Sequence record: KX689784
DNA length: 39,024 nucleotides
From: Escherichia phage JSS1
Strand: one strand, 5' to 3'
Notes under the pieces: generated by a model
The model's input: only the letters and a program-made list of their open reading frames with translations
Database searches by the model: none
What the model was told of the DNA's origin: nothing
Made by a program: the position numbers and the translations under genes
Shown: piece by piece, positions 1 through 39,024 of the stretch
How the letters are laid out: each line of letters begins with the position of its first letter
Numbering within the stretch: the stretch's first letter is position 1

Positions 1-430
1 ATTACAGATAGAGACTCAGAGAAGACCAATAGTCCCAACCTATCGTCCTGACCTCCAGCCATAGCCTAGACCTATCGTCAGGACTATGGGTCAACCTTGA
101 GTCAACGACCTGAAGTTTAGACCGAAGGTCTAGGGGCAGGGCCTTTGGTCTGGACTTAAAGAGGGCCTATGGGGAGACTTGAGGTTCTTGAACTGTGAGA
201 TGTGGTCTCAAACTTTTGGTCCAAAACTCATCGAAGACTGTAGGTGGCAGCTACTGTAGGTCAAGGACCGTAGGTCAGGCGACACTAGGATAGACCAATA
301 AGTAGGATGACCCTAAGTGAGCTTCTATTAAGGTGTTACCTAAAGTCCTTGACCTACAGTAGCTAAGGTCAGTAGAGTGAGTCTTTATCCACGTACTGAC
401 CTTAGGTCTTCCGCTCATGAATCGTTACCA
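1..430. repeat. Non-coding terminal region with dispersed short repeats (GACTGTAGGT / CCGTAGGTC / CCTATCGTC types); likely holds the genome terminus and terminal-repeat sequences
   Basis: No ORF with start and RBS. Motif copies at 236-245, 254-261 and 268-276 continue the array at the window end. Position matches the T7 right-end/left-end non-coding regions. Confidence 0.5.
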
Positions 431-438
431 TGATTGCG

Positions 439-597
439 TTAACTACACTGAGAGACCAGAGAACATACGAGAGTCTCGACCCACCCGACCCACTGACTTC
501 CAGCAGTAACGCCAGCAGCAAGTAGAACAGCAGCAAGAAACCTGTATGTAGCTCGATTGGTCGCCAGAGCTTTAAGTACAGCTTTGGTCTTTGCCAT
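439..597 (-). CDS. Small hydrophobic protein (52 aa) at the T7 gene 19.5 position
   Basis: ATG at 597 with AGGAGG about 9 nt upstream, TAA at 439-441. Hydrophobic core FLAAVLLAAGVTAG. Lies downstream of the phiOR-type promoter as gene 19.5 does in T7. Below the 60 aa cutoff of the ORF track. Confidence 0.35.
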   Translation of the reverse strand: MAKTKAVLKALATNRATYRFLAAVLLAAGVTAGSQWVGWVETLVCSLVSQCS

Positions 598-746
598 ATG
601 CTACATACCTCCTGTATCTATGGTCGGTGACTATCTGTATTGGAGGGATTATGATTAATATCACCCTCCTGACTATATGGAGACCTATAGTCCTTACCTA
701 TATGCTAACTTTTAGTCGGCATACTATAAGGTCCCCCCGGTCCCCC

Positions 747-769
747 CATCCCTATAGTGATAGTTAAGT
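747..769 (-). promoter_or_regulatory. Phage RNAP promoter (phiOR-like), consensus class
   Basis: Minus-strand CTTAACTATCACTATAGGGATGG; full match to the repeated promoter motif; +1 G at 752. Confidence 0.8.
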
Positions 770-782
770 TAACCTATTGAAT

Positions 783-1325
783 TTACTTGTGGTTTCTATG
801 GGTCCTATCACGCTTAGGGGACCGTCGGTTTACTGCGTATTCCTTGTGCTTCTCAGTGCGTAAAGCATCAAGCCACACCTCTAGTTCCTCTATGGAATCT
901 GAGGTCTTCGTGAAGCACTTACCTTTTAGGCGCAACTGAGCGCGATACTTTCCGGTAGGCTTGAAAAAGCTGATACCTTTGGGTAGACCATTAGTATCGC
1001 CACCTCCTGAGTTCCATCGGTTCTCTAATGCTGTTACTAACCTGTAGTTATCCGGCCTGTCATCAAGTCTATCACCATTGATATGGTCAACCATCATGCC
1101 AGAAGGTATTCGACCAACGACTAGGCTGTAGATGATTCTGGCACGTCTATACCGACTGCCAAGAACCTTCACGATTGCGTACCCAGACGGATGAACTGAA
1201 TGTCCCATTACCTCACCGGGCTTCTTGCGAGATCCTTTATAAGGTTTCCTACACACCAACTCACCATCTACATAAGCATAGTGATTAAAGAGGGCCACCC
1301 TGTCGATGGCCTTCTGTTTACTCAT
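783..1325 (-). CDS. HNH homing endonuclease with AP2-like DNA-binding domain (180 aa)
   Basis: ATG at 1325 preceded by GGAGGAGGAG. HNH motif MVDHINGDRLDDRPDNYRLVT followed by an AP2-like segment GISFFKPTGKYRAQLRLKGKCFTKTSDSIEELEVW. Inserted between gene 19 and the phiOR promoter; not in T7. Confidence 0.8.
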   Translation of the reverse strand: MSKQKAIDRVALFNHYAYVDGELVCRKPYKGSRKKPGEVMGHSVHPSGYAIVKVLGSRYRRARIIYSLVVGRIPSGMMVDHINGDRLDDRPDNYRLVTALENRWNSGGGDTNGLPKGISFFKPTGKYRAQLRLKGKCFTKTSDSIEELEVWLDALRTEKHKEYAVNRRSPKRDRTHRNHK

Positions 1326-1341
1326 GTTTCTCCTCCTCCTA

Positions 1342-3102
1342 TTAGTGGAACGTAACGTATGACCCTAGTCCAAGCTCGTCCATATCGTGAGTTACCCGGA
1401 CCCCATTGTCCCAGAACTCAGTGTGGATGGACTCGAAGCCTTTCCGTGGGTTCTCCATCTGTTCCTCCAGCCACTCCTCAGTGACTTCACGTTCGCCTTT
1501 GTTGGCATCCTTAGCCATAGACTCAACGAAGAACTGTACACCGATAGCCAGCGCATCAAGTCGGTCATCGTGTGCCAAGGCTCCACGTTCACGAGAGATA
1601 CGGGTCATCTGATAGAAGAGAGAGTAGATAGGGTTACGAACACCATCCTTATCAGAGGCTGACTGGTAGTCTTGGACGATAGCAGCAGCGTTAACGATAA
1701 GTCGGTGAGACCCCATGATAGGCTCCAGAACGTCACAGATGCGGAGTTCTTTCTGACCCTTACTCTTCACTTCAGTTACAGCCGCAGGATGGATACGGGC
1801 CGCTACAGGCTTGAATAGCTCAAGGTACATGCCATCACCGAAGTTACCCTCAATGACGTATTCGTTGACCTTCCACTTACGACCAATCTTAGCCAAGGCT
1901 TCCAGCGTAGAGTCTTCATAACCACCACGCATGCCACCAACTTCCATAGCGAAGATGTAGCCGTTTAGCTGGTACAGTACCGCATAGCCAGTTTCATCCT
2001 TACCACGACCACTAGGGTCAATGACCAGAATCTTCTGGGTGTACGAGCTGAAGGCAGAACCTACAGTCTGATACGTGTGGTATGAATCACCCATGAGTCC
2101 AACGTTAGGAACGTCCTCACGCTTGTTCTGAGGGTTTGGCAACCATTGGTAGACCATTGGGCTGGACGCTGGGTCCAAGTCGGCTACGATAAGGTCACGG
2201 AGCTTTAGAGGGTACTTCTCAGCATCACTCAGGTTCGGGTTAAGCATGAACTGTAGAGCGAAGCCAGCCTTGCCATATGACAGCTCACGTTCCTTCAGGT
2301 CCGTATCATCGAAGCGTACTTCGTCGGTCGGACGCCAGTAGAATGACTCAGGGTCCTCTTCCAGCTCTGCCTGAAGCATAGGAGCCAGACGGTCGCCGTA
2401 AGACTGCCAGTCATTCTTATCGCGTGGATAACGAGCGGGCCAGATAGTAGTGGTATACCCACGACCTTCCAGCTCACGATACAGGGTCATCTCGTTCTGA
2501 GGAGTACCCAGATAGATGATTGTACCTCCCGGCTTCAGGATAGCGTCGAACTCTTTCACAAGCTCTGACAGACGGTCTCGTGCGGCCTGAGTCGCTGAGT
2601 TGTTCGGAACCTCTACGTCATCGGCAATCAGGATGTCAGCACGACTACCAGTCAACTGACCAGTGATACCAACAGACTTAACCGAAGGTGAGTGGTCTGG
2701 CTTGGCTGGCCCAACGTCGAAGCTAATAACCGCATCTCGCTGTCCCTGCTTAGGTTTGAGTTCCTGAAGCTGAGGCATGAGGTCGATGATTCGCTTGATG
2801 AATATGGAGTTAGCATCGGCTCGTTCTTTTGAGGCAGACACAATCATGAACTTCAAGTCTGGGTTGTTCCATAGTTTCCAGACCACGAATGCACACGTAA
2901 TGAAGGACTTCCCGATACCACGGAACGCCTGTAGGATGAAACGCCTGTTGTCCCCAGCCGATAGTTTCTTCGCCATGTCAATCTGACAGCGAGTCGGGAC
3001 TGGGAGTGACAGAGCTTTCCATAATACGAACAGGAAGAACACGAAGTCTGCCTTCATACGTGCTGTCATTAGCGCCTGACGCGCCACTAAGTCTTTACTC
3101 AA
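1342..3102 (-). CDS. 19: Terminase large subunit (T7 gp19 homolog, 586 aa)
   Basis: Strong similarity to T7 gp19 ([48 protein letters not shown]), same length as T7. Start codon is TTG at 3102 with AAGGAGGTG 5 nt upstream; it overlaps the gp18.5 TGA. Confidence 0.93.
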
Positions 3103-3548
3103 TGCGTCACCTCCTTATCTTGCTGCAAGGCTCTCACAGTGTCCTGAAGGGCCTTAATCCACTTGTCTCCTTTCACTCCGATGGCGATAAGACGTTTAGC
3201 ATCTCGTTCGTCAAGTTCGGCGTAACCATCAACGATGCATCGACCGTCACTTTGCGTGGCTCCACTCGTAGGTTTGACTCGGATGCGCAGCCGCTTATTG
3301 TCAGACTGAAGGTCAGCAATAATCCTATCAGTGCTGCCTTCCAGCGAGGACATTTCGTCCTGAAACCGTTTGGACACTTTGTTGACTTCAGCTTGGACAG
3401 CAAGCCTTGTATCTTCCGATGCCTTAAGATTCGAGGTGTATTCTGCATTGACCTTAGCCTCCCACTTATTGTTAGCGGTGTGGTAGCCACCAGCAAACAT
3501 CACTGCTGCAAGTAACCACGGAGCCGCTCTCTTTAAAAATTCGAGCAT
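3099..3548 (-). CDS. 18.5: Rz-like i-spanin (T7 gp18.5 homolog, 149 aa)
   Basis: N-terminus [18 protein letters not shown] and [24 protein letters not shown] resemble T7 gp18.5. N-terminal TM segment. GGGAGGG RBS. Confidence 0.85.
3173..3448 (-). CDS. Candidate Rz1-like o-spanin lipoprotein embedded in the +1 frame of gene 18.5
   Basis: Alternate-frame ORF inside 18.5 with a hydrophobic stretch ending in lipobox-like LTISGC and a proline-containing mature part. First ATG at 3448 (GGGAGG upstream) gives an unusually long N-region, so the true start is uncertain. Confidence 0.35.
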   Translation of the reverse strand: MQNTPRILRHRKIQGLLSKLKSTKCPNGFRTKCPRWKAALIGLLLTFSLTISGCASESNLRVEPRKVTVDASLMVTPNLTNEMLNVLSPSE

Positions 3549-3604
3549 AGTTGCCCTCCCGGTTTATCAGATTTTACGTAGAGTCGCCTCCACTAGTTAG
3601 TGTT

Positions 3605-3647
3605 AACCATAAAGGCCACTACATATAGTAATGACCTTGAGTCTAAC
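3605..3647 (-). promoter_or_regulatory. Conserved RNA hairpin, candidate RNase III processing site (T7 R18.5 position)
   Basis: Minus-strand RNA UAGACUCAAGGUCAUUAC-UAUAU-GUAGUGGCCUUUAUGGUU: 11 bp stem with two G-U pairs. Shares flanks with the elements at 25891 and 33823. Confidence 0.5.
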
Positions 3648-3649
3648 AC

Positions 3650-3913
3650 TTATTGAACGCCATACCCGGTGTCATTATCCTCAGTCGCTGAAAGCACCTT
3701 ATCGTACTCTGCGTTCAGGGCCTCCATATCAGCCAGCGTCTTCTCGTCCACAGACACCTTACTTAACACGAAGTTGTGACGAGCAAGCAGCTTCTCAATG
3801 GCGTTGTAGAGCTGAGGTGAACGCTTAGTGTCATCCCGCAAGTCTTGCAGCATGAGTCGAGCACGTTCAGTATCAAGCATCAAGAGGAACTTCTCTAAGT
3901 CCATCTGCGTCAT
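3650..3913 (-). CDS. 18: Terminase small subunit / DNA maturation protein A (T7 gp18 position, 87 aa)
   Basis: ATG at 3913 with AAGGAGGTGG RBS, ATGA overlap with the holin stop. Size and position match T7 gene 18. Confidence 0.7.
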   Translation of the reverse strand: MTQMDLEKFLLMLDTERARLMLQDLRDDTKRSPQLYNAIEKLLARHNFVLSKVSVDEKTLADMEALNAEYDKVLSATEDNDTGYGVQ

Positions 3914-4104
3914 GTTTTACCACCTCCTTTAATCGTTTTGTAGACTAGCACACCAATCTGGACAACGGTGTACGCGATAGCTGCAACGTAGAACCATTCG
4001 TTCAGTGTAAGTCCGAAGAAGAACCGACTGGCACCATCAGCCGCAGCGGTCCCGACTATAGGAGAGGCTTTAAGGACCTCATTCTTGAAGTCTAACTCAA
4101 TCAT
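3910..4104 (-). CDS. 17.5: Class II holin (T7 gp17.5 homolog, 64 aa)
   Basis: FFFGLTLNEWFYVAAIAYTVVQIG is near-identical to the T7 gp17.5 core. GGAGG RBS. Confidence 0.88.
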   Translation of the reverse strand: MIELDFKNEVLKASPIVGTAAADGASRFFFGLTLNEWFYVAAIAYTVVQIGVLVYKTIKGGGKT

Positions 4105-4175
4105 AAAACCTCCAGTTTAAAGCGGGTCGTCCGTGACCCAAAGTTGTTACATACGCTAGTCAGCGTGTAGTTAGT

Positions 4176-6362
4176 CTATATCTCCTCTCCCCTCCACGAG
4201 CAATCGATAATCCCTCCGCGCACCATCTTCCACCGCATGTTGTACGACGCCGAAGGAACAAGCTTTATACCAACACCCAAATTGGGAGCTGTTTCAACAG
4301 ACTTAATCCACGCGTTATTTGAATTATTGTACGTGAATGTTAATTGCTCTGTATTAGTGTAGAAGTCATCAGTACATGTTGTTATTGCTGCTGAAGTATT
4401 CGCAGAATCTGCCCCATTAAAATAATACAGCTCAAAGGCTATGTAGCCGTGGTTCTTCATCCTCGTAGCAAACACACCGCCAGTGTTTCTTGCCGCAATA
4501 CCACCCTGTTTAAATGTAGTGTTACGCTCACCTTGTACGCTCCCGGTATTGATAGTCTGGAATGGTGTGACATCGGCAGAACTGTACTTGTCATTGTACA
4601 ACTGCATAGCTCCACCCATTCTATCCGGGTAAAATGCATACACATCTATGTCATAAGGTTTTTGTCTAGGTGCAGAATTTAATTCTTTCCCTAAAGCATA
4701 CAAATCAGTATCGGTGGTCAATGTGTTGTGTGTGTTTACGATGAGTTGTGTCTCCCACGAGAACGCCGCATACTCACCGTCACCCATGTTAAAAAACTTC
4801 TTAGCGAAAGCTATCTGTTTTGCTTTGTTTTTGAAGTTGTCAGAACCACCATTTGCGTCAGTTGTAAACAATCCAACACAAGGTACAATTCTTGATGTGG
4901 GACATTTATACTTCAGTTCCCCCCACCCAATAACAGCCTGTCGCTTATTCCGGGCATCATCCCAGTCATCATGGTAATACGCGTCTGCAAATATAATATC
5001 ATATCCAGTACCACCATAACCGTTCGGGTGTGTATTTGAGTCAAACCCAAAAATACCATTTTCAGCTATGCATAATGATTTTTCTGTGAATGATTTAAAT
5101 GCCGAGATGCGCGTTTCTTGCACTGCTCTGCTTACTGAATTATTTTGCGGTTCATCAAACAAGTAATAGCCGATAACGCAATCTCTGCTGTCAAGGTCTG
5201 TAGCCGGAGTGTTTGTCTGCCCGTATACTGGCCCACCAAGTATAAGTTTAAGCCCAACAGCTTCTGCGGCGTTACAGGCCTTTTCCATATTCCCACCGTT
5301 TGTCCACGCTTGACCGTAGTGAATTAGCGTATTAAACCCGGCGGTTTTTAGTTGTAACATGTCACAAATATCAAACACGCGATGAACGTATACAGCCTTC
5401 ATCAGTGAATGGTCTACAGGTATTTCACTATCAAGTTCACATGGAACGTTTGGTAGCCTTGTGTATGTGATGGTGGCCTTTCCTGTCAATCTGGCTCCTT
5501 CAGGCCAATCAAAACTCGATAATGTCGTGGCGCCAGTTACGTGTGCGTACCCGTGGTCCGATACGGCTGATAGCACCGCGTCTTTACCATCAGCACCACT
5601 ACCATAAACATACCCGTAATTAGAGATGTCTGCGCGGTCTAAATTTAATCGTTGTTGAACAGTTAATCCGTTATTAGTCCCAACTAAATTGGAACCATTA
5701 TTTGTTTTAAGTGCGCTTCTTAATGACGCGTCCCCAACACTAACCCACGCGCCCAGCCCAATACCACCGGAAGTTTCAGGAGTTGAACCAGCAGGAACGT
5801 TCTTTGGAAGCGTACCATCCCAGCGGTAATAATCACCATCCTCTTCCCATAGCAGGACCTCGTTCCATGTTGTAACGTTGAAGCCTTTCTCGAAGGAGCG
5901 ACGGGTAATATGGCCAATTAGACCAGATGCCTTGATATTCTCAGCGATTCGTCGTGCTTCGTCCTCGCTATCCTTAGCGCTGCCAGCAGAGCTACTAGCA
6001 GCATCGGCATATTCCTTAGCTAAGTCAACCGTTTGGTCTCGACCTTCTTCTGCAATATGGATAGCCTGAAGCTCTGCATTGGTCAGGTCACTAGCTGTCA
6101 ACACTGAGCCATTCCTGAAGTCTACCACTAAGTCAGTTCCAGTCTGACGGTGAATACGAACGATGTCGAAACCTGATTGGTCAATCAACATCTCAATCAT
6201 CGTTGGATTAAGGAATCGGTAATCTCGACCAACTTCCAGTACACGGTTCATGGCAGGGTTAGAGCTATTCACCAGCGTAACAACAACGAACGTTCTGGCT
6301 AGGTAGTCGAACTCAATCCTGTACTGAGTGTTTCCTGAAGGGAATTGTGTAATAGTGGACAT
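4176..6362 (-). CDS. 17: Tail fiber protein (728 aa): T7 gp17-like N-terminal attachment domain plus a long divergent C-terminal receptor-binding, possibly enzymatic, domain
   Basis: N-terminus FDYLARTFVVVTL...LVVDFRNGSVLTASDL...AIHIAEEGRD matches the T7 gp17 N-terminal domain. The remaining ~570 aa are unlike T7 and include a GYYLFDEP motif reminiscent of TIM-barrel glycoside hydrolases. AGGAGG RBS. Confidence 0.85.
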   Translation of the reverse strand: MSTITQFPSGNTQYRIEFDYLARTFVVVTLVNSSNPAMNRVLEVGRDYRFLNPTMIEMLIDQSGFDIVRIHRQTGTDLVVDFRNGSVLTASDLTNAELQAIHIAEEGRDQTVDLAKEYADAASSSAGSAKDSEDEARRIAENIKASGLIGHITRRSFEKGFNVTTWNEVLLWEEDGDYYRWDGTLPKNVPAGSTPETSGGIGLGAWVSVGDASLRSALKTNNGSNLVGTNNGLTVQQRLNLDRADISNYGYVYGSGADGKDAVLSAVSDHGYAHVTGATTLSSFDWPEGARLTGKATITYTRLPNVPCELDSEIPVDHSLMKAVYVHRVFDICDMLQLKTAGFNTLIHYGQAWTNGGNMEKACNAAEAVGLKLILGGPVYGQTNTPATDLDSRDCVIGYYLFDEPQNNSVSRAVQETRISAFKSFTEKSLCIAENGIFGFDSNTHPNGYGGTGYDIIFADAYYHDDWDDARNKRQAVIGWGELKYKCPTSRIVPCVGLFTTDANGGSDNFKNKAKQIAFAKKFFNMGDGEYAAFSWETQLIVNTHNTLTTDTDLYALGKELNSAPRQKPYDIDVYAFYPDRMGGAMQLYNDKYSSADVTPFQTINTGSVQGERNTTFKQGGIAARNTGGVFATRMKNHGYIAFELYYFNGADSANTSAAITTCTDDFYTNTEQLTFTYNNSNNAWIKSVETAPNLGVGIKLVPSASYNMRWKMVRGGIIDCSWRGEEI

Positions 6363-6409
6363 TATGCCTCCTGTTATGAATTAAAGGGAGACCTATGGTA
6401 GCGACTCCC

Positions 6410-6432
6410 GTTTCCTATAGTGATAGTTTAGT
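6410..6432 (-). promoter_or_regulatory. Phage RNAP promoter (phi17-like), consensus class
   Basis: Minus-strand GGACTAAACTATCACTATAGGAAACGG, overlapping the gene 16 stop. Confidence 0.8.
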
Positions 6433-9400
6433 CCTTGATGTGGATGCCTTGCTCCTCAAACGTTCCAAGCAGCAACTTCTGGGTAATTGGGTCGTTCGGA
6501 ACCAGTTCACGGAACGTATTATACATCCCGGTCATGTAGTCACGCTCGTTGACACGAGTATCAGCCTTTAGGTAGCCAGCCAAGTTGTAAGCCGAAGCGC
6601 CAACGTTAGCAGCATATCCGAAAGCTGGAACCTGCTCCAAGAAGTTACCAACAATATTCATCACAGGGTCACTTGTAGACGCACCATATGTGAAAGCACG
6701 TTCAGGCTTCTCTGTAGGTGAACGAGGGAGGATAGACGAACGGAGCATCTTAGTGTCCTCATACCCAGCGATACCACCAAGAATGTTGGCGACTCCAAGT
6801 GGTCCACCCAGATGTGAACTACGGGACAGAGCCGCATAGCCAATCATCGTCGGGTCCAGAGCTTGCTTGAGGTATTCACGGTCTCGACCATCCTGCATAG
6901 CGTAAGCCTTGACGTGAGCTTGAGCCATGTAGTAGATACCAGACAGACCCATAGACATCACAGTAGACAGTGCAGCGTCCATCGCTCGGTTGTTCTTCGT
7001 GGCGTTATAGAAGGTTCGCATGGTTCGACCATTGATGGACTTGATGACGAAGTTCTTAAACTGAAGGACAGTCTTAGCGATAGGGCCATAAGCCTTGGCA
7101 TCCATGTTAGACAGCTTATAAGGTCGTAGTAACGTTTCATCAGCGATGGTGTCACCCATACGCCACAGGTCCATAGCCCTTGGATCCTGACTGAACGCCT
7201 TCTTATCCTTGATGGTGTACTTCCCGTCTGGACCACGAGTCACTGACTCACGGATTAGGGACTTAATGCCCTTCCACTGCTCGTCAGAGATACCAGCGGT
7301 CTTCAGCCAGCGGTCATCGAACCGACGCTTACTGCCAGTCAGACTATGCTCCACGATGTCAGACAGGAATCCCTGACGTCCAGCATCTAACAGGTAGTTG
7401 GTCGTACCGTTGAGGACTTTAGTGAACGGAGAGCGTACTGCAAGTTCACCAGTGTAATACTTGGCAGTCCCCAGAGCTGTAGCCGTACCACGACCGAGGT
7501 CACTGTAAGACCGCAGACGGTCGATGACATCCTGTTTAGACGGACGGATTGAGTCATCAAGTTCCTTACCGAAGAGAACATTGTGAAGGTCCTTAATCTC
7601 TGAGGCTCCTACCTTCTTGTTACGGAAGGCTAGGTCACGGAACATCGGGACTCCATGAAGCAGCGCACGAACGTTACCACGAGCCAGCATACCACCAATC
7701 TCCGTTAAGTTCTGAACACCCATGTAGGCATTCTTAGCGAAGAACGATAGGTCTGTCATTGTGCGCATCACGGTAGCGAAGGCTGCATCATCAGCACCAT
7801 CACGTCGAGCACGACCAGTGAGAATCTTCAAGGTGTCACGTAAGGTAGATACTTCACCTTTCAACTTACCGTCATCCCCAGCCTTGTTCATCATGGTCTC
7901 AACCAAGTCCTTCATGTCCTTCGTGGTTTTGCCTGTACCAGCCATGATAGCAATATCGCCATTAACTCGACGGTTGTAGGCCGGGACAATCTTGTCCATG
8001 TCCCACTCACGAAGGTTGTTGACACTGAAGGTCTGACCGTTAGGCAGGACGATTGACATATCACTATCGAACAGGTTACGAGCCTCAAGGAAGCTGTTGT
8101 TCTCCAGACCAACCAGACCGTTGATATTCTCTTCCATTACGGATGAGCGTTCGAACTTCTCGGTGTGAGAGATACCGTAAGCCTTATCGTTGGCGTACTT
8201 ATCGACAGCAGCCGCAAGTCCTTCTGGAGTCAACGTAGGGTCAGACTCTAAGAGTGCCTCGTCCACACGTTTCTTGACTTCAGGTCGAGACGCATAGCTG
8301 GTCAACCATGATTTCTTGATGGCCTCCTGTAGTGCCTCTGGACTTCCAAGCTCCTTGATGTACAGCTCCTTCATCTGGTTACTATACACATGCGGGACGT
8401 AGGTTCCCTTGAAGCGGCTACCAGGAAAGATAGACTGAGCGTCTGGACGACCAAACATCGCTGGGTTCTCCATCATCTCACGCTTGGCGTCGAACTGGTT
8501 CTTCAGCAGGTCATAGACTTTCAGTTCTCCCGGAGTCAGTTCAGCCTTCAGGTTTCCGCTACCATCTTCGATAGCCATAGACACACGCTGGTAGACGTCC
8601 TGACGGAATGCGCCAGAGTCTCGCCAGAATGCTGTCTGGAAGTACGGGTCCTTTAGTGCCTCAGTAACCGCATCGTCGATGTCGTTGTAGAACCGATGGT
8701 CCACAGCACGAAGTCTCTCGAATACGTCTGACGCAGTGGTCCCGATTTTACCTGAGGCACCGGACTGCATACCAGTCGGTGAACGCACTAAGTCCGCAGC
8801 GACTCCACGAATCTCAGGGTTCTCAGACCGAAGCAGCTTCAGGCCAATCTCAGTTAGCCCACCAAGGTTCACACCCGCAGCGGCACGTTCAGGCTCAATC
8901 ACTTCGTCAAAGACTTGACGTGTCTTAGGGTTCAGAAGGTTCTCACCAATCAGGATTGAACCATCTTCCAGTCGTACACTACCCGGCTCGTTCGGAACGT
9001 CAGCGAACTTAACGCCTTGATGACTAAAGGTCTGCTCACCTTCCTGAATAGGGAGACGAGACAGGTCCTGACCATCAACGTTACGAGCGGTCTCACGAGC
9101 TTCCAGACGTGTAGCTGGACCAGCAAACTCATTAGTGTTGCGACCTAAGGCTCTGCCTAAACCATCAGCGATAGCAGTCATACCGCCACCGAAGAGAGCA
9201 CCGCCAAGGATAGCCTCAGCCACATGAGCATCACCACCAGCCACTGAGGTACGGGCCATCTCCGACACACCAGCCAGTGCTCCAGATTGAGCAGCCACGG
9301 TGAACATCTTGTTGACCAGCTTACCGCCTTTACCAACCTGTCCAGCGATAGGAACGTAGGTCAGCGGGTCTACACCAGCACCAATCACACCAGCAGCTAA

Positions 9401-10315
9401 CTGAGCACCAATCCCGGCCTTGGCCTTCTCTTGGTCCAACTTCTGGTTCTCAAGCGCCAAGTTAATAAGCTCGGTCAGGTTCTGAGGGGAGCCACCAGTA
9501 ATGACCCCGTAATACTGAGGAAGAACTCCAGCGTTACGAATCTGGTCCAGCTCCTCACGAGACCACTTATGGTTGTTCCAGCGGGTCGGGTTGAACACAT
9601 CGCCAATGACATCAAGTGAGTCCTCGGTCTGACCAGCGCGGATAGCCACGCCGACCATAGAGTTCTTCACTTCAGATTCTGTAGCAGAACCAAAACCGAA
9701 CCACGTAGAGCGGTCCTCTCGTTCCTGCATGGTCTCGCCAGTAGACTTATAGAACATCTCACCGAACGATTCGTTGGGAGCTTCAGGTGCTTGACCCTCA
9801 ATGTTCAGACCAGCAGCGGTCGGAAGGTTCTCACCAAGAGCTACTTTAGGTTTAGCCTTGAGTCCTTCCGTGAGTGCGTCAAATACGTTAGCGCTTACTG
9901 GTGGAGTCTTTGGGCTAATGCCATTGAGTGCTCGTGCGACTCCCTTCTGATAGACTTCAGGGTCGTACCGGGAGCCTGTCTCATGGAAGCTGATAGCTTG
10001 AGCCAGAGAAGACAGGGTGTCAGGGTCCGATAGGTCGAGACTCTGGGTAGCTGGAATACCAGTTGCAGCCACCACTGAGTCAATATAAGCCTTAGTGTCG
10101 TTCTCGTTAGGAGGTGCCCATCGGTTGATAATCTTCTCGATGGAGTCATAACCTTGGCGACCGTAGGACAGCAGGTTTTTACCTAAAGCTCGGACGCCAG
10201 ACTCTGGACTATCGAATGTGACGAATGCGCCATCATCTCCAGTCATTCCTTCCCATTGGTCCTTACTTACCCGGATGTTACCCGGATTGTTATTGCGAAT
10301 ACCACGAGTCGCCAT
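6428..10315 (-). CDS. 16: Internal virion (core) protein D (T7 gp16 homolog) with a divergent N-terminal domain
   Basis: Extensive similarity to T7 gp16 from about residue 200 onward (STWFGFG, PTRWN, GAGVDPL, EARETARN, SPTGMQSGASGK, FLEARNLFDSD, ALSRSS). ATG at 10315 with AAGGAG RBS; the track start at 10333 is a TTG extension. The first ~120 aa (GIRNNNPGNIR...) differ from the T7 gp16 transglycosylase region. Confidence 0.9.
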   Translation of the reverse strand: MATRGIRNNNPGNIRVSKDQWEGMTGDDGAFVTFDSPESGVRALGKNLLSYGRQGYDSIEKIINRWAPPNENDTKAYIDSVVAATGIPATQSLDLSDPDTLSSLAQAISFHETGSRYDPEVYQKGVARALNGISPKTPPVSANVFDALTEGLKAKPKVALGENLPTAAGLNIEGQAPEAPNESFGEMFYKSTGETMQEREDRSTWFGFGSATESEVKNSMVGVAIRAGQTEDSLDVIGDVFNPTRWNNHKWSREELDQIRNAGVLPQYYGVITGGSPQNLTELINLALENQKLDQEKAKAGIGAQLAAGVIGAGVDPLTYVPIAGQVGKGGKLVNKMFTVAAQSGALAGVSEMARTSVAGGDAHVAEAILGGALFGGGMTAIADGLGRALGRNTNEFAGPATRLEARETARNVDGQDLSRLPIQEGEQTFSHQGVKFADVPNEPGSVRLEDGSILIGENLLNPKTRQVFDEVIEPERAAAGVNLGGLTEIGLKLLRSENPEIRGVAADLVRSPTGMQSGASGKIGTTASDVFERLRAVDHRFYNDIDDAVTEALKDPYFQTAFWRDSGAFRQDVYQRVSMAIEDGSGNLKAELTPGELKVYDLLKNQFDAKREMMENPAMFGRPDAQSIFPGSRFKGTYVPHVYSNQMKELYIKELGSPEALQEAIKKSWLTSYASRPEVKKRVDEALLESDPTLTPEGLAAAVDKYANDKAYGISHTEKFERSSVMEENINGLVGLENNSFLEARNLFDSDMSIVLPNGQTFSVNNLREWDMDKIVPAYNRRVNGDIAIMAGTGKTTKDMKDLVETMMNKAGDDGKLKGEVSTLRDTLKILTGRARRDGADDAAFATVMRTMTDLSFFAKNAYMGVQNLTEIGGMLARGNVRALLHGVPMFRDLAFRNKKVGASEIKDLHNVLFGKELDDSIRPSKQDVIDRLRSYSDLGRGTATALGTAKYYTGELAVRSPFTKVLNGTTNYLLDAGRQGFLSDIVEHSLTGSKRRFDDRWLKTAGISDEQWKGIKSLIRESVTRGPDGKYTIKDKKAFSQDPRAMDLWRMGDTIADETLLRPYKLSNMDAKAYGPIAKTVLQFKNFVIKSINGRTMRTFYNATKNNRAMDAALSTVMSMGLSGIYYMAQAHVKAYAMQDGRDREYLKQALDPTMIGYAALSRSSHLGGPLGVANILGGIAGYEDTKMLRSSILPRSPTEKPERAFTYGASTSDPVMNIVGNFLEQVPAFGYAANVGASAYNLAGYLKADTRVNERDYMTGMYNTFRELVPNDPITQKLLLGTFEEQGIHIKD

Positions 10316-10319
10316 TATG

Positions 10320-12602
10320 TTACTCCTTACCAATTAGTACGTTTGCGATACCCTCCAGTGAGACGTCATTGTACACCCCACCGCGCTTCTCGATGTTGGC
10401 CTCTTGGTCAGCTCGACGTTTGTCACCAGCAGCTTTAGTCCCGACGATACGCGCTCGCTTGTTAGCGTCACGTTCTGCCTGAGCGTATGCGGCATCTTGT
10501 GCCTTCTGCTGTTGTTCGCGGTAGAGTTTACCTACAAGTTCTTTATCGTATCGAATACGAATAGTCCCTGTAGCGTCTTGGAGGAAGATAGAGCCGTTCT
10601 GTTCAACAACGGACAACTGAGAGTTCACTACCCAAGGGTTGGCCTTAATGAGCTGCTTGCGAGCTATGTCGATGATGTCTCGACCCACCTTCCAAGACTC
10701 AGGGTCATCCCCGACCATAAGTTGATGATGGGACACCATGCCGATGGACTTACCATCCTGACCATCATCGGTGAAAGTAACGGTGTTTTCATTCAACCAC
10801 TTCTGGGTATGCTGAGTGGCTCCGTCAGCGTTACCTGTCCTGTAGTACCATGAGTCCCAGACCTTACGAGCAGTTGAGTCCAGAGACGTTGGAAGACGCG
10901 AAAGGTCCTTATTCCGAGAGTCGTTCTTCAACTCCTGCCACGCCTTGTCTGACTCAATGCGCATCTCACGGCTTTGACTTGCAGCTTGTTTATCAGCTTC
11001 AATCAGCGTCTGAGGGTCCAGACCTATCTTGTCCATCTGCTCGAAAGTCGTGAACAATTGGGCCTGCTCAGGATACAGAGCAGCAAAACTTGAAGGGTCC
11101 TGAGTGTAGGCACGACGAAGAGACTCGAAGCGTTTCATCTTATCTGGGTCGTACTGTCCACGGATGACCGCAGCTTGCCACTCACCATCAGCATCCTGAG
11201 TAAGAGTCTGGAAGGCGTTACGGAATGGGCCATTGTTGGTATCAGCTCTTAACAATGCCACCTTCTGAGCATCCTTAGCAGCCTCAGGGATGTCCATCTG
11301 GTCAATCTGCTGTAGCTTGGCAGACGCATAGTTGTTCATGTCTGAACGCTTAAACTCTCCTGTAGCTTCAGAGACCGGAAGGTCCTCATAGTTGGTGGAC
11401 ACGTTGTCACCAGCCAGACGTCGCTGATAAACTTGGTCTATGACCAGTTGCTTGTTCTGGGTCTGGATTAACTTAGTGTTCTCCTTCGCCTGTTCAGCGG
11501 ACTTACGCTTGACCGCTTCCAGTAAGCTGGCTTCGGCATTAATAAGCATCTGACGCTGAGGCGTTAGTTCTTCACCAGACTGAAGCAGGTTGTTCTGCTC
11601 CTTGAGTTTCTGAATCTGGGCAAGACCAATGGTTGGGTCATCCTGAAGAATCGCAGACTGAACGCCTAACGCTAAGTCTTCCTGATACTTAGCCACCAGC
11701 TTGTACTCAGTTCCTTGTGCCTCAACAATAGCAGCGTTGAAGACATCAGGTCCCACAATCTCTTCGACTGTAGCGTCCACACCGTTAAGGGTGATTCGCT
11801 CGCCTCGTACTTGCTGTAGGAAGTTTGAGCCGCCAGACTTCTGGATTGCGTCACGGACCGTCTGGGTAATTACCTCTCGTGCTCGCTGGTCAGAAGGGAT
11901 AGCAGCAGTCGTCAGTCCATCCCGAAGATAGGCCATGAAGGTCTTTCCAGACTCAGGCGAACGCATCAGGTCCCCATCGTTAAGGAACGAGTTCATCTCA
12001 ATACGAGTGTTCAACATTGCTGTCTCTTCAGACTGCTTGCTGAAATACTTATTGAAAGATCCATAGATAGCGATGTTGCGGTCTGTGATGTTATCGTTGA
12101 ACCCACGCTGGAAGAACTCATCGGTAGGGTTAATGCCCGCCTCTTCAGCATAGGACTTAGCGGCATCCTGAAGTCGCTGGTGGCGATACTCTTCCATGTC
12201 CTGACGTGTGCGGAACTCACCGTTCTGAATCTTAACGTTAATCTCGTCATCCACCGCAAAGGCAGCGTTACGACCGGTCTTTACTCGAAGTGCTTCCATA
12301 GCGTAAGGGTCATCCTGATACAGCAATGTGCCGTTCTGGATAGCCTCACGTCTTTGCTGAGGTGTCAGCTTACGGATAATCTCGTTAGACCGGTCGTCAG
12401 CTCTGGTCTTCTCATCGTCCTTGAACTGCTTGTATAGTCCAGTACCAGACTCAACGAAGTTGGTTAACGCCCGAGCCAGGCCTGAGTCACCAGTTGGAGC
12501 CTGAACGCTGGCTGCTTGATAGTTGACGGCGATAGTTTTACCCGGCGCTCTGCCACGACCCATAGTCCGATTAGCCAGAGCTGATTCAATATTACTAGCC
12601 AT
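10320..12602 (-). CDS. 15: Internal virion (core) protein C (T7 gp15 homolog, 760 aa)
   Basis: Size and position between gp14 and gp16; GAGGAGG RBS before ATG at 12602. Confidence 0.85.
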   Translation of the reverse strand: MASNIESALANRTMGRGRAPGKTIAVNYQAASVQAPTGDSGLARALTNFVESGTGLYKQFKDDEKTRADDRSNEIIRKLTPQQRREAIQNGTLLYQDDPYAMEALRVKTGRNAAFAVDDEINVKIQNGEFRTRQDMEEYRHQRLQDAAKSYAEEAGINPTDEFFQRGFNDNITDRNIAIYGSFNKYFSKQSEETAMLNTRIEMNSFLNDGDLMRSPESGKTFMAYLRDGLTTAAIPSDQRAREVITQTVRDAIQKSGGSNFLQQVRGERITLNGVDATVEEIVGPDVFNAAIVEAQGTEYKLVAKYQEDLALGVQSAILQDDPTIGLAQIQKLKEQNNLLQSGEELTPQRQMLINAEASLLEAVKRKSAEQAKENTKLIQTQNKQLVIDQVYQRRLAGDNVSTNYEDLPVSEATGEFKRSDMNNYASAKLQQIDQMDIPEAAKDAQKVALLRADTNNGPFRNAFQTLTQDADGEWQAAVIRGQYDPDKMKRFESLRRAYTQDPSSFAALYPEQAQLFTTFEQMDKIGLDPQTLIEADKQAASQSREMRIESDKAWQELKNDSRNKDLSRLPTSLDSTARKVWDSWYYRTGNADGATQHTQKWLNENTVTFTDDGQDGKSIGMVSHHQLMVGDDPESWKVGRDIIDIARKQLIKANPWVVNSQLSVVEQNGSIFLQDATGTIRIRYDKELVGKLYREQQQKAQDAAYAQAERDANKRARIVGTKAAGDKRRADQEANIEKRGGVYNDVSLEGIANVLIGKE

Positions 12603-12613
12603 TAGTCCTCCTC

Positions 12614-13201
12614 TTAGCTATGACCTGTAGGTGTGCCTTTAGCAGCACTAATTGGTGCAGAACCACCAGAGCTGGACTCTCCAGAGATTGACTTACCAGC
12701 GGCGTAGCCTTGCATCCCGGCGGTAGCAACATTAAGTGCATGAGCCAGTGGGCTGGTCTTGATAATTTTACCTTGACCACGGATAGCAGACTTGGTGTTC
12801 TCAATGTTGGCGATACGGTTCCCGAAGATAGCCGCATAGTCGCGGTTGTAACTTTCGGTAATCCCTGCTCGCTCCTTGACTGTATCTCCTGCGACCTGAC
12901 GTTCAATCCTGTCCATAGAGTTACCTTCCAGACCTGACTCAGCCACCGCAGCTCGGACCATACCCTGATTGCGGATACCGTTGAGTGTGGTCTCTGTCAG
13001 TTCAGCCATCTGCTGCTCCTTCAGGTCTCGCTCCTGCATCTTCAGGTTCGCGTCAGAGTAGTTCATCTGCTTAACCATTTCCTGAGCCTGTCGGTTCTGA
13101 GCGTCAATTGCTGCACCTTCGGCCTTGGCCTGCTGGGATGCGGACATAGTGGCCCCGGCTGTAGCCATGATACCCATGCCGATACTTACGGGTTCACACA
13201 T
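12614..13201 (-). CDS. 14: Internal virion (core) protein B (T7 gp14 homolog, 195 aa)
   Basis: Starts MC..., has GSSMDRI and a C-terminal KGT.TG tail as in T7 gp14. AAGGAGG RBS. Confidence 0.85.
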   Translation of the reverse strand: MCEPVSIGMGIMATAGATMSASQQAKAEGAAIDAQNRQAQEMVKQMNYSDANLKMQERDLKEQQMAELTETTLNGIRNQGMVRAAVAESGLEGNSMDRIERQVAGDTVKERAGITESYNRDYAAIFGNRIANIENTKSAIRGQGKIIKTSPLAHALNVATAGMQGYAAGKSISGESSSGGSAPISAAKGTPTGHS

Positions 13202-13656
13202 ACGTCCTCCTTAGAGATAGTGAATAGTTGAAAACGCTCACCAGTTACTGGGCTGATAGTCCAATCATCATGGAACTTAGCCCCAAGCAACTTCAAGAAT
13301 TTAATGTGAGACTTATTGCCTGACCACACGTAGTTCCAGATGGTCCCGTATTGGTCTAACATTAAGTCCCTGTACTCAGAGATACGCTTTATGAACTCTC
13401 GCTTCTCTTTAGGTCTCAGCTTATAGACAAGACCGGAAGTCAAGAACCATACGTTATCACCTTGGTTTCCACCATAGGCAAACACTTCGCCTACACCGTT
13501 CGTTAAAACCACAGATGACGGGGATAAATGCTTAAGCAGTCTTTCAGAGAGACCAACGGTTGACCCATAGTTTGCTTTGCACTCATTAACATCATCTGCT
13601 GAAAGATGCCACAGAAAGTAGTGGACATCTGGTTCCGTAGCCTTGCGAATATACAT
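13186..13656 (-). CDS. 13: gp13-position virion/assembly protein (156 aa)
   Basis: Sits between gene 12 and gene 14 directly downstream of a consensus promoter. AAGGAGA RBS. Identity by synteny only. Confidence 0.55.
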   Translation of the reverse strand: MYIRKATEPDVHYFLWHLSADDVNECKANYGSTVGLSERLLKHLSPSSVVLTNGVGEVFAYGGNQGDNVWFLTSGLVYKLRPKEKREFIKRISEYRDLMLDQYGTIWNYVWSGNKSHIKFLKLLGAKFHDDWTISPVTGERFQLFTISKEDVCVNP

Positions 13657-13685
13657 AAAGTCTCCTTATAACCTTAAGGGCCTAT

Positions 13686-13708
13686 AGTCCCTATAGTGAT
13701 AGTTAAGG
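13686..13708 (-). promoter_or_regulatory. Phage RNAP promoter (phi13-like), consensus class
   Basis: Minus-strand CTTAACTATCACTATAGGGACTATAGG. The +1 region partially repeats the promoter core (CCTATAGTCC-CTATAGTG on the plus strand). Confidence 0.8.
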
Positions 13709-13732
13709 TAAATCTATAGGCCCTTCAATAAG

Positions 13733-16090
13733 TTAGACGGAACGAGCTTTCTTAGCGTATGACGCCTCCCAGCCACACCCAACGATTGACACTGGGGTGG
13801 GATAGTCGGACTCTAAGGTTAGACTCGTGGTTAATGTGTTACCATTCATAGCGAAGCGATACTGCCCGTCACCAATGTTTGTAGTCCCGATGGTTTGCTG
13901 CCCAAGGGTGTACCCGTTGAAGGTATTCACGAACTCCCGCTCACCGTTTCTGACAATGAGTCTCAGAGCGCCAGTGTCTTTGTAGTTTACCCAAGCCCGA
14001 CGAAGCTGTAGACGACCAGTGTCTTCAGACTGAGTGCCACTATCATCTTCAATCTTAATCAGGAACCGTGAGAACTTGTAGGACATCAGATAGGACCGTC
14101 CGATGAACACTGTGCGTCCTGACCAATCGCCGTTGAGGATAACCACAGTAGAGCTACTGGTCAAGTCCCCAAGGTCCACATAAGCACCCTGACTGTCAAT
14201 CAGATAGTACCGACCGGGAGACGGAGCGTTGCCGCCATAAGCAGCACCAATGTCAACCGTAGTCTTATATGCGTCAGCATTATATGAGTCAATTGGAATT
14301 ACCATAGACACCTTGGAGTCAATGTGTAGTCTATATGGCTCTGACGGGAAGTCAGTTGCCTCCTTGATGAACTTAAGGTGCTCAATGTCTACCCCTCCTT
14401 GGTGCTGACGAACGATGAACATGGTAGAGCCAATAGAAGCAGACGCCAGAATCTTATCATCTTTAGGGAACTCCCAGTGTGACCAAGAGGCTTGAAGCTG
14501 TACGCCGTCCTTAAACAAGAACTTGTAGATGTAGATACGGTTGTATGCACCTGTAGAGTTGACGCAGATGTAGTTCTCAGTCCCTGTACCTTGAATATCA
14601 AACACCCCGTTAGGGATGTAGGACAGTACGTGACCAGTTGTATCATCGGCATCCTTCACATCAGACACATCAGCTACAGCGAAGTATCGCTTAATGCTGG
14701 TGAATGACCCACGAGGCGCTGAGAAGAAGACTGAGCGTCCTACAGCGAACGGTCTGGCATTGTCCCCTAGGGCAAACTCTGAGCCTACATCAAGCTGGAT
14801 AGACTTCGAGGTAAGTACCCCAGAGCTTGTCATCACGAACTGAACCTCATCCGACCAAAGTAGTAGCTGCTCGCTAAACGGAACGGCATACTTAAGGATT
14901 GAGATTCGAGGGTTACTTACAGCTACATCAATAGGGTCATCATCACTCAGTGTCGCCACACTCTTAGGGAAGAACGCAAAGTAGCTGGCTGAACGGCTCA
15001 TGATTACGTTCTCACCCGACAAGAACCCAAGTCTGTTCCTGTAGAAGAACACATCATTAATCGTAGCATCAACGAAGCTAGGCATAGGGTTTGTGTCATC
15101 GTTACCAGCACCACGCTTGGACCAATCCAGAGTCTTGAACTCAAAGGAGCCATCAAACTGTCTGACCAGAGCATGTGGCATTGTGGTGACATCGAACCCA
15201 GTTACAACTCCCGGCTCCACTGTCTCCTTCCACGTCTTAGTGTTGGAGTCATACATCACGTAGTATTCATCGGCGCTACTGTTTGTCTCACCTTGAATCT
15301 TAATGATATACCCATTAGGAGCGGCAAGAGGTAGTTTAGAGATTGTCTGCACAGTGTCTAGGACTGGGCTTATTAGCTGGTTAGCGTAGCCATCCTCCGT
15401 CTCCACTGAGTTAATGTCGGTCCCTTCAGGGGCAGTAATTAACAGGAAGCCAGACCCAAGGTCGAACGTGAAAGAAGGATAGGCAGTAACAAGAAGGCCT
15501 CTCAGAGTTGCACCAATGGCTTGAGCGTCAACCTTAGGCGGGTCATTCGCGGCATCGTTACCTGCTGGTAGCTTATGAGAGACCTTAACGCCACCGTTGA
15601 TTCCCACCTTAAGGGTTCGACCATACTGTCCACCACGCAGGTTAATTAAAGCTCGTGCTTTGCGGTTATAACCAGAGTGTGACTTCTCGCTTCCACCTTT
15701 GACTACAACCTTACGGTTAACGACGAACGTATAGTCTGCCACGGTAACGACGCGGATGTCATCTCGCGGGTTGGAGGACTTAACGTAATCTACCGCACCG
15801 GACACTGAGTATTGATTACCACTCAAGTCAACTACCTGAATGTTGGACCCATTGAACACGATGTAATACTGCTCATGCTCGTCACGGTTAATCAGGTGGA
15901 ACTTAGGGTTACTCCCAACGTCGATGTTAAGACGTCTCTTGAAGACTGTAGGTGGGCGCTTCTGGAGACCATCACTCTCGGATGACCAGCAGTTAACCTG
16001 TGCCTCGCCTTGGTCTGAGAACCTCAGTATATCAGGCTGTTGGCTAATACCACCTTTAAGGTTCTTGATTGATTGAGTAATTAGTGGCAT
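13733..16090 (-). CDS. 12: Tail tubular protein B (T7 gp12 homolog, 785 aa)
   Basis: Length and position; AAGGAGGG RBS. Confidence 0.88.
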   Translation of the reverse strand: MPLITQSIKNLKGGISQQPDILRFSDQGEAQVNCWSSESDGLQKRPPTVFKRRLNIDVGSNPKFHLINRDEHEQYYIVFNGSNIQVVDLSGNQYSVSGAVDYVKSSNPRDDIRVVTVADYTFVVNRKVVVKGGSEKSHSGYNRKARALINLRGGQYGRTLKVGINGGVKVSHKLPAGNDAANDPPKVDAQAIGATLRGLLVTAYPSFTFDLGSGFLLITAPEGTDINSVETEDGYANQLISPVLDTVQTISKLPLAAPNGYIIKIQGETNSSADEYYVMYDSNTKTWKETVEPGVVTGFDVTTMPHALVRQFDGSFEFKTLDWSKRGAGNDDTNPMPSFVDATINDVFFYRNRLGFLSGENVIMSRSASYFAFFPKSVATLSDDDPIDVAVSNPRISILKYAVPFSEQLLLWSDEVQFVMTSSGVLTSKSIQLDVGSEFALGDNARPFAVGRSVFFSAPRGSFTSIKRYFAVADVSDVKDADDTTGHVLSYIPNGVFDIQGTGTENYICVNSTGAYNRIYIYKFLFKDGVQLQASWSHWEFPKDDKILASASIGSTMFIVRQHQGGVDIEHLKFIKEATDFPSEPYRLHIDSKVSMVIPIDSYNADAYKTTVDIGAAYGGNAPSPGRYYLIDSQGAYVDLGDLTSSSTVVILNGDWSGRTVFIGRSYLMSYKFSRFLIKIEDDSGTQSEDTGRLQLRRAWVNYKDTGALRLIVRNGEREFVNTFNGYTLGQQTIGTTNIGDGQYRFAMNGNTLTTSLTLESDYPTPVSIVGCGWEASYAKKARSV

Positions 16091-16099
16091 AGGCCCTCC

Positions 16100-16327
16100 T
16101 TAAATCATACTCATTAGGACATATCCTTCAGCGATGTCACCAACGTCAGCAATGTGGACAACCTTACGCGCTACCTGTTGTCCAGTATACCCGTTGTCCC
16201 ACTCATTCAGGATAAGCCAGTCGCCAACCTTAAAGTCCCGGTCGTTAAGTCTCAGCTCTGCTGTCTTTAGACCTAGCTGTACCGGACCAAAGTGCTGGCG
16301 GTGAATCTTCAGGTTGTGACTAGCCAT
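16100..16327 (-). CDS. Small ASCH/PUA-like protein (resembles the DUF3850 family, 75 aa) inserted between genes 11 and 12
   Basis: ATG at 16327 with GGGAGGG RBS, TAATG overlap with the gene 11 stop. Pattern HNLKIHRQHF...LKTAELRLNDRDFKVGDWLILNEWD matches my recollection of DUF3850 proteins. Not in T7. Confidence 0.55.
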   Translation of the reverse strand: MASHNLKIHRQHFGPVQLGLKTAELRLNDRDFKVGDWLILNEWDNGYTGQQVARKVVHIADVGDIAEGYVLMSMI

Positions 16328-16893
16328 TAGTCCCTCCCGATGTCAGACATCATGTTGTAGCGACCAGTGTCCATCTCGTACTCCATAACCTGCTGATAGA
16401 GTTCTGCTTCCTGCTCACGAAGGTATAGCTCTGACTCTGGGCTACCGAAGAACTTAGCGTTGAACTCACGGCTAGCTTTAGTGACGATGTAGTCCCTGAA
16501 GACCACAGGCATCTCGGAGAATGGCTTCATCTCCACAAGCTCTACCGTGATAGGGTCGGTGAAAGTGGTTGACTGAGTGGATAGGTCGTACAGGTATCCA
16601 CCCATGTTGCTGTAGTAGCTGGTGGCCCCAGTGGTCATTACACGAAGGTATGACGGCAGGAATCTAATCCTATTGTCTTGGACATCAGGTGTCAGGACAG
16701 CGGCTTCGTTGATGTTAAAGTTCCAGCCTTTAGCTTGGACCTGACGATTGACACGATGCAGGATACGTTGAGCGTTAGAGACGTCAGCGTTCCCCTCGTC
16801 AAGCTGTAGGACTGCTGGTTCACCGATAGTAGCTAACATATCGTTGATGGCGTCTAAGTCATCGTTAGCATTCAGTGGAATGTATTGAGCCAT
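16327..16893 (-). CDS. 11: Tail tubular protein A (T7 gp11 homolog, 188 aa)
   Basis: Similar to T7 gp11 (INDMLATIGEP, RGW.FNI, RDYIVTKASREFN, MEYEMD). AAGGAGGG RBS. Confidence 0.9.
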   Translation of the reverse strand: MAQYIPLNANDDLDAINDMLATIGEPAVLQLDEGNADVSNAQRILHRVNRQVQAKGWNFNINEAAVLTPDVQDNRIRFLPSYLRVMTTGATSYYSNMGGYLYDLSTQSTTFTDPITVELVEMKPFSEMPVVFRDYIVTKASREFNAKFFGSPESELYLREQEAELYQQVMEYEMDTGRYNMMSDIGRD

Positions 16894-16906
16894 AGGCCCT
16901 CCTTAA

Positions 16907-16946
16907 GCAAAAAAACCCCTCAAGCACCCGAAGGCACCCAAGGGGT
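16907..16946 (-). terminator. Intrinsic terminator (T7 Tphi equivalent)
   Basis: Minus-strand RNA ACCCCUUGGGUGCC-UUCG-GGUGCUUGAGGGG then UUUUUUU: 13 bp stem including G-U pairs, UUCG tetraloop, U7 tract. Immediately after the 10B stop. Confidence 0.8.
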
Positions 16947-16951
16947 TTCAA

Positions 16952-18264
16952 TTAGTTTGTGAACGAAACGTTGAATGACCTAACGGTAGACCCGTCATAT
17001 CCAACAGTTACAAGACCTGTCACAGCATCGGTGGCCTTGAAGTAGAGACTTGAAGTTCTACGAGAGTAGCTCACACCATCCGGCATGGTTACATCCAGCA
17101 GAGACCAGTCGGTCACATCTGCCAGCTCAGGGAAGTCAACCTTAAGACTGACACCCACTGAGGACTCCAAGGTTTCCAAGGTAGGACCCTCAGTAGAGAG
17201 AGTCCTGAAGGTCATTAACCCTTTGCTGCTTGACTGAAAACCAGAGCACCAGCCGCTTCAGGGCGCAGACCACCGTGACCCATAGCGTATTTACCAACAA
17301 TCAGGTCGCCCTGAGCATCGACGTCACGGTCACGTTCCAGCGCCAAGTCACGCAGCTTCACAGTACCAACAGCAGAACGGTGAGAGAACAGACCCACAAC
17401 GTTGTCCATAGCAACTTTAACAGCGCCAGTAGCAGTTGCCGGGAATGCGTGTTTCTGACCGGAAGCGATAGAAATACCATCGTCACCACGAGTCTCACCA
17501 GCGCCACCCTGTACCAGATGCGGAACCTCGACAACAACGAAGCCCATCACGTTACGGATGTTACCAGTCTCTGGATCAATCAGCGCAGCATAGTTAGCAG
17601 CGTTCGGCATCAGAGCGGCGAGGATTGCAGAGTAGTTGTCAGGCGTGGTGTAGAAGTAACGGTCGCCAGCAGGAACGTAGTTGGAGGTCAGCTTCGCACG
17701 AGCAATGGTCAGTTGACCAATGATTGCCTCACCCAGCTTAGCCGGAGTGTTCAGGTCGGCTTTAGTACCAACTTCAAGTACTGACGCAGTGCCCAGACCG
17801 GCAATATTTTCGTTGGATGCAGCCGGGAGGTTACACAGGAGAGCCATTTCAGCCAGAACCGCACCATCAGCAGCGATAGCCAGAGCTTCACCCAACTGGT
17901 TGGAGTACTCGCCAGCCACGTCATAGTGGTTCATCGCGTCTTCAATGTCGAAAATCATCACATCGGCAGTCAGCAGACCATCAATGGTAATCACTTTCTC
18001 TGTATGTTTGATACCTTTACGCTTATCGGACAGTCGCTCACCCGGAGCCAGATACACACCAGAGGTGCGACCCATGACCGGGAACTGAGCAGACTTACCG
18101 TTCTGAATGGTACGGACAATATGCTTGTCAGCGGTTACAGAGCGGCGAGTGAATGCGGTCAGGACTTCACCAGCAAAGACCTTCAGGAACAACGCCAGAG
18201 CGTCGGAACTGGATTTGCCTTTACCTTGGTCTGTACCAATTTTCTGACCCGGAACGTTTGCCAT
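16952..18264 (-). CDS. 10B: Major capsid protein 10B, predicted -1 frameshift product of gene 10
   Basis: The -1 frame at the end of 10A is open across the slippery site and continues to TAA at 16952, adding about 94 aa. The arrangement parallels T7 10A/10B. Confidence 0.55.
17215..18264 (-). CDS. 10A: Major capsid protein 10A (349 aa)
   Basis: Very strong similarity to T7 gp10A (KSAQFPV.GRT, HTEKVITIDGLLTADV, MPNAANYAALIDPE, RSAVGTVKLRDLALER, GKYAMGHGGLRPEAAGA). AGGAGA RBS. Confidence 0.96.
   Translation of the reverse strand: MANVPGQKIGTDQGKGKSSSDALALFLKVFAGEVLTAFTRRSVTADKHIVRTIQNGKSAQFPVMGRTSGVYLAPGERLSDKRKGIKHTEKVITIDGLLTADVMIFDIEDAMNHYDVAGEYSNQLGEALAIAADGAVLAEMALLCNLPAASNENIAGLGTASVLEVGTKADLNTPAKLGEAIIGQLTIARAKLTSNYVPAGDRYFYTTPDNYSAILAALMPNAANYAALIDPETGNIRNVMGFVVVEVPHLVQGGAGETRGDDGISIASGQKHAFPATATGAVKVAMDNVVGLFSHRSAVGTVKLRDLALERDRDVDAQGDLIVGKYAMGHGGLRPEAAGALVFSQAAKG
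17236..17242 (-). other. Candidate -1 programmed ribosomal frameshift slippery site GGUUUUC
   Basis: mRNA CUG-GUU-UUC-AGU lies 6 codons before the 10A stop; the -1 frame stays open into the downstream ORF. Confidence 0.55.
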
Positions 18265-18366
18265 ATGATAATTCTCCTATTCAATTGAAAGATAAAGTTT
18301 ATTACTTACTGTATGCCCAATCCGTATGGACTGAAGTAATAGGGAAACCTTGAGTCTTTCTCTTGG

Positions 18367-18389
18367 TCTCCCTATAGTGATAGTTTAGT
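18367..18389 (-). promoter_or_regulatory. Phage RNAP promoter (phi10-like), consensus class
   Basis: Minus-strand GGACTAAACTATCACTATAGGGAGACCAAGA; perfect GGGAGA initiation region. Confidence 0.85.
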
Positions 18390-18390
18390 C

Positions 18391-19275
18391 CTACAGGCTT
18401 GAGGCAGCTACCTTAGCGCGAACTTCCATCGTGTACTTAGCGTCACGCAGGTATCGCGGGTCACTCATAGCCTTAATCATGTCAGCCTTTGAGCTGAATG
18501 CTTCGGTCTGAGGAGCCTTAGGTGCGACCACAGGTTTAGCCTGAGTGGTGATGGTGCGCTGAGGTTTAACACCCACAGCTTTACCAAGAGTCTTGCCAGC
18601 CAGATTCAGAAGAGCTTTGGTAGTCGCAATGTCCTTACGAACGATAGCAGCTTCCAGTGCTTCACGAGTTGACGGGTCGTTGGACTCAAGGTGTGACAGG
18701 ATGCGATTAAACTGTTCAGCACCACCAGCGTAGCGAACCACACCAGCAGCATACTGTTCAGCCAGAGCTTCCTGACCACGGACAAACGAATCTACGAAAC
18801 GCTTGGTGTAACCTGCTTCCTGCAACTTAGCGTAGGATGCGTCAGACAGCTTACCGTCCTTGGCGTATTCAGCCTTGATAGCGGTAATCTCATCAGCAGT
18901 GACCTTGCCAGCTTCTACAGCAGAAGACACCATGTCGTCGAATGCAGCTTCGTTTTCATCCAGAGCGGTGACACTTTCGGTCAGCTCTTTAGGTGCATCA
19001 CCAAGTTCGACGAACTCAGGTTGCTCACCATCGGTCTCAGACTCTTCGTCATCGGACTCGTGGTCTTCTCCACCTTCAGTCTCTTCGACGTTTTCGTCTT
19101 CTTCGGTCGCCTCTTCATTTTCAGCTTCCAGTTGCTTGAAGGTAATAGCGTCGTCGCCATCACGAACAGCTACGTCCTGTTCAAGCATAGACTTCTGGTG
19201 TTCGTTCAGGTCCTCAACGTAACCAGTGATTGCATTAGAGCTAACGCCGAACTCGGCATAAACTGATTGAGACAT
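18391..19275 (-). CDS. 9: Capsid assembly (scaffolding) protein (T7 gp9 homolog, 294 aa)
   Basis: Highly acidic with an E/D-rich central segment; position between portal and capsid; AAGGAGA RBS. Confidence 0.85.
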   Translation of the reverse strand: MSQSVYAEFGVSSNAITGYVEDLNEHQKSMLEQDVAVRDGDDAITFKQLEAENEEATEEDENVEETEGGEDHESDDEESETDGEQPEFVELGDAPKELTESVTALDENEAAFDDMVSSAVEAGKVTADEITAIKAEYAKDGKLSDASYAKLQEAGYTKRFVDSFVRGQEALAEQYAAGVVRYAGGAEQFNRILSHLESNDPSTREALEAAIVRKDIATTKALLNLAGKTLGKAVGVKPQRTITTQAKPVVAPKAPQTEAFSSKADMIKAMSDPRYLRDAKYTMEVRAKVAASSL

Positions 19276-19362
19276 TGAGTCATTCTCCTTTGGTAGTTAA
19301 TAGGTGACGGGACAGAGTATGGTAGCTCCCAGTGGCACACTCTCGGTGAATGTGTGTCCCGT

Positions 19363-19385
19363 TGTTCCTATAGTGATAGTTTAGG
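19363..19385 (-). promoter_or_regulatory. Phage RNAP promoter (phi9-like), consensus class
   Basis: Minus-strand GCCTAAACTATCACTATAGGAACAACGG, overlapping the gene 8 stop. Confidence 0.8.
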
Positions 19386-20949
19386 CTTGAGCCATGTCCT
19401 CACCAGCTCCCTGACCTACAGCAGCCCCCATGTTAGCACCAGCAGCAGACGCACCGTTGACCACAGCTCCTTGAGCGGATTGTTCAGCAATACGTTGCAT
19501 CTTCTCGTCTTGTGTCAGGAGTAGTCCAGCGGTGTCGATACCCAGAGCGTTCAGAAGTCGCAGCTTAAGGGTCGGCAAGTTGATGTCCGGGTCCTGAGAG
19601 AGCTGCTGAAGACCAGTCATCATGTTGACTGCCTGAGTCAGCTTCTCCAAGTCCTGACCACGGCCCAGAGCTTCCAGACCAGTGGAGACCGTAGGCTCTA
19701 CCGCTTCTTTCGGAAGGTCAGGAATCATGCCCGCAGACTGAAGCTGGTTCATCAGTACACGGACGATAGGTAACTGAAGCTCTTGTGACTGTACTGAGTA
19801 CACGCCACCTAAGGTCGCCTCCAGTTCGCCAGCAACATAACGAATCTCTTCAGCAGTGACTCGCTCGGCATTACGCTGAACAGCACTATTAAGAAGGAAG
19901 GCCCAGCCTAAACGTTGCTCGATAGCGTCAGCCACCGACTTGGCAATCGTAAAGTCCTGACCTTTCGTCAGTTGCAGGAAGTTGATGTCCTCTACGCGAC
20001 CAGCCACGAACTCACCTGTAGCCGCCTTGTTCAGACGTCGAGGTTGCGTGATGCCGTTCGGGTTAACGAGGCCCACCACCTTGGAGGCTACCTTAGCCAT
20101 TTTGGTGATAGCTTCTGTAATCGTCTCCAGCGAGTTCAGGTCTCCCAGATACTCCTCGCAATAAGAACGACCATAGTCTTCACCGTCCAGTCGAACCATT
20201 CGTACCGGGATGTATGGACATGCAGTCAGTGGGTATGAACCCTCTGTCCCTGCTACCTCAATGCCTTCCACTTCCTCATAGCGCAGATACTCGTCGTCCT
20301 GACGGTAGATGTGCGTATACACTTCCAGCTCTGTGTCAGGCTCATAGTCGTCTGCGTTGAGTTGAGACTTAACGTCTTCCGGTAGAGCACTAAACGCTAC
20401 CTTGTCGAGCGTCACAATCTGCAAGATGTTACCGAAAGCATCACGTTGAACAACGTAGGACACTAAGCGGTACATTCGCATAGGACTGTAAGTACCTTGT
20501 TCAGGCTCTGGAATGTAGAGCAGGCAGTTACCGGAGACGATAAGCTGCTTAAGAGCTTCGAACAATGGCACACGGAAACTGTTAGTCTCCATGTAGGCCA
20601 TCAACACACGCTCGACCATAGCCAGCCCTTCGTCAACACGAGCAGCAGCCTCTGAGTCCTGACTCAAGGTCTTTGCCTCATATTCTGAGACTGTCAGTCG
20701 CATCCACGGTGACTGAGGGAATAACGCCAACATCAGCTTTGCGGCCAAGTTGTTCAAGCAGCGAGCACCTACAGCTTGCCACGGAGTTGTGTACTCAGTA
20801 GACGAGTTGTCTGACTCCTTAGGAAACAGTGACGGGATAGTGACAGCAGCACAGTTCTGAGCGCGTGTCTCATATGGCTGTCTACCGTTCTTAAGTCGGT
20901 CATAGACCGCTTTGGCTCCTTCAGCAGCGAACCCTTCACGTTCAGCCAT
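19381..20949 (-). CDS. 8: Head-to-tail connector (portal) protein (T7 gp8 homolog, 522 aa)
   Basis: Length and position; AAGGAGGTG RBS. Confidence 0.9.
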   Translation of the reverse strand: MAEREGFAAEGAKAVYDRLKNGRQPYETRAQNCAAVTIPSLFPKESDNSSTEYTTPWQAVGARCLNNLAAKLMLALFPQSPWMRLTVSEYEAKTLSQDSEAAARVDEGLAMVERVLMAYMETNSFRVPLFEALKQLIVSGNCLLYIPEPEQGTYSPMRMYRLVSYVVQRDAFGNILQIVTLDKVAFSALPEDVKSQLNADDYEPDTELEVYTHIYRQDDEYLRYEEVEGIEVAGTEGSYPLTACPYIPVRMVRLDGEDYGRSYCEEYLGDLNSLETITEAITKMAKVASKVVGLVNPNGITQPRRLNKAATGEFVAGRVEDINFLQLTKGQDFTIAKSVADAIEQRLGWAFLLNSAVQRNAERVTAEEIRYVAGELEATLGGVYSVQSQELQLPIVRVLMNQLQSAGMIPDLPKEAVEPTVSTGLEALGRGQDLEKLTQAVNMMTGLQQLSQDPDINLPTLKLRLLNALGIDTAGLLLTQDEKMQRIAEQSAQGAVVNGASAAGANMGAAVGQGAGEDMAQA

Positions 20950-20960
20950 TCGTCACCTCC

Positions 20961-21209
20961 TTAAATAGAAATACCGCCACCAGAGGTACGAGAGACCTGA
21001 AGTCCACGCTTACCAGTTCGCTTAACTTTCTTCTCGTCAGATGCAGTCACTTCAGTATCCACATCTTCCACTTTGTCGTTCGGCACTTCTACTGGTGCAG
21101 CTGGGGTCTGAGCCTCAACAACTTTAGGTGCATCATCAGCTCCAAGACCAACGGTCCCTAACGCACCTTTTACCACTTTCTTGAAAGCCTTACTGATTGA
21201 TTTACCCAC
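20961..21209 (-). CDS. 7.3: Tail assembly protein (T7 gp7.3-like, 82 aa)
   Basis: Lys/Gly/Ala/Val-rich N-terminus like T7 gp7.3. GTG start at 21209 with AAGGAGA 6 nt upstream. Confidence 0.7.
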   Translation of the reverse strand: MGKSISKAFKKVVKGALGTVGLGADDAPKVVEAQTPAAPVEVPNDKVEDVDTEVTASDEKKVKRTGKRGLQVSRTSGGGISI

Positions 21210-21606
21210 GATTAATCTCCTTAGTTGTTACGATGTCTACCGACCCAGAAACATGCTTGACACGAGAATACCAGCCAAGACCCCAACGCTTGCACTCTTC
21301 GTCTATGATGTGCCTGACAGTCTCAAGAACCTTGCGGGAGGACTGCGAGTCACGACGAATAGCGATGATTGAAAGGTCAAGACCGGGAGTCGGTCGGTGC
21401 CAAGATGCGGTAGCCAGCATGTAGAGGTACGCTACTGGTTGACCTGAGACATCGTAGATTGTGTACTCTTCACCGTCGAACTCGTCAGCCATACGGTAAG
21501 TATGAGCCTTGAAGTCCTCGAATGACTTGAAGTTAGACTGCCCGTCTTCCCAGAGGCGACAAGCGCACATATGGCGACCTTCGCGTGAGTTGAGATATGG
21601 TAGCAT
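21202..21606 (-). CDS. 7: gp7-position virion protein (134 aa)
   Basis: Synteny between 6.7 and 7.3, size close to T7 gp7. ATG 4 nt after the 6.7 stop. Confidence 0.6.
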   Translation of the reverse strand: MLPYLNSREGRHMCACRLWEDGQSNFKSFEDFKAHTYRMADEFDGEEYTIYDVSGQPVAYLYMLATASWHRPTPGLDLSIIAIRRDSQSSRKVLETVRHIIDEECKRWGLGWYSRVKHVSGSVDIVTTKEINRG

Positions 21607-21610
21607 TGTC

Positions 21611-21835
21611 TTACCCCATGTTGACGCCAGAGTTACGCATAGCGCGACTCACTGACGATTTATCTTTAGGTGCAGACTCCTTCTTGACCTTCAGGTCTTT
21701 GATACCTTTGGTCTCGTTGGTGTCAACATCAGATTCAGCCCCGATGTCAACTGACGCAACTTCCTCACTCAGAGGTGCTGGTTCAGGTGCTTGGACCGAA
21801 GGCTTCGGAGTGCTAATCTTTGGACTGAAACACAT
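21611..21835 (-). CDS. 6.7: gp6.7-position small virion protein (74 aa)
   Basis: Synteny; GGAGGG RBS. Confidence 0.6.
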   Translation of the reverse strand: MCFSPKISTPKPSVQAPEPAPLSEEVASVDIGAESDVDTNETKGIKDLKVKKESAPKDKSSVSRAMRNSGVNMG

Positions 21836-21849
21836 AGTCCCTCCTACAG

Positions 21850-22122
21850 TTAATCGAACTGAACGGTATCTTTCAGCTCACGACGCATAGCAATCGCAGA
21901 GTCGAGAGTGTCAGAGCAATACTGGAGACCCTTGATAAACCCGGCAATGAACGCATCGCTGTAGCCCTGCTGCTTGAGGAGACTAATAGCTCCCATCTTC
22001 TCAGCGTAGCTTGCGTTGAACAATACGTGCAGGAACTGGATGGCAGACTGGGAGATGTTCGGGACATCAAGTCTTTCTTCCTGTAACTGCTTAACAACGT
22101 TTTCAATAGCATTAATCGCCAT
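21850..22122 (-). CDS. 6.5: gp6.5-position protein (90 aa)
   Basis: Immediately downstream of the phi6.5-type promoter; AGAGGAGA RBS. Confidence 0.6.
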   Translation of the reverse strand: MAINAIENVVKQLQEERLDVPNISQSAIQFLHVLFNASYAEKMGAISLLKQQGYSDAFIAGFIKGLQYCSDTLDSAIAMRRELKDTVQFD

Positions 22123-22183
22123 CTTGAATCTCCTCTTTAAGTTAAGACTAAAGTCTATCTTATAGTCATATCTTAGGTCCTAA

Positions 22184-22206
22184 AGTCCCTATAGTGATAG
22201 TTTAGT
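22184..22206 (-). promoter_or_regulatory. Phage RNAP promoter (phi6.5-like), consensus class
   Basis: Minus-strand CACTAAACTATCACTATAGGGACTTTAG. Confidence 0.8.
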
Positions 22207-22332
22207 GTTTCACCTATGGATGACTATTGGATTGATAGGATATGACTATCGGTTAGACTCAGTGTTTAGGACGGTTGTTCGACCCGAACCACTTGTACAT
22301 GCAGTAAAGGGCCAGAAGTCCGGCCCAGTAGA

Positions 22333-23199
22333 TTACATGGATGGTGTCCACAGGATGACCTCCTTGGACTTAGGGTCGTAGTCGGAGGCTCGACAAATAC
22401 GAGCGACCTGAGCTTGGACCAGAAGTTCCTCCTCGGTCATGCCAGCCTTAGCAGCCAGTGTAACCATGCAGTCCCACAGCGTCATGTCTTCACGCTTCGG
22501 ATACTTCTTCCACTCAGTCTTAATCTGGCCTTTGTTCTTACCAGTCTTAAGCTCACGGCTCTCCTGCACGAAGTAGTACGGCTCGTCAAGGAACGCACGA
22601 GTGGTATCCTCACCCATCCCCGGAATACCTCCGTAGCCATCTGTAGTGTCACCCTTGATGGTCTGCTCCATGTGCCAGTAGTCTGCCTCAGCAGTCGTAT
22701 GACTCAGGATTTCACCAGTTGTTAACCAGAAGAACTCACAGTTCGGGATGGTCTTGAAGTCCTTATCACAGGACACCAGCACCGCATGATCGCACCCAAC
22801 AATCTGAGGTCGGGTACCGATGATGCCCATACAGTCATCACCCTCAAGCGTAGGACGCAGGAAGCTGTTGAACCGTGGGTCAGCCATCACTTCGGCTACG
22901 AACTTCTTGTAACCTACAGGCTTGCGAGAACCTTTACGGTTGGCCTTATAGGTAGGTAGAACATCCTTACGCCAGTTGTTATCATCAGTAAAGCACATCA
23001 CAATCTTAGCGTCTTTCCACGCCTTACGCTTCTTAACGATTTCAGCGATGGTGTTCTCAAGGATACGACGAGCCTTCTCATGGTCGCAGATAAGGGTCCA
23101 GATGTCATCACCCCAGTCTGTCTCGTCCTCGGCAGCAGCCATAGAAGAGAAGACCAGATAGTCACCATCTAACACAAGAGCTATTTTCTTTTCACTCAC
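22333..23199 (-). CDS. 6: 5'-3' exonuclease (T7 gp6 homolog, 288 aa)
   Basis: Similar to T7 gp6 (LDGD.LVF, YKANRK, PVGY, LEGDD.MG, CDKDFKTIPNC, TIKGD.TDGY, WDC, AKAGMTEE). GTG start at 23199 with GGAGG RBS. Confidence 0.93.
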   Translation of the reverse strand: MSEKKIALVLDGDYLVFSSMAAAEDETDWGDDIWTLICDHEKARRILENTIAEIVKKRKAWKDAKIVMCFTDDNNWRKDVLPTYKANRKGSRKPVGYKKFVAEVMADPRFNSFLRPTLEGDDCMGIIGTRPQIVGCDHAVLVSCDKDFKTIPNCEFFWLTTGEILSHTTAEADYWHMEQTIKGDTTDGYGGIPGMGEDTTRAFLDEPYYFVQESRELKTGKNKGQIKTEWKKYPKREDMTLWDCMVTLAAKAGMTEEELLVQAQVARICRASDYDPKSKEVILWTPSM

Positions 23200-23405
23200 A
23201 GACAGCCTCCGTGTTGGTTCAGGAACTTAACGCCTTCAGCGGTAATCTCCCACGCACCATTGTTACGCCCATCCGTAGACAGGCAGCTCAGATGTCCACG
23301 ACTCGCAGCCTCAGCCACAAGTGCAGCGTTGTTGCGCACATAGTTGGACTGGAAGGTCTTCGGGCAGGACTTAAGGGCCGCTAGGACCCGTAAGTATTCA
23401 CTCAT
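23196..23405 (-). CDS. 5.7: T7 gp5.7 homolog (69 aa)
   Basis: KSCPKTFQSNYVRNNA.LVAEAA...NGAWEITA.G matches T7 gp5.7. Confidence 0.85.
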   Translation of the reverse strand: MSEYLRVLAALKSCPKTFQSNYVRNNAALVAEAASRGHLSCLSTDGRNNGAWEITAEGVKFLNQHGGCL

Positions 23406-23701
23406 TGCTTGAACCTCACAGTAGCTGGTGAGACACTGAAGAACTCTGCGTCTGAATACTCCTGTACAGCCTCTTTAATCGTTGAACGGAAGCTGTCACG
23501 CAGAACAAACTCAATCACTGCGTCCATACCTTCCGTCAGCCACAGGGTAAGCATATGGCGCTGCTTACCATCAGGATTGATTTCACCTGAGTGAACGTCT
23601 TTAGCCAGCTCTCGCAGACCCTTAATGATGAATTCCTCTTGGTCTGTAGGAAGTACAGCCTTAAGGTTGAAACTTACGATAGCGCGTTTGGTCATAGCCA
23701 T
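23402..23701 (-). CDS. 5.5: T7 gp5.5 homolog (H-NS-binding protein family, 99 aa)
   Basis: MAMTK start with TAATG overlap of the gene 5 stop, AAGGAG RBS. Same length as T7 gp5.5. The track ORF begins at an upstream GTG inside gene 5. Confidence 0.75.
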   Translation of the reverse strand: MAMTKRAIVSFNLKAVLPTDQEEFIIKGLRELAKDVHSGEINPDGKQRHMLTLWLTEGMDAVIEFVLRDSFRSTIKEAVQEYSDAEFFSVSPATVRFKQ

Positions 23702-25872
23702 TAGTGACACTCCTTCCACGTTGGTCCAATCTTACCTTCGGTATCAAGGACACATTTAAAGTTATAAAACTCACCCACCTTACGCATAGCAAGTTGAGCA
23801 ATCTTGACGACTTCTTCGGCAATCTCCTGAGTACGACACGCAATCTGCAATTCGTCATGCACCCAAGCCATGTACGCAAAGTCACCTTCCCAGCCGTGAA
23901 CATACCCTGCCTCTTCGAGCATACGTTCAGTCTCTACAATCCAGTGCTTACAGACTACCGCACCATCTCCTTGGAGTAATGCGTTCAGTGCTGAGTGTGG
24001 AGACCGGATGTGGATACGGCGACCATCAAGTCCACGCAACCAACGGCGTTTCCACTTGACGATATTCTCACCGTCCACCCACTTAGAGTCTGAGATTAAC
24101 GTATTACTAACAGCTTCCCTGAGGTCTTTGATGGCTGGTGTACCCTCAATGAATTTCTTCATGAGAGCTGAACCTTCCTTCTTACCTCCTCCTACTATCA
24201 GTCCAATCTTAGCTGCCCCTGCACCATACAGGAACGCATAGATGAACGTCTTAGCGTTGTTACGGAAAGCATCATGGTCGTGGTTCGACTTATCGCGTGG
24301 GACGTTAGGTGCTAACCCAGCGTTGACTGCATTGGCCCAGTGGATGTCACCTTCGACCACAGTCTTCGCATAGTCACCACCATCAAATGGAGCTGCTCGG
24401 TTCCCCAGACAACGAAGCTCAAGACCTGAAGCATCCACACCAACTTGAATCCAAGGGTCTGGCTTACCATCCGTTTTGTTCCAAGCTGCACCGAAAGCAC
24501 CACGGCAAATCTCACCATATGGAGCACCGTTAGCAGGGACCTGAGCCATGTTTGGTGAACTATGAGTCGCACGTCCTGTTACTGCCCCGCATGGGTTGAT
24601 TGAACCGTGCATACGTCCGTCTGGACCTACAAGTTTCAACCATGCGTTCTTACCTTCAGCAGCCTGACCGATGCGCTTCTGGACTACCAGATACTCACGG
24701 ACCAGCTCTACGCAAGCCTGAGCCTCTAAGTCTGGCAACTTAACGTGTTCTAACGTCTCGTCATCGACTACAGGTTTACCGGTGTCAGTGAAGTCCACAG
24801 GCTCCCAACCACGCTCCATCAGAACTTTCGCTAAGTGGTCTCCGCTTCCCGGATTAAACTCAACGTAAGTGATAGGTGTGAACGGTGCTCCCTCCATCGT
24901 GTCTCGTGAGTCGAACTCGCAAGGCTCCAGACCTAAGCGTTGAGCTTTGTTCTTCGGCTTCTTGAATACTGACCCGACCTTAGGATACACGACTCGTGGA
25001 TACTTCGGAAGGTCCTTGCCTGTCCGTGGGTGCCGGAAGAACTCCTTGCCTCCCTTTGGTGCGTACCAGCTACCGAAAGTCGAACGCAGCTTGTCAAGCA
25101 GCTCTGCACGTTTGACGGTGAGTTCACGATATAAGCCTTCGACCATCTCGGTGTTCATTGGATAGCCGTTACGTTCCATCTTCGCACAGGTCCACGCAGC
25201 ATCATGTTCCAGACGCAACGCATAAATCTGGTCGAAAGCGAACTGTTCAGACTGGAAGTAATACTTGTCAGTCAGGAACTTCTTGAACAACGCCAGTGTG
25301 ACCACAACGTCTTGAACGTTATAGTCCAGCATCTTCTGAGACGGGAACAACCATTCGTCCCCAGCCTTATATTCGATACCTTCAGCCTTGCACTTGGCAA
25401 CGTAATCGTGTTTGTACTCACCTTTCATCTCACCGAGACGATAACCCCAAGCCTCAAGAGACTGTCGTCCCATCATCTGAGGTGGCAGACGACCAGCTTT
25501 CACCGCTCCCATGTCTGAGAACTTAATGTTTGGATACATCAAGCGTCCCAGCACCAAGGTATCAATCATCTTGTGTTTCGGGAAGTTAAAGCGTTTCCCA
25601 AAGTACAGACGTTTCAGCTTGTCAATAGCAGGGACGTCATAGGTGATACCATTGTGAAATGCCAGCATACCATCAGGTGATGCGGCAATCTCTTCCACTT
25701 TATGCACATACTCTTTGAAGCCACCGACGATACCGACCATCGGAGCTACCCCATACTTAAGGGTCTCATTCGACTCGGCGTTAATCAGGACCCCGCAGTG
25801 GAACTGGGAGACTGTATCAAGGAGACCGTTTGTCTCGATGTCAGAACCCCAGATACTCTTAAGGTCAAACAT
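23701..25872 (-). CDS. 5: DNA polymerase (T7 gp5 homolog)
   Basis: Family A polymerase. N-terminus MFDLKSIWGSDIETNGLL resembles T7 MIVSDIEANALL. ATG at 25872 with GGAGGA RBS; the track start at 25908 is a GTG inside the upstream hairpin. Confidence 0.95.
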   Translation of the reverse strand: MFDLKSIWGSDIETNGLLDTVSQFHCGVLINAESNETLKYGVAPMVGIVGGFKEYVHKVEEIAASPDGMLAFHNGITYDVPAIDKLKRLYFGKRFNFPKHKMIDTLVLGRLMYPNIKFSDMGAVKAGRLPPQMMGRQSLEAWGYRLGEMKGEYKHDYVAKCKAEGIEYKAGDEWLFPSQKMLDYNVQDVVVTLALFKKFLTDKYYFQSEQFAFDQIYALRLEHDAAWTCAKMERNGYPMNTEMVEGLYRELTVKRAELLDKLRSTFGSWYAPKGGKEFFRHPRTGKDLPKYPRVVYPKVGSVFKKPKNKAQRLGLEPCEFDSRDTMEGAPFTPITYVEFNPGSGDHLAKVLMERGWEPVDFTDTGKPVVDDETLEHVKLPDLEAQACVELVREYLVVQKRIGQAAEGKNAWLKLVGPDGRMHGSINPCGAVTGRATHSSPNMAQVPANGAPYGEICRGAFGAAWNKTDGKPDPWIQVGVDASGLELRCLGNRAAPFDGGDYAKTVVEGDIHWANAVNAGLAPNVPRDKSNHDHDAFRNNAKTFIYAFLYGAGAAKIGLIVGGGKKEGSALMKKFIEGTPAIKDLREAVSNTLISDSKWVDGENIVKWKRRWLRGLDGRRIHIRSPHSALNALLQGDGAVVCKHWIVETERMLEEAGYVHGWEGDFAYMAWVHDELQIACRTQEIAEEVVKIAQLAMRKVGEFYNFKCVLDTEGKIGPTWKECH

Positions 25873-25890
25873 GGTTAATCCTCCGTTTAG

Positions 25891-25935
25891 TCTAATCATA
25901 AAGGCCACTCGATGTGAATGACCTTGAGTCTAGAC
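25891..25935 (-). promoter_or_regulatory. Conserved RNA hairpin, candidate RNase III processing site (T7 R4.7 position)
   Basis: Minus-strand RNA UAGACUCAAGGUCAUUC-ACAUC-GAGUGGCCUUUAUGAU: 10 bp stem with G-U pairs and the same conserved flanks as 3605 and 33823. Confidence 0.5.
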
Positions 25936-26100
25936 CTAGAAGTCTGTACGCAAGAAGTGATACATAAACTTCCGGTTAGCTTTCTTCCATGCCTTAGAGT
26001 CGAACCTTTGGTCTCCCAGAATGTTGGACAGGCATGTTGCTTCATCACTCCACCATTTGTACATGAACCGATGGTAGCGAGCTTTAAGTTTCTTTAACAC
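25936..26100 (-). CDS. Small basic protein (54 aa from GTG, or 42 aa from ATG at 26064), gene 4.x position
   Basis: GTG at 26100 with GGAGGA 6 nt upstream, TAG at 25936-25938. Position between genes 4 and 5. Confidence 0.3.
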   Translation of the reverse strand: MLKKLKARYHRFMYKWWSDEATCLSNILGDQRFDSKAWKKANRKFMYHFLRTDF

Positions 26101-26142
26101 TAACGGTCCTCCATAAAATTCTTATAATCAGCTATATCACGC

Positions 26143-27971
<1,829 letters not shown>

Positions 27972-28021
27972 TGGTCACTCCTTAATCATAAATGCGAACA
28001 AAGGGACAGGACTCATGGTCC

Positions 28022-28044
28022 CATCCCTAAGGTGATAGTTTAGT
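28022..28044 (-). promoter_or_regulatory. Variant phage promoter (class II-like; CACCTTAGG instead of CACTATAGG)
   Basis: Minus-strand CTAAACTATCACCTTAGGGATGG: the upstream half is consensus, two changes at -4/-3. Position matches T7 class II promoters before gene 4. Confidence 0.45.
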
Positions 28045-28255
28045 CTTTGAAGAACTGAGCCAACTGGTTAGCTTTGGTATCAGCCTGACGAGCCTTCATG
28101 CCAGCTTCCAGTGATGCGATGGTCAGCTTGTCAGCCAGAGCAGCAGCATCAGCCGCATCATCAGCAGTCTTCTTTTCTACCTTTCGTTCCAGAACCGCAG
28201 CACGACGATAACCACGCACCACCAGACGACCTAGAAATTCAATAAGTTTAATCAT
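28040..28255 (-). CDS. Hypothetical protein (71 aa), gene 3.7/3.8 position
   Basis: ATG at 28255 with AAGGAGA RBS; predicted helical, Ala/Lys-rich. Confidence 0.55.
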   Translation of the reverse strand: MIKLIEFLGRLVVRGYRRAAVLERKVEKKTADDAADAAALADKLTIASLEAGMKARQADTKANQLAQFFKD

Positions 28256-28279
28256 TAAGTTGTTCTCCTTTAGAGTTTA

Positions 28280-28738
28280 TTAACCACGGTCGGAAGTGAC
28301 CAGTTCGTTGGTAGTCAACCAGCGTTGCAAGTCAAAACTTGGACAGGCCTTAGGTGCTACGTCATGGTGTGCTTTGATTTCTGCCTGAGGATACAGGACC
28401 TTCAGGTCATCCAGCTTGATGCGCAGGGAGTCCATCTGGGCTGGAGTGAAGTTAGCTTCAAACTTGCCATTAGCGTTGATCCCACCTACAAGGCAGACGC
28501 CTACGGACCGGGAGTTCCAGTCCTTAACGTGTGACCCTACGACATTGACCGGGCGGCCTTCTTCCACAGTGCCATCACGCTTGATGACGAAGTGGTAGCC
28601 TACGTCCAGCCAGCCTTGCTGCTTGTGCCACATACGGATTGTCTCTACCCCGATGTCCATATCTGGCTTGGTAGCCGAACAGTGAACGAAGATAGCGTCA
28701 GTCCGTGACCGTGGGTTGAACTGAACCTTACTCACCAT
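28280..28738 (-). CDS. 3.5: Lysozyme / N-acetylmuramoyl-L-alanine amidase (T7 gp3.5 homolog, 152 aa)
   Basis: Near-colinear with T7 lysozyme (DAIFVHCSATKP, WLDVGYHF.IKRDGTVE.GR, GVCLVGGI, KACPSFDL, NELVTSDRG). Confidence 0.96.
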   Translation of the reverse strand: MVSKVQFNPRSRTDAIFVHCSATKPDMDIGVETIRMWHKQQGWLDVGYHFVIKRDGTVEEGRPVNVVGSHVKDWNSRSVGVCLVGGINANGKFEANFTPAQMDSLRIKLDDLKVLYPQAEIKAHHDVAPKACPSFDLQRWLTTNELVTSDRG

Positions 28739-29198
28739 CGTACACCACCAGCTCTACAGCTACGAGGTTCAGATGACGTTGGAAGCGCTGTGCGTCAGTC
28801 GTGTGCATCTGGAGCAACTTATGGTTGAAGACGTGAGAGTTGCTAATCTTCACGTACACTTCGTCAGGCTTACCGTGGACGATGAACGTCTGACCTACAC
28901 CGATCTTGTTGATGGTCAGGACTTCACGTTTAACTGTGACAGGAGGGACACTTGAGGCTGGCAGGACTTGCGGTTTATCCTCTAAGATTTCCTCAAGCTG
29001 ATTATTTATAACCCACGCTCCCCACATACCGTCAGGCTGAGTGTTATAACCTTCCGCTCCGTGTTTGTAGATTCCCCTCTCGGAGGATTCCACCAGAGTC
29101 ATTACAGGTGATGGTACAGGGTCTTTCGAACATTTCGTAACGATAGTGCCTGCTGGCCACCCGTTGAATCCAGTCTTAAGTCTATATTTCTGAGTCAT
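28728..29198 (-). CDS. Hypothetical protein (156 aa) inserted between endonuclease I and lysozyme
   Basis: ATG at 29198 in an ATGA overlap with the gene 3 stop, AGGAG 7 nt upstream. T7 has no gene here. No recognisable motif. Confidence 0.6.
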   Translation of the reverse strand: MTQKYRLKTGFNGWPAGTIVTKCSKDPVPSPVMTLVESSERGIYKHGAEGYNTQPDGMWGAWVINNQLEEILEDKPQVLPASSVPPVTVKREVLTINKIGVGQTFIVHGKPDEVYVKISNSHVFNHKLLQMHTTDAQRFQRHLNLVAVELVVYDGE

Positions 29199-29647
29199 CA
29201 CTTAACTCCTTTCTTCTTGGGGATGAGTATACCAGAAGGCAGACGTACAGTCGCCTCTCTCAGCCACTCAACCGGGATAAACTTGTCGGCAAACTTAAAG
29301 CCGTTCTTTTCGCACCATGCGCCATACGTGGTCGGAGACCCTTTGTATAACTTGGAGCGGGAACTTGAGAACACGAACCGAATGTCTAACTCTGGGTGCT
29401 GTTCTCTAATCAATAGGTGCTTCTTGCGGTCTTCCACTGCGAAGATTCCTTTGGTCTCCACAATTATTCCGTTGGGCAGTACAAAGTCTGGACAATAACT
29501 GTGAAGAGATTCTGGTATTGTGTACTTGATGCTATACATCTCGTACTCAGCCTTAACTCCGTTCTTCTCCAGCCACTCTTGGTTCTTTGCTTCTAGTCCA
29601 GACCTATATATTCCTACTTGATGCCCTCGGCTAATCGTTCTTGCCAT
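29198..29647 (-). CDS. 3: Endonuclease I, Holliday junction resolvase (T7 gp3 homolog, 149 aa)
   Basis: PDF.LPNGI.VETKG...DRKKHLLIREQHPELDIR.VFSSSR.KLYKGSPT.YG matches T7 gp3. ATG at 29647 with GGAGACG RBS; the track start at 29698 is a TTG extension. Confidence 0.93.
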   Translation of the reverse strand: MARTISRGHQVGIYRSGLEAKNQEWLEKNGVKAEYEMYSIKYTIPESLHSYCPDFVLPNGIIVETKGIFAVEDRKKHLLIREQHPELDIRFVFSSSRSKLYKGSPTTYGAWCEKNGFKFADKFIPVEWLREATVRLPSGILIPKKKGVK

Positions 29648-30080
29648 TCTTGCGTCTCCAATTAATAGCTTGCGGAGTAACGCCAAACATCTTAGCAAGT
29701 TCTATAGGCCTCAGCTTGGACTTCAGGATAAACGCTACGTCTTCCTCGGTCAGCTTAGTCTTGTGATTAGCTTCTCCTTCGAATACTGGCGGTTTCGAGT
29801 GACGTCCCCGCTTCACGCAGTCCTGCATGTTGTCCTTCTGAGTCCCAACTTCAAGGTGCTCAGGGTTACAGCAGCAAGGGTTATCACATTTATGTCTAAC
29901 AACCAATCCATCAGGTATATGACCTTTGTACTCCCTGTACGAAACTCGGTGAGAATAGTCCTGTTTCTGATGACCTATAGCTATTTGACCATAACCAGTT
30001 TTAGTCCGGGAGCGTTGCCACTCCCAGCATCCCGAAGGAGAAACCTTAGAGTAAGCCTCCAGTTTCTCTTTCAGCGTCAT
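29631..30080 (-). CDS. HNH endonuclease (149 aa) inserted between SSB and endonuclease I
   Basis: HNH signature CWEW...GYGQ...HR.SY...GHIP.GLVVRHKCDNPCCCNPEHLEVGT. ATG 3 nt after the gene 2.5 stop (TAAATG), with no strong RBS of its own. Confidence 0.8.
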   Translation of the reverse strand: MTLKEKLEAYSKVSPSGCWEWQRSRTKTGYGQIAIGHQKQDYSHRVSYREYKGHIPDGLVVRHKCDNPCCCNPEHLEVGTQKDNMQDCVKRGRHSKPPVFEGEANHKTKLTEEDVAFILKSKLRPIELAKMFGVTPQAINWRRKNGKND

Positions 30081-30776
30081 TTAGAAGTCGTAGTCTCCTG
30101 CAGTATCTTCATCACCACCTTCGGAACCATCGTCGCCGAAGTCATCAGACCCGAAGTCACCATCGGTTGGCGCTTTGTAGCCAGTACCGAGGTCTTCATC
30201 ATCACCCCAGCCACCATCGCCACCAGCACCATCACCTTTCCACTCCTTCAGTTCTACCATAAGGCAGGACTCAAGCTGGAGCTTAATGCTTGCACCAGTC
30301 GCAGCGTTCCACTTGAACGGCAGGACTTTAAACTTGACCTTCAGCTTAGACCCTGAGCCAATATTCGGGACGTCACGGATGAGTTTAGCATCGGTGTCGT
30401 AGAACCGTAATACGATAGGCTCGGACTTGCCGTCTTTCAGGTAAGACGCGAAGCATTTAAACTTCAGGGTAACAGTACCGTCACCATTCTCAATCCACGG
30501 CATGTCGCCTTCTCGTGGTTCAATAGGCTTCTTGCCACGCTGAACCTGAGGCGGGTTCTTCTCGTGGTCTGCGAGTGCTTTCGCATATGCATCGTCGTGA
30601 ATCTTCTGTAAGACATCAATCATCTTACGGACCTTCGGGTTGCTCAGGTCGAATGTCAGGTTGACTTTATGTTCACCACGCTCGTTGAACTTGGTGTCTG
30701 CTTTGTTCAGCCATGCGTAAGGCTCAACGATACCAGCTACCGGAGTGGTGAAAGTCTTCAGTTGCTCTTTAGCCAT
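30081..30776 (-). CDS. 2.5: Single-stranded DNA-binding protein (T7 gp2.5 homolog, 231 aa)
   Basis: MAK...A.PYAW, NPP...RGKKP, GDMP...NGDGT, KLQLES and an acidic C-terminal tail ending DF as in T7 gp2.5. Confidence 0.95.
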   Translation of the reverse strand: MAKEQLKTFTTPVAGIVEPYAWLNKADTKFNERGEHKVNLTFDLSNPKVRKMIDVLQKIHDDAYAKALADHEKNPPQVQRGKKPIEPREGDMPWIENGDGTVTLKFKCFASYLKDGKSEPIVLRFYDTDAKLIRDVPNIGSGSKLKVKFKVLPFKWNAATGASIKLQLESCLMVELKEWKGDGAGGDGGWGDDEDLGTGYKAPTDGDFGSDDFGDDGSEGGDEDTAGDYDF

Positions 30777-30815
30777 TGGTGTAAATCTCCTAATTTAAAG
30801 TTACGAACTGGACGT

Positions 30816-30838
30816 CTGTCCTACAGTGATAGTTTAAG
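30816..30838 (-). promoter_or_regulatory. Variant phage promoter (phi2.5-like; CACTGTAGG)
   Basis: Minus-strand CTTAAACTATCACTGTAGGACAG: one change at -3. Overlaps the gene 2 stop, upstream of gene 2.5. Confidence 0.5.
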
Positions 30839-30992
30839 TCTCAGGACGAATCCGTCCTACCACAAACCCAGCGTCCTCATACTCTTGGGACTTCAGGGTA
30901 GCCTCTTCAAGAGACTTTGCGTACACCGGAACCTCGAAGGACTGAACTCGACCCTCAAGCTCCACGATGTATTTCTTCTCAACCTCAGTCAT
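30834..30992 (-). CDS. 2: Host RNA polymerase inhibitor (T7 gp2 homolog, 52 aa)
   Basis: [14 protein letters not shown]...[10 protein letters not shown] resembles T7 gp2 (SFEVPIYAETLDEA...AGFEVTRVRP). ATG at 30992 with GGAAGGAG RBS. Below the ORF-track size cutoff. Confidence 0.7.
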
Positions 30993-31070
30993 AAACCACG
31001 CTCCTTCCATTGGTTGTATAGTGTAATGTAGTCCGGGTTGAGAGTCTTCTCATACATCTCCCGGCACCAC

Positions 31071-31511
31071 TCACTCGGCAACATAGCACTTACCTTTATG
31101 CAGGTCGAACAGCTCCTGATAGAAGGCCGCTTTGTTCAGGTCCTTCTCCATAGTTGCCAGCTCTGACTTCTTACCAGCCCGGAGTCGATACTTCAGGACG
31201 TTACCCATGCAGAACCCACGGAACTCACTCACAGTCATTGACCGTGCGATAATCTCAATGGATTCCACGCCGTCAAAGACCTGATAGTGAGATGGCTTGC
31301 GAACGCCATCGTCTTCACTGCACGTTCCCACAGAGGCCCGTAAGTCACGAAGGGTCTTGTACTCGCCAGTACCTGTCCTCTTACCGACCATTGGGCATCG
31401 GTCACATGATAGTCCCTTGCAGCTCACCCCATTACCGCAGCTAGCTTCGTCTCTTACGTCAACGTTAAGTGCCAAAAGTTCTTTGACAACAGTTGGTGTA
31501 CGGTTAAGCAT
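31071..31511 (-). CDS. 1.7: gp1.7-like protein with DUF3310-type C-terminal domain (146 aa)
   Basis: C-terminal motif FRGFCMGNVLKYRLRAGKK...DL.KAAFY is typical of the DUF3310 family found in T7 gp1.7 nucleotide kinase. AAGGAGGTGG RBS. Confidence 0.65.
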   Translation of the reverse strand: MLNRTPTVVKELLALNVDVRDEASCGNGVSCKGLSCDRCPMVGKRTGTGEYKTLRDLRASVGTCSEDDGVRKPSHYQVFDGVESIEIIARSMTVSEFRGFCMGNVLKYRLRAGKKSELATMEKDLNKAAFYQELFDLHKGKCYVAE

Positions 31512-31764
31512 TAACCACCTCCTTCACGAACTCAACGAACAGACGGACGCGTGGCCACTTTGTGTAGACCACAGGTACGTCGGTCTCACGCTTCTGGCGA
31601 GCCTCTTCAGCTTTACCCGGAGTAATCAGAGCGAAGACTGTAGGTGCCAGCTTAACGGCCTTCCCGAAGTAGCACAGCTTCTCGTTGCGCTTAATGCAAG
31701 CGAACGGGTTGTTGGACAGGTGGAAGGTATTGGAATAACGATTGAACATTAAGTTCTTAGACAT
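31504..31764 (-). CDS. 1.6: gp1.6-position protein (86 aa)
   Basis: Synteny; AAGGAGA RBS before ATG at 31764. Confidence 0.55.
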   Translation of the reverse strand: MSKNLMFNRYSNTFHLSNNPFACIKRNEKLCYFGKAVKLAPTVFALITPGKAEEARQKRETDVPVVYTKWPRVRLFVEFVKEVVNA

Positions 31765-31790
31765 AGAGTCTCCTTAGGTCGAAGTTATGG

Positions 31791-31813
31791 GTGTCCTATA
31801 GTGATATCTTAGG
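31791..31813 (-). promoter_or_regulatory. Variant phage promoter (phi1.5/1.6-like)
   Basis: Minus-strand CTAAGATATCACTATAGGACACC: consensus -8 to +2, changes at -12/-11. Confidence 0.5.
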
Positions 31814-31846
31814 GTCTAGCTGGTGGCCCAGACGATAGCTTTCTAG

Positions 31847-31886
31847 CATAAGCAAAGAAACCCAGCAGTCCGAAGACCACTGGGTT
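31847..31886 (-). terminator. Intrinsic terminator (T7 early terminator TE equivalent)
   Basis: Minus-strand RNA AACCCAGUGGUC-UUCG-GACUGCUGGGUU then UCUUUGCUU: 12 bp stem with two G-U pairs, UUCG tetraloop, U-rich tail. Downstream of ligase and the HNH insertion. Confidence 0.7.
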
Positions 31887-31890
31887 GACG

Positions 31891-32352
31891 TTATAATGAA
31901 TCTCTTAAGGCTACCGCCTCGGCTATGGTAGCGAACGTACCGTATGACTTACGCTTTATCCTCAGTTGCCAGCGACCAGTCCTTGGCTCAAAGTTAATAT
32001 ACTTCTCGCCAGACTTGCAGTGGCTACGGACGGCGACGTTCGTCAGGTTCACTGCCTGAGTCACACACCTTAGGTTCTCAATGCGGTTATCAGAAGGGTC
32101 TCTGTTTATATGGTCAATAACCATTCCTTCCGGTATCGGACCGTGAGTTAGCTCCCAGACTACCCGGTGGGCAAGGAGTTGACCCTTGGTTGTGTTTATA
32201 ATCCAGTAGCCGTCCTTGCGTCGATAACCTAAGTGTTTACCCTTCAGGTTGGAGACTCCCGAAGGAGCCGTCCGGTCAACCTTAAATCTTGACTGTAGGA
32301 TTGTCCTCAGTCCCTCGCCACTGGTCGAATGACGGATGTCGCAAACTTCCAT
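31891..32352 (-). CDS. HNH homing endonuclease with AP2-like domain (153 aa) inserted after the ligase gene
   Basis: HNH motif MVIDHINRDPSDNRIENLRCVTQAVN and AP2-like KYINFEPRTGRWQLRIKRKSYGTFATIAEAVALRD; paralogous to the ORF at 783-1325. ATG at 32352 with GGAGGAGA RBS. Overlaps the ligase 3' end by about 70 nt; the track ORF extends further upstream. Confidence 0.75.
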   Translation of the reverse strand: MEVCDIRHSTSGEGLRTILQSRFKVDRTAPSGVSNLKGKHLGYRRKDGYWIINTTKGQLLAHRVVWELTHGPIPEGMVIDHINRDPSDNRIENLRCVTQAVNLTNVAVRSHCKSGEKYINFEPRTGRWQLRIKRKSYGTFATIAEAVALRDSL

Positions 32353-33304
32353 CTGGTGTCTCCTCCATGTAGGTAATCTGACAGGCCCACCCTTTGTAGT
32401 AATCTGGGTCTGACTTGACGTTCTCTGTGAACTCGGACATAAGGGCGCGACTAATGTTAGTTGCGGAGACCTCCATCCCGTTCTCAAGCATAACGTCAAA
32501 CCCAATGACCAGACCTTCGTTGGCTAAACCTTCCGTTCCCCACACCGGACGAACAACGTGACCATCTGCCTCTTCGCTTGGCTTCATTTTCCACATGCCT
32601 GACTTCTTGCCACGCTTGTATTTACCCAGCGGGTCCTTGACTACCAGACCCTCGTGTCCTTCCAGACGCTTCTGTTCGTACAGGGAGTTGAGCGACTCAA
32701 GGTCATAGACCGTGTGCGACTCAGACAGAACCCAGTCGATTTCCGGGAAGTATTTCTGGAGGAGAGGGACGATAGCTTCGGCCTTCAGGCGTGTGACGCT
32801 GTGGATAGGACCTTCTGCTTTCGGGTCAGCAATGGTTGTCATGTCGACAATACCGTAAACCACAACCTTAAGTCGTGACCGGGCGACCCAGAACGGGACC
32901 TTCTTGCCACGGCCCGAATAGCATTCAGCGAACTCCTCGTTGTTAGGCTTGAGCCACTTGGTTCGAATGAGACCTGAGGACGTATTAAAGTCAACACCTT
33001 TGACCATGACCTCGCCATCAATCATTAGGCCGATACCTTCATAGCCAGCTTGACGAAGGAACCACCTCCAGTCAGCCTGAGTCCACGCATTGCCTAACTC
33101 AGAGTTCATCCACTCAAGTGCTGGTAGTGGTTTAGACTCACGGCTTAACCAATAAGTCTCACCCTCTCGCAGCACCGGAAGGTTCAACCGCACACCGTCA
33201 TACTTCACTTCAGCTTCCAGCGACCCTGCTACTGCCAGTGCTTTCGTAACGCCTGACTCAGAGTAATCTACAGCGCGGTGCGGGTTGGTTTTGATAGTTG
33301 TCAT
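32282..33304 (-). CDS. 1.3: ATP-dependent DNA ligase (T7 gp1.3 homolog, 340 aa)
   Basis: IKTNP..AV, adenylation motif EVKYDGVR, YWLSR.SK..PALE, GEVMVKGVDFN.SSGL.RTKW, EGHEGLVVKDP, KRGKKSG.WKMKP, WACQITYMEETPDGSLRHPSF.QWRGTEDNP. Confidence 0.96.
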   Translation of the reverse strand: MTTIKTNPHRAVDYSESGVTKALAVAGSLEAEVKYDGVRLNLPVLREGETYWLSRESKPLPALEWMNSELGNAWTQADWRWFLRQAGYEGIGLMIDGEVMVKGVDFNTSSGLIRTKWLKPNNEEFAECYSGRGKKVPFWVARSRLKVVVYGIVDMTTIADPKAEGPIHSVTRLKAEAIVPLLQKYFPEIDWVLSESHTVYDLESLNSLYEQKRLEGHEGLVVKDPLGKYKRGKKSGMWKMKPSEEADGHVVRPVWGTEGLANEGLVIGFDVMLENGMEVSATNISRALMSEFTENVKSDPDYYKGWACQITYMEETPDGSLRHPSFDQWRGTEDNPTVKI

Positions 33305-33321
33305 CGTTAATGTCTCCAGAA

Positions 33322-33609
33322 TTAAAGGAATCGACCAGTGTAGTCGTTGAACTGTTTATTGAACCAAGTGGCGATCACAATGGTCTGCACATCTGCGTCG
33401 CGGATATTCGGGTACTCCGTGAAGTCCTTCTCGATGAGCACCTCTCGTGTGTGAACGTGGGCTATTACCGCTTTGATACAAGTTCTGTTCATCACCGGGT
33501 CAAACCAAGTGCTGACATCTGCATTGTAGTCCGTCTCGGTCTGCCAGTTGTTGATGGCTGTACGCAGAGTGTTCAGGTTGCCGCTATGCGCTCTTGAGAA
33601 CATGCCCAT
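33322..33609 (-). CDS. 1.2: gp1.2-position protein (95 aa), candidate dGTPase inhibitor homolog
   Basis: Synteny after gene 1.1. ATG 2 nt after the 1.1 stop. Weak similarity to T7 gp1.2. Confidence 0.55.
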   Translation of the reverse strand: MGMFSRAHSGNLNTLRTAINNWQTETDYNADVSTWFDPVMNRTCIKAVIAHVHTREVLIEKDFTEYPNIRDADVQTIVIATWFNKQFNDYTGRFL

Positions 33610-33611
33610 GT

Positions 33612-33791
33612 TTACGCTCCTACGGAATACTTCTCTTGGTTTACCAGAGAGTCTTTACCTTCAGCGTTACGGAAAGCACCCTTGACACCACCGCCACGCT
33701 TGGTCTTGTTCAGCTTGCGGCCCTTCGGAATGTAATCTTCAGTCTGCTGACGTTCACGGATGCGCTCTAAGTTGATAGTGTTCTGATACAT
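33612..33791 (-). CDS. 1.1: gp1.1 homolog (59 aa, basic)
   Basis: GRKLNKTKRGGG matches the T7 gp1.1 core (GRKLNKTKR). ATG at 33791 with GGAG RBS. Below the ORF-track cutoff. Confidence 0.65.
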   Translation of the reverse strand: MYQNTINLERIRERQQTEDYIPKGRKLNKTKRGGGVKGAFRNAEGKDSLVNQEKYSVGA

Positions 33792-33822
33792 GTTGTAGCT
33801 CCAGTTATTTAGGTTATAGGGT

Positions 33823-33863
33823 TAATCATGAAGGCCACGACTTTGAGTCATGACCTTGAGTCT
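33823..33863 (-). promoter_or_regulatory. Conserved RNA hairpin at the 5' end of the phi1.1 transcript, candidate RNase III site (T7 R1.1 position)
   Basis: Minus-strand RNA AGACUCAAGGUCAUGACU-CAA-AGUCGUGGCCUUCAUGAUUA: 12 bp stem with G-U pairs; flanks shared with 3605 and 25891. Confidence 0.5.
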
Positions 33864-33885
33864 AATCCTATAGTGATAGTTTAGG
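33863..33885 (-). promoter_or_regulatory. Phage RNAP promoter (phi1.1-like), consensus class
   Basis: Minus-strand AGCCTAAACTATCACTATAGGATTAG. Confidence 0.75.
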
Positions 33886-33959
33886 CTAACCTCTTCTGCG
33901 TTGGATTAAAGTGAATACTGCTAGTGCTCCTAGCCACAAGGCCAGTAACTGTAGGTCTG

Positions 33960-34175
33960 TCATTTGGTCTGCTCCAGCTTAGACACTGCGTCTTTCAGGT
34001 ACTTCTCGTGGTTGGATTCCACAAGATGGACGAGGGTCTTGAATGGTACGTTAAGCTGTTTTGACAGCTCGGTAGGGATGACCGTGGTCTTCACCAGACC
34101 CTTGCCGTTGTGTTCTGTTACGGTCACGATTTGAGTCCCACCATTAACGCCAGCCTGCTTGTGTGCAAATTTCAT
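33960..34175 (-). CDS. Hypothetical protein (71 aa) immediately after the RNAP gene
   Basis: ATG at 34175 with AGGAGA RBS; no recognisable motif. Confidence 0.55.
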   Translation of the reverse strand: MKFAHKQAGVNGGTQIVTVTEHNGKGLVKTTVIPTELSKQLNVPFKTLVHLVESNHEKYLKDAVSKLEQTK

Positions 34176-34187
34176 AACTCTCTCCTG

Positions 34188-36869
34188 TTAAGCGAATGCA
34201 AAGTCTGAAGACAAGATGTCTTCGATATTCAGTTTACCTTTCTTCGGAAGCTCAGGCAGCTTGTCGCGCTGACTCTCATGTAGCTGGTATTCAAACTGCT
34301 CGTAGAAGTCAAGCAGCACATCGTTGTCTCGGTAGGTCTCAACCATCGTCTCACGGACGCCACGGAACAGATATTCAGCGTCAGCCGGGATGGTCCCAAA
34401 GCTATCGTGAATCACTGCGAATGACATCACGCCATACTTGCGGTGCGTGTGGACTACAGTCTTGCGGAGGTGGCTACCATCTTGCGAGTGGACGAAATTC
34501 GGGCTAATGCCTGACTCCTGCTTGTGCTTGTCCAGCTCCTTCTTAGTGCCTTTGTTGACTGTAGGCTGAAGGTTGAATGACCCTAGGAACATAAGGTTCA
34601 GACGAGTAGTATCCTTCTTGCGGTATTCCTGCCAGACAGGGAAACCATCAGGTGTGACCCAGTGTACCGGAAGGCAAGGCTTCAGGGTTTCACCAGTCTT
34701 CTTGTCCTTCACCTCAGCAGCCAGCAGCTTGGCAGCACCTTGCAGCCACTTCATCGCGTCAACCGCAGCAACTACGGTCACACTCACAGCTTCCCAAATC
34801 ATCTTAGCCATGAAGCGAGACGCTTGGCTTGGTTCAGTGAACATAGCGCCAGACCCTGAATCAATCGCTGGCATCACGATATCCTCGTAAACTTGGTCTG
34901 CGAAGCCATACTCTTTCGACCCGTAGGCCAGAGTCATGACCGAACGCTTAGTGACCTTGCGTGACATACCGTAGGTCAGCCACTGACGGGCCAGCTCTCG
35001 TGTCCCCAGCTTGAGACGTTCGGTAATCTCACCAGTTTTCTTGTCCTCGTGAGTTACCATCTCGTTGTCCGTACCGTTAACCAGCAGGACTTTAAGCTCC
35101 TCCTCAATGCGGTCGGACACGATGCGGTAGATGTCTTGGACCTTACCGGATGGCGTCAGGTTTACTGCATGTCCACCGATGTGGTCACGAAGCATCGCGC
35201 TGAAGTGCTGAATCCCAGAGCAGGACCCATCGAACGCTATCGGTAGCGAGCAGGAGTAAGACAGGCCGTGGTGCATTACGCCAGCATACTCGAAGCAGAA
35301 CGCAAGGAAGCAGAACGGAGAGTCTAACCTGCCCCACCACTCAATGCTATCCATCGGGGCTTTGGCAGCAGCCATGATGTTGTCGTGGTTGTCTTCCACC
35401 CACTTGATGCGCTCCTCGAAGGTGACTTTATCGACACCCGCACAGTTTGCACCATGGACCTTCAGCCATTTGAAACCATCAGCACCAATAGGCTTACCGA
35501 CTGCCAGAGTCAGGAGACCCTTCTGCATGTCGTTACCCTGAGGGTTGAACATCGGCACAGCGTAGACGCGACCGCGCCAGTCCATGTTGTATGGGAACCA
35601 GATGGCCTTGAACTGAGAGAACTTATTCGCTTGGTTGACGATAAAGCTCAGTGACAATCTGCGTGACTGTCTGGCCTTCTCGCGGCGATAGATGCCAGCA
35701 GCAGCCTTCTTCCATGCCTTGAGTTCCTCCTCGGTCTCACCCGCATAGTCCTCAGGCTTCAGTGGTTCCATCTGAGGGATGTCATCAATAGGCGTATTGT
35801 TCAGCTTCTCTACCATGTTCACCACGTCCAGCACCTTCTTGTTCACTTTCCAAGGTGTATTCTGGATGATGTTTACTGCCTCGTAGACTTCAGGCATATA
35901 CACGTCTTCGTAACGTGCTACCGCAGACTTAGACCCTAAGCGAATCAGTGGTAATGGTCTGCGACCTTTGGCCCAGTACCCACCACCTACGACACCCGTC
36001 CACGGCTTAGGTGGAACGACGCAAGGCTGATAGACTGGCGCAATACCCGCAAGGCTGAATCCACGTTGTGCCATCTTCTTTACCCAGAAGTCTGACAGGT
36101 GGACCATCTCAACATCAGTCGCTGCATTGCCAGCACCGTAACGCTTAAGCTCAACCAGTTGTGTAGACTGGATGACAATCTCAAGCATCTTGATGCCAAC
36201 GTGTACCGCTTCGGTCGGACTCCAAGTACCCCACGCATCTTCCAGTTGACCTTGCTCCAGCATGGAGGTCTCAACCGCTTGCATGTAGGCTTTCTTATAG
36301 GATGCCCCGGCTCGCTTGTTCAGGTTCTCAGCTATCGCCTTCTTGAAGTGCTCCTGCTCCTTGTCACGAATGCGACCGAAGCGGATTTCATCCTCAAGTG
36401 TACGGCCTATCGCGGAGGCCATCGGTGTAATCGGGATACCTTCAGGCTTGACCAGCTTGGAGAGGATGACCTTCAGTATGATGACCGCAGCAGACTCACA
36501 GGAGATGCGCAGAGAGCGGTCCTTTACGGCCTTCTCTTCAGTGCTCAACATGGTGAACGCTACGCTAGGACGAGAGGTTGACAGCTTCCCGTCTGGGCCT
36601 TCATGCCACTCCTTGACGGCTTGCGCAATCTTAGGGACCAGAGTCTGCATCAAAGGTTTGGCGACCTGATTGTCTGCCAGTTCCCCGCGCTCTGTCTGGC
36701 GCTCAAGGTTCTTGATGAAACGTCGCTCGCCTTCAGTGTATGCCTCATGCTCAAGCTGAAGCTGTTTTACTGCAAGGTCCTGCCCGTAGTGGTCGGCCAG
36801 CAGGTTAAACGGCTCAATTGCGTTCGACACGTCAGAGAAGTCGTGTTTGTCAATGGAGATGACGCTCAT
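34188..36869 (-). CDS. 1: DNA-directed RNA polymerase, single subunit (T7 gp1 homolog, 893 aa)
   Basis: Colinear with T7 RNAP (DFSD...PFN.LADHYG, RFGRIRD, PCVVPPKPWTG..GGGYWA.GRRPL, WFPYNMDWRGRVYA, DGSCSGIQHFSAMLRD, NFVHSQDGSHLRKTV, C-terminal FAFA). The segment between LQPT and HKQESGI, where my recollection places the T7 specificity loop, is diverged. Confidence 0.98.
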   Translation of the reverse strand: MSVISIDKHDFSDVSNAIEPFNLLADHYGQDLAVKQLQLEHEAYTEGERRFIKNLERQTERGELADNQVAKPLMQTLVPKIAQAVKEWHEGPDGKLSTSRPSVAFTMLSTEEKAVKDRSLRISCESAAVIILKVILSKLVKPEGIPITPMASAIGRTLEDEIRFGRIRDKEQEHFKKAIAENLNKRAGASYKKAYMQAVETSMLEQGQLEDAWGTWSPTEAVHVGIKMLEIVIQSTQLVELKRYGAGNAATDVEMVHLSDFWVKKMAQRGFSLAGIAPVYQPCVVPPKPWTGVVGGGYWAKGRRPLPLIRLGSKSAVARYEDVYMPEVYEAVNIIQNTPWKVNKKVLDVVNMVEKLNNTPIDDIPQMEPLKPEDYAGETEEELKAWKKAAAGIYRREKARQSRRLSLSFIVNQANKFSQFKAIWFPYNMDWRGRVYAVPMFNPQGNDMQKGLLTLAVGKPIGADGFKWLKVHGANCAGVDKVTFEERIKWVEDNHDNIMAAAKAPMDSIEWWGRLDSPFCFLAFCFEYAGVMHHGLSYSCSLPIAFDGSCSGIQHFSAMLRDHIGGHAVNLTPSGKVQDIYRIVSDRIEEELKVLLVNGTDNEMVTHEDKKTGEITERLKLGTRELARQWLTYGMSRKVTKRSVMTLAYGSKEYGFADQVYEDIVMPAIDSGSGAMFTEPSQASRFMAKMIWEAVSVTVVAAVDAMKWLQGAAKLLAAEVKDKKTGETLKPCLPVHWVTPDGFPVWQEYRKKDTTRLNLMFLGSFNLQPTVNKGTKKELDKHKQESGISPNFVHSQDGSHLRKTVVHTHRKYGVMSFAVIHDSFGTIPADAEYLFRGVRETMVETYRDNDVLLDFYEQFEYQLHESQRDKLPELPKKGKLNIEDILSSDFAFA

Positions 36870-36938
36870 ACTTAAAGTCCTTGTTATTAGTCTTTCACTT
36901 AAAGTCTCTTTGGTCTTTCACTTGGAGTCTTAGACCTT

Positions 36939-36961
36939 GAGTCCTATAGTGATAGTTAAGT
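36939..36961 (-). promoter_or_regulatory. Consensus-class phage RNAP promoter about 75 nt upstream of the RNAP gene
   Basis: Minus-strand ACTTAACTATCACTATAGGACTC, identical over -17 to +2 to the promoters at 747 and 13686. Transcript 5' end contains GACUCAAGGUC. Confidence 0.7.
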
Positions 36962-36966
36962 CAGAA

Positions 36967-37359
36967 TCACTTGCATATCAGTGGGTTAGCGTGAAGATGA
37001 CTGAAGTCACCATGAGTCGTGTGCTTGATGGTTGACCGTTGGTCTATCGCCTTCCAGCCTGAGACCAGAAGTTTACCATCGTCGGTGATCGGTCGTCCAC
37101 CATACGCCAGACACATCAGCTCGGACTTATGGCCCTCGGCCCGGAGTCGTGCCTGTAGTACACGGTCCCGCTCCTGCTGTTGACGTGCGGTGTGTGACGA
37201 GTGGCGATGCACATAAGCAGTCTTGTTCCCGGTCTCCTCCCAGTAGTTGCGACCACGAGAGTCCGTGCCGACGTACTTCCACTCTACGCCGTTCTTATCG
37301 GTGAAGGCGCGTAGCGCTGTGATTTGATCCAGTGCGTGTACCAGATTTGACATATTCAT
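36967..37359 (-). CDS. Hypothetical early protein (130 aa) at the T7 0.6/0.7 position
   Basis: ATG at 37359 in a TAATG overlap with the upstream ORF stop. Too short for a gp0.7-type kinase and no kinase motifs seen. The first ~20 aa loosely resemble my recollection of the T7 gp0.7 N-terminus. Confidence 0.6.
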   Translation of the reverse strand: MNMSNLVHALDQITALRAFTDKNGVEWKYVGTDSRGRNYWEETGNKTAYVHRHSSHTARQQQERDRVLQARLRAEGHKSELMCLAYGGRPITDDGKLLVSGWKAIDQRSTIKHTTHGDFSHLHANPLICK

Positions 37360-37556
37360 TACAGTTTGCTCCCTAAGGTTGCTATATCCCAGACGTTCGC
37401 TAAGTTGCGCATGAATCGTCCGTTAGGTTGACGTACAGTCCAGCGGACCAGACGTACATAGTTTAATTTGTAGACTTTACGCGCTTTGTTGATGTCTCTC
37501 ACCAGCACGTAGGCGATAAGTCCATAGCCTATGGCTATCAATAGTGCAGATATCAT
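37359..37556 (-). CDS. Small early protein (65 aa) with N-terminal transmembrane segment
   Basis: ATG at 37556; hydrophobic N-terminus ISALLIAIGYGLIAYVLV then a basic tail. Confidence 0.5.
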   Translation of the reverse strand: MISALLIAIGYGLIAYVLVRDINKARKVYKLNYVRLVRWTVRQPNGRFMRNLANVWDIATLGSKL

Positions 37557-37568
37557 AGCGATTTCCGT

Positions 37569-37814
37569 TTAATACAGTCGTATATCCCCCAAGCTATCAG
37601 AAAGATGACCGGAGATAAGCATACCCAATGTCCAATACTCATAGATTATCCCGCCAGTCCAATCCACATCAGTAGACCGCGCACGACCCCCTACCGGAGA
37701 GAATATTATGTCCACTGCCAGCCAGCCAAGACGTAGTGCATTCCCATCGACTATGACCGCAGTTAGCCATGACAGAATGATGGCGATGTAAAGTGCGATG
37801 ACTGTAAATTTCAT
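37569..37814 (-). CDS. Small early membrane protein (81 aa)
   Basis: ATG at 37814 with AGGAG RBS; N-terminal hydrophobic helix FTVIALYIAIILSWLTAVIV. Confidence 0.55.
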   Translation of the reverse strand: MKFTVIALYIAIILSWLTAVIVDGNALRLGWLAVDIIFSPVGGRARSTDVDWTGGIIYEYWTLGMLISGHLSDSLGDIRLY

Positions 37815-37882
37815 TAGTTAACTCCTATCAATTTAAGTGATAATCTTTGAGGCCACCTATCAGTTAGCTGACCTCTCGTCTA

Positions 37883-38032
37883 TCACTCAGCGTATAAGCT
37901 GTCGTGTATACGCTTGCGGCCATCATATACCGCTTTCAGGAGACGCATAGCCGCATCATGGTTTAACTGCCCGGTCTTGACCATAAGCCGGGCGTTGGTG
38001 ACGTGGTGCTGGCAGAGACCATAAGTTACCAT
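37883..38032 (-). CDS. 0.4: Small early protein (49 aa), candidate T7 gp0.4 homolog
   Basis: ATG at 38032 in a TGATG overlap with the ocr stop. YGL...AMRLLKAVY...YAE loosely matches my recollection of T7 gp0.4 (YGL...AMAQLKELY...SAE). Below the ORF-track cutoff. Confidence 0.35.
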   Translation of the reverse strand: MVTYGLCQHHVTNARLMVKTGQLNHDAAMRLLKAVYDGRKRIHDSLYAE

Positions 38033-38364
38033 CACTCGTCGCCCTCTTCAGCCTCAAACCAGACGACATCAGAGCTATTAGACACGTCGATATACAGCGC
38101 CTCATAGATGCGAGCTTGCAGTATATGCGTTACGTCCTTGGTCTCAGGCATCAGCCCAGAGTCTTCGAACTCATGGTCTATACCATCAGCAGCCATCACC
38201 GTGAAAATCTCGTGGTAATAGTGCGGAACATTGCCGTCTACGACCTCATGCAGCGCATCGCTGTAGTCGTCACCTTCAGCTATCTTGTCGTACTGAATAC
38301 GCTCGTTAAATGCCTCAACGGTTGCAGCCAGCAGCTCATAGTATGCATTGGCGTTACGTTCCAT
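38032..38364 (-). CDS. ocr: Ocr, DNA-mimic anti-restriction protein (T7 gp0.3 homolog, 110 aa)
   Basis: Strongly acidic and close to T7 Ocr: [45 protein letters not shown] versus T7 [45 protein letters not shown]. First gene after the early promoter region. Confidence 0.93.
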
Positions 38365-38412
38365 AGTTATATCCTCTCAAAGTTAATCGTGTGTGTGTTA
38401 GTGACTATCAGT

Positions 38413-38444
38413 CAGGGCCTTCAGATGTAGACTCAAAGACCCTG
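38413..38444 (-). promoter_or_regulatory. Hairpin upstream of ocr, candidate RNase III site (T7 R0.3 position)
   Basis: Minus-strand RNA CAGGGUCUUUGAG...UGAAGGCCCUG can pair over about 11 bp; it sits in the position of the T7 R0.3 region. Confidence 0.3.
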
Positions 38445-38559
38445 TAGTTAGTCGCTATCGGCGCACATTAAGAGTTTATCCAGATTGTTAAAGAGCATTC
38501 GCGTTGGCTGTCGTCGCCGTGCTATCCCGTTTCAGTGTTGGGACTCACTGTCGTTTCGA

Positions 38560-38597
38560 TGTGGTACATATTACTTTAAGTCGTTACTGCTTGTCAA
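38560..38597 (-). promoter_or_regulatory. Host sigma70-type early promoter (T7 A3-like)
   Basis: Minus-strand TTGACA-18 nt-TAATAT then GTACCACATCGAAACGACAGTGAGTCC, which closely matches the T7 A3 initial transcribed sequence as I recall it. Confidence 0.5.
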
Positions 38598-38702
38598 CTA
38601 CTTTCTGTCATCTGCCTGTTTTTCGTATGACTTATCAGGCTGTCTACTTAACCAGGATGACCCGGCGTCTTCACTATCCGGTTGTTGCCGTGTCGTGTTG
38701 AC

Positions 38703-38738
38703 GGAAGCTATTAAGCCATAATCTAGACCTATAGTCAA
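38703..38738 (-). promoter_or_regulatory. Candidate host sigma70-type early promoter (T7 A1-like position)
   Basis: Minus-strand TTGACT-17 nt-CTTAAT; good -35 but weak -10. Confidence 0.3.
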
Positions 38739-38849
38739 TAGGTAATCTTAAATAATATTGATTAAGCTATCGTCGGCCTCATAGTGTAAGAGGATATAGT
38801 CTTTGACTAACATGTCTTTGACCTTAAGTCTATAGCTGTGTGTCTATTA

Positions 38850-39024
38850 ACTGTAGGTCTCTGACTGTGGGTGTTGGTGTCTTATGGTTGTGACTGTAGG
38901 TTAGTTAGACTGTAGGTACAGCAGGAGTCAATGACTGTAGGTAGTGAGACTGTAGGTTGTAGGACCTATGGTTGTGACTGTAGGTCGGTGAGACTGTAGG
39001 TTGTAGGACTTATGGTTGTTGAGA
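38850..39024. repeat. Array of (GA)CTGTAGGT short direct repeats with a nested ~44 bp higher-order repeat
   Basis: At least 8 copies of CTGTAGGT (one CTGTGGGT) at 14-28 bp spacing. GAGACTGTAGGTTGTAGGAC(C/T)TATGGTTGT occurs at 38946 and 38990. Same motif family as at window positions 236-276. Confidence 0.7.

Follow-up and report, generated by a model that had tools for sequence, protein, structure and literature searches.

The window analyzed here, the whole stretch of 39,024 nucleotides, corresponds to Escherichia phage PE3-1 (Kayfunavirus PE31, NC_024379 / KJ748011) in reverse complement, with all genes on the minus strand. At 783–1325 it carries an open reading frame for 180 amino acids (stop codon at 783–785), identified both as a reading frame and by a matching annotation, since the PE3-1 record lists it as PE3_048 / YP_009044296.1, "HNH endonuclease, gp20". 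Upstream in the direction of transcription lies the gene for the large terminase subunit, gene 19 (1342–3102, minus strand; RefSeq start at 3069), and the 16-nt gap that follows its stop codon holds the Shine-Dalgarno sequence of the HNH gene, AGGAGGAGGAG (1330–1340, minus strand), which bears out the strong ribosome binding site described in a first-pass annotation of this sequence. The gene is free-standing: it has its own Shine-Dalgarno sequence and ATG in the intergenic region between gene 19 and phiOR, and lies in neither an intron nor an intein. Thirteen nucleotides beyond its end is a phiOR-type phage RNA polymerase promoter (746–769, minus strand, spanning −17 to +6 with the start site at 752), so the position claimed earlier, between gene 19 and this promoter, is correct. 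The promoter leads into a leader (671–748, minus strand) and then to a gp19.5-like ORF of 52 amino acids (439–597, minus strand), which forms the conserved downstream flank. T7, by comparison, is free of coding sequence from the end of gene 19 (39130) through phiOR (start at 39229) to the beginning of gene 19.5 (39389), again as the first-pass annotation had stated.

The promoter core, TAACTATCACTATAGGGA at 749–766, matches the consensus of this phage at every position; we found nine such sites, every one on the minus strand, where chance alone would give 0.01. The nearest upstream promoter on the same strand is at 6412–6429, and no convincing terminator lies between it and the HNH ORF. Scans of positions 1–3200 for terminators and sigma-70 promoters gave nothing above chance; the one terminator-like hairpin in this region falls within the 5′ end of the HNH ORF itself. 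The GenBank/RefSeq record of PE3-1 is linearized inside the phiOR leader (record end at window 742, record start at window 738), which places the HNH gene 41 bp from the record end and parts it from what lies downstream. That record is longer than the window by 69 nt; the two ends of the window show no direct terminal repeat.

At the protein level, the catalytic half is readily recognized. The HNH_3 (His-Me finger) core occupies residues 63–105 (1011–1139, minus strand); Pfam HNH_3 matches residues 63–102 of the 180 (E = 1.8e-14), and PHROG 99, "HNH endonuclease", spans residues 3–177 (E = 6.6e-40). The beta-beta-alpha-metal HNH motif, with its catalytic His and metal-ligand Asn/Asp, is present, and, aligned with 58 homologs, the protein retains the full catalytic set, H81, N93, R95 and N105 being invariant and D80 and N102 at least 90% conserved. 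Together with this core, the N-terminal beta region (residues 1–62; 1140–1325, minus strand) resembles I-HmuI (PDB 1U3E), which was reached by the family profile (E = 1.1e-11) and by the family profile only, a single-sequence phmmer search against PDB returning noise. The AlphaFold model (mean pLDDT 89, pTM 0.77) places after the N-terminal beta region and HNH core three strands (118–121, 126–133 and 136–142) and a long helix (145–163), which form a divergent AP2-fold DNA-binding domain (residues 113–163; 837–989, minus strand), followed by a basic tail modeled with low confidence (residues 164–180; 786–836, minus strand). The Pfam AP2 model has no match to either the full protein or the isolated C-terminal domain, even at E ≤ 10, so that the AP2 assignment rests on fold, profile comparison and homologs: the same Pfam model matches 16 of the 59 aligned homologs in the columns of this domain, and the C-terminal column profile aligns in register with the AP2 segment of ERF096 (hhalign probability 88.7%, E = 2.6e-6). 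The protein thus carries a C-terminal, if divergent, AP2 domain after its HNH domain, the arrangement that defines HNH-AP2 homing endonucleases, and the first-pass description of an HNH plus AP2-like protein holds with that qualification.

This architecture belongs to a very large family, within which the PE3-1 protein forms an isolated ortholog group. An exhaustive HMMER search, used instead of a word-indexed homolog search that gave only four matches, recovered 27,378 cluster representatives at E ≤ 1e-3, of which only two reached E ≤ 1e-30. NCBIfam holds no family for the protein or for the ORF at 31891–32352, its presumed paralog in the first-pass annotation; the two do belong to the same family, as distant members with 35% identity over 109 residues. 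This second HNH_3/AP2-like gene (31891–32352, minus strand) is under-annotated in RefSeq, where only a 77-residue C-terminal piece that starts within the HNH motif is called (PE3_012, 'gp1.4 hypothetical protein', window 31891–32124). Its full ATG-started ORF of 153 amino acids has 71 nt in common with the DNA ligase gene (32282–33304), at the 3′ end of the latter, and a longer TTG-started ORF of 204 amino acids is also open at the locus. A third gene, at 29634–30080 (minus strand, 149 amino acids; Pfam HNH_3 E = 7.8e-15), has a Cys-rich HNH core, CDNPCCCNPEH, and no AP2-like tail, bringing the total of HNH_3 genes in PE3-1 to three.

Fourteen phage records and two metagenomic contigs (about 40 kb) encode close orthologs of the 180-residue protein (84–100% at the amino acid level). 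The phage records are PE3-1 (two), SR04, Zappy, Emlis, Bia, Midid, phiYIO1-1, Esher7, ECO104 4-5-2, CHRF_30001, pO91 and Ro45lw (two), and the order terminase, HNH, gp19.5 is kept wherever checked (nine phage loci and one of the two contigs). The HNH-less haplotype, with the layout of T7, is present in 171 records, mostly at 95–99% identity. By these counts roughly one related phage in 13 has the gene, and about 92% of the records do without it; the general presence among relatives, with no sign of mobility, that would have spoken against a mobile gene is not what we see. The HNH+ phages are not monophyletic and lie scattered among HNH-less phages on the terminase tree. For PE3-1 itself, the nearest relatives over 25 kb are Pkp-1, phi1_146013, LM33_P1, ECG4 and LS3, none of which is among the HNH+ records. 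Such sporadic presence at one homologous site, discordant with phylogeny (14 HNH+ against 171 HNH-less records), is what characterizes homing genes. The metagenome scan yielded the two orthologs, neither of them ectopic, and the IMG/VR scan no close ortholog, only paralogs at 31–44% identity; no ectopic copy of the ortholog was found, nor a near-identical pair of HNH+ and HNH-less genomes that would document a recent gain. The closest outgroup homolog (48% identity) follows a gp16-like SLT protein in another T7-like contig, which is a different site.

To delimit what differs between the two states, nine HNH+ and seven HNH-less phages were compared. They fall into two discrete haplotypes with perfect association. 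In the HNH+ haplotype, the gene 19 stop codon is TAA and is followed by the ribosome binding site, the 180-residue ORF and 11–13 nt before the promoter; in the HNH-less haplotype the stop codon is TAG and is followed by a 93-bp spacer. The promoter core is the same in both, and these 21 bp (749–769) are the sole island common to the two haplotypes inside the module. Beyond it the leaders diverge again, that of HNH+ phages beginning TGGGGG(G)AC(C/T)...GGGGG(G)ACC and that of HNH-less phages AGACCCCCGGTTAC..., and the HNH+ leader (671–748) is confined to the same 14 records as the gene. The two haplotypes become homologous again from window 670 on, some 70 nt ahead of gene 19.5. With homology edges at 1342, the third base of the gene 19 stop codon, and at 670, the unit is a replacement module of 672 bp (671–1342, minus strand), comprising the HNH gene, promoter flank and distinct leader, rather than a bare insertion; it stands in for 225 bp (93-bp spacer, promoter and different leader) of HNH-less Kayfunavirus such as ST31. 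The earlier view that the gene was "inserted" is accordingly right as to its absence from T7 and most relatives, with the qualification that the insertion is not a clean one, and we found no clean target-site duplication. Whether the empty site is ancestral was approached by aligning the spacers of T7 and ST31, which have layout and promoter in common and homology too weak for a call.

Outside the module the haplotypes are alike. HNH+ and HNH-less phages show a single fixed difference over 900 nt on the upstream side and about 500 nt on the downstream side, namely at the third position of the stop codon, and a search of gene 19 and gene 19.5 for fixed protective substitutions gave none besides this one. 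Any difference between a cleavable and an immune allele must therefore sit in the replaced segment or its junctions, to which the comparison with HNH-less relatives narrows the candidate target. One phage departs from the common right edge: in pO91 (locus L008), the stretch from the HNH stop codon to gene 19.5 consists of the HNH+ leader, a (CA)n microsatellite run and then the 3′ part of the HNH-less leader, making the intergenic region about 100 bp longer. This junction is unlike that of all other HNH+ phages, and its sequence indicates an independent recombination event.

None of the nine orthologs compared is broken, and each has exactly 180 amino acids, with dN/dS values of 0.04–0.13 for pairs with dS from 0.27 to about 1.5. 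By these values, purifying selection on the gene is strong and extends over at least four deep allelic lineages. Its neighbor, the terminase gene, differs far less. Between PE3-1 and the other phages its dS is 0.14–0.40 overall, 0.06–0.19 in the last full 100-codon window and 0.05–0.16 over the last 69 codons beside the HNH gene (seven backbone-like phages). A single HNH allele (dS 0–0.025) is common to Midid, phiYIO1-1, Esher7 and ECO104, the terminases of which differ by dS of 0.15–0.27, and conversely SR04 and phiYIO1-1 differ by a dS of 1.53 in the HNH gene and of 0.11 in the terminase. By these distances, the genealogies of the two neighbors are decoupled in both directions, which, along with the presence of the gene in 14 and its absence from 171 records, is consistent with the mobile, free-standing gene of homing-endonuclease type that the first-pass annotation had proposed.

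Decoupling of this kind could also be ordinary recombination without a nuclease, because Kayfunavirus genomes are mosaic in general and the 5′ end of gene 19 likewise has two alleles. An inactive or non-specific relic of a homing endonuclease gene might spread or persist in this way as passive cargo, carried along only by the frequent general homologous recombination of T7-like phages. The backbone is indeed mosaic everywhere, in the terminase 5′ alleles as in the variable segments downstream of gene 19.5, and the lack of both a clean target-site duplication and an ectopic copy would suit such a relic. A relic would hardly be expected, however, to be under strong purifying selection over its entire ORF, to keep its catalytic residues intact and its length constant among nine diverged orthologs, or to have spread as a single allele over diverged backbones, and we regard this explanation as improbable.

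Recombination has also left its mark on the sequences next to the module. Gene 19 divergence climbs toward the HNH gene in CHRF_30001 and Ro45lw only (L005, L007), reaching 18–23 differences per 60 nt, and the final ~55 nt of the gene exist in these two phages in an alternative, strongly diverged version; in the remaining seven HNH+ phages the sequence stays backbone-like as far as the module. The region upstream of gene 19.5 is diverged in the same two phages, and both flanks are co-inherited with their HNH alleles. These gradients look like co-conversion tracts from a divergent donor, as judged from the sequence pattern; the donor lineage of the flanks is absent from the phage collection searched. 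Further out, the segment from gene 19.5 to the terminal repeat (window ~1–380 and its counterparts in relatives) is a patchwork with blocks of 37–60 differences per 60 nt, which are common to subsets of phages (Esher7, CHRF_30001, EcoP_F, LM33P1, CHRF_20041) independently of HNH status.

At the opposite end of gene 19, the first 100 terminase codons of SR04, phiYIO1-1, pO91, Midid, ECO104 and Ro45lw differ from those of PE3-1 by dS of 0.7–1.7, and a second TerL N-terminal allele, KKTP.ER.AEMTQRMRDDF, is visible in SR04, Ro45lw and ECO104. Another small homing endonuclease gene lies between the Rz gene and gene 19 in phiYIO1-1 (gp48 'putative homing endonuclease'), SR04 and pO91 (2875–3258 in L006, 4105–4542 in L003 and 3140–3426 in L008), with PE3-1 lacking it (window ~2800–3102); it is the 397-bp indel studied in Hafnia phage Ca (PMC8861465). 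On this comparison, both ends of gene 19 are hot spots for homing endonuclease genes.

Taken together, the ORF at 783–1325 is probably an active free-standing homing endonuclease gene of the HNH_3 plus AP2 class, maintained in a minority of Kayfunavirus, for which we predict both cleavage and homing. The intact catalytic residues within a recognizable domain architecture, the site-specific presence/absence polymorphism, purifying selection, decoupled genealogies, variable junctions and, in two phages, tracts resembling co-conversion are all observed here and consistent with such a gene. From them we infer the following course. The protein would be translated late from its own strong ribosome binding site, as the last cistron before phiOR on a read-through transcript that covers gene 19. 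When HNH+ and HNH-less phages infect the same cell, the protein would bind, through its AP2 domain and N-terminal beta region, a site found only in the HNH-less allele, presumably within the 225-bp spacer/leader or spanning its junctions, where the I-HmuI-like HNH domain would nick or cut. Repair from the HNH+ genome would then copy the whole 672-bp module into the recipient, sometimes along with neighboring gene 19 sequence, and the HNH+ genome would itself be immune because its target segment has been replaced. Not everything accords with this course. The classic model of invasion and decay expects some decayed copies, so it counts against homing that every copy is intact with dS near saturation. 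A scan of GC and GC3 composition showed no sign of foreign origin for the HNH gene, and its GC content (47.3% vs 49.9%) is unremarkable and lends no compositional support to one. The perfect linkage of gene and leader could, for its part, mean selection for a function at the level of the phage.

Such a function may involve the leader. Just downstream of the phiOR start, two tandem GGGGGGACC repeats (739–747 and 730–738, minus strand) cover +5 to +23 of the transcript; tandem GGGGG(G)AC(C/T) repeats are kept, with variation in their spacing, in nine of nine HNH+ phages across deep lineages, and HNH-less phages have a single GACCCCCGG at the leader position. The pair GGGGGGACC GGGGGGACC is the only one in the window with two G5 tracts within 10 nt, and the coding strand has six runs of G5 or longer and none of C5 or longer. 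The G-tracts at 730–747 are, from their sequence and conservation, a possible binding or target element for the AP2 domain. One may then imagine a domesticated, dual-function DNA-binding nuclease that is co-adapted with its linked leader, its AP2 domain binding the tandem G-tracts, and that acts at the right genome end on transcription from phiOR, the priming of replication or the processing of concatemers, or else protects the phage's own DNA, with selection acting on the phage. The phiOR promoter lies in a region of T7 that is important for replication and packaging. The low dN/dS (0.04–0.13) at near-saturated dS without a decayed copy, the perfect linkage of the gene to a distinct leader in all 14 records and the retention of the G-tracts would fit, and AP2 domains are reported to favor GC-rich DNA (PMC10448857). 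Against this, about nine-tenths of related records manage without the gene, which is consequently not essential; the tandem site, observed once where shuffled sequences give 0.49, is not statistically exceptional by itself; and linkage is expected anyway, as the only homologous stretch between gene and leader is the promoter core of 21 bp. We consider a dual function of this kind unlikely. The specific version in which the AP2 domain binds the tandem GGGGGGACC in its own genome and the enzyme cleaves at the inverted single C-tract of the HNH-less allele, the module controlling right-end transcription, replication priming or end-processing under phage-level selection, is more speculative and something of a long shot. 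If true, a co-adapted phiOR module would be a weapon in phage–phage competition or a regulator and not only a selfish homing element, and would explain the deep, intact and strongly constrained allelic lineages.

A role in DNA packaging, which the first-pass annotation had raised as a possible co-opted function, fares worse. The gene does adjoin that of the terminase large subunit near the genome end, just as HK97 gp74 is an HNH-superfamily nuclease encoded beside terminase genes near a genome end, and accessory nucleases of this type, which aid terminase in cutting concatemers, are documented in cos phages by the work cited in PMC8861465, PMC10448857 and PMC3592412. The HK97 gp74 type and the PE3-1 gene nonetheless differ in HNH subtype, position, terminase family and packaging strategy, and the PE3-1 gene is not conserved among relatives. 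TerL here is of the Terminase-T7_RNaseH-like plus Terminase_6N type and not Terminase_1, the relative Ro45lw has direct terminal repeats of 190 bp and not cos ends, and the gene sits downstream of terL instead of upstream of terS at a cos site. Packaging HNH proteins are described as bearing [CxxC]2 zinc sites (PMC3592412); the PE3-1 protein has C25 and C137 as its only cysteines and no CxxC zinc motif. Finally, 171 related records and T7 itself package without the gene. We reject the identity with packaging HNH proteins on these grounds and hold a helper role for terminase to be highly improbable.

With homing as the favored reading, our results leave the current understanding of such genes unchanged: the HNH gene falls into a well-known class, and the existing annotation already names its product an HNH endonuclease. 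A literature search returned no paper that analyzes it, only a table entry for Ro45lw (PMC9866566). New here are the module-replacement structure with its linked leader and the distribution, selection and genealogy of the module; mildly unusual are the replacement itself with a linked leader and alleles that are deep yet strongly constrained. This may have practical application: the genus (K1F-like coliphages) is in wide use for therapy and biocontrol, a small mobile module here adjoins an essential packaging gene, and modules of this kind can skew the inheritance of markers in phage cocktails or during engineering. The two natural alleles, the HNH+ module of 672 bp and the empty site of 225 bp, further offer a compact and tractable system for the specificity of HNH_3-AP2 enzymes and for the question why some phage homing endonuclease genes stay intact under purifying selection, without decay.

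Among known systems, one of the closest is I-HmuI of Bacillus phage SPO1 with its HNH_3 relatives, which have the catalytic module in common with the PE3-1 protein. I-HmuI and the PE3-1 protein both combine an N-terminal beta region with an HNH_3 His-Me finger, and their catalytic positions coincide, at only ~21% identity over ~100 aligned residues. I-HmuI nicks one strand, and the PE3-1 protein probably does likewise. The two differ in that I-HmuI is encoded inside a group I intron, whereas the PE3-1 gene is free-standing and intergenic, and in that the C-terminal DNA-binding part of I-HmuI is helical (helix-turn-helix type), where the PE3-1 protein is modeled with an AP2 fold. In this respect it is closer to the HNH-AP2 proteins, homing endonucleases known as a class from phages, cyanobacteria and protists (PMC10448857; PMC3022922), which these two sources trace to Magnani et al. 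2004. Members of the class have an N-terminal HNH and a C-terminal AP2 domain, as does the PE3-1 protein by our assignment, and in phages they often lie, again like the PE3-1 gene, beside essential genes including terminase (PMC10448857). The related IPA-HNH class of vibriophage ICP1 differs in that its HNH domains are too divergent for Pfam HNH_3 (PMC10448857), whereas in PE3-1 the HNH_3 domain is canonical and the AP2 domain divergent. Homing endonuclease genes near terminase genes and at recombination boundaries have been described (PMC10448857), and their variable content among T7-like phages is well documented (PMC4925675; PMC8861465). The Seg and Mob genes of T-even phages and the homing endonuclease genes of T7-like phages (gp5.3, gp3.8-like, CR44b-type upstream of gene 19) share with the PE3-1 gene their intergenic location beside essential genes and presence/absence polymorphism, and with its orthologs in CHRF_30001 and Ro45lw flanking divergence consistent with co-conversion, but belong to other nuclease families (GIY-YIG or other HNH types) and occupy other sites. 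The mobile unit of PE3-1 includes a promoter-proximal leader and takes the place of resident non-coding DNA, instead of being a mere addition to it.

Follow-up and report, generated by a model that had tools for sequence, protein, structure and literature searches.

Three hairpins in the genome of a K1F-like coliphage are, with high probability, T7-type RNase III processing signals on its minus-strand polycistronic mRNAs. They lie at w3600–3649 (site 1), w25889–25936 (site 2), and w33820–33868 (site 3), all on the minus strand, where w denotes positions in the window, the whole 39,024-nt stretch of Escherichia phage JSS1 (sequence record KX689784) that was analysed. The three sites agree in sequence, structure, strand, and synteny, their helices covary, and they are homologous to T7 sites that are cleaved experimentally.

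Genome and coding strand

Gene names were taken from the record of phage PE3-1 (NC_024379 / KJ748011; Autographiviridae, Studiervirinae, Kayfunavirus), which is 100% identical to the window. The window runs in reverse orientation to NC_024379 and is circularly permuted. All window genes are carried by the minus strand. Since this is the coding strand for every gene, the "minus-strand RNA" of the first-pass annotation of this DNA is the mRNA strand. Phage promoter-like matches were also found on this strand, where there are 11, against about one in all expected by chance.

Three smaller points emerged from the comparison of the two sequences. Window positions 1–741 reflect the circular permutation. 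A 1-nt indel lies somewhere in w33869–36941 (record 2894–5966), and a stretch of ~70 nt in NC_024379 (roughly 739–811, beside the annotated "concatemeric junction") is missing from the window.

Sequence and structure of the three hairpins

The 13-mer AGACTCAAGGTCA occurs exactly three times in the window (w3632–3644, w25919–25931, and w33851–33863), always on the minus strand, and it is absent from all 100 dinucleotide-preserving shuffles of the window. The 15-mer 3′ motif TGGCCTTYATGRTTA is likewise found exactly three times. The first-pass annotation had described three minus-strand elements with shared flanks around a 10–12 bp stem, and both parts of this description hold. Its 3′ flank AUGAUUA is present in copies 2 and 3, and copy 1 reads AUGGUUA.

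The upper stem of site 1 (AAGGUCAUUAC/GUAGUGGCCUU, 11 bp) pairs w3638–3628 with w3622–3612 below the terminal loop UAUAU (w3627–3623). In site 2, the stem AAGGUCAUUC/GAGUGGCCUU has 10 bp (w25925–25916 with w25910–25901) and a terminal loop ACAUC. In site 3, the stem AAGGUCAUGAC/GUCGUGGCCUU has 11–12 bp (w33857–33847 with w33841–33831), a terminal loop UCAAA, and a 3′ internal-loop strand CAUGA. The distal part of the stem differs between the copies with pairing kept, as had been proposed. Pair 9 is U-A, U-A, and G-C in sites 1, 2, and 3, and pair 10 is A-U, C-G, and A-U; both are true double changes. The "several" G-U pairs of the first-pass annotation amount to two per site, at pairs 5 and 8 (both U·G).

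Beneath the upper stem, and overlooked in the first-pass annotation, there is a lower helix of 5–7 bp whose sequence varies among the three sites while its pairing is retained. In site 1, it is GUGUUA(G)/(U)UAACAC, with the 5′ arm at w3649–3644 (plus G3643) and the 3′ arm at w3605–3600 (preceded by U3606). In site 2, it is GUCUA(G)/(U)UAGAC (w25936–25930 with w25895–25889), and in site 3, it is GGAUUA(G)/(U)UAACC. Between the two helices, the conserved flanks make up an asymmetric internal loop of 4/5 nt, with ACUC on the 5′ side and (U/C)AUG(A/G) on the 3′ side; in site 1, these strands are ACUC at w3642–3639 and UAUGG at w3611–3607. The two-helix layout appears in both the minimum-free-energy and the centroid folds of all three sites, and the loop is 4/5 if the G·U closing pair is counted.

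The minus-strand RNAs of sites 1, 2, and 3 fold at −23.4, −22.0, and −22.8 kcal/mol (z = −3.9, −3.5, and −5.4), and 0 of 200 shuffles folded as well. The plus-strand RNAs reach only −14.3, −12.0, and −20.4 kcal/mol (z = −2.0, −0.3, and −2.5). The strand specificity claimed for the structure is therefore seen in the folding energies, with z-scores of −3.5 to −5.4 on the minus strand versus −0.3 to −2.5 on the plus strand.

Gene context

Site 1, of the R18.5 type, lies between gp18 and gp18.5 (record 36186–36235). It begins one base past the stop codon of gene 18 (w3652–3650), ahead of gene 18.5. For site 2, of the R4.7 type, the first base is the final G of the gp4.3 stop codon; the site ends 17 nt upstream of the start codon of gene 5, which encodes the DNA polymerase. 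PE3-1 has no gene 4.7, so site 2 directly precedes gene 5. Site 3, of the R1.1 type, is joined to a phage promoter downstream of gene 1. The promoter scan placed this phage RNA polymerase promoter (−17 to +6, core ACTATCACTATAGGA) at w33863–33885 on the minus strand. The lower stem of site 3, GGAUUA(G), starts at its +1 (G33868), and the first transcribed bases are the 5′ arm of this stem. The +13 given earlier for the third copy is thus approximate: its AGACUC flank starts at +6, its upper stem at +12, and its lower stem at +1.

According to the annotation and exact coordinates, all three sites are intergenic except for the first base of site 2, which is within the gp4.3 stop codon. In PE3-1, K1F, CR8, and T7 alike, one site follows gene 18, one precedes gene 5, and one starts at +1 of the promoter that lies downstream of gene 1. 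These equivalent genome positions support the assignment of the sites to T7 R18.5, R4.7, and R1.1 that had been made from the letters alone.

A 111-nt query that covers site 3 matches several Kayfunavirus records in which the underlying features include one or two entries named "hypothetical protein". These calls may be spurious open reading frames over the RNA element, or they may simply be flanking genes as in the PE3-1 record.

Covariance model and validation

A covariance model (model R1; 54 positions, 15 pairs) was trained on sites 1–3 together with seven T7 sites. Run on the window without speed filters, it scored site 1 at 63.3 bits (E = 1.5e-15), site 2 at 62.0 bits, and site 3 at 58.3 bits. 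On the plus strand, no match in the window exceeded the 13.4 bits (E = 0.46) of the site 1 complement. The T3 and phiYeO3-12 genomes were absent from the training, and in the first 7.5 kb of each the model found five of five annotated RNase III stem-loops and nothing else. T7 R6.5, also outside the training set, was found at 41.9 bits. T7 R3.8 and R13, which differ in shape, were missed. A search of the whole window against Rfam (Rfam 15) gave no match at the gathering score or at E ≤ 1.

The pairing was evaluated in three alignments. In alignment A1, a plain MAFFT alignment, 96% of the cells are paired, double changes occur at 8 of the 15 pairs, and 0 of 500 shuffles were as good. In alignment A3 (96 distinct sites), 94.7% of the cells are paired compared with 25–49% when the partners are slid by 1–3 columns, although the fitting of A2 and A3 to the model favours the model structure and inflates these percentages somewhat; A2 gave results similar to those of A3, and A1 gave the same answer. 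Double-change cells in A3 numbered 215 versus 54 in shuffles. Alignment A2, of the orthologues of sites 1 and 2, contains C-G to U-A and A-U to G-C changes, and when the orthologues of site 3 are included there are also whole distal-stem swaps. Compensatory substitutions maintain both helices. The support from compensatory changes that the first-pass annotation had claimed, and for which it had proposed covariance modelling, therefore extends over related phages.

Conservation in related phages

A loose pattern search of IMG/VR (AAGGTC-N12-24-GGCCTTNATG) returned mostly chance matches, with real sites in about 11 of the 80 listed loci. For this reason, we used loci anchored on proteins instead, namely those of gene 18, gene 5, and the RNA polymerase gene. 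A site immediately follows gene 18 in all loci whose protein identity is 90% or more, and orthologues of site 1 stand right after gene 18 in 22 IMG/VR loci whose gp18 is at least 91% identical. Loci with at least 90% identity also have a site directly before gene 5, which in three loci is 400–900 nt further upstream. In 22 loci, and also in phage CR8, an orthologue of site 2 lies upstream of gene 5. Across 80 RNA polymerase loci, all 209 of the 209 model matches fell on the coding strand.

In distant T7-like contigs (L147–L158 and L261–L273; ~50% identity in gp18 or gp5), no match was found at the equivalent positions with the filters off. The sequence family seems confined to the enterobacterial T7/T3/K1F/CR8 lineage.

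Further members and candidate sites in the genome

The family is larger than the three members first described, and the covariance model finds at least five in the genome. The fourth, of the R0.5 type, lies between gp0.35 and gp0.36 at w37832–37888 on the minus strand (31.6 bits, E = 2.4e-6). It has a lower stem GAGUGAUA/UAUCACUU and an upper stem GAGGUCA.CUA/UAG.UGGCCUC, and it folds at −24.5 kcal/mol (z = −4.3). Kayfunavirus relatives also carry it, and their lower stem shows an A-U to G-C change. The fifth, of the R0.3 type, is just upstream of gene 0.3 at w38396–38457 on the minus strand (28 bits, E = 2.7e-5; z = −2.95). Its upper stem is CAGGGUCUUU/AAGGCCCUG and its lower stem is GCGACUA/UAGUCAC with one unpaired base, and it is kept in K1F, CR8, and IMG/VR relatives. 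Both fold into the same two-helix design as sites 1–3. Their scores of 28–32 bits are below those of every annotated T3, phiYeO3-12, or T7 site (35–64 bits).

Two other hairpins differ from the canonical form. At w27981–28027 (minus strand), a 10-bp hairpin GGGAUGGGAC/GUCCUGUCCC begins at the +1 position of a phage promoter, with UUUGUUCGCAUUUAUGAUUA following it; the region has CCCTTTGTTCGCATT in common with the T7 R3.8 region. The covariance model did not detect this candidate, which is probably a non-canonical R3.8-type RNase III site. Its equivalent in phage CR8 has the canonical 5′ flank AGACUCAAGGG. The second candidate, at w13676–13725 (minus strand; −23.2 kcal/mol, z = −3.0), has a 12-bp stem AAGGGCCUAUAG/CUAUAGGCCCUU that encloses the phage promoter before the gene 13 homologue. 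T7 R13 and R6.5 likewise have the promoter inside the hairpin, and this candidate may be a non-canonical site in their style. As its stem encloses the promoter, the hairpin can be formed by read-through transcripts only.

The R1 and R1.3 positions in the window gave no covariance-model match. There was no convincing structure in the region downstream of φ6.5 (z = −0.2) or in the stretch from the gene 1 promoter to gene 1 (z = −1.2), and because of these weak folds we claim no R6.5-type or R1-type site.

Several other features were noted in the window. An ATG with an AAGGAG Shine-Dalgarno sequence is present at w27971 (minus strand), ~128 nt upstream of the RefSeq gp4 start (record 11992), and K1F gp4 is 60 nt longer than the PE3-1 gp4 call. 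PE3-1 gp4 may be annotated too short, or there may be a 4A/4B pair. A perfect phage-type promoter core ACTATCACTATAGGA lies a short way upstream of gene 1, which encodes the RNA polymerase, at w36942–36956 (minus strand), followed by AAGAC-rich short repeats. It is labelled "host RNAP promoter" in the record; a phage promoter before the RNA polymerase gene would imply positive feedback. After gp1.4, a 12-bp G+C-rich hairpin with a U-rich tail (w31859–31886, minus strand) is unannotated in the record and probably corresponds to the T7 early terminator TE.

Proposed processing mechanism

Cleavage, the exact cut position, and the effect on expression are predicted here by analogy with T7. Each site would form a quasi-continuous helix of ~20 bp from the 10–12 bp upper stem, the 4/5-nt internal loop, and the 5–7 bp lower stem, and the E. 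coli RNase III of the host would bind this stacked helix. Because of the internal loop, the enzyme would cut one strand only, on the 3′ side of the loop. Internal loops confine cutting to a single phosphodiester, and the hairpin left at the 3′ end shields the RNA from 3′-5′ exonucleases (PMC1540722).

By analogy with R1.1, the predicted cut is ...GGCCUU(U/C)AU↓G(A/G)UUA..., which would fall at w3609/w3608 in site 1, w25898/w25897 in site 2, and w33828/w33827 in site 3, leaving 3′ ends at w3609, w25898, and w33828. For R1.1 itself, we take the cut to be at T7 nucleotide 5887. The 28-nt R1.1 product described in the literature (PMC1540722) is consistent with this position.

After such a cut, the upstream mRNA would retain the hairpin as a 3′ cap and would be shielded from 3′ exonucleases, and the downstream mRNA would gain a short, defined 5′ leader just before its Shine-Dalgarno sequence. 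A cut at site 2 would give the DNA polymerase gene a 25-nt leader with a GGAGG Shine-Dalgarno sequence before the ATG at w25872. Since site 3 starts at the promoter +1, the transcripts from this promoter and the read-through transcripts from gene 1 would have one common 5′ end after trimming. T7, which has ten of these sites, still grows on hosts without RNase III (PMC6938266), so the fitness contribution of the sites may be small. Rather than being indispensable, they probably adjust mRNA stability and translation.

Over the 96 distinct sites, which come from several genera, the two strands of the internal loop with their flanks (ACUC, UAUGAU) are ~80–99% conserved. This is above the known need of RNase III, an enzyme that reads mostly structure, and might reflect a second ligand or role, for example a loop-recognising phage or host protein, or a function of the ~41-nt 5′ hairpin that would be excised from every site-3 promoter transcript. 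We regard such an additional role as improbable.

Alternative explanations

The hairpins might bind RNase III, or merely fold, and stay uncut, acting as stabilising or translation-modulating elements of the "uncoupled" type known from R1.1 variants. Catalytic antideterminants and bulge-helix-bulge motifs do allow binding and block cleavage (PMC1540722), and site 3 has a C opposite C beside the helix (CCUUC) where R1.1 has C/U. However, in sites 1 and 2 the C/U position, the stem, and the 3′ loop are those of R1.1, which is cleaved efficiently, and T7 R4.7, a listed cleavage site (PMC6938266), has the same C/C variant as site 3. The known determinants of R1.1 are a UA/UG distal box and a middle box with U12:G27 and C13:G26 (PMC1540722). 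Pairs 5–8 of sites 1–3 (U·G, C-G, A-U, U·G) match R1.1 exactly and may represent its middle and distal boxes, the mapping of boxes to columns being partly our own. No G-C pair has been introduced beside the loop, and no G-C antideterminant stands beside the predicted scissile bond in any of the three sites. Uncut hairpins are therefore quite unlikely, and cleavage remains the preferred reading.

Stable hairpins at gene boundaries could also be transcription terminators or pause signals for the host or phage RNA polymerase. An intrinsic terminator consists of a G+C-rich hairpin and a U tract. Sites 1–3 lack this combination, with no run of five or more T after the hairpins and no ATCTGTT class II signal, and the terminator scan reported none of the three. 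The essential DNA polymerase and 18.5/19 genes have no promoter of their own after sites 2 and 1, so these downstream genes depend on read-through. Termination would also give no role to the conserved internal loop and the lower stem. We consider this explanation very improbable compared with RNase III processing.

An equally slight chance is left to repeats with a DNA-level function (recombination or gene-conversion hotspots, origin-associated repeats, or protein-binding sites) with an incidental RNA fold: the exact flanks common to the three copies are unusually long (13 and 15 nt), the copies within PE3-1 are up to 81% identical, slightly above the identity of each to its T7 positional counterpart, and site 3 is near the region of the T3 primary replication origin, but strand symmetry would be expected of a DNA cruciform or of a double-stranded DNA binding site, whereas the model scores 63 bits on the minus strand versus 13 bits on the plus strand, the 209 matches in relatives are all on the coding strand, the conserved U·G pairs become A·C mismatches on the other strand, and covariation keeps RNA pairing and not sequence.

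Implications for annotation

RNase III sites of this type are textbook T7 features. The window hairpins are this K1F-like coliphage's versions of them, a correct and ordinary identification that a T7 specialist would expect. The records of T3 and phiYeO3-12 annotate RNase III sites, whereas those of PE3-1, K1F, and CR8 contain no such features. Our literature search, with the K1F genome paper outside its scope, found no work on RNase III sites or cleavage in PE3-1 or Kayfunavirus. The five canonical and two probable non-canonical predicted sites give likely mature mRNA ends for a phage group used in therapy and engineering, and editing of Kayfunavirus phages should avoid breaking them. The covariance model could be used for annotation across enterobacterial Studiervirinae, and Rfam has no such family. 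The understanding of RNase III or T7 biology is unchanged, and the main value of the result is annotation.

Comparison with T7, T3, and phiYeO3-12

The coordinates of the ten T7 RNase III sites used here are those we take to have been given by Dunn and Studier in 1983. The T7 RefSeq record as served contains no RNase III features, so we relied on these coordinates and checked them by folding; each of the ten showed the expected structure. Sites 1–3 align column for column with T7 R0.5, R1.1, R4.7, and R18.5. When R0.3, R1, and R1.3 are added to this alignment, 11 columns are invariant and 9 are nearly invariant. The primary sequence around the predicted cleavage site, ACUCAAGGUC ... GGCCUUUAUGAUU, is conserved in the three window sites and the seven T7 sites.

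T7 R0.5 is the best overall match and shares the full flanks UAGACUCAAGGUC...GUGGCCUUUAUGAUUA. The identity of sites 1–3 to R0.5 and R1.1 over the whole element is 67–77%, compared with 48–54% to R0.3, and the resemblance of the flank to R0.3 was the weakest part of the first-pass annotation. R0.5 lies in the T7 early region, and PE3-1's own site at that position (w37832–37888) is more diverged than sites 1–3.

T7 R1.1 is built like the window sites, from an upper stem, an internal loop of 4/5 nt that is asymmetric, and a lower stem, and its RNA has been reported to contain an "asymmetric (4 nt/5 nt) internal loop" (PMC6121014). R1.1 and site 2 do not differ in the 10-bp upper stem or in the 3′ loop UAUGAUU. 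The terminal loop of R1.1 is GCAA and differs from all three window loops, and its lower-stem sequence is unlike those of the window sites but covarying. R1.1 lies between φ1.1A and φ1.1B, upstream of gene 1.1, and its lower stem also runs from +1 of the phage promoter downstream of gene 1 (φ1.1A), as in site 3. PE3-1 differs in having an extra small open reading frame between gene 1 and this promoter. Cleavage has been demonstrated for T7 and is predicted for PE3-1.

T7 R4.7 and R18.5 are the positional counterparts of sites 2 and 1, in the stretch before gene 5 and directly after gene 18, before 18.5. R4.7 also has the CCUUCAUGA variant in common with site 3. R18.5 has GGCC/GGUC in the stem, in contrast to GGUC/GGCC in PE3-1. 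In T3, φ1.1 and R1.1 have the same promoter-plus-hairpin layout as site 3. The annotated stem-loops of T3 and phiYeO3-12 (R0.3, R0.5/R0.45, R1, R1.1, and R1.3) are recognised by the same model at 35–62 bits, and they occur on the same strand and at the same intergenic or promoter-proximal positions as the sites described here.

Follow-up and report, generated by a model that had tools for sequence, protein, structure and literature searches.

Most characterised phage depolymerases are beta-helices, and because of this the available tools and reviews are biased to that fold. A rare class of tailspike depolymerases is built on a TIM barrel instead. Among 313 fibres and spikes of A. baumannii phages, a TIM-barrel 'transglycosidase domain' has been described in Aci07, Bestia, AB3P2 and APK26 (PMC11823257, PMC11058221). 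For APK26 gp48, hydrolysis of the K26 capsule is established (PMC11126041), and Aci07 forms halos (PMC11058221). The tailspike encoded by gene 17 of Escherichia phage PE3-1 adds to this class a new and so far uncharacterised member from an E. coli phage. We consider it probable that, as a whole, this protein is a mosaic tailspike in which a docked N-terminus carries an exchanged endo-glycosidase receptor module.

The four Acinetobacter proteins named above are also recovered as homologues of PE3-1 gp17. A tblastn search of 50,697 phage genomes gave distant homologues at 24-29% identity in Acinetobacter phages Bestia (E 6e-16), Aci07 (E 1e-9), APK26 (E 5e-6), AB3P2 and IME284, and furthermore in Vibrio phage PWH3a-P1, Dickeya phage Monomax and Escherichia phage TH27. 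In Foldseek, all 504 residues of the PE3-1 module are matched by the BFVD model of Aci07 gp45 (TMq 0.82, E 6e-34, 562 aligned columns). APK26 gp48, Aci07 gp45, Bestia gp53 and the AB3P2 protein form one sequence family with PE3-1 gp17, as seen from tblastn and from profile matches. They share a cap, a barrel and a C-terminal beta domain, the invariant motifs T-x-x-H-Y, D-E-P, D...Y and P-x-x-G-x-F, the lack of a strand-7 Glu, and the role of sole tailspike in a T7-like podovirus. In contrast, their identity to PE3-1 gp17 is only 17-29%, and they have Friunavirus or myovirus adaptors, Acinetobacter hosts and capsule substrates.

Neither Pfam nor NCBIfam has a model for the PE3-1 module, which is labelled 'lyase' or 'hypothetical', yet it is kin to Acinetobacter proteins that are proven depolymerases of capsules. 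Its definition would set the annotation right and give this rare class, which is useful for developing serotype-specific enzymes and for engineering the host range, a branch in E. coli. It would also bring to light an active site that does without the canonical nucleophile of clan GH-A, and a new CAZy family or mechanism may be warranted on these grounds.

Gene 17, its N-terminal adaptor and the mosaic junction

The gene occupies positions 4176-6362 of the window (the whole stretch of 39,024 nucleotides that was analysed) and lies on the minus strand, as do all of its features given below. By megablast, the record that best matches the region is Escherichia phage PE3-1 (KJ748011/NC_024379; 39,093 bp; Kayfunavirus), in reversed orientation, for which E. 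coli O153 is given as the host. Several features of a preliminary description of this DNA could be reproduced: the open reading frame listed there runs exactly from ATG to stop and encodes 728 aa, it is 175 aa longer than the T7 fibre (gp17, 553 aa in PDB 7boz), and its C-terminal 503 aa are rich in Gly, Thr and Asn (9.5%, 8.7% and 7.4%, respectively). Directly upstream lies a 1301-aa open reading frame (6428-10333) with a lysozyme-like N-terminus, an internal virion protein of the gp16 type, while small holin-like open reading frames and the terminase gene are found downstream. This is the gene-17 position. The product is named 'lyase' in GenBank (AIB06996, with the note 'gp18') and 'tail protein' in RefSeq, and it is currently misannotated.

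Residues 1-150 (5913-6362) comprise a T7 gp17-type tail-attachment domain followed by a short helical linker rich in Ala, Asp and Glu, as delimited by Pfam and by alignments with 7boz and 9vvr_A. The Pfam model Phage_T7_tail (PF03906) covers aa 10-120 (E 7e-16; 58.7 bits, with a cut-off of 25.2), and the alignment with T7 gp17 is limited to aa 6-115 (E 6e-16). Next comes a Tail_spike_N domain (PF18668; aa 155-211, 5730-5900; E 6e-20 in Pfam), which is common to K1F endosialidase and the tailspikes of G7C and CBA120. Over aa 1-226, the identity to the solved tailspike 9vvr_A amounts to about 95%. Homology to the solved T7 and K1F-type structures establishes a docking role for the N-terminal ~215 residues, by which the protein would be attached to the Kayfunavirus tail. 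The preliminary description had assigned the first ~150 aa to a T7 gp17-like domain and had regarded the rest as acquired. The T7-type domain is indeed present, but the boundary has to be moved, as Tail_spike_N intervenes before the point of exchange. The claim that the C-terminal part has no relationship to the shaft and tip of the T7 fibre stands: no T7 gp17 alignment extends past aa 115, and in place of a T7-like coiled-coil shaft and C-terminal tip this part forms a TIM barrel.

With K1F endosialidase gp17 and other Kayfunavirus tailspikes, PE3-1 gp17 shares a near-identical N-terminal part of ~215 aa (about 95% at the nucleotide level), the position in the genome and the genus. Further on, K1F gp17 consists of a beta-propeller sialidase and a cleaved C-terminal chaperone, whereas PE3-1 gp17 has a TIM barrel. 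A K1F-style C-terminal autochaperone is ruled out by the lack of any Peptidase_S74 match in Pfam.

The recombination junction is located at aa 212-226 (5685-5729), where the similarity to both K1F-like gp17 and 9vvr_A drops. The ~95% nucleotide similarity to K1F-like gp17 stops at window position 5716 (aa ~216), and the identity to 9vvr_A is gone after 'AWVSVGDA'. About 160 phage records, mostly of K1F-like Kayfunavirus, match at 90-96% nucleotide identity over query bases 1541-2187 only (aa 1-~216); in the same megablast search, PE3-1 is the only phage record that spans the rest of the gene. The N-termini carried by relatives of the module vary, and include T7-tail plus PF18668 (as in PE3-1), PF18668 alone, the P22 head-binding domain PF09008, PF27114, or none that is recognised. 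Furthermore, nowhere in the window, which has a mean of ~0.50, is the GC content lower than over the module (0.44-0.46). Taken together, the end of nucleotide similarity, the varied N-termini and the low GC point to a swap at aa ~213-226, right behind Tail_spike_N. The C-terminal module of PE3-1 gp17 was thus exchanged horizontally and the protein is a mosaic, in accordance with the acquisition by domain swapping that had been proposed beforehand: similarity breaks at the junction, and the same module is found behind different N-termini in its relatives.

Fold and active-site residues of the exchanged module

An AlphaFold2 model of aa 225-728 was obtained from a 32-sequence alignment (mean pLDDT 90.7, pTM 0.89). 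It starts with a small alpha/beta 'cap' subdomain (aa 227-313; 5424-5684), whose modelled fold spans aa ~244-313. This is followed by a (beta/alpha)8 barrel resembling that of clan GH-A, with a short alpha3 and without alpha5 (aa 314-565; 4668-5423), and by a C-terminal all-beta jelly-roll with similarity in Foldseek to CBM6/TNF-like folds (aa 572-728; 4179-4649). The jelly-roll may serve in carbohydrate binding or in trimer contact. Structure prediction had been recommended in the preliminary description, and its outcome is a TIM barrel; a right-handed parallel beta-helix catalytic domain is absent from the model. The first ~70 residues of the module, in the cap, are homologous to the cap that ordinary tailspikes carry on the N-terminal side of their beta-helix: the homologue P0058 matches PF12708 there, and the full-length-homologue profile A1 aligns with the Sf6-type tailspike 7sg7. 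This type of cap probably explains the 'lyase' label.

Searches of Pfam, PHROGs and NCBIfam with the whole protein, its C-terminal part and remote relatives returned N-terminal adaptors only and no glycosidase model. Profile A1, when compared with PDB sequences, found P22-type head-binding domains only. A profile restricted to the barrel (A4, 31 diverse members) was needed to reach GH-A enzymes. With this profile, 45 PDB sequences were retrieved at E <= 10, and 43 of them belong to GH5, GH2, GH157, GH35 or GH42 (best E 3.7e-4).

The motif GYYLFDEP (aa 398-405; 5148-5171, with D403-E404 at 5151-5156) is placed by the model and the alignments at the C-terminal end of strand beta4. In the PE3-1 family it reads 'viGyylfDEP' and aligns with 'VVMWSIANEP' of E. 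coli beta-glucuronidase (GUS), so that D403-E404 coincide with N412-E413, the acid/base motif of that enzyme. D460-A461-Y462 (4977-4985), at the end of beta6, are part of the segment 'nyDiifldsYy', which aligns with GUS 'LFDVLCLNRYY' and pairs D460 with N466 and Y462 with Y468. The segment 'FiWD' aligns with the GH5 strand-8 Trp motif, W536 corresponding to the strand-8 Trp. The situation is different at the end of beta7, where V496-G497-L498-F499 (4866-4877) take the clan GH-A nucleophile position. Here 'iiPvv.glF' aligns with GH5_4 'GIPVVIGEFG' and 'GIPVVITETG', with 'GEF' and 'TET' on G497-L498-F499, so that L498 or F499 stands where GH5 enzymes have their nucleophile Glu.

Conservation was counted over 169 barrel segments. 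E404, Q415 and D455 are present in all of them, and D403, Y462 and G342 in 168. The values are 165 for P494, 164 for P405, 150 for W536, 145 for Y349 and 128 for H348. Conversely, 165 of the 169 members are without a carboxylate at positions 497-499. Asp or Glu occurs there in P0180, P0185, P0177 and P0086 only, of which P0180 and P0185 are short (~390 aa). In an alignment that includes the Acinetobacter proteins (A3), H348, Y349, D403, E404, P405, Q415, D455, Y462 and P494 are invariant. The constancy of E404 and D403 indicates that GYYLFDEP is not a chance match, and its initial reading as the acid/base strand of a TIM-barrel glycosidase is borne out by its location and by the GUS alignment. 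The invariance of D403, E404 and Y462 down to ~20% identity is typical of an active site.

As judged from these alignments, the family keeps the GH-A acid/base residue, the Tyr after strand 6 and the Trp ending strand 8, and has lost the canonical nucleophile, while the Asn before the acid/base has become Asp. The family-wide loss of the nucleophile seems to have been previously unremarked. Compared with clan GH-A as represented by GH5, GH2 beta-glucuronidase, the GH35/GH42 beta-galactosidases and GH164, PE3-1 gp17 therefore differs in this Asp, in the Leu/Phe that replaces the strand-7 Glu, and in having its barrel embedded in a virion protein.

Proposed mechanism and its alternatives

The barrel would be an endo-glycosidase that binds and cuts a host surface polysaccharide. 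Cutting would allow the phage to reach the outer membrane, and the module would set the host range. The general acid is probably E404, with which strand 4 ends. A classical Koshland mechanism is excluded because L498/F499 stand at the GH-A nucleophile position and almost the entire family lacks a carboxylate there. The second catalytic group might be the 2-acetamido group of the substrate itself, aided by D403 and Y462, in a neighbouring-group mechanism like that of GH20/GH18. Alternatively, another carboxylate (E434, D460 or E537) could act as base or nucleophile; these are not invariant, position 434 being acidic in 86% and position 537 in 85% of the 169 segments, with Asp at position 460 in 82%. 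The original proposal of a receptor-binding module with depolymerase-like activity is supported by the fold, the motif, its conservation, the mosaic origin and the kinship with APK26, and it is from these that we infer catalysis. No activity, halo or receptor data on PE3-1 were found in the literature.

In GH20, GH18 and GH85 enzymes, an adjacent Asp-Glu (or D-x-E) ends strand 4, a Tyr is conserved, and there is no enzyme nucleophile. The PE3-1 module, with D403-E404 and Y462, resembles the substrate-assisted hexosaminidases of GH20, GH18, GH85 and GH123 in all of these respects as well as in its (beta/alpha)8 barrel, and GH85 Endo-A and Endo-D are present among its Foldseek matches. On the other hand, its nearest structural and sequence neighbours belong to clan GH-A and not to clan GH-K, and the barrel-only profile gave no match to GH20, GH18, GH85 or GH123 among PDB sequences at E <= 10. 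It is conceivable, although we put this forward as a tentative and somewhat doubtful idea, that the PE3-1 and APK26 barrels constitute an unclassified GH family from clan GH-A, which has lost its nucleophile and in which a D403-E404-Y462 triad performs substrate-assisted catalysis, the members being endo-beta-N-acetylhexosaminidases of O-antigens and capsules. If true, a GH-A scaffold would have converged mechanistically on the chemistry of GH20/GH18.

The loss of the nucleophile could also mean that the module is a degenerate glycosidase, a pseudo-enzyme or lectin that only binds glycans, like some GH18-related non-enzymatic TIM barrels. Such a role is consistent with the general lack of the canonical strand-7 Glu, with the catalytic face having no invariant second carboxylate except D403, and with the presence of the non-enzymatic TIM-barrel protein haementhin (3d5h) among the Foldseek matches. 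However, APK26 gp48, which belongs to the same family, has the D-E-P/Y signature and no strand-7 Glu, is nevertheless a hydrolytic depolymerase (PMC11126041), and Aci07 makes halos (PMC11058221). That these relatives lack the same carboxylate argues that the PE3-1 family is active without it. Together with the conserved D403, E404 and Y462, this makes a purely binding role rather unlikely.

Even less probable is a carbohydrate esterase or deacetylase that modifies the glycan and does not cut it, like G7C gp63.1 or Aristophanes gp41. Deacetylating tailspikes are known from the literature, an acyltransferase gene adjoins a prophage homologue of the module, and an SGNH esterase protein and the two-domain esterase 6hh9 appear as weak Foldseek matches. 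The TM-scores of these matches are low (0.24-0.33), though, and are probably due to the beta domain. Neither an SGNH nor a CE4 motif is present, Pfam gives no match to an esterase, and the barrel aligns with glycosidases in both sequence and structure. As for a polysaccharide lyase, which we regard as extremely improbable, the GenBank product name and the resemblance of the cap to that of pectate-lyase-like beta-helix tailspikes (PF12708 in P0058; 7sg7) would speak for it, but neither fold nor sequence supports it. The label itself is ruled out by the fold, a TIM barrel with no beta-helix.

Substrate, host and spread of the module

For the endo-glycosidase module that we favour, the most likely substrate would be the O-antigen of the O153 host. 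Beta-Ribf, beta-Gal and alpha-GlcNAc are contained in the repeat of O153, and if this composition is correct, a mechanism that depends on a beta-HexNAc would not fit an O153 substrate. A homologue is carried by only nine of 5,426 complete E. coli genomes. The five best chromosomal matches have 86.1% nucleotide identity, and four of these are STEC strains from Germany and Japan for which O156:H25 is documented; the fifth, strain OkiPb01688, is absent from the O156:H25 strain text searched. The substrate is uncertain because these closest chromosomal homologues are found in O156 strains and not in O153. The only experimentally defined O153-specific tailspike is AV101 TSP3. Identity of the PE3-1 module with this protein was ruled out, as TSP3, which is included in the phage collection, is not a homologue of the module and is described as a beta-helix.

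In a collection of 5.8 billion proteins, the C-terminal 504 aa have 59 relatives with 25-89% identity. A copy with 88% identity resides in a 43-kb T1-like siphovirus contig, beside SSB and AAA_24 genes. Another copy, with 72% identity, is the tailspike of a podovirus-type prophage (13E0780), in which a T7 gp14-family core protein is encoded nearby. The next gene is the acyltransferase-family gene already mentioned, which points to seroconversion of the O-antigen and thereby to the O-antigen as receptor. When 1.84 billion cluster representatives were searched exhaustively with a profile, only 203 relatives were obtained at E <= 1e-3, with 108 at E <= 1e-30, and most of the 203 are 500-900 aa long and carry the module C-terminally. 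Members of the PE3-1 clade are enterobacterial and occur mainly in E. coli prophages and coliphages. In enterobacteria, the module moves among T7-like, P22-like, podovirus-type-prophage and T1-like backbones.

Base composition and spread of the module

The GC content of the window reaches its minimum at 4001-6000 (0.44-0.46, against a window mean of about 0.50), and this dip matches the position of the C-terminal module that gene 17 has acquired. A copy that is 88% identical to the PE3-1 module is found in a 43-kb T1-like siphovirus contig (L008, 8001-9923), and therefore the module crosses phage morphotypes. In this copy, the N-terminus consists of the Tail_spike_N domain (PF18668) only, and the gene adjoins SSB, AAA_24 and DUF3799 genes. 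A prophage of E. coli 13E0780 (O156:H25) encodes a tailspike homologue of 734 aa (L003, region 11149-14520), which is directly followed by an acyltransferase-family gene on the opposite strand; holins and a GH19 endolysin come next. This gene order points to a podovirus-type prophage that acetylates the O-antigen and is seroconverting.

Barrel variants and O153 recognition

Among 169 aligned relatives, four (P0180, P0185, P0177 and P0086) have a Glu at or beside the strand-7 nucleophile position, in segments such as 'PVYETY', 'PIYESY' and 'CGVE'. Two of them, P0180 and P0185, are short, with a length of about 390 aa. These relatives may retain the ancestral state of the family, the canonical GH-A one.

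For O153, the serogroup of the recorded PE3-1 host, a tailspike with experimentally established specificity is TSP3 of the agtrevirus AV101 (OQ973471). TSP3 is a beta-helix protein, unrelated to the PE3-1 module (4179-5690). Either O153 is targeted by two unrelated folds, or PE3-1 recognizes another glycan that its O153 host displays.

Annotation and neighbouring genes

The GenBank gene notes of PE3-1 are offset from T7 nomenclature (window 4176-10333): the tailspike carries the note 'gp18' and the product 'lyase', and the gp16-like internal virion protein of 1301 aa has the note 'gp17' and is called hypothetical. Within an ORF for an Rz-like i-spanin of 149 aa (3099-3548, minus strand), a second ORF (3173-3496, minus strand) is nested in a different frame. 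It has a lipobox-like 'LTISGC' and is probably the Rz1-type o-spanin, as in T7 genes 18.5/18.7.

A 180-aa ORF at the genome's right end (783-1325, minus strand), annotated as HNH endonuclease with the note 'gp20', closely follows the large terminase gene. In T7-like phages, homing endonucleases are common at this position.

Follow-up and report, generated by a model that had tools for sequence, protein, structure and literature searches.

In Escherichia phage JSS1, a small reading frame lies between the genes for the two tail tubular proteins, at a position where T7 has a 23-nt gap and no gene. This raises the question of whether the frame is a genuine gene and, if so, how it came to lie in a structural operon and what its product does. 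We addressed this in the 39,024-nt sequence of record KX689784, referred to here as the window. An initial annotation had described the frame as tightly packed between its neighbors, with a TAATG overlap at the gene 11 stop, a GGGAGGG ribosome binding site and a 9-nt gap to gene 12, and had pointed to the difference from T7; we found all of these features at 16100..16327 on the minus strand.

Bases 15600-16900 of the window are 100% identical to phage PE3-1 (NC_024379 / KJ748011; Autographiviridae, Studiervirinae, Kayfunavirus) in reverse-complement orientation, so the late genes are on the minus strand of the window, and all features given below are on that strand unless stated otherwise. The gene of interest, a DUF3850 gene with a predicted minimal ASCH fold (PE3_037 in PE3-1), runs from its ATG at 16327..16325 to its stop codon at 16102..16100 and encodes the 75-aa protein MASHNLKIHRQHFGPVQLGLKTAELRLNDRDFKVGDWLILNEWDNGYTGQQVARKVVHIADVGDIAEGYVLMSMI. 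It is flanked upstream by the homologue of gene 11, which encodes tail tubular protein A (16327..16893; Pfam Tube, E 2.6e-46), and downstream by that of gene 12, which encodes tail tubular protein B, or nozzle (13733..16090; Pfam Phage_nozzle, E 0). The TAA of gene 11 (16329..16327) overlaps the ATG of the DUF3850 gene in the TAATG at 16325..16329, and the GGGAGGG Shine-Dalgarno sequence is found at 16332..16338, inside the 3' end of gene 11; both are present in the coding-strand sequence of this junction, GGGAGGGACTAATGGCT. At the junction with gene 12, TAAGGAGGGCCTATG, the 9-nt spacer GGAGGGCCT (16091..16099) carries a second Shine-Dalgarno sequence for gene 12. These elements were read from the sequence, and their layout suggests that the DUF3850 gene is translationally coupled to gene 11. 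The spacer and the element at 16332-16338 form an imperfect direct repeat (GGAGGG..CTA(A)TG) on either side of the insert. An antisense 56-aa frame on the plus strand (16134..16304) was set aside, as it had no support.

Two features of the neighboring annotation are worth recording. The window has an 87-aa frame directly after gene 10A (16952-17215), annotated as 'hypothetical protein', and a RefSeq note to gene 10A raises the possibility that a slippery-sequence frameshift leads into it, as a gene 10B-type extension. The annotation of NC_024379 is inconsistent for a T7-like phage, with gp1 called an 'N4-like RNA polymerase' and genes 11 and 12 noted as gp14 and gp14.1.

The reading frame is a genuine gene under purifying selection. 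Its product matches Pfam DUF3850 (PF12961) with 70.1 bits against a cut-off of 22.9 (E 1.9e-19; residues 4-73 on model positions 2-76 of 77) and Pfam ASCH (PF04266, PUA-like clan) with 26.2 bits against a cut-off of 21.2, the latter a marginal and partial match over model positions 2-61 of 103, so the likeness to DUF3850/ASCH-type proteins proposed in the initial annotation is upheld. It also matches PHROG 986, which is labelled 'RNA-binding protein', and is without a match in NCBIfam. At saturating synonymous divergence from relatives (dS 1.1-1.8), dN/dS is 0.10-0.16, which is about the level seen for gp12 in these comparisons. By blastn the gene is found in 164 phage records, and a profile search of metagenomic and genomic protein space recovers 16,228 protein clusters of the DUF3850 family at E <= 0.001. 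Given the DUF3850 score, the low dN/dS at dS above 1 and the 164 phage records, this is not a chance reading frame. The gene is already known, being RefSeq PE3_037 'RNA-binding protein', gene 11.05 of phage CR44b, and a 'DUF3850 domain-containing protein' or 'hypothetical protein' elsewhere; it is an annotated accessory gene of a large uncharacterised family and not a new kind of element. An Rfam search of 13000-19000 on both strands found nothing.

Three records deserve a comment on their host names. Those of Enterococcus phage EFA-1 (MT350292) and Acinetobacter phage vB_Aba_01KA (PV615262) have ~97% DNA identity to this coliphage region, and that of Staphylococcus phage MBBL139 (OR786095) encodes an 84%-identical copy of the DUF3850 protein. 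All three probably have mislabelled hosts or are contaminating coliphages.

The product is a minimal member of its fold class. The AF2 model has a mean pLDDT of 95 and a Foldseek TM of 0.91 to PDB 3IUW, so structure prediction agrees with the profile search on a DUF3850/ASCH protein. 3IUW, the only solved DUF3850 member, is also matched by sequence (phmmer E 1.2e-10; family profile E 1.5e-19). In the model, the protein is an 8.5-kDa, near-neutral five-strand barrel with one helix, a minimal ASCH/PUA-like fold, and its last two strands are joined by a 7-residue loop only; the pI is 6.4, with 8 K+R against 9 D+E. 3IUW itself is a structural-genomics protein, the 'activating signal cointegrator' NP_814290.1 of Enterococcus faecalis V583, and comes from a bacterium, not a T7-like phage. 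We found no report of its function or ligand, so it provides the fold but no mechanism.

The translation contains the ASCH octapeptide, defined as G-x-K-x-x-[E/T/S]-x-R (bioRxiv 10.64898/2026.02.27.708502, citing Iyer et al. 2006), as G19-L-K21-T-A-E24-L-R26, which places it in the Glu or "GKER" class. Among 155 diverse representatives of the family, H4, K7, G19, K21, E24, R26, N28, D29, R30, G35, D36, E42, T48, G49, Y69 and S73 are each 90-99% conserved, and all are present here. K21 and E24, the Lys/Glu dyad, are 97-98% conserved in the DUF3850 family. Departures from columns conserved at 80% or more are limited to two: R replaces P at position 10 and M replaces L at position 72. Both F13 (81%) and Y69 (93%) are conserved, and their positions would be plausible for counterparts of Tyr14 and Tyr81, the aromatic residues that position the nucleoside in TthASCH. 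We believe that the conserved polar residues probably cluster in one pocket of the ASCH cleft.

How the gene came to lie between genes 11 and 12 is best understood by comparing Kayfunaviruses with and without it. In the type species, K1F, the junction is empty and the gene 11 stop overlaps the gene 12 start in a TAATG; the same holds for Esher7, which has 95% identity to the window in the flanking sequence. Alignment with these two K1F-type phages places a 237-nt insertion at 16088..16324. The insertion in PE3-1 re-uses the old Shine-Dalgarno sequence and ATG of gene 12 and brings a new Shine-Dalgarno sequence for gene 12, so that the GGGAGGG that serves the DUF3850 gene here serves gene 12 in K1F and Esher7. 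In SH3 the gp11 and gp12 genes are adjacent (PMC4925675), so SH3 lacks the DUF3850 gene, and ORF numbering suggests that SH4 lacks it as well. It is also absent from CR8. Overall, this type of gene 11 occurs in 212 records and the DUF3850 gene in ~164, about three quarters of that number. Divergent Kayfunavirus-like contigs with 75-77% identical DUF3850 proteins keep the gp11-DUF3850-gp12 layout and the 1-nt TAATG overlap.

A second kind of gene is found at the same place. Downstream of an identical DUF3850 gene, Hafnia phage yong1 and coliphage KM02 each have an endonuclease VII-type gene (146 aa; in yong1, Pfam Endonuclease_7, E 2.6e-20), which overlaps the start of gene 12, and the gene tables of Hafnia phage Ca and Enterobacter phage B1 list a 75-aa ORF and then a 146- or 158-aa ORF at this place (PMC8861465, PMC12785254). 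The Przondovirus Klebsiella phage HZJ31 has an annotated endonuclease VII-type gene alone at the junction (510-911 of the segment examined), and Klebsiella phage kpssk3 has an unannotated one in a 462-bp gap (682-1188, minus strand, of its segment; 146-168 aa depending on the start codon). Only 4 records match the endonuclease gene at 99% or more, and this number includes the LI10P1 remnant, which is entered twice. Like the DUF3850 gene, the free-standing homing endonucleases at this junction in Przondoviruses and some Kayfunaviruses are present in some phages and absent from others that are closely related, and are tightly coupled to their neighbors. Unlike them, the window protein has DUF3850 and ASCH domains only and no nuclease domain, and nothing about the DUF3850 gene indicates mobility by itself. 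Other free-standing endonucleases in the PE3-1 genome are the HNH endonuclease genes PE3_017 and PE3_048. In the close relative IMGVR_UViG_3300045988_000061, which also carries the DUF3850 gene, an endonuclease VII-like ORF lies between genes 10 and 11, directly upstream of the latter (3106-3426).

The junction also loses genes. Kayfunavirus LI10P1 (OZ035803) has a 50-aa chimera at 767-919 (minus strand) of the examined segment, MASHN followed by HETGEVRGLLC..., made of the first five DUF3850 codons and the last 45 endonuclease VII codons. A deletion of 527 bp between two CACAACC repeats of the tandem arrangement in yong1 and KM02 accounts for it exactly, one repeat lying in DUF3850 codons 4-5 and the other in the DHNH motif of the endonuclease (774 and 1301 in the yong1 segment); downstream of the deletion, 148/150 positions are identical. 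The gene 11/12 junction is a hot-spot of recombination, with no fewer than four allelic states, and the natural null alleles show that the DUF3850 gene is dispensable.

As regards its origin, the gene is best explained as a 237-nt cassette that was probably acquired horizontally at the Kayfunavirus gene 11/12 junction. In a tree, all Kayfunavirus DUF3850 copies except that of CR44b form one clade, and the CR44b copy keeps the MASH start and the conserved central block, so independent acquisition in different Kayfunaviruses is unsupported. A foreign base composition was ruled out, the gene having a GC of 48.7% and a GC3 of 52.6%, no different from its flanks. The gene is absent by blastn from 5,426 complete E. 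coli genomes, so there is no recent E. coli prophage donor among them.

Several further observations bear on the history of this site. The cassette is more uniform than its flanks, with at least 95% identity in 145/164 DUF3850 records against 103/212 gene 11 records, and between the window and one relative (L012) dS is 0.06 for the DUF3850 gene, 0.62 for gene 11 and 0.44 for gene 12. This suggests that the cassette may have spread horizontally of late, the comparison resting on ~50 synonymous sites only. The first codons of gene 12 (window 16040-16090) exist as two synonymous-site alleles, ATGCCACTAATTACTCAATCAATCAAG of the PE3-1 type and ATGCCGCTTATTACGCAAAGCATAAAA of the K1F/Esher7/LI10P1 type, and three DUF3850 carriers (L009, L013, L014) have only 84-87% identity in a 100-nt block at the gene 12 5' end. 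This end of gene 12 is a mosaic recombination boundary at the insertion site. In Citrobacter phage CR44b, gene 11.05 (1407-1631 of the segment) is at the same site and encodes a 45% identical protein (DUF3850, 26.6 bits) that keeps residues 33-58, while N-D-R is now S-I-P, K7 and Y69 are lost and E24 is replaced by D; it is either an eroding gene or a gene with changed function.

The initial annotation had also claimed that the gene is expressed late and at a high level. A Tphi-like intrinsic terminator with a 17-bp stem and a T run lies after gene 10 at 16912..16949 (RefSeq terminator phiTE). The nearest phage-RNAP promoter upstream of the DUF3850 gene is the one upstream of gene 10 at 18369..18388, an exact match to CTAAACTATCACTATAGGGA, and the next is a phi13-like promoter match downstream of gene 12 at 13688..13707. 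The window has 11 phage promoter matches against 0.01 expected by chance; matches to the consensus CTAAACTATCACTATAGGRA are all on the minus strand, with ends at 19384, 18388 and 13707 among others, and the scan found none between 18369 and 13707. With a terminator upstream and no intervening promoter, gene 11, the DUF3850 gene and gene 12 would be transcribed only by read-through, as genes 11 and 12 likewise are in T7. The T7 products gp11 and gp12 are low-copy tail proteins. Late expression of the DUF3850 gene is therefore a sound reading of the layout, whereas a high level does not follow from it.

Nor does a position in the structural operon imply a structural role, because the site is polymorphic, close relatives lack the gene, and homologues lie in replication and nin-type modules. 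In 69 viral contigs from outside the Kayfunaviruses, the homologue is in early or accessory modules, next to replication protein A, REP proteins, three N6_N4 and one D12 DNA methyltransferase, HNH endonucleases, NinB, NinG, PAPS reductase, radical-SAM proteins and helicases. Outside the genus, the nearest homologue (65% identity) belongs to the lambdoid Erwinia phage Midgardsormr38, where it lies in the nin region. Elsewhere DUF3850 is fused to DUF551, Dam methylase, a MazG-like dATP/dGTP pyrophosphohydrolase or HTH domains, and ParB-CTPase-DUF3850 fusions occur in prophages (PMC12704722). These fusions involve the same domain in phage accessory contexts, whereas the window protein is the bare domain; the PE3-1 annotation includes no ParA or ParB gene. 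We are highly confident that the DUF3850 gene is a non-structural DUF3850/ASCH accessory gene.

What the protein does is a more difficult question. By analogy with other ASCH proteins, its most likely activity would be to bind, and perhaps deacylate, a cytidine-type base via the G-x-K-x-x-E-x-R pocket. In such a mechanism, G19-x-K21-x-x-E24-x-R26 together with H4, N28-D29-R30, D36, E42 and Y69 would hold a nucleobase, most likely cytidine-type and N4-modified, either free or flipped out of RNA or DNA. The base might also be hydrolysed, as in the Glu-type (GKER) ASCH proteins that are reported to deacetylate N4-acetylcytidine in tRNA. The protein would act late on host or phage nucleic-acid or nucleotide chemistry and would give a conditional, non-essential benefit. 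No methyltransferase or modification gene is annotated in PE3-1 itself, which makes it likely that any target comes from the host. For a specific N4-acylcytidine hydrolase, the analogy makes the activity possible but on balance doubtful, and for the whole explanation, in which this activity is blended with the non-structural accessory role, we would put the chances at about even.

The closest experimental comparisons come from two classes of ASCH enzyme. E. coli YqfB is an N4-acetylcytidine amidohydrolase (PDB 1TE7, 9KYF-9KYH) for which K21, T24 and R26 are reported to be catalytic (PMC9599836). In an hhalign alignment, K21/E24/R26 of the DUF3850 protein fall on these residues, but the match is weak (probability 22%) and the alignment ends at residue 47. 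YqfB has 103 aa and a ~25-residue helical insert, between strands 4 and 5, that bears the catalytic Glu74, whereas the 75-aa DUF3850 protein has no equivalent segment. A YqfB-type enzyme was rejected on these two differences, Glu24 in place of Thr24 and the missing Glu74 segment. The Glu-type proteins are T. thermophilus TthASCH (2DP9), human EOLA1, the ASCH domain of TRIP4 and Z. mobilis ZmASCH, and K21/E24 match the Lys/Glu dyad of the deacetylases among them (TthASCH, EOLA1 and TRIP4). They differ from the DUF3850 protein in size and shape, having 120-160 aa, extra helices and often a basic cleft, and the DUF3850-specific H4, N-D-R, D36 and E42 are outside the ASCH octapeptide motif that these proteins carry. 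Within this class, reported activities are RNase activity for ZmASCH and DNA binding for TRIP4.

In a recent preprint, 19 ASCH proteins of the Thr and Glu classes are reported to strip ac4C from tRNA, with the Lys/Glu dyad being essential (bioRxiv 10.64898/2026.02.27.708502). No DUF3850 protein is named among the 19 tested, and the preprint's structural tree was restricted to proteins in which 80 or more residues align to YqfB, so that proteins of 75 residues are outside that survey. An earlier study, as cited in the same preprint, had found Glu-type ASCH proteins inactive on ac4C. We found no biochemical or genetic experiment on any DUF3850 protein in the literature. Counting against the pocket model is the persistence of the CR44b gene though its N-D-R motif is lost. 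Other activities are reported for this fold, such as the 5hmC DNA glycosylase activity of BapA (bioRxiv 10.64898/2026.02.25.707755), and ASCH-fold sensor domains occur in modification-dependent nucleases (PMC12191111, PMC7641849).

The main rival to a hydrolase is a non-catalytic reader, in which a small PUA-like module binds RNA or modified DNA (e.g. m6A, m4C) and regulates or shields the nucleic acid. The PUA/ASCH/EVE/YTH superfamily is known to read modified bases (PMC7641849, PMC4738411), the ParB-CTPase fusions of prophages (PMC12704722) are in keeping with such a role, and the fusions to Dam methylase and the adjoining N6_N4 and D12 methyltransferases fit a reader of modified bases equally well. 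The 'RNA-binding protein' label of PHROG 986 also points this way, but it is a transferred prediction. The near-neutral charge noted above gives the sequence no basic nucleic-acid-binding character, and gel-shift assays of YqfB-type proteins detected no binding to nucleic acids (PMC9599836). In addition, about thirteen of the 75 aa are near-invariant polar residues, acid/base pairs included, a pattern more suggestive of an active site or a pocket for a small ligand. On this evidence, we consider a pure reader rather unlikely.

Two further alternatives have little chance of being right, in our opinion. The gene could be a neutral hitch-hiker, cargo in a homing-endonuclease hot-spot that is kept by linkage and has no function for the phage. 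Endonuclease VII-type genes do occur at the gp11/gp12 junction in Przondoviruses and in tandem with DUF3850 in yong1 and KM02, the gene's presence is polymorphic (164 records against 212 with this gp11 type), and its DNA is more uniform than the flanks. Set against this are the purifying selection across dS above 1, the retention of the family signature residues except at positions 10 and 72, and the finding of the endonuclease in at most a handful of carriers (only 4 records at 99% or more). Equally improbable is an anti-defence protein that binds or destroys a nucleotide-derived signal or blocks a base-modification-dependent sensor. Such a role would suit a small, patchy, phage-enriched gene found in the accessory regions of many unrelated phages, and it has been raised as a possibility for phage ParB-fold fusions, DUF3850 fusions included (PMC12704722). 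However, PADLOC gives no significant match for the protein (best E 0.007, 14 bits), we found no report of it in anti-defence papers, a term search of the Silas et al. accessory-gene preprint giving no match, and late read-through expression would be unusual, since counter-defence genes act early as a rule.

A tail-assembly factor or minor virion protein working with gp11 and gp12 is scarcely credible and was rejected because natural null alleles exist and because of where homologues lie in other genomes: the gene does sit between two tail tubular genes with a TAATG overlap, but it is not found in all phages with the same tail, being absent from K1F, Esher7 and SH3, whose gp11 and gp12 are near-identical (PMC4925675), as well as from CR8 and T7, and deleted in LI10P1, and its homologues elsewhere are never in tail modules. 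The CR44b record flags gp7.3 (82 aa), 8, 9, 10A, 11, 12, 14, 15, 16, 17 and 17.01 from virion mass spectrometry, and gene 11.05, one divergent orthologue, has no such flag in the GenBank record. As evidence this absence is weak, since small proteins easily escape detection and the CR44b copy has diverged. The phage B1 virion study covered excised gel bands only, and the virion data for SH1, SH3 and SH4 are uninformative, SH3 being without the gene.

To return to the preferred reading of a non-structural accessory protein with a base-binding and perhaps hydrolytic pocket, its boldest form would make this the smallest active ASCH enzyme, a late phage hydrolase of N4-acetyl or N4-acyl cytidine (in host tRNA-Met or as free nucleosides) or otherwise a destroyer of a modified-base signal. 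This would be the first function for DUF3850, carried on a cassette that swept the Kayfunaviruses because it pays on particular hosts. We regard this form as distinctly unlikely.

DUF3850 is a large family that is over-represented in phages and prophages and in which one structure has been solved, and the Kayfunavirus gene is a tractable system for assigning its function. Nature has provided isogenic-like pairs that differ in the presence of the gene (PE3-1, which has it, and Esher7 or K1F, which do not), a natural deletion in LI10P1 and a copy with an eroded motif in CR44b, and the claims of ac4C erasure by ASCH proteins supply a concrete assay. The gene 11/12 hot-spot matters in its own right for the engineering of K1F-type phages. 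If the proposed activity is true, a virulent phage would, at a late stage of infection, edit the tRNA of its host or salvage modified nucleosides.

Follow-up and report, generated by a model that had tools for sequence, protein, structure and literature searches.

Programmed −1 ribosomal frameshifting between genes 10A and 10B of phage T7 was reportedly described by Condron, Atkins, and Gesteland in 1991. At the T7 slip site X_XX is G_GU, which is decoded by bacterial ribosomes, and a CCCC that lies over 200 nt downstream, in a terminator, takes part in the frameshifting by an unexplained mechanism (PMC5009743). The shift takes place in approximately 10% of translations (PMC1635266). The 10B tail of phage T3 also arises by a −1 frameshift and is Ig-like, and the addition of Ig-like tails to coat proteins by frameshifting has been reviewed (PMC5009743). 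Ig-like tails that phage coat proteins acquire in this way are also discussed in the 2026 Peru-2 preprint. The 10B protein of Kvp1 has been proven by mass spectrometry (PMC2579914), and a 10B-GFP fusion of K1F, the type species of Kayfunavirus, was viable and fluorescent (PMC6277420).

We analyzed the end of gene 10 in a 39,024-nucleotide stretch of DNA (the window). A 1.7-kb query spanning this region was 100% identical to Escherichia phage PE3-1 (KJ748011/NC_024379), which is classified in Autographiviridae, Studiervirinae, Kayfunavirus, and many K1F-like phages matched it at 91 to 96% identity. Relative to the PE3-1 genome, the window is reverse-complemented, and all gene 10 features are on its (−) strand. 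The gene 10A product matched the Pfam family PF21703 (Gp10A-like; E = 4.7e-105), as expected of an HK97-fold, T7-like capsid gene, and it also matched T7 10A (PDB 2xvr; E = 1.4e-145). Of the 7 promoter-like sites that the window contains, only the promoter ahead of the gene matches the consensus perfectly. The features of the locus are as follows.

18367..18389, (−) strand: phage RNA polymerase promoter ahead of gene 10, the phi10 equivalent (annotated in NC_024379)
17215..18264, (−) strand: gene 10A, major capsid protein, 349 aa (open reading frame list; Pfam)
17236..17242, (−) strand: slippery heptamer G GUU UUC in X XXY YYZ phase at Val342-Phe343, identical to the T7 site
17221..17224, (−) strand: possible secondary slip site A_AAG, two codons ahead of the 10A stop (speculative)
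17217-17215, (−) strand: gene 10A stop, TAA
17213..17215, (−) strand: ATG of an 87-aa open reading frame, overlapping the 10A stop as TAATG (open reading frame list)
16952..17236, (−) strand: putative 10B-specific −1 extension, 94 codons plus TAA; 10B would be join(18264..17236, 17236..16952), 437 aa
17177..17236, (−) strand: linker, extension residues 1 to 20, predicted to be disordered (AlphaFold2 pLDDT of about 47 to 52)
17124..17230, (−) strand: predicted multi-helix RNA structure, a candidate local stimulator, starting 5 nt 3' of the heptamer
16955..17176, (−) strand: predicted Ig-like beta-sandwich of seven strands, extension residues 21 to 94
16905..16949, (−) strand: Tphi-like intrinsic terminator, a 17-bp hairpin (16949-16912) with CCCC and then a U-run (also annotated in NC_024379)

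We conclude that the end of this gene is very likely a T7-type 10A/10B −1 ribosomal frameshift site, from which a minority 10B protein with an Ig-like tail would be made. A preliminary description of this DNA had proposed a geometry matching that of T7, and its elements stood up when we recounted them. It had placed GGUUUUC six codons ahead of the 10A stop, and GGTTTTC does lie at 17242-17236, followed by codons for S, Q, A, A, K, and G and then TAA. The −1 frame, described as open for about 94 codons to a TAA at 16952, has 94 codons and ends with TAA at 16954-16952. The terminator hairpin was said to follow immediately, and it starts 2 nt after that stop. The extension was also said to be longer than that of T7, given there as approximately 53 aa. 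T7 has 56 post-slip codons, for a net gain of 53 aa, versus 94 codons and a net gain of 88 aa here. The overall likeness to T7 10A/10B was upheld too, with an identical heptamer, a −1 extension past the 10A stop, and a homologous terminator adjoining it. The first post-slip codon is CAG at 17236-17234, the extension reads QSSSKGLMTF...NVSFTN, and the predicted 10B peptide across the slip junction is YAMGHGGLRPEAAGALVFQSSSK. The predicted masses are 36.4 kDa for 10A and 46.0 kDa for the 437-aa 10B.

The heptamer alone is unremarkable, with one GGTTTTC observed in the window and 3.8 expected. Therefore, the case for it depends on its position, context, and conservation. We gathered 72 related gene 10 ends from GenBank phages and IMG/VR loci; the scan of viral contigs returned 1 locus with a single-sequence query and 57 with an alignment-based query. 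Of these loci, 70, representing 64 distinct sequences, have a capsid end of the T7, K1F, or PE3 type, and in 70/70 of them [G/A/C]GTTTTC was at the same ...G(A/G)xVF position and the U UUC core was retained. T7, K1F, and all PE3-1-, CR8-, KP32-, and PP47-type relatives have the heptamer at a matching position. PE3-1 and T7 also have the capsid context of the heptamer in common (...GHGGLRPEAAGALVF). A run of four U's is too short for transcriptional slippage, which was dismissed as a cause at this site. The PE3-1 heptamer is identical to the T7 site, and from this we infer slippage in PE3-1.

By this route, most ribosomes would stop at the 10A stop and release the 349-aa protein. By analogy with the identical T7 site, a minority would move back by one base at G GUU UUC (Val342-Phe343), read 94 codons more, and end 2 nt before the Tphi-like terminator, making the 437-aa 10B. 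Its tail is modeled as a flexible linker of approximately 20 residues and then a 74-residue Ig-like beta-sandwich. If the analogy with T7 and T3 10B holds, the Ig-like tail would be displayed outside the capsid on a fraction of the subunits, where it might serve as an accessory module for low-affinity surface binding or for decoration.

Substitution patterns point to coding selection in the −1 frame. Among nine Kayfunavirus sequences, dN/dS was 0.196 in this frame, whereas the remaining frames gave 1.63 and 1.94. Substitutions in codons 8 to 94 were distributed 315/258/875 over the three codon positions. However, the variable columns in linker codons 8 to 19 were distributed 5/2/3, which is no third-position excess in a comparison without power, and pairwise counts in the linker were dominated by a few deep splits. 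Therefore, coding selection is far better shown for the domain than for the first codons past the stop. These comparisons indicate that the −1 frame is under purifying selection, as best shown for its domain part. The downstream domain is also in the −1 frame relative to 10A in every clade, despite differing linker lengths. CR8 has 91 post-slip codons, L026/L027 have 93 to 94, Kayfunavirus sequences have 94, KP32-like Przondovirus phages have 96, and PP47-like phages have 103.

An AlphaFold2 model of the extension, made with a 72-sequence alignment, had a mean pLDDT of 85. Residues 21 to 94 were all-beta with a pLDDT of 94 to 96, and the first predicted strand of the domain was residues 22 to 26. 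Among PDB structures, Foldseek ranked first the Ig-like domain at the C terminus of lambda gpV, a tail tube protein (2l04; E = 1.3e-3, TM 0.55), and in BFVD it ranked first a homologue from Pectobacterium phage PP81 that is named "minor capsid protein." Therefore, PE3-1 tail residues 21 to 94 are confidently predicted to be an Ig-like beta-sandwich. As in the C-terminal domain of lambda gpV and in T4 Hoc, this would be a beta-sandwich at the C terminus of a virion protein, here with seven predicted strands and added by recoding. The matches of a PDB sequence search covered only the 10A part, and no solved structure contained the tail.

Fraser et al. are said to have recognized Big_2, I-set, and FN3 classes of Ig-like domain in phage virions in 2006. 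We found no recognized Ig-like family, such as Big_2, for the PE3-1 tail in Pfam at E ≤ 1, nor any other Pfam family for it or for the CR8 tail at that threshold. The KP32 tail had a single unrelated, sub-threshold Pfam match (CNRIP1; E = 0.075). The PE3-1 tail family corresponds to PHROG 7473, which is listed as "unknown function." When its profile was aligned with the T3 Big_2 tail by hhalign, no similarity was found (probability 0.1%). By sequence, this tail type is a distinct, unnamed family of predicted Ig-like tails, unrelated to the T3 Big_2 tail and to the T7 and K1F tails.

The family is widespread. A tblastn search with the extension found the domain beside gene 10 in 453 phage records, 152 of them with at least 80% query coverage, and the phages are mainly those of Klebsiella (KP32-like), Escherichia, Salmonella, Enterobacter, Pectobacterium, and Citrobacter. 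Identity within the family is 42 to 78%, with invariant motifs VTDWS, RR, and LY.K. When 1.84 billion representative proteins were searched with the family profile, no in-frame fusion of capsid and domain was found; the search returned only small open reading frame calls and weak multi-repeat matches of Ig type (Big_2, Big_1/invasin/filamin, BACON, and cadherin). CR8 10B, the minor capsid protein of Peacock, and the "minor capsid protein" open reading frames of KP32/PP47 have the same extension family as PE3-1, with linkers that differ between clades in both length and sequence.

Set beside T7, the PE3-1 locus has a homologous capsid gene, an identical G GUU UUC, and the same ...AAGA(L/V)VF context. 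In both phages the −1 extension ends just ahead of a homologous, CCCC-bearing Tphi, and gene 10 lies in a unit running from the phi10 promoter to Tphi. The tails differ, however. T7 has 56 post-slip codons encoding a non-Ig tail without a Pfam match, whereas PE3-1 has 94 and a predicted Ig-like domain. From the site to the 10A stop there are 3 codons in T7 and 6 in PE3-1, and the distance from site to terminator is approximately 200 nt in T7 versus approximately 295 nt in PE3-1. In T3 and phiYeO3-12, as proposed for PE3-1, ribosomes shift to the −1 frame shortly before gene 10 ends, and a minority of subunits thereby gain an Ig-like domain of approximately 90 aa. However, T3 slips at C CCA AAG, with a lysyl codon, rather than at G GUU UUC, and its domain belongs to Pfam Big_2 (E = 4.4e-10), whereas the PE3-1 tail has no Pfam family. 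The T3 10B stop is also approximately 160 nt before Tphi, whereas the PE3-1 stop adjoins the terminator.

K1F belongs to the same genus as PE3-1 and has the same heptamer and terminator. Even so, the K1F tail is of the short T7 type, with 48 post-slip codons (...EETLTPQQKAARTRAAN...), and this type was found in 35 phage records. The T7 and K1F tails share a short non-Ig motif, ...EETLTPxQxAARTRAAN.... K1F and PE3-1 thus combine a common capsid end and a near-identical terminator with different tails. Therefore, the segment from the slip site to Tphi behaves as an exchangeable cassette.

The stimulator of the slip might be a local structure 5 nt downstream or a long-range effect of the terminator, as in T7. 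The terminator hairpin has a predicted energy of −25.2 kcal/mol (z = −4.2), and its core, AACCCCTTGGG...GAGGGGTTTTTT, is common to PE3-1 and T7 Tphi. This CCCC-bearing terminator is about 295 nt downstream of the PE3-1 slip site, and the −1 stop is 7 to 15 nt ahead of the terminator core in all clades except T3. As for local structure, the 126 nt past the slip site fold better than shuffled sequences (z = −2.3 for the single sequence). RNAalifold analysis of 17 Kayfunavirus sequences predicted four helices, among them 17230-17219/17133-17124 and 17214-17202/17148-17137, with 97% of cells paired, although the structure came from the same alignment and has almost no support from covariation, with only two double changes, each in a single sequence. 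KP32-like relatives have an 18-bp hairpin 19 nt past the heptamer, with 99% pairing across 39 sequences. Covariation is seen at two neighboring pairs of this hairpin (AU/GC in 21/14 sequences and CG/UA in 23/12), and these changes alter linker residues (T to V and S to P). This covariation at the expense of the amino acid sequence suggests an RNA-level constraint in the KP32-like clade, which is outside the window and in which maybe just one or two evolutionary events were involved. A search of the whole window against Rfam found no family and no curated frameshift-element model.

By eye, the region 3' of the slip site has some complementarity to the 5' arm of the terminator, with AAGGGUU facing AACCCCUU in PE3-1 and GGGGG in T7. 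Nothing comparable was seen by eye in K1F and KP32-type sequences. Therefore, we make no claim for pairing between slip site and terminator.

The preliminary description had taken the ATG-initiated open reading frame at 16952-17215 most likely to be this extension and not a separate gene. Related loci bear that out, because the start is not conserved whereas the −1 relation and the heptamer are. The TAATG start is confined to PE3-1, ECG4, and close kin. ACG takes its place in the 15 other distinct Kayfunavirus sequences, whose first start is only TTG20, GTG27, or TTG31. The first in-frame ATG, GTG, or TTG is at codon 8, 9, 11, 13, 14, 20, 21, 24, 26, 27, 31, or 33, depending on the phage, and we found no conserved start codon with a ribosome-binding site for a small gene among related loci. 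Stand-alone open reading frames called by gene finders are 64, 68, 73, 75, 76, 83, 84, or 87 aa long, a variation expected if no real start exists.

The alternative that survives best is that PE3-1 uses both routes, making frameshifted 10B and also some free 87-aa domain of 9.4 kDa from TAATG. The overlap of the ATG with the 10A stop makes some additional free product possible. The ATG is also a derived character, present in a subclade of several protein clusters (P0001-P0004), and it overlies a frameshift geometry that is fully conserved. However, ATG and ACG differ by one base, which exchanges Met and Thr in the linker, so the change may be neutral. Furthermore, the Shine-Dalgarno-like element (AAGGG) is weak and only 3 nt upstream of the ATG, which is too close when compared with genes 10 and 11. 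We consider a second route of this kind unlikely.

Another alternative retains the frameshift but places it partly or mainly at A_AAG (GCA AAG GGU UAA), through slippage of a single tRNA-Lys. A_AAG is in 0-frame phase at 17224-17221, where the −1 frame is already open, and entry there would join the same −1 frame (...SQAAK-GLMTF...). There is a precedent in T3 and phiYeO3-12, which shift at lysyl codons (PMC2579914), the T3 site being the C CCA AAG described above. However, A_AAG is not conserved among Kayfunavirus relatives, most of which have TCA GCG GGT there, and a GCA codon in the P site would be unable to re-pair after a −1 slip. It is GGUUUUC that is conserved, and slippage at A_AAG in its place, or alongside it, seems improbable.

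We give even less credence to the open reading frame as an independent gene, in which termination-reinitiation coupling at TAATG would yield a free 87-aa Ig-like protein with no frameshift. The ATG at 17215-17213 overlapping the TAA is a classic arrangement for such coupling, AAGGG is nearby, and gene callers report a stand-alone open reading frame in many genomes. Nevertheless, only the PE3-1/ECG4 subclade has the ATG, the called lengths scatter from 64 to 87 aa, and the spacing of the weak AAGGG is poor. In most relatives the only start would be GTG27 or TTG31, and initiation at either would delete the first predicted strand (residues 22 to 26), which lies upstream; this too speaks against an independent gene. 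The −1 relation to 10A also holds in all clades even though their linkers differ in length. Finally, a chance open frame or an assembly artifact with no extended protein, for which one might point to the roughly 1% of composition-matched shuffles that are open for 94 codons and to one relative (03_Eclo_IJM) with a broken −1 frame, is effectively refuted by the homologues in 453 phage records, the dN/dS of about 0.2 in the −1 frame only, and the confidently predicted fold, and 03_Eclo_IJM has a split capsid gene as well, which indicates poor assembly.

A T7-type frameshift into the 10B tail is a recoding event of textbook type, and it is already flagged in the PE3-1 record, which states that gp10A [quoted passage not shown] The finding itself is of minor value for annotation. 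Phage Peacock, which has the same tail type, has a joined minor capsid protein coding sequence in its record. In the CR8 record, the homologous 10B is attributed to −1 frameshifting and credited with mass spectrometry matches, and no junction or extension peptide is mentioned; no mass spectrometry detail was found in the CR8 genome announcement. However, most records (KP32, PP47, U8, and others) have the domain annotated as a free-standing open reading frame with an arbitrary start. What our analysis adds is the distinct, unnamed family of predicted Ig-like tails and its wide misannotation as a free open reading frame, together with the swapping of tail types within a genus and a candidate local RNA element.

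A broader proposal can be put together from these observations. An unnamed Ig-like family (PHROG 7473, in at least 453 genomes) would be swapped as a cassette between fixed recombination anchors at the slip site and Tphi, local RNA beginning 5 nt past the heptamer would drive the shift instead of or besides the terminator effect, and in the PE3-1 subclade a new TAATG start would free extra domain. As one joint claim, this is possible but doubtful.

The domain found in approximately 450 phage genomes, and mostly filed as "hypothetical protein" or "minor capsid protein," is very probably the C terminus of a frameshifted capsid protein. Reannotation affects proteome predictions, the engineering of capsid display, and the placement of tag fusions, such as the one made in K1F. 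The PE3-1 tail is a third type of 10B tail, beside the T7 type and the T3 Big_2 type. Tails of the PE3-1 type offer a natural system for the role of Ig-like domains on the capsid and for the stimulation of gene 10 frameshifting.

Kayfunavirus phages carry one of two alternative segments from the slip site to Tphi, the terminator hairpin directly 3' of the extension stop (compare K1F [L014], 860-1010, with the window, 16952-17242). K1F and EcoDS1 have a T7-type tail of 48 codons, found in 35 records, whereas the PE3-1 type has a 94-codon tail predicted to be Ig-like. Despite their different tails, the K1F and PE3-1 types have nearly identical Tphi terminators. Judged from these sequences, the difference looks like a cassette exchange.

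Two motifs lie close to the 10A stop in the window:
17213-17217, minus strand: TAATG, a stop/start overlap
17221-17224, minus strand: A_AAG, a potential second shifty motif, in the context GCA AAG GGT TAA
TAATG is found only in the PE3-1/ECG4/LS2-type subclade, and the related gene-10 ends of other Kayfunavirus phages read TAACG at this position. Therefore, the 87-aa ORF call is lineage specific. A_AAG is 2 codons upstream of the 10A stop, and slippage there would lead into the same -1 frame as the extension. The motif was not found in most of the related gene-10 ends, but Salmonella phage ST10 does have CCA AAG. As for the primary heptamer, GGTTTTC occurs once in the 39 kb, counting both strands, against 3.8 copies expected from shuffles. 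This difference alone is not significant, and it may reflect avoidance of a shifty heptamer elsewhere in the window.

Seven phage-promoter-like sites (ACTATCACTATAGG...) were found on the coding strand of the window:
18367-18384, minus strand: site before gene 10, the sole perfect match
747, 6410, 13686, 19363, 22184, and 33863, coding strand: the other six sites
The perfect match ahead of gene 10 parallels the strong phi10 promoter of T7.

In several relatives, including U8 (L003) and phi1_146013 (L004), Tphi is separated from gene 11 by an insertion of ~100 bp that contains a tiny ORF and explains their two-piece BLAST matches. PE3-1 lacks this insertion. The extension frame is broken or ends differently at three loci (L010, L028, and L070). 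In L010 (Enterobacter phage 03_vB_Eclo_IJM) the capsid gene is also split, and so assembly errors are likely. The L028 match is confined to extension residues 1-53, and therefore this locus may encode a different C-terminal part.

The KP32-like Przondovirus loci (L013 and L032-L073) share a conserved 18-bp hairpin ~19-62 nt 3' of GGTTTTC. Two of its neighbouring base pairs covary (AU/GC and CG/UA). Because these changes alter linker amino acids, the covariation suggests selection at the RNA level just 3' of the frameshift site.

Follow-up and report, generated by a model that had tools for sequence, protein, structure and literature searches.

Gene 3.2 of K1F-like phages: a clade-wide hypothetical protein with a conserved core and exchangeable N-terminal domains

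The genome of Escherichia phage JSS1 (KX689784; "the window" below means this whole stretch of 39,024 nucleotides) holds a 156-codon reading frame between gene 3, which encodes endonuclease I, and gene 3.5, which encodes the lysozyme. Is this gene an unusual inserted accessory element, as a sequence-only reading of the window had proposed, or does it belong to an inherited family, and what could its product do? Kayfunavirus (K1F-like) phages are widely isolated, and they are engineered as therapeutic agents directed at capsulated E. coli, Salmonella Typhi, Citrobacter and Enterobacter. The gene, named 3.2 in these phages, is one of the few clade-wide Kayfunavirus genes without an assigned function.

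Reading frame and transcription unit of gene 3.2

According to the open reading frame list and the sequence, gene 3.2 occupies 28728-29198 on the minus strand (156 codons followed by TAA) and encodes a protein of 17.5 kDa. Its ATG lies at 29198-29196 and is preceded, across a 7-nt spacer, by the Shine-Dalgarno sequence AAGGAG (29206-29211, minus strand), read from the sequence inside the 3′ end of gene 3. The ribosome-binding site AGGAG assigned earlier is thereby confirmed. Gene 3 (29198-29647, minus strand) ends with a TGA at 29200-29198 that shares one base with the gene 3.2 ATG, and the junction reads TGATG. The ATGA overlap described earlier is incorrect for this genome; a 4-nt overlap between the gene 3 stop and the gene 3.2 start is the form found in K1F, EcoDS1 and LET1. 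With the alternative start GTG at 29201, which is in frame, the overlap would read GTGA. The ATG was preferred because gp3.2 homologues begin with MTQK. At the other end, the TAA (28730-28728) lies inside gene 3.5 (N-acetylmuramoyl-L-alanine amidase/lysozyme, 28280-28738, minus strand), the ATG of which is at 28738. This downstream overlap measures 11 nt (28728-28738, minus strand; ORF list and sequence) and agrees with the earlier statement that the frame runs into the lysozyme start. Two plus-strand ORFs of 60 and 31 amino acids over the gene 3.2 region were rejected as antisense chance ORFs.

Every gene in the gene 2.5-to-4 region is on the minus strand, the window being the reverse complement of the Escherichia phage PE3-1 record. 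An 18-nt repeat occurs in 11 copies between 750 and 36959 of the window (TCCTATAGTGATAGTTTA on the plus strand, TAAACTATCACTATAGGA on the coding strand). This repeat is the phage RNA polymerase promoter family and sets the transcription units. The nearest copy upstream of gene 3.2 (TAAACTATCACTGTAGGA, 30819-30836, minus strand, repeat family D1) stands 5′ of gene 2.5, which encodes the single-strand-binding protein gp2.5 (30081-30776, minus strand). The next one (28025-28042, minus strand, family D1) stands 5′ of gene 4 (26143-27843, minus strand), beyond gene 3.7 (28040-28255, minus strand), and ends the 2.5-HNH-3-3.2-3.5-3.7 unit. No promoter copy of the 11-copy repeat family was found between these two sites, so genes 2.5 to 3.7 form one unit. 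Searches for sigma-70-like sites and for minus-strand terminator-like sites in the gene 3.2 region gave none, and the sole terminator-like match in the region was on the plus strand (antisense), inside gene 3. Rfam gave no match in 27800-31200. Gene 3.2 belongs to the middle (class II) genes, is transcribed together with genes 3 and 3.5 and is coupled to both in translation; the coupling into the 3 to 3.5 block that had been proposed for it is borne out by the overlaps with both neighbours and by the shared class II unit.

Two further features of the window were recorded. A 149-aa homing-endonuclease ORF of the HNH_3 family (29631-30080, minus strand; PF13392, residues 42-86, E = 7.8e-15) lies between genes 2.5 and 3 and shares bases with the start of the latter. 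K1F, SH3, Dev2 and further relatives lack this ORF, and the RefSeq record of PE3-1 annotates only its last 65 codons (record 10007-10204), leaving out the HNH_3 match. Salmonella phage STP-SP6 has a related HNH gene between genes 3.2 and 3.5 (locus L003, 2763-3212). At 38883-39019 of the window, short direct repeats with many GACTGTAGGT stretches (families D7 and D11) form a cluster, which is probably part of the terminal-repeat or concatemer-junction region.

Distribution of the family and the gene 3/gene 3.5 junction

The protein gp3.2 is 100% identical to its counterpart in PE3-1 (Kayfunavirus, Studiervirinae; KJ748011/NC_024379), PE3_019 or YP_009044267.1, which is already labelled gp3.2 in RefSeq. 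The gene is thus the PE3-1 orthologue of K1F gene 3.2. In profile searches it matched PHROG 16385 over residues 1-156 (E = 4.1e-96) and PHROG 15211 over residues 87-156 only (E = 1.3e-40); both are families of unknown function, and no other PHROG family was matched. The segment shared with PHROG 15211 is hereafter called the core.

Using tblastn, a core homologue was detected in 219 phage records, while 217 records carry genes 3 and 3.5 at 80% or higher nucleotide identity, and the near equality of the two counts indicates that gene 3.2 is near-universal in the clade. The core is a near-universal gene of Kayfunavirus, of Caroctavirus CR8 (where the homologue is gene 3.01) and of some Providencia T7-like phages. 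The Providencia phages form a distant subfamily with 35-45% core identity, and there too the gene lies directly 3′ of endonuclease I. Outside these groups the family is scarce: a profile search of 1.84 billion representative proteins returned only 18 clusters, one of them spurious. The spurious cluster, P0134, is a FAZ1 repeat protein of 1872 aa that was matched through the linker, and it was rejected as a homologue.

The view of this gene as an unusual inserted accessory gene is not supported by these counts, since the same gene is gp3.2 of K1F, EcoDS1 and Dev2 and 3.01 of CR44b and is present in 219 records. That a homology search might reveal a common conserved hypothetical protein of the phage subgroup had been named as the outcome that would overturn the accessory reading, and this is what was found (219 against 217 records; PHROG 16385 and 15211). 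Gene 3.2 is a known, catalogued, clade-wide hypothetical protein. The term accessory element can be kept for the N-terminal half of the product alone; the core is clade-wide.

The position of the gene is as constant as its presence. A Phage_endo_I gene directly precedes the gene 3.2 homologue in every locus examined, and in all 39 of the 39 gp3.2-carrying loci, the distant Providencia subfamily included, gene 3.2 starts at the gene 3 stop. Of the 39 loci, 38 have a readable 3.5 gene, and 31 of these show the 11-nt overlap with it. In the remaining eight loci an HNH gene or a 118-aa ORF is inserted after gene 3.2, or the contig ends before gene 3.5; among loci with a readable gene 3.5, the overlap is lost only where another gene has been inserted. 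The 118-aa ORF occurs in Providencia-type T7-like contigs (locus L009, 6456-6812), has no Pfam match and lies between the gp3.2 homologue and the amidase.

One exception was seen among the Kayfunavirus genomes, Escherichia phage ZG49 (NC_047777), which lacks gene 3.2. Between its full genes 3 and 3.5 (locus L015, 851-2234) lie part of the gp3.5 N-terminus and another copy of the gp3 C-terminus, an arrangement that is either a rearrangement or an assembly artefact. The absence of the gene from ZG49 means that gene 3.2 may be dispensable.

The gene 3 to 3.5 stretch was used as the query in a survey of the junction in other T7-like phages. The gene 3 match directly adjoins the gene 3.5 match in T7, T3, K30 and most other Studiervirinae, and likewise in the many relatives from Klebsiella, Yersinia and Pseudomonas. 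Query positions 195-1419 correspond to 759 bp in the T7 record, about 466 nt being missing, and the position is indeed empty in T7 as had been stated. Yersinia phage Rambo, phiA1122 and Klebsiella phage KpV766 have an insertion of another kind at this site, about 430 nt long and encoding an HNH protein or "protein 3.3". The survey suggested earlier, of which T7-like genomes carry the gene and what replaces it elsewhere, gave this picture: 219 records carry the core, and at other junctions the site is empty or holds an HNH gene or "protein 3.3". The occurrence of gene 3.2 itself is not sporadic.

Predicted fold, exchangeable modules and selection

Structure prediction suggests that gp3.2 consists of two small SH3-like beta-barrels with a flexible linker, rich in Pro and Ser, between them. 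Residues 1-72 (28983-29198, minus strand) form the N-terminal domain, a predicted SH3-like barrel that we call type A, with the signature GWPxGTIVTKC ... QPDGMWGAWV. The linker, residues 73-86 (EDKPQVLPASSVPP; 28941-28982, minus strand), was delimited by alignments and has a pLDDT below 50; it is common to several N-domain types and absent from core-only proteins. Residues 87-156 (28731-28940, minus strand) are the C-terminal core, predicted to be a second small SH3-like barrel. Its motif Y..SNSH.F....QMH.T...RF, here VYVKISNSHVFNHKLLQMHTTDAQRF, is invariant across the Kayfunavirus, CR8 and Providencia subfamilies, and comprises Y115, S119-N120-S121-H122, F124, Q130-M131-H132, T134 and R138-F139. 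When AF2 was run on the full-length protein the C-domain had a pLDDT below 50; a rerun with sequences of the distant subfamily gave a confident C-domain fold. Each half is predicted to be a barrel built from five to six short strands. The predicted N-domain superposes on canonical SH3 domains at 1.3-2.0 Å over 47-52 residues and has the five strands of an SH3 barrel, and W14, H46, W59 and W62 are conserved. Structure-based comparison, recommended in the sequence-only reading, thus produced an SH3-like fold for both halves, and no characterised relative by fold. An origin of the two barrels by internal duplication was rejected (N-barrel against C-barrel profile, hhalign probability <0.1%).

Alignments distinguished at least six N-terminal domains, unrelated to one another, that lie between the gene 3 stop and the core and are joined to the latter in frame. 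Type A is carried by PE3-1, K1F, EcoDS1, CR44b and LET1, type B by Salmonella phage STP-SP6 and Enterobacter phage MII_002, and type C by CR8; three further types come from metagenomic and IMG/VR sequences. SH3, Dev2, SFP20 and about half of all records have no N-domain and encode proteins of 74-76 aa. The core is therefore sufficient alone in about half of the relatives. When PE3-1 is compared with its relatives at the nucleotide level, homology ends precisely at the gene 3 stop and resumes at residue ~72 in linker-sharing types or at residue ~93 in core-only proteins, and breakpoints this sharp indicate that the N-domain is a discrete cassette. In the 226-227-aa metagenomic forms (P0105, P0080, P0091, P0110) a type-A barrel is followed by a middle domain and then by the core. 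The same middle domain is the sole N-domain in P0126, P0129 and L024-L026, which shows that the modules are stackable as well as swappable. N-domain types were always fused in frame to the core and never found as separate ORFs, and they did not correlate with host genus.

The two halves of the protein differ in their rates of change. Over the C-terminal 70 codons, pairwise dN/dS was 0.03-0.44, mostly 0.1-0.2, at dS of 0.3-1.9; values of 0.02-0.25 at dS of 0.3-1.5 were also obtained for the core. Low values at diverged synonymous sites indicate that the amino-acid sequence, and not the DNA, is under selection, and the open reading frame at 28728-29198 on the minus strand, earlier judged well supported, is accordingly upheld. 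A role of the core as a cis element (promoter or RNA) was rejected, since synonymous sites have diverged and the gene contains no promoter copy, terminator or Rfam match. Among type A sequences, dN was 0.13-0.42 in the N-domain and 0.006-0.086 in the core, and N-domains of the PE3-1 type evolve 4-5 times faster than the core does. Omega, in the four pairs without saturation, was 0.36-0.69 for the N-domain and 0.02-0.34 for the core, with the N-domain higher in each. Synonymous sites of the N-domain were saturated where core dS was about 0.75, which points to independent exchange. Most of the variable N-domain positions are in predicted loops, where mean entropy is 1.40, compared with 0.73 in strands, and the scaffold GWPxGTIVTKC ... 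GMWGAWV is invariant. Between PE3-1 and SH3 the core tracks gene 3.5 (92% nucleotide identity) and not gene 3 (85%), indicating a recombination break between gene 3 and the core.

These values bear on the simplest explanation, that gene 3.2 is a coupling spacer or regulatory ORF for gene 3.5, or a decaying remnant, and that its product is functionless. The gene does overlap both neighbours, T7 manages without it and so does ZG49. Against this, the core keeps a dN/dS of about 0.1 despite many synonymous changes, confident folds are predicted for both halves, and the gene has been kept in about 219 genomes and, at 35-40% identity, in a distant subfamily. The dN/dS values largely refute a functionless product, and we regard it as very improbable.

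Possible roles and comparison with known systems

Sequence comparison gave no direct lead to a function. Searches with the protein or its profile gave no match in Pfam at E ≤ 1 (SH3, KOW, Tudor and FeoA families included), among PDB sequences at E ≤ 10, in NCBIfam, or among the PADLOC defence-protein profiles, and the statement that the protein has no recognisable motif held in all four. No characterised relative was found by sequence or fold. In the literature searched, gp3.2 is listed only in gene tables, with no described function, and the layout of a core with exchangeable cassettes is not described there.

The protein most likely acts by binding, because no catalytic motif is present. We tentatively favour a model in which gp3.2 would be a non-enzymatic binding or adaptor protein, the core docking on, or oligomerising around, a conserved partner during the DNA-metabolism phase. 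Candidate partners would be the phage endonuclease I, the lysozyme/RNA polymerase or a conserved host protein. The N-barrel would add a variable, strain-dependent specificity through its fast-evolving loops, directed for example at a host factor or a defence component. This model is favoured because the modules are always fused to the core: unrelated modules that are repeatedly joined to the same core and never occur separately probably need it, for docking, localisation or oligomerisation. The choice of endonuclease I as the partner is suggested by adjacency and coupling, and the recombination break between gene 3 and the core weakens it. Other considerations, too, stand against the adaptor model. 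T7 and T3 endonuclease I work without any gp3.2; ZG49 lacks the gene, which may therefore be dispensable; the adjacency of gene 3.2 to gene 3 may be inherited gene order; and SH3-like, KOW and Tudor folds bind nucleic acids too.

The last of these leads to another account, in which gp3.2 binds DNA or RNA through one or both barrels, as Sso7d, KOW and Tudor domains or the integrase C-terminal domain do, and either modulates, jointly with endonuclease I, how branched or replicating DNA is processed or acts on the class II mRNA. In its favour, the C-domain has a mildly basic pI of 8.3 and conserved K, R and H residues, and the gene is located among DNA-metabolism genes, directly 3′ of the junction resolvase gene. 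However, the whole protein is neutral (pI 7.0) and its N-barrel acidic (pI 6.5), and the exchange of unrelated N-domains is more typical of diversification towards protein targets than of DNA binding. We consider a nucleic-acid binder rather improbable.

Alternatively, gp3.2 might be a stand-alone inhibitor for host takeover or counter-defence with no tie to the phage machinery. Its core would then neutralise a conserved enterobacterial protein, as T7 gp2, gp5.5 and gp5.7 do, and the N-cassettes would be independent add-on inhibitors merely using the same expression slot. Several properties fit: small size, no enzyme motif, expression from the early-middle region, restriction to the clade (only 18 clusters among 1.84 billion representatives), N-domains with the cassette diversity of accessory regions and elevated omega, and a gene 3/3.5 junction that, in other T7-like phages (phiA1122, Rambo, KpV766), is a hot spot for insertions. 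Against this reading stand the in-frame fusion of all N-domain types to the core, which argues for functional dependence on it, and the independence of N-domain type from host genus. The gp3.2 sequence is also absent from the supplementary files of two accessory-gene screens, where the family may never have been tested. An inhibitor of this kind is an unlikely reading, with about one chance in its favour for every few against.

Returning to the adaptor model, a stronger version of it would make gp3.2 a modular targeting platform, with a conserved docking barrel that tethers interchangeable, fast-evolving recognition barrels to the DNA-processing machinery of the phage or to a conserved host hub. 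We hold this to be doubtful. If it were true, the cassette slot between gene 3 and the core would be an unrecognised hot spot of host specificity or counter-defence in K1F-like therapeutic phages. In any case, the core and cassette layout marks a defined genome site at which K1F-like phages diversify. Should the cassette set strain-specific infection success, the site would be relevant to host-range engineering; otherwise gene 3.2 is an ordinary conserved hypothetical gene. The domain-cassette architecture is a useful but modest addition to a known family.

Among known systems, the HNH genes of phiA1122, Rambo and KpV766 occupy the same junction as gene 3.2. They differ from gp3.2, which has no HNH or nuclease motif in Pfam and whose core is passed on throughout the clade, without a scattered distribution; the neighbouring ORF at 29631-30080 did match HNH_3 in a Pfam search of this type. 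The predicted fold of both halves resembles the SH3-like superfold as seen in eukaryotic SH3 domains, the Hpy99I barrel, the FeoA/DtxR C-domain, KOW/L2/EF-P and Tudor domains. Canonical SH3 domains bind proline-rich peptides through a conserved aromatic groove; gp3.2 has the conserved residues W14, H46, W59 and W62 and a Pro-rich linker. It has no sequence-profile membership in the SH3, KOW, Tudor and FeoA families, and their ligand-binding motifs were not found where this could be tested. Closer are gp3.2 of Cronobacter phage Dev2 and gp19 of Citrobacter phage SH3 (74 aa; PHROG 15211), with cores 71-86% identical and with the position and the 11-nt overlap with gene 3.5 seen in PE3-1. Both proteins lack the N-terminal barrel and the linker, which makes the core a self-sufficient unit. 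Closest are the orthologues K1F gp3.2 (CAJ29361), EcoDS1 gp3.2 and CR44b gene 3.01, with 72-85% amino acid identity over the full length (K1F 72%) and the same position between genes 3 and 3.5 and two-domain layout as PE3-1. The PE3-1 gene differs from those of K1F, EcoDS1 and LET1 in its 1-nt TGATG overlap, as against 4 nt, and in its N-domain loops, and in nothing essential.

Follow-up and report, generated by a model that had tools for sequence, protein, structure and literature searches.

A predicted HNH homing endonuclease gene that appears to borrow its translation start from the overlapping DNA ligase gene of a Kayfunavirus

The ligase gene of Escherichia phage JSS1 (KX689784) is entered near its 3′ end, in another frame, by a second open reading frame, and the question that this locus raises is how a gene comes to start inside the coding sequence of its neighbour, how long it has been there and whether its product acts for itself or for the phage. 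The window, by which we mean the whole stretch of 39,024 nucleotides analysed here, matches Escherichia phage PE3-1 (NC_024379 / KJ748011; Kayfunavirus, Studiervirinae) from position 31700 to 32700 end to end at 99.9% identity, the two sequences being oppositely oriented; where we write PE3-1 below, the sequence of the window is meant, and the genes discussed all lie on its minus strand (Table 1). An earlier reading of the sequence alone (the sequence-only reading) had placed an open reading frame at 31891-32352, starting in another frame about 70 nt before the end of the ligase gene and preceded by a ribosome-binding site (RBS). These points are borne out on the minus strand, with a start 71 nt inside the ligase gene in the +1 frame and the sequence GGAGGAGA at 32366-32359, 6 nt upstream of the start codon.

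Table 1. Features of the ligase-HNH locus, in positions of the window
Feature	Position	Strand	Basis or detail
HNH endonuclease CDS, 153 aa, phiYeO3-12 gp1.45 ortholog	31891..32352	-	ATG 32352-32350, TAA 31893-31891
Shine-Dalgarno GGAGGAGA, 6 nt before HNH ATG	32359..32366	-	read from sequence
HNH/ligase overlap, 71 nt, HNH codons 1-23, +1 frame	32282..32352	-	dN/dS, pLDDT, homology start
ATP-dependent DNA ligase gene, gp1.3, 340 aa	32282..33304	-	Pfam DNA_ligase_A_M and DNA_ligase_C
Inserted cassette, 391 nt	31891..32281	-	alignment against empty sites of K1F and ZCEC02
HNH_3 catalytic domain (predicted), residues 60-102	32047..32175	-	Pfam match, invariant residues, AF2 model
AP2-like C-terminal DNA-binding domain (putative), about residues 114-152	31897..32013	-	alignment to homologues, predicted topology
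Early terminator, K1F type: 12-bp stem, UUCG loop, U-rich tail	31850..31886	-	folding
Phage RNA polymerase promoter, phi1.6-type, ...TATCACTATAGGACA	31791..31813	-	pattern search; aligned CR44b promoter annotation
Nearest upstream phage promoter core	33866..33876	-	pattern search
Small hairpin GGCUCC-UUCG-GGAGUC (GGCUCCUUCGGGAGUC) within HNH gene, codes A-P-S-G-V	32254..32269	-	counterpart of phiYeO3-12 'putative TE'

The 153-aa product matches the Pfam family HNH_3 (PF13392) over residues 60-102 (E 1.5e-22, 79.4 bits for a cut-off of 24.8) and PHROG 99, 'HNH endonuclease', over residues 35-152 (E 1.2e-42). His62, Arg63, Asp80, His81, Asn102 and Asn105, invariant in a 19-sequence alignment, are all kept in it, in a beta-beta-alpha-metal motif. 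The best PDB match of an AlphaFold2 (AF2) model built on 19 sequences (mean pLDDT 85) is I-HmuI, a nicking enzyme of Bacillus phage SPO1 (1u3e; prob 1.00, E 1.4e-3, rmsd 3.1, 34% identity over 92 columns), and the match covers the N-terminal sheet together with the beta-beta-alpha-metal HNH core. The protein is, on these predictions, an I-HmuI-like endonuclease of the HNH_3 type. I-HmuI is intron-encoded and the C-terminal DNA-binding part of its published structure is helical, whereas the window protein is free-standing and has a predicted AP2-like beta3-alpha tail in place of the helical part.

The name 'AP2-HNH endonuclease' that the sequence-only reading had given to the gene holds for the HNH part and has to be amended for the rest: the order is HNH and then AP2-like, and the AP2 part lies below the Pfam threshold. 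A search of the 153-aa protein with Pfam AP2 (PF00847) returned no match, even at E <= 10. Many homologues carry both PF00847 and PF13392, with the AP2 match C-terminal to HNH_3 in P0022, P0056, P0066 and others, at 39.3 bits in P0022 (cut-off 33.3) and 35.1 bits in P0056, and residues ~114-152 of our protein align column for column with the PF00847 regions of the three homologues named. The same stretch of the AF2 model shows three strands followed by a helix (E119-122, E127-132, E135-140, H143-152). Fold matches to AP2 structures are weak (WRINKLED1 7wq5, E 0.8-3; PfAP2 3igm, E 4.2). Since the protein has no Pfam AP2 match and the assignment is based on homologues and topology, we name the tail 'AP2-like' only. 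The architecture is thus HNH_3 followed by an AP2-like tail, the latter being supported indirectly.

The closest described system is gene 1.45 of Yersinia phage phiYeO3-12 ('HNH endonuclease', NP_052076; AJ251805 / NC_001271), whose product shares 67% amino-acid identity over residues 1-152, that is over the full length, as well as the order of HNH and then AP2-like parts. In that genome gene 1.45 lies at 7903..8376 and the ligase gene 1.3 at 6933..7973, which gives a 71-nt overlap and a start position identical to that in PE3-1. The arrangement is therefore already known, the phiYeO3-12 gene having been annotated with its 71-nt ligase overlap since 2001.

In order to delimit the inserted DNA, we aligned at the DNA level eight Kayfunavirus loci with the HNH gene and three without it (K1F, ZCEC02 and CR44b). 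At the empty sites of K1F and ZCEC02 the ligase TAA is followed by CTAAA (5 nt), by CGTC (TGTC in K1F) and by the stem of a terminator; at the occupied loci the ligase TAA is followed by a 391-nt cassette that ends in the HNH stop, and then by CGTC and the terminator stem as at the empty sites. The boundaries of the cassette are identical in the eight occupied loci when set against the two clean empty ones, the third being scarred. Since the cassette starts on the base that immediately follows the ligase stop, it was inserted behind the ligase gene and not within it. The statement that the ligase reading frame had been kept intact is confirmed by an alignment of the ligase C-terminus, in which the last 29 residues are identical to those of the HNH-less ZCEC02 and of the IMG/VR locus L018. 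In at least four genera the HNH gene directly abuts the stop of the ligase gene. The locus of CR44b retains a 3′ scar, in which the final ~25 nt of the HNH frame stand immediately behind the ligase gene (24 of 25 nt match CLB_P1), and this deletion scar indicates that the cassette has been lost and not only gained. A group of Salmonella phages has a scar like that of CR44b, as judged by two-piece matches.

If the cassette begins after the ligase stop, the signals that start its translation lie in DNA of the ligase. The RBS and the ATG both arise from ligase codons, ATG-GAG-GAG-ACA-CCA-GAT-GG (Y-M-E-E-T-P-D-G), the first four of which (Met-Glu-Glu-Thr, ATG GAG GAG ACA) produce GGAGGAGA. An ATG or GTG is found at the identical ligase position, behind a GGAGG-type sequence and 71 nt before the ligase end, in 14 of 14 non-duplicate loci with the HNH gene, GTG replacing ATG in the EFA-1/PH1061/Zappy/CHRF_30111 group. 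The RBS and ATG of these ligase codons are present also in the HNH-less phages K1F, ZCEC02 and T7. The open reading frame that the ATG opens in HNH-less phages runs for 9-28 codons, with 24 or 28 in Kayfunavirus loci of the YMEETP allele and about 9 in T7, the latter by reading of the T7 sequence. The 71-nt overlap exists because the HNH reading frame reads back to an RBS and an ATG that were already there in conserved ligase codons. The comparison of loci indicates that the cassette is without start signals of its own and appears to borrow the pre-existing ones of the ligase.

The conservation of the start codon itself is a weaker argument. A start codon at the ligase position is found in 14/14 loci with the HNH gene and in about 17/23 loci without it (~75% ATG, the rest ACG from the Asp codon GAC), and these loci are phylogenetically related; the ATG is frequent in HNH-less loci, at about 75%, since GAT is the usual Asp codon there. 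The contrast between the two groups goes in the right direction and is too weak, and too much confounded by this relatedness, to prove selection for the start.

An improbable alternative is that the true start lies downstream of the ligase stop and that there is no overlap. Downstream starts have indeed been chosen by annotators and gene callers, giving products of 118 aa in CLB_P1, 126 aa in PH1061 and 77 aa in PE3-1, vB_EclP_26 and CHRF_30111; the core homology to homologues outside the T7 group starts near the ligase stop, and P0012 (locus L043), a related variant, is provided with a separate start that lies 5 nt beyond the ligase stop, so that the family can work without the overlap. In PE3-1, however, the HNH frame is devoid of further ATG, GTG or TTG codons from 32352 down to the ATG at 32124, and the ATGs used in CLB_P1 and PH1061 are single-phage substitutions that are missing from the other seven Kayfunavirus copies. 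With the ATG at 32124 as start, the product would begin 'MVIDH' and be without the invariant His62-Arg63 pair and the N-terminal sheet of the I-HmuI-like fold, and an AGGA touches this ATG with zero spacer. A further variant, P0010, is called with a 23-nt overlap, and its 71-nt ATG is also open. We therefore keep the start within the ligase gene as the preferred one.

The stretch shared by the two genes is read very differently in the two frames. Over the 69 nt compared, the ligase frame has a dN/dS of about 0.07, as against about 1.9 for the HNH frame. Residues 1-11 have a pLDDT below 50 in the AF2 model, and homology with HNH proteins of unrelated phages outside the T7 group sets in at about residue 26-35, which corresponds to the end of the ligase gene. 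The first ~23 residues thus appear to be a passenger leader, unconstrained in the HNH frame and with a sequence dictated by the ligase.

One could also imagine that ribosomes shift frame by +1 in a programmed manner near the end of the ligase gene and so add the HNH domain to the ligase as a fusion; the HNH frame of PE3-1 stays open over 210 codons, from stop to stop, and extends deep into the ligase gene. The open stretch measures only 174-182 codons in the other copies and is thus not conserved upstream, no frameshift signal was identified, and a strong RBS and an ATG that are conserved in position account for expression more simply. For these reasons the fusion was rejected, its probability being close to nil.

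The 3′ end of the gene is followed by a hairpin at 31886-31859 that consists of a 12-bp stem and a UUCG loop and runs into UCUUUGCUU (-22 kcal/mol, z = -4.7; 0 of 200 shuffles fold as well). The sequence-only reading had the gene ending 5 nt before a TE-like terminator; the hairpin is a strong one, and the distance from the HNH stop to the first base of its stem is 4 nt and not 5. The same hairpin stands 9 nt after the ligase stop in the HNH-less K1F and ZCEC02. A pattern search for phage promoters gave 10 matches where 0.75 were expected, with minus-strand cores at 33866-33876 and 31794-31804; the second belongs to the phi1.6-type promoter, which is downstream of the terminator and ahead of gene 1.6 (ATG 31764). 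The search found no promoter between the core ending at 33876 and the HNH gene, nor any between the two cores, so that ligase and HNH genes are presumably co-transcribed. From this pattern the ligase transcription unit is predicted to end with the HNH gene, the terminator lying downstream of it. In T7 the early transcript made by the host polymerase ends at TE, and by analogy the HNH gene may also be the last one in the host-polymerase early transcript that ends there.

The position of the terminator differs between PE3-1 and phiYeO3-12. The cassette of phiYeO3-12 reaches and overlaps the phi1.5 promoter, whereas that of PE3-1 lies upstream of an intact K1F-type terminator, and the sole candidate for an early terminator in phiYeO3-12 is a small hairpin inside the gene, which is annotated as TE. 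Its counterpart in PE3-1, GGCUCCUUCGGGAGUC, was considered as a terminator and rejected, as no U-run follows it and its z is -1.5; the sequence of this hairpin is largely forced because the codons for A-P-S-G-V are conserved.

The distribution of the gene speaks against the view, taken in the sequence-only reading, that the overlap reflects a recent insertion. A tblastn search over 50,697 phage records gave about 36 records with a copy at 60% identity or more, and in every row inspected the match lay over or beside an annotated DNA ligase. The carriers belong to Kayfunavirus, Teetrevirus (phiYeO3-12, Patroon), Przondovirus (KP32) and Teseptimavirus (Ebrios), among others; across genera the copies are 58-67% identical in amino acids and share the start position 71 nt before the ligase end, and the RefSeq annotation of Ebrios has the 71-nt ligase overlap too. 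Within Kayfunavirus synonymous divergence reaches dS 0.8-1.2. A recent insertion is untenable because the same gene, with the same start, is found in four genera at an identity of only 58-67% and dS within a single genus rises to such values.

Homing genes commonly degenerate after fixation, and an old copy could have become a pseudogene, decaying or unexpressed. Deletion has removed the gene from some lineages, with scars of the CR44b type, and many records leave it unannotated, both of which would fit decay. Against it, the reading frame is intact at exactly 153 codons in 9 of 9 Kayfunavirus copies despite dS of up to 1.2, all the invariant catalytic and structural residues are kept, and the structural model is a confident one. 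In the gene body (codons 25-153) dN/dS between Kayfunavirus copies is 0.06-0.11 (Nei-Gojobori), a sign of purifying selection and hence of a gene that is not a pseudogene. These comparisons strongly suggest that the HNH gene is intact and under purifying selection, and leave the pseudogene as a very improbable explanation.

The gene is not alone in the window. The sequence-only reading had counted three HNH genes, and those at 783..1325 and 29631..30080 match HNH_3 as well (1.8e-14 and 7.8e-15). It had also stated that T7 has no HNH gene at the three sites, which is right for the ligase site, where T7 has TE and then gene 1.4, and wrong for the site of the 29631 gene, where T7 has gp2.8. The product of the 29631 frame is 42% identical to T7 gp2.8 ('endonuclease'; E 4e-35), both genes start on the base after the gp2.5 stop, and this gp2.8 ortholog is about 33% identical over 67 residues to the protein at the ligase site. 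T7 gp2.8, like other free-standing HNH genes of T7-like phages, resembles the latter in being of the HNH_3 family and in standing flush against the stop of a conserved replication gene, and differs from it in its site (after gp2.5) and in having an ATG of its own with no overlap.

An HNH cassette that comes and goes has been observed experimentally in Hafnia phage Ca, also a Kayfunavirus, where about 397 bp are present or absent within one stock and where the HNH gene overlaps its neighbours, the ATG of the large terminase being upstream of its stop (PMC8861465). That cassette sits at the lysis/terminase junction and encodes a different protein, unlike the gene at the ligase site.

Taking the evidence together, we propose that the locus holds a free-standing HNH homing endonuclease gene with an AP2-like tail, the Kayfunavirus ortholog of phiYeO3-12 1.45, which is started by a borrowed ligase RBS and ATG and is the last gene of the early/ligase unit. 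We consider this reading, in which homing is inferred, likely to be correct. Free-standing phage genes for HNH and GIY-YIG homing enzymes adjoin conserved genes that bear their targets and spread by break repair, the seg and mob genes of T4 and I-HmuI being the reference cases. In the mechanism that we envisage, translation would start at the ATG at 32352 by means of GGAGGAGA, both being by-products of the ligase codons Met-Glu-Glu-Thr-Pro-Asp-Gly, and the conserved portion of the endonuclease would begin where the ligase ends. On co-infection with an HNH-less relative the enzyme would nick or cut the DNA of that relative near the ligase-terminator junction, and recombinational repair would then copy the cassette, with flanking ligase sequence, into the genome of the relative. 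A functional study, or expression or cleavage data, for enzymes of the gp1.45 type was not found in the searchable literature, outside which the phiYeO3-12 genome paper lies.

Copying of flanking sequence might be expected to leave its mark on the ligase gene. The phages with the HNH gene that were sampled carry the ligase 3′ allele 'YMEETP(D/S)G', with a close variant 'FMEVTPNG' in the loci of the P0010 type (L041/L042), and the alternative allele 'FMERFPDG', which is without GGAGG, was never seen together with the HNH gene in the sample. The 'YMEETP' allele occurs in HNH-less phages too, and there is a phylogenetic bias in the sample. Sliding-window identity shows the ligase gene to be strongly mosaic in phages with and without the HNH gene alike, and because the HNH-less phages show it too, the mosaic signal is not specific for co-conversion. 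The mosaic and the pattern of alleles are compatible with co-conversion.

The same alleles allow a further conjecture, to which we give little credence. The cassette may depend on the cryptic RBS and ATG of the ligase segment Y-M-E-E-T-P-D-G, or be selected to land behind them, and F-M-E-R-F-P-D-G would then be an escape allele. If this were true, expression of the cassette would be hard-wired to a sequence that the phage cannot easily change, and the F-M-E-R-F-P-D-G allele would abolish cleavage by, or expression of, an incoming cassette.

The strong purifying selection and the long retention at one site in several genera could also mean that the nuclease has been domesticated and is not purely selfish, serving the phage in competition with co-infecting relatives, in the breakdown of host DNA or in the evasion of defence. 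The gene is transcribed with the early replication genes, and the paper on SegB reportedly provides a published example of a phage homing nuclease with a side benefit. Close relatives differ, however, in the presence or absence of the gene, and the many Kayfunaviruses that are without it argue against an essential role. We consider domestication unlikely, and retain the homing endonuclease gene as the reading that best fits the locus.

The annotation of the gene is uneven. The 77-aa model, starting at the ATG at 32124, stands in the records of PE3-1, vB_EclP_26 and CHRF_30111, three records of relatives leave the HNH gene unannotated, and the record of CLB_P1 labels its copy 'similar to phiYeO3-12 gp1.45'. 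The start within the ligase gene is one that gene callers avoid, and the practical value of the present analysis is a corrected gene model for PE3-1, whose RefSeq entry has a 77-aa 'hypothetical protein', and for several relatives. The biological interest is low in so far as T7-like phages commonly carry free-standing HNH homing genes. At the ligase locus, occupied, empty-site and scarred relatives are all to hand, and nature offers here a clear case of a mobile cassette whose start signals would be borrowed from the coding sequence of its neighbour.

The sequence-only reading had T7 without an HNH gene at all three of the sites occupied in the window, a claim that fails at 29631. T7 does carry an HNH gene at this site, since gp2.8 matches the ORF adjoining gp2.5 (42% identity, E 4e-35) and holds the same flush position in T7 as that ORF does in the window, where its first base is the base immediately 3' of the gp2.5 stop codon. 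The large terminase gene (1342-3102) is closely followed downstream by the third HNH_3 ORF, after which comes a phage-promoter-like sequence, TCACTATAGGG, at 750-760.

Features of the HNH genes and of the ligase locus (window coordinates unless a phage locus is named)
Feature	Position	Strand	Remark
Third HNH_3 ORF, 180 aa	783-1325	-	HNH_3 match, E 1.8e-14
Second HNH_3 ORF	29631-30080	-	adjoins gp2.5 (30081-30776)
Annotated 'hypothetical protein gp1.4', 77 aa, start MVIDH	31891-32124; NC_024379 7711-7944	-	PE3-1 RefSeq record
Hairpin GGCUCC-UUCG-GGAGUC	32254-32269; L013 (compared phage locus) 1284-1299	-	encodes A-P-S-G-V of the HNH protein
Deletion scar of the HNH cassette	L003 (Citrobacter phage CR44b) 1920-1955		directly 3' of the ligase stop codon

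At the ligase site, the HNH gene is annotated only as the 77-aa product in the PE3-1 RefSeq record and likewise in those of vB_EclP_26 and CHRF_30111, and it is absent from the annotation of phiHAO1-1, EFA-1 and Zappy. These short and missing annotations are gene-model errors that stem from the overlap of the gene's start with the ligase gene. The hairpin inside the gene aligns with the TE hairpin of T3 and T7 (GGCUCACCUUCGGGUGGGCC), a likeness that may be functional or may be a coincidence of codons, and its counterpart in the phiYeO3-12 record is a 'putative TE' inside gene 1.45. Among the HNH+ lineages compared the stem is preserved and the loop is variable, with a weakened stem in Zappy; in PE3-1 the hairpin is not followed by a U-run and reaches a z of only -1.5.

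Downstream of the terminator, the window has an A at 31807 where NC_024379 and all relatives have a C. This position, the sole mismatch to NC_024379 across the 1-kb region, falls in the upstream part of a phi1.6-type promoter (CTAAGaTATCACTATAGG). In Enterobacter phage vB_EclP_26 the interval from the terminator to the promoter of gene 1.6 contains an additional segment of ~100 nt (~2330-2500 of its locus, L006), which the other Kayfunavirus loci lack.

The ~36 nt retained after the ligase gene of CR44b are what a deletion of the cassette left behind: they include the 3'-terminal 25 nt of the HNH reading frame, identical to CLB_P1 at 24 of 25 positions. Several Salmonella phages (ST56, ST10, CHRF_10022 type) likewise match in two pieces.

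The ligase gene itself is a patchwork in which blocks of 44-60% and 95-100% identity alternate between phages. Over its last ~300 nt there are at least two divergent allelic forms among the IMG/VR Kayfunavirus loci (L020-L037), one reading ...YMEETPDG...DQWRGTEDNPTVKI and the other ...FMERFPDG...KCWRGTEDNPTVKS, and the HNH gene is seen only alongside the former. The Kayfunavirus contig IMGVR_UViG_3300045988_000160 (L025) carries at ~2470-2950 a 160-aa HNH ORF with the same site and start position as in PE3-1. Across most of its length the PE3-1 cassette shares only 32-68% DNA identity with this contig, so the ORF may represent a second HNH allele at the ligase locus.

Follow-up and report, generated by a model that had tools for sequence, protein, structure and literature searches.

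The RNA polymerase of Escherichia phage JSS1 and its eleven promoters: a probable K1F-type pair with residue 756 as the likely specificity switch

RESULTS

The locus and its relatives

The DNA analysed, hereafter the window, is a stretch of 39,024 nt from Escherichia phage JSS1 (KX689784). It is 99.98% identical to Escherichia phage PE3-1, of the genus Kayfunavirus, and its strand is the reverse complement of the PE3-1 genome orientation. Phage K1F (Kayfunavirus K1F, DQ111067) is about 94-95% identical to the window over most of its length; the tail gene codes for an endosialidase in K1F and for a lyase in the window. The features considered are gene 1, three segments and one codon within it, eleven promoters and one terminator (Table 1).

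Table 1. Features of the window (promoter numbering: +1 is the first G; +1 positions are given in the remarks)
Feature	Coordinates	Strand	Remarks
Gene 1, single-subunit T7-like DNA-dependent RNA polymerase, 893 aa	34188..36869	-	ORF list, structure match, Pfam
AT-rich recognition loop equivalent (T7 93-101), DGKLSTSRPSV	36561..36593	-	2-aa insertion; alignment
DNA-reading part of the specificity loop, TTRLNLMFLGSFNLQPTV	34557..34610	-	window residues 754-771 = T7 744-761; alignment
Codon N766 (= T7 R756), likely main specificity switch	34572..34574	-	alignment; published contacts
Segment VNKGTKKELDK	34527..34559	-	window residues 771-781 = T7 761-771; C-terminal base of the loop; alignment
Promoter upstream of gene 1	36941..36961	-	+1 36944; ACTTAACTATCACTATAGGAC; 75 nt 5' of the gene 1 ATG; K1F counterpart +1 2491
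Promoter downstream of gene 1.1, upstream of gp1.15	33865..33885	-	+1 33868; CCTAAACTATCACTATAGGAT; class II region, consensus core
Promoter upstream of PE3_013 (K1F counterpart gene 1.6)	31793..31813	-	+1 31796; CCTAAGATATCACTATAGGAC; G at -12, A at -11
Promoter upstream of gene 2.5	30818..30838	-	+1 30821; CTTAAACTATCACTGTAGGAC; G at -3
Promoter upstream of gene 4 (primase/helicase)	28024..28044	-	+1 28027; ACTAAACTATCACCTTAGGGA; C at -4, T at -3; identical in K1F
phi6.5	22186..22206	-	+1 22189; consensus; annotated phi6.5 in the record
phi9	19365..19385	-	+1 19368; consensus
phi10	18369..18389	-	+1 18372; consensus, then GGGAGACC as in T7 class III promoters
phi13	13688..13708	-	+1 13691; T at -14
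phi17	6412..6432	-	+1 6415; consensus; upstream of the tail protein (lyase) gene
Right-end promoter, phiOR-like	749..769	-	+1 752; T at -14; upstream of gene 19.5
Tphi-like hairpin terminator	16912..16949	-	17-pair stem then T run; 3' of the capsid gene; annotated terminator in the record

Gene 1 is identical at the nucleotide level (100%) to PE3-1 gp1. As the initial annotation had proposed, its product is colinear with the T7 enzyme: residues 1-893 align end to end with T7 1-883 (1aro/1cez structures, 1276 bits), with an identity of 63.8%. Two Pfam domains scored above threshold, RNA_pol (PF00940, E = 4.5e-106, 355.8 bits) and RPOL_N (PF14700, E = 2.1e-14, 54.1 bits), and all five catalytic or active-site residues (T7 D537, D812, K631, Y639 and H811) are invariant in a six-polymerase alignment. 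The protein thus belongs to the T7-like single-subunit family, and it is predicted to carry out promoter-dependent transcription by itself, as published for K1F-type enzymes (PMC12218169). It differs from T7 RNAP by an 11-aa insertion and by a diverged AT-rich loop. The K1F RNAP is far closer, with 99.1% amino acid identity (8 substitutions over 893 aa): all eight substitutions fall outside the DNA-binding elements, the specificity loop and the AT-rich loop are identical, and there is not a single difference across T7 735-785.

A family of eleven promoters on one strand

The sequence MCTWAACTATCACTATAGGR recurs at eleven sites, every one of them on the minus strand. A search with TAAACTATCACTATAGGR allowing up to three mismatches returned exactly these 11 sites, against 0.04 expected (100 shuffles); five have no mismatch, four have one and two have two. 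A weight-matrix scan of the window added one degenerate site, at 22160, to the 11 and gave none on the opposite strand. The consensus, from -17 to +4, is M C T W A A C T A T C A C T A T A G G R A. The part from -8 to +2 (TCACTATAGG) is the same as the T7 core, while ACTA replaces the T7 CGAC at -12 to -9; the family, its T7-like core and this replacement had all been recognized in the initial annotation, and they hold. A further difference that it left out lies at -17 to -14, where T7 has TAAT and the window promoters MCTW. ACTAT at -12 to -8 is followed by CACTATAGG in 10 of the 11 sites, the remaining one having GATAT. No promoter of T7, T3, K11 or SP6 type was found in the window, and T7 promoters scored with the window matrix gave -2 to -18 bits. 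K1F carries the same 11 promoters, and the degenerate site as well, at orthologous positions; its phi2.5 and phi4 promoters deviate as those of the window do, whereas its promoter upstream of the 1.6-region gene has GCTAT instead of GATAT.

That these 21-mers are promoters was judged here on sequence, and repeated sequences of this kind could in principle be another element, such as packaging or recombination signals. We consider this extremely improbable. Besides sharing the T7 core from -8 to +2, the sites are all oriented with transcription and occupy the positions of T7 phi2.5, 6.5, 9, 10, 13, 17 and OR; the Tphi-like terminator downstream of the capsid gene argues in the same direction, and the same type of sequence drives expression with a K1F-type polymerase (PMC3458549; PMC12218169).

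Promoter layout

Each site precedes an annotated gene and falls either between genes or at the end of one. Four, of which three are off-consensus, belong to the DNA-metabolism region; a further five are at 6.5, 9, 10, 13 and 17, one is at the right end and one directly upstream of gene 1. By comparison with the T7 annotation, this is a T7-type layout of promoter classes, with near-consensus sites at 6.5, 9, 10, 13 and 17; T7 itself has a similar arrangement (class II and class III positions, right-end promoter, Tphi terminator) but 17 promoters instead of 11. Three sites deviate within -12 to -3, and all are in the gene 1-6 region, upstream of the 1.6-region ORF, gene 2.5 and gene 4. They are the deviant sites that had been placed in the DNA-metabolism region at 28022, 30816 and 31791; the 18-mers start at 28025, 30819 and 31794, an offset of 3 nt. 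The class II promoters may be weaker than those of class III, with phi2.5 and phi4 giving indirect hints of this.

The G at -3 of phi2.5 is kept in K1F and in the GW1-like phages. It is not universal for phi2.5 of the clade: in one related locus (L094) phi2.5 is consensus and the G at -3 is found at another promoter. The phi4 promoter is off-consensus in both the K1F-like and the GW1-like lineages, with different substitutions.

T7 has no phage promoter upstream of gene 1, and the window has one. The PE3-1 GenBank record, from which seven of the 11 promoters are absent, labels this site 'host RNAP promoter'. We rejected that assignment, since 17 of the 18 positions of the phage consensus are matched and the core is of the phage type. 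Host promoters would be the first to express gene 1; a scan of the early region for sigma-70 promoters found 2 against 3.4 expected, no excess over chance.

The specificity loop and residue 756

The stretch equivalent to T7 744-761, TTRLNLMFLGSFNLQPTV, is the same in the window and K1F enzymes (S754, N756 and V761 in T7 numbering, which is used for loop residues throughout). Compared with T7 it shows Q744T, Q754S, R756N and I761V, while R746, N748 and Q758 are retained. T7 R756 is among the four residues with hydrogen bonds to promoter bases (PMC11880802, after the 1cez structure), and a coupling analysis of T7 740-767 detected promoter coupling only at 746, 748, 756, 757 and 758 (PMC11880802). 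Grafting the K1F loop onto T7 744-761 (Q754S, R756N and I761V) redirects T7 RNAP to ACTAT at -12 to -8 (Temme 2012; Zhu 2025); the resulting enzyme works on ACTAT promoters and is orthogonal to the T7, T3 and N4 types (PMC3458549; PMC11880802 Table 2), with an orthogonality ratio of 8 (PMC11880802 Table 2). The native K1F RNAP and its own promoter form an orthogonal expression pair, and the enzyme is orthogonal to MmP1 and VP4 (PMC12218169).

Natural variation was followed in a set of about 100 related polymerase/promoter loci, including K1F-like relatives gathered with the window protein as query. Over this set residues 748, 756 and 758 track the promoter sequence at -12 to -8: NNQ and NHQ go with ACTAT, DRQ with ACCCT, NRQ with CGACT, KNK with GGACA and KNF with GGTAG. 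With N at 756 the window RNAP is outside the T7 specificity group (N748/R756/Q758; CGACT), and it is assigned from its N/N/Q residues and its ACTAT promoters to the K1F-type group. The idea of polymerase-promoter co-variation with a specificity distinct from that of T7 is thus supported, the specificity being the same as the K1F type. The change of R756 to N is likely to be the switch, and the window RNAP is predicted to discriminate against T7, T3 and other promoter types, a prediction indirectly backed by the absence of T7-, T3-, K11- and SP6-type sites from the window. The contacts of N756 at the atomic level are inferred. The T7 residue N748 is kept even though positions -11 and -10 are not those of T7, which leaves a code of one residue for one base incomplete.

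The GW1-like phages of Cronobacter provide a natural contrast. Their RNAPs are 88-89% identical to that of the window, with the NKGGSKELDK segment and the promoter positions in common, and differ from it by N748D, S754T and N756R. ACCCT stands at -12 to -8 of their promoters, that upstream of gene 1 among them, as in T3 (D748/R756/Q758).

The candidate originally put forward as the matching recognition element was another one, the segment VNKGTKKELDK (T7 761-771), which lies between LQPT and HKQESGI. It does differ from its T7 counterpart, INTNKDSEIDA, at 8 of 11 positions, and the alignment places it at the base of, and inside, the nominal specificity loop (T7 740-769; PMC13614062), not outside it, which is the placement that the initial annotation had named as refuting. 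The graft that transfers specificity, however, stops at T7 761, so that V761 is the sole overlap (PMC3458549; PMC11880802 Table 2), and there is no strong coupling past residue 758 in T7 740-767 (PMC11880802). Natural variants also speak against it: GW1-like phages retain NKGGSKELDK and yet have D748/R756 and ACCCT promoters; PPWS4-like Pectobacterium phages have an unrelated NTYETVGIDA and yet N748/H756 and ACTAT promoters; L094 combines an NLGKSKEMDK segment with AGGTA promoters; and K1F-group members differ from one another in the segment (T to S or M, K to R) with the promoter unaltered. That VNKGTKKELDK co-varies with ACTA as a recognition element is therefore very unlikely; on the sequences compared, it is best read as a marker of the K1F-like lineage and not as a specificity determinant. 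The informative change, R756N, falls in FNLQPT, just upstream of the LQPT motif that had been taken as a conserved flank.

The upstream region and the AT-rich loop

The region from -17 to -13 may have a reader of its own. DGKLSTSRPSV, in which the RGKRP/KGRKP motif known from T7, T3 and K11 is missing, accompanies MCTWA at these positions, versus TAATA or AATTA elsewhere. We tentatively entertain the possibility that this loop, perhaps together with the adjacent 11-aa insertion, reads MCTWA (with C at -16) as a second determinant, in which case the change at 756 would be necessary, yet not the whole code. The (near-)invariance of -16 C, -15 T and -13 A across the 11 window promoters favours it, as do the pairings found among the related loci: GKLSTSRPSV with mCTAA in the K1F group alone, STRGKPQV with aTTAA in the GW1-like phages, AKRGKRPT with TAATA in T7, and loops of the KGRKP/RGKKP/TGRKH type with AATTA in T3, K11 and PPWS4. 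This co-variation is confounded with phylogeny, there being few independent lineages, and minor-groove reading of the AT-rich region is usually tolerant of variation; we consider such a second determinant less likely than not.

Engineered enzymes bear on the same point. The T7(K1F) RNAP and PK1F pair (Temme et al. 2012; Segall-Shapiro et al. 2014) has 754S, 756N and 761V, as the window RNAP does, and ACTATC at -12 to -7, as the window promoters do, but its backbone is that of T7, and so are its upstream TAATA and its initiation region, whereas the native window RNAP differs in the AT-rich loop and has MCTWA upstream in its promoters. The graft, which kept this TAATA, had a modest activity (PMC3458549; PMC4299498): induction was only 17-fold and the split-polymerase format required an extra M750R (PMC4299498). 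Contributions from elsewhere in the native enzyme are therefore possible. The graft experiments do not cover the -17 to -14 difference or the diverged AT-rich loop.

DISCUSSION

The gene 1 product is, to judge from the comparisons above, essentially the K1F enzyme, and we are highly confident in the explanation as a whole, namely a K1F-type RNAP acting on K1F-type promoters with the loop change at 756 as the match. Our own observations comprise the sequences with their statistics, the identity to K1F and the co-variation over about 100 loci; grafting and orthogonality are from published work. As in T7 RNAP, the specificity loop, a beta-hairpin placed in the major groove, would read the promoter at about -12 to -7, and the N-terminal AT-rich recognition loop would read further upstream. 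ACTAT, instead of the T7 CGACT, would be matched by R756N, alongside Q754S and I761V, and the eleven promoters on one strand would organise transcription in the T7 style.

The pairing of polymerase and promoter is already known as the K1F specificity. The K1F pair has reportedly been known since the sequencing of the K1F genome, and synthetic biology has used it as a standard orthogonal part since 2012. A systematic decoding of how T7-like polymerases co-vary with their promoters followed in 2025. As a discovery the present result has little weight; its value is corrective, in that it points to T7 position 756, and not to 762-771, as the part of the loop that carries the specificity. It also fills the promoter gaps of the PE3-1 record (seven missing sites and one mislabelled).

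For the phages themselves, the promoter upstream of gene 1, which is clade-wide, would provide a positive feedback on the RNAP that is absent in T7 and T3. If the AT-rich loop is indeed a second determinant, the natural code goes beyond the three loop residues of the published graft. Finally, the clade offers a clean natural switch, from ACTAT to ACCCT with N748D and N756R, in which the remainder of the loop is constant.

Polymerase and genome

The 893-aa product of the polymerase ORF carries both Pfam polymerase domains and aligns end to end with the T7 RNA polymerase of solved structures (63.8% identity), which bears out the colinearity proposed from the sequence alone. Gene 1 of Escherichia phage PE3-1 has the same nucleotide sequence as this ORF (100% identity), and that of coliphage K1F is about 95% identical; at the protein level K1F differs by 8 substitutions (99.1% identity), none of them in T7 residues 735-785. 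Reverse-complemented and permuted, the window as a whole agrees to 99.98% with the record of PE3-1 (KJ748011, genus Kayfunavirus). The record has 73 nt (739-811) missing from the window (738-745), in an array of about five 16-nt tandem repeats (AACCATAGGTCTCAAC) adjoining the annotated concatemer junction. At the end-to-start join of the record the window reads GGGGGGACCGGGGGGACC (window ends 1 and 39024); the joined record would give a run of 12 G. Elsewhere there are 7 mismatches and 1 gap.

Promoter family

A search of the window with TAAACTATCACTATAGGR, allowing up to three mismatches, returned exactly 11 matches, all on the minus strand (0.04 expected from shuffles): five without mismatch, four with one and two with two. 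These are the eleven promoter-like sites already noticed. Aligned on the initiating G, their consensus is MCTWA (-17 to -13), ACTAT (-12 to -8), CACTATA (-7 to -1) and GGRA (+1 to +4). As the initial annotation had it, the -8 to +2 core is identical to that of T7, and -12 to -9 reads ACTA versus CGAC in T7. A further difference, which it did not mention, is MCTW at -17 to -14 versus TAAT in T7. A weight matrix built from the 11 sites gave no match on the other strand and one additional, degenerate site; T7's own promoters score negatively under it, and a scan of the window for promoters of the T7, T3, K11 or SP6 type found none. In K1F the same matrix recovers all 11 promoters and the degenerate site, each at its orthologous position.

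Specificity determinants

The segment between LQPT and HKQESGI, which had been proposed to match the promoter family, does differ from T7 (VNKGTKKELDK here versus INTNKDSEIDA). In T7 numbering, the loop changes from T7 are K740R, P742K, I743D, Q744T, Q754S, R756N, I761V, T763K, N764G, K765T, D766K, S767K, I769L and A771K. In T7, hydrogen bonds to promoter bases are made by R746, N748, R756 and Q758 (PMC11880802, which cites the 1cez structure); here R756 is replaced by N and the other three are kept. Temme et al. replaced T7 Q744-I761 by the K1F sequence and promoter positions -12 to -7 by the K1F consensus; the resulting polymerase was active and orthogonal to the other types (PMC3458549). 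In Table 2 of Zhu et al., the K1F-loop variant has 754S, 756N and 761V, with ACTAT at -12 to -8 as its cognate, and their coupling analysis over T7 740-767 found promoter coupling at 746, 748, 756, 757 and 758 only (PMC11880802). The native K1F polymerase and promoter are in use as an orthogonal pair for expression and mutagenesis (PMC12218169). Sufficiency for specificity is settled by the literature. The pairing in the window is of the K1F type, already known and characterised, and the phage that carries it is a deposited, K1F-like one.

VNKGTKKELDK (T7 761-771) overlaps the grafted stretch at V761 only. Natural variants were sought in about 100 loci with T7-like polymerase genes (flanks up to 10 kb), from each of which the loop and the promoters with a CACTATAGG core were extracted. 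Residues 748/756/758 and promoter positions -12 to -8 pair as NRQ with CGACT (T7 group), DRQ with ACCCT (T3, GW1-like), KNK with GGACA (K11), KNF with GGTAG (KP32-like), NNQ with ACTAT (K1F group) and NHQ with ACTAT (PPWS4-like). Two GW1-like loci (L096 and L103, the latter Cronobacter phage GW1), with polymerases 88-89% identical to that of the window, keep the distal segment (NKGGSKELDK) and have D748, T754 and R756 with ACCCT promoters, including the orthologues that precede genes 1, 2.5 and 4. In Pectobacterium phages PPWS4 and PP81 (L077 and L079) the segment, NTYETVGIDA, is unrelated, but N748, S754, H756 and Q758 go with ACTAT. The K1F group itself has variants of the segment (T to S or M, K to R, V to I) with a constant promoter. 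The segment is therefore separable from specificity: placed at the hairpin base, it marks the K1F-like lineage and is not the reader of ACTA. It lies inside the nominal specificity loop (T7 740-769; PMC13614062), so that its claim as determinant fails by function and not by location; the distinct polymerase-promoter specificity itself stands.

In keeping with this separation, a third K1F-clade lineage (L094) has an NLGKSKEMDK segment and AGGTA promoters, which brings the clade to at least three promoter specificities (ACTAT, T3-like ACCCT and AGGTA). Since promoter positions are conserved among the three, promoters and contact residues 748/756 have been switched together within one lineage.

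N748 is the same as in T7, yet -11 and -10 differ. The K1F-loop graft has modest activity and required M750R in split format (PMC4299498). A second possible protein-DNA co-variation, overlooked in the initial annotation, concerns the AT-rich recognition loop and positions -17 to -13. The loop reads DGKLSTSRPSV versus KAKRGKRPT in T7, has no RGKRP/KGRKP motif and is followed by an 11-aa insertion, EEKAVKDRSLR (polymerase residues 111-121). At the same place, K11 and KP32-type polymerases have a 20-aa insertion, for which an extra DNA contact has been suggested (PMC13580328). The diverged loop and the insertion accompany a distinct upstream MCTWA, in place of TAATA or AATTA; of the 11 sites in the window, 10 have C at -16. 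Judged from sequence, loop and insertion could form a second determinant, in a co-variation confounded with phylogeny.

Promoter organisation

Promoters were placed on the genes of the PE3-1 record and compared with T7.

Polymerase features and promoters in the window
Feature	Span	+1	Strand	Departure from consensus
Polymerase ORF	34188-36869		-	
AT-rich recognition loop	36561-36593		-	
11-aa insertion	36507-36539		-	
Promoter upstream of gene 1	36941-36961	36944	-	T at -14
Promoter after gene 1.1		33868	-	consensus
Promoter upstream of 1.6-region gene		31796	-	G at -12, A at -11
phi2.5, upstream of gene 2.5		30821	-	G at -3
phi4, upstream of gene 4		28027	-	C at -4, T at -3
phi6.5		22189	-	consensus
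Degenerate twelfth promoter-like site, CCTAAGATATGACTATAAGAT	about 22157-22177	22160 (predicted)	-	G at -7, A at +1
phi9		19368	-	consensus
phi10		18372	-	consensus
phi13		13691	-	T at -14
phi17		6415	-	consensus
Right-end promoter, upstream of gene 19.5		752	-	T at -14

A Tphi-like hairpin lies 3' of the capsid gene. All three sites that deviate within -12 to -3 fall in the DNA-metabolism region, as had been noticed. The off-consensus bases of phi2.5 and phi4 are the same in K1F; the phi2.5 G at -3 is also present in GW1-like phages, and phi4 is off consensus in both lineages, by different substitutions. This pattern is compatible with weak class II promoters being maintained.

The degenerate site lies 29 nt downstream from the start of phi6.5 and is identical in K1F (+1 at 17223). 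A similar element, GATTAGACTATAGG, occurs in GW1-like phages (20545 in L103), where it follows a consensus-like promoter site at a distance of about 50 nt.

The PE3-1 record annotates only 4 of the 11 promoters and gives one of these as a host promoter; its hypothetical proteins include the products of several core genes (primase/helicase, DNA polymerase, portal, capsid). The site labelled 'host RNAP promoter' is the one before gene 1, 75 nt upstream of the polymerase start codon. All three specificity types of the K1F-like clade, ACTAT, ACCCT and AGGTA, keep this site (+1 at 2491 in K1F, 9918 in L103 and 3366 in L094), and it has no annotated counterpart in T7 or T3. A phage-type promoter at this place, as predicted from its sequence, would mean positive feedback for the polymerase.

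Follow-up and report, generated by a model that had tools for sequence, protein, structure and literature searches.

A conserved candidate promoter for the phage RNA polymerase directly upstream of its own gene in Escherichia phage PE3-1 and K1F-like relatives

The window analysed here, a stretch of 39,024 nucleotides, carries all of its long ORFs on the minus strand and is therefore the reverse complement of the phage map. In megablast its segment 34100-39024 (minus strand) matched at 100% the sequence of Escherichia phage PE3-1 (KJ748011 / NC_024379), a K1F-like phage of the genus Kayfunavirus (Autographiviridae, Studiervirinae), and the same segment is matched at 92-94% by K1F, EcoDS1, Citrobacter phage SH3 and many others. 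The window as a whole is a circular permutation of the PE3-1 GenBank record. One of its ends (window positions 1-14), read in phage orientation (TCTCTATCTGTAAT), contains ATCTGT, which we take to be the class II pause motif of T7 type; this motif lies at the annotated concatemer junction, so that the window represents a whole genome in permuted form, opening at that junction. The left genome end (about 38900-39024 on the minus strand) is packed with CCTACAGTC repeats, and the GenBank record of Citrobacter phage CR8 annotates a similar (acctacagtcaac)3 repeat.

Gene 1 encodes a single-subunit RNA polymerase (RNAP) that is 99.1% identical to the K1F enzyme and 98.8% identical to that of EcoDS1, and whose specificity loop is the same as in both. 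Between its ATG and the stop codon of the preceding early gene, gp0.38, lies ACTTAACTATCACTATAGGACTC, a 23-bp promoter of T7 type spanning positions -17 to +6, oriented as the genes are and carrying GG at +1/+2 (Table 1). The gp0.38 stop codon is 5 nt before the -17 position; among relatives this codon differs (TGA, TAA or TAG), and the promoter beyond it keeps its place. A transcript begun at the +1 G (36944) would have a leader of 75 nt ahead of the ATG at 36869, in agreement with an earlier, sequence-only reading that had placed a promoter about 75 nt before the polymerase start codon.

Table 1. Features of the window considered in this study (window coordinates; -, minus strand)
Feature	Position	+1	Strand	Basis or remark
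Host (sigma-70-type) early promoter	38702..38738		-	Homologous to EcoDS1 host promoter 469-505, 2 substitutions
Second host early promoter, TTGACA-18-TAATAT	38562..38597		-	Homologous to EcoDS1 host promoter 609-647
ocr	38032..38364			
Early gene gp0.38, 130 aa	36967..37359		-	ORF; no Pfam match
Gene 1 promoter (23 bp)	36939..36961	36944	-	19-mer at 36943-36961
Leader of phage-RNAP transcript, predicted, 75 nt, purine-rich	36870..36944		-	
Leader direct repeats AAGTGAAAGAC	36913..36923 and 36890..36900		-	
Leader direct repeats GACTTTAAGT	36897..36906 and 36870..36879		-	Second copy adjoins ATG
Shine-Dalgarno-like AAGGA, 8 nt before gene 1 ATG	36878..36882		-	
Gene 1, single-subunit phage RNA polymerase, 893 aa	34188..36869		-	ORF
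Phage promoter after gene 1 (phi1.1/phi1.05 equivalent)	33863..33885	33868	-	Motif + PWM
Weaker phage promoter copy, 2 mismatches	31791..31813	31796	-	Core search + PWM
gp2, inhibitor of host RNA polymerase	30834..31010		-	PF16857, E = 2.6e-20
Phage promoter copy, CACTGTA variant	30816..30838	30821	-	Core search + PWM
gp3.5, amidase homologous to T7 lysozyme	28280..28738		-	PF01510, E = 2.4e-15
Phage promoter copy, CACCTTA variant	28022..28044	28027	-	Motif + PWM
Phage promoter phi6.5	22184..22206	22189	-	Motif + PE3-1 record
Phage promoter phi9	19363..19385	19368	-	Motif + PE3-1 record
Phage promoter before capsid gene 10, GGGAGA initiation region	18367..18389	18372	-	Motif
Phage promoter phi13, differs from gene 1 copy at -17	13686..13708	13691	-	Motif
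Phage promoter phi17	6410..6432	6415	-	Motif
Phage promoter phiOR, near right genome end; identical to gene 1 copy from -17 to +2	747..769	752	-	

Interrogation of the window with the 19-mer ACTTAACTATCACTATAGG, allowing up to three mismatches, returned nine matches, every one of them on the minus strand, where none is expected (100 shuffles); a looser core search raised the inventory to 11 promoter copies, all intergenic and all on the coding strand. The gene 1 copy is the leftmost of these 11 same-strand sites, and neither search found a phage promoter to its left anywhere in the window, so that PE3-1 has no equivalent of the left-end promoter phiOL. In a leave-one-out position weight matrix (PWM) the gene 1 copy scored 32.6 bits, ranking fifth of the 11 sites (range 23.0-35.2). 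Its recognition half is near-consensus, with a T at -14, a position occupied by A in eight of the 11 sites. The initiation region reads GGACTC, against GGGAGA at the promoter of the capsid gene, and is of a GGA type shared by six of the 11 sites, this one included; since the strongest late promoter has GGGAGA instead, output from the gene 1 promoter may be modest, and its earlier description as strong goes somewhat further than these figures. The copy had earlier been described as a full consensus, which holds insofar as the 19-mer of this multi-copy motif is matched exactly and is slightly generous in view of the -14 T, the GGACTC initiation region and the intermediate rank. Likewise, the identity from -17 to +2 claimed with two other copies is borne out for phiOR (751-769), which has no mismatch to the 19-mer, but not for phi13 (13690-13708), which has C instead of A at -17.

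Existing annotation of these sites is uneven: the PE3-1 record marks just four of the 11 copies, and at 2874-2896, over the very 23-mer upstream of gene 1, it notes a 'host RNAP promoter'. That label, and the presence of the minor E. coli C promoter at the equivalent position before gene 1 in both T7 and T3, would be in keeping with a sigma-70 promoter used by the host enzyme. A sigma-70 consensus scan of 33700-39024, however, gave no -35/-10 pair at 36939-36990; the sequence is instead the phage consensus, other copies of which are named phi6.5 and phi9 in the same record; and changes at the site go together with changes in the specificity loop of the phage polymerase (see below), which is not expected of a host promoter. 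In the record of EcoDS1 (Kayfunavirus; EU734172), the identical 23-mer at 2244-2266 is annotated 'phi', ahead of gene 1 at 2336. The arrangement there is that of PE3-1, with the promoter between gene 0.38 and gene 1 and a 75-nt leader, and nothing of substance separates the two apart from the label, a phage promoter in one record and a host promoter in the other. Contradicted by the scan, the motif and the co-variation alike, a host promoter at this position is extremely improbable, and given the phi names of the other copies in PE3-1 and of the same 23-mer in EcoDS1, the host label looks like an annotation error. Host promoters proper were found further upstream, where two sigma-70-type sites precede ocr (Table 1); gene 1 thus still belongs to the early operon transcribed by the host.

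The leader separating the phage promoter from gene 1 showed no significant secondary structure, either alone (z = 0.28) or in a 161-nt segment that included upstream sequence (z = 0.05). An RNase III site of the R1 type, or a regulatory hairpin, was considered for this interval and rejected, since shuffled sequence folds just as well. Neither a terminator-like site between promoter and ATG nor an ATCTGT class II pause motif in the leader was detected. Two pairs of direct repeats occupy the leader (Table 1), and part of them, ACTTTAAG, is similar to the sequence that enhances translation in the T7 gene 10 leader. The segment from the Shine-Dalgarno-like element to the ATG (AAGGACTTTAAGTATG) showed no variation among 22 aligned K1F-like sequences, comprising PE3-1, viral contig loci, K1F and EcoDS1.

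To place the site in a phylogenetic context, the PE3-1 polymerase was used to search public viral contigs (IMG/VR), yielding 80 loci with RNAPs 57-99% identical to it. A promoter precedes gene 1 in every one of the 22 loci with an RNAP identity of 88% or more, its +1 lying 75, 76 or 81 nt before the ATG. One is present as well in Citrobacter phage CR8 (L016; Caroctavirus, RNAP 79%), at 87 nt before the annotated ATG, or at -102 when counted from the start of the tblastn match; the CR8 record itself carries a 'predicted promoter' at 3356-3378, with gene 1 at 3460. A second test, free of any prior motif, took the 16-mers of the 300 nt preceding gene 1 and asked whether any of them is found again elsewhere in the locus with two or fewer mismatches. 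It was positive in 23 of 23 K1F-like loci (the 22 and CR8), and in each of these except the truncated L017 the recurring motif occurred at least three times; it was negative in all T7/T3-like (RNAP 62-64%), K11/KP32-like (58-59%) and Berlin-like loci, and positive in one gh-1-like locus, L084, with two copies. Across K1F-like loci, lineages with switched promoter specificity included, the 23-bp promoter block is invariant at 17 of 23 columns, and the next 23 nt of leader at seven of 23; the corresponding count upstream of the promoter was left out, as a 1-nt indel in L015 distorts the columns. With no match expected by chance in the window, and with the position kept in every K1F-like locus and following two independent changes of promoter specificity (described next), the possibility that the site is a fortuitous or relic copy devoid of function can be assigned a very small likelihood.

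The identity of the bases at the gene 1 site follows that of the polymerase. The specificity loop of K1F type, RLNLMFLGSFNLQ (N748/N756), is paired with AACTATCAC promoters (AACTATC). Two loci with RNAPs 89% identical to that of PE3-1 (L018 and L038, close to phages Ro103C3lw and GW1) have instead the loop RLDLMFLGTFRLQ, with D748/R756 as in T3; here the promoters read AAACCCTCACTATAGG at downstream sites and at the gene 1 site alike, so that this loop is paired with AAACCCTCAC (AACCCTC, as in T3) at gene 1 as at the other promoters. CR8, in turn, combines a divergent loop with a motif of its own, AAGGAAGGTACACTATAGG, and its AAGGAAGGTACAC element is shared by the gene 1 site and other promoters. 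In all three loop types, then, bases -12 to -8 of the gene 1 site conform to the cognate loop. That the site has tracked two independent changes in polymerase specificity is the strongest of the arguments that it is used by the polymerase, and on this comparative evidence we identify it as a selected, cognate promoter of the phage's own RNAP. The pairing of loop and promoter has an experimental counterpart: a K1F specificity loop placed in T7 RNAP activates the predicted cognate promoter 17-fold, and does so orthogonally (PMC3458549). Co-variation of this kind among close relatives provides natural RNAP-promoter pairs for orthogonal expression systems.

Several variants of the theme were observed among the retrieved loci. 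One clade with RNAPs about 94% identical to that of PE3-1 (L013, L014, L015, L020 and L022) carries CACTAAAGG, a T-to-A change at -2 confined to the gene 1 promoter, together with a rearranged gene 1 leader of 81 nt; its downstream promoters keep the -2 T (CACTATAGG, with some CACTGTA/CACTTTA variants). The change might reflect weakening of, or relaxed constraint on, the gene 1 promoter, or it may represent the tuning of a single promoter. Three Klebsiella phages of the K11/KP32-like group (L043, L044 and L058) have promoters of their own, AATTAGG(T/G/A)..CACTATAGG, and in addition a sequence resembling the K1F-type promoter (AGATAACTATCACTATAGG in L043 and L044, AGAACACTATCACTATAGG in L058) located 57 nt downstream of a phiOL-like copy and about 2494, 2452 and 2708 nt upstream of gene 1 in L043, L044 and L058, respectively; the sequence may belong to the left end as a conserved element, or it may be a promoter whose specificity is foreign. 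Among gh-1-like phages, a near-consensus match to the phage's own promoter, AAAAACCCTCGCTATGGC, is conserved inside the gene 1 ORF, at +1838 to +1844 in L086, L090, L091, L094 and L095 and at +1835 in L092; it could act as a promoter within the ORF or result simply from conservation of the coding sequence. L084, a gh-1-related metagenomic phage with an RNAP 57% identical to that of PE3-1, carries its AAAAACCCTCACT promoter motif twice in tandem before gene 1, at distances of 193 and 96 nt.

The sequence-only reading had proposed that a genuine cognate promoter stands directly before gene 1, and both its conservation and its co-variation with the specificity loop uphold that proposal. Because the promoter is cognate and conserved, and because neither a terminator nor a stable hairpin intervenes before the ATG, autogenous transcription of gene 1 is the natural reading; judging from sequence comparisons, we assign a probability of roughly 0.8 to the interpretation that gene 1 is transcribed from this site, acting as a functional cognate promoter. 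What conservation and co-variation show is use of the site by the polymerase; that raised expression of gene 1 is the benefit under selection does not follow from them. A literature search returned no mapped transcription start sites for PE3-1 or any Kayfunavirus. Publications describing IMM-002, an EcoDS1-like phage, and Hafnia phage Ca present promoters in figures only, with the gene 1 site not discussed.

The positive feedback loop suggested earlier appears reasonable in this setting, and its course can be outlined by reference to the genes present. Host RNAP, starting at the left-end sigma-70 promoters, would transcribe gene 1 along with ocr and the small early genes. The first polymerase molecules so produced would initiate at G36944 and transcribe their own gene together with the downstream class II genes, whereupon synthesis of polymerase mRNA would become self-sustaining and free of host RNAP. 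Shut-off of the host enzyme by gp2 would then end host-driven transcription of gene 1, and later the gp3.5 lysozyme homologue, likely a brake on the phage RNAP by analogy with T7, would bind the polymerase and limit the loop. As K1F-like phages lack phiOL at the left end, the gene 1 promoter would be the first point at which the phage RNAP could take over rightward transcription.

How this differs from the T7 arrangement requires some care. T7 had been described as having no cognate promoter in front of gene 1, which is true of the proximal region: in T7 and T3 alike, gene 0.7 is separated from gene 1 by an interval with the E. coli C promoter (and in T3 also the RNase III site R1) and no phage promoter. 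Further upstream, however, both phages carry phiOL, the first of their cognate promoters from the left, which shares the strand of gene 1 and precedes the host promoters, about 2.8 kb away in T7; from the start of the motif to gene 1 the distance is 2783 nt in T7 and 2610 nt in T3, and phage RNAP could in principle read from phiOL into gene 1. The difference of the K1F-like phages, which have no phiOL, is consequently one of position and not of presence versus absence, and probably one of efficiency as well.

This comparison raises an alternative in which the gene 1 promoter, though real and used, has been selected mainly as a relocated phiOL, its principal task being the launch of class II transcription, the priming of replication or the uptake of the genome into the cell, and the self-amplification of gene 1 being a minor by-product. 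The complementary distribution would suit it, T7, T3 and K11-like phages keeping a far-left cognate promoter and K1F-like phages having the gene 1 promoter in its stead, as would an initiation region of the common GGA type and not the GGGAGA of the capsid promoter. Yet the promoter immediately following gene 1 (+1 at 33868) could serve class II transcription and DNA entry equally well, the close spacing between the gene 1 promoter and the gene 1 ribosome-binding site is fixed in three genera, and every transcript begun at the gene 1 promoter must cross gene 1 first. We judge a genome-entry advantage in particular to be weak, since the promoter just after gene 1 would enter the cell at almost the same time. 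On these grounds selection chiefly as a phiOL equivalent seems to us quite unlikely.

A stronger version of the autogenous interpretation can also be stated. The promoter next to gene 1 might constitute an essential timing device of K1F-like phages, a natural autogene whose self-amplifying burst replaces phiOL and, where no gene 0.7 is annotated (as in PE3-1), the hand-over from host to phage RNAP that is assisted by the gp0.7 kinase. We offer this tentatively and regard it as doubtful. Were it correct, the promoter would set the speed of takeover, and the T-to-A change at -2 in the L013 clade would be a natural tuning of the gain of the loop.

The logic of such a circuit has a synthetic precedent: Dubendorff and Studier reportedly engineered, in 1991, a T7 autogene in which the T7 RNAP gene is placed under a T7 promoter and amplifies its own expression. 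PE3-1 gene 1 has the same circuit logic; unlike the synthetic construct, which is hard to maintain in cells, this is a natural arrangement, at work during a lytic infection lasting minutes. Among natural systems, a search of phage SP6 that allowed up to four mismatches found no cognate promoter ahead of the RNAP gene. The closest annotated parallel outside the K1F-like group is phage gh-1 (AF493143; Ghunavirus), whose record places 'phi1; putative gh-1 RNAP promoter' at 939-961 and gene 1 at 1058. There, as in PE3-1, the promoter follows the host promoters and precedes gene 1, by about 100 nt, and a cognate promoter stands before gene 1 in all five full-length gh-1-like loci that we retrieved. 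gh-1 differs from PE3-1 in having an RNAP only 57.8% identical, a different motif (AAAAACCCTCACTGTGGC) and no early genes before gene 1, and its record shows an RNase III site and a minor terminator adjoining phi1.

The arrangement is accordingly neither rare nor new. The implication of the sequence-only reading that it is unusual does not stand against a genus-wide distribution and prior annotation as 'phi' in EcoDS1, 'predicted promoter' in CR8 and 'phi1' in gh-1. Nor do relatives place the site in another context: they do present an ordinary conserved promoter, as had been envisaged, but one serving the same gene arrangement and not a different one. In Pseudomonas phage LUZ100 a phage-specific promoter phi1 directly upstream of the RNAP gene was mapped by ONT-cappable-seq (PMC10134795), and from this transcription map its authors proposed, as a hypothesis, positive feedback from phi1 (PMC10134795). 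LUZ100 is a distant relative of PE3-1 with a different promoter motif, and its promoters were mapped by ONT-cappable-seq, whereas those of PE3-1 are known from sequence. A gene-1-proximal promoter is thus already known and the feedback hypothesis is in print for LUZ100, so that the contribution of natural self-transcription to infection dynamics is a question already posed in the literature; the practical value of the present analysis is limited, correction of the host-promoter mislabel in the PE3-1 GenBank/RefSeq record being one part of it. Taken across the systems compared, at least three genera of Studiervirinae (Kayfunavirus, Caroctavirus and Ghunavirus) share, as a stable trait, a cognate promoter directly before the polymerase gene, and the T7, T3 and K11 groups use the distant phiOL instead.
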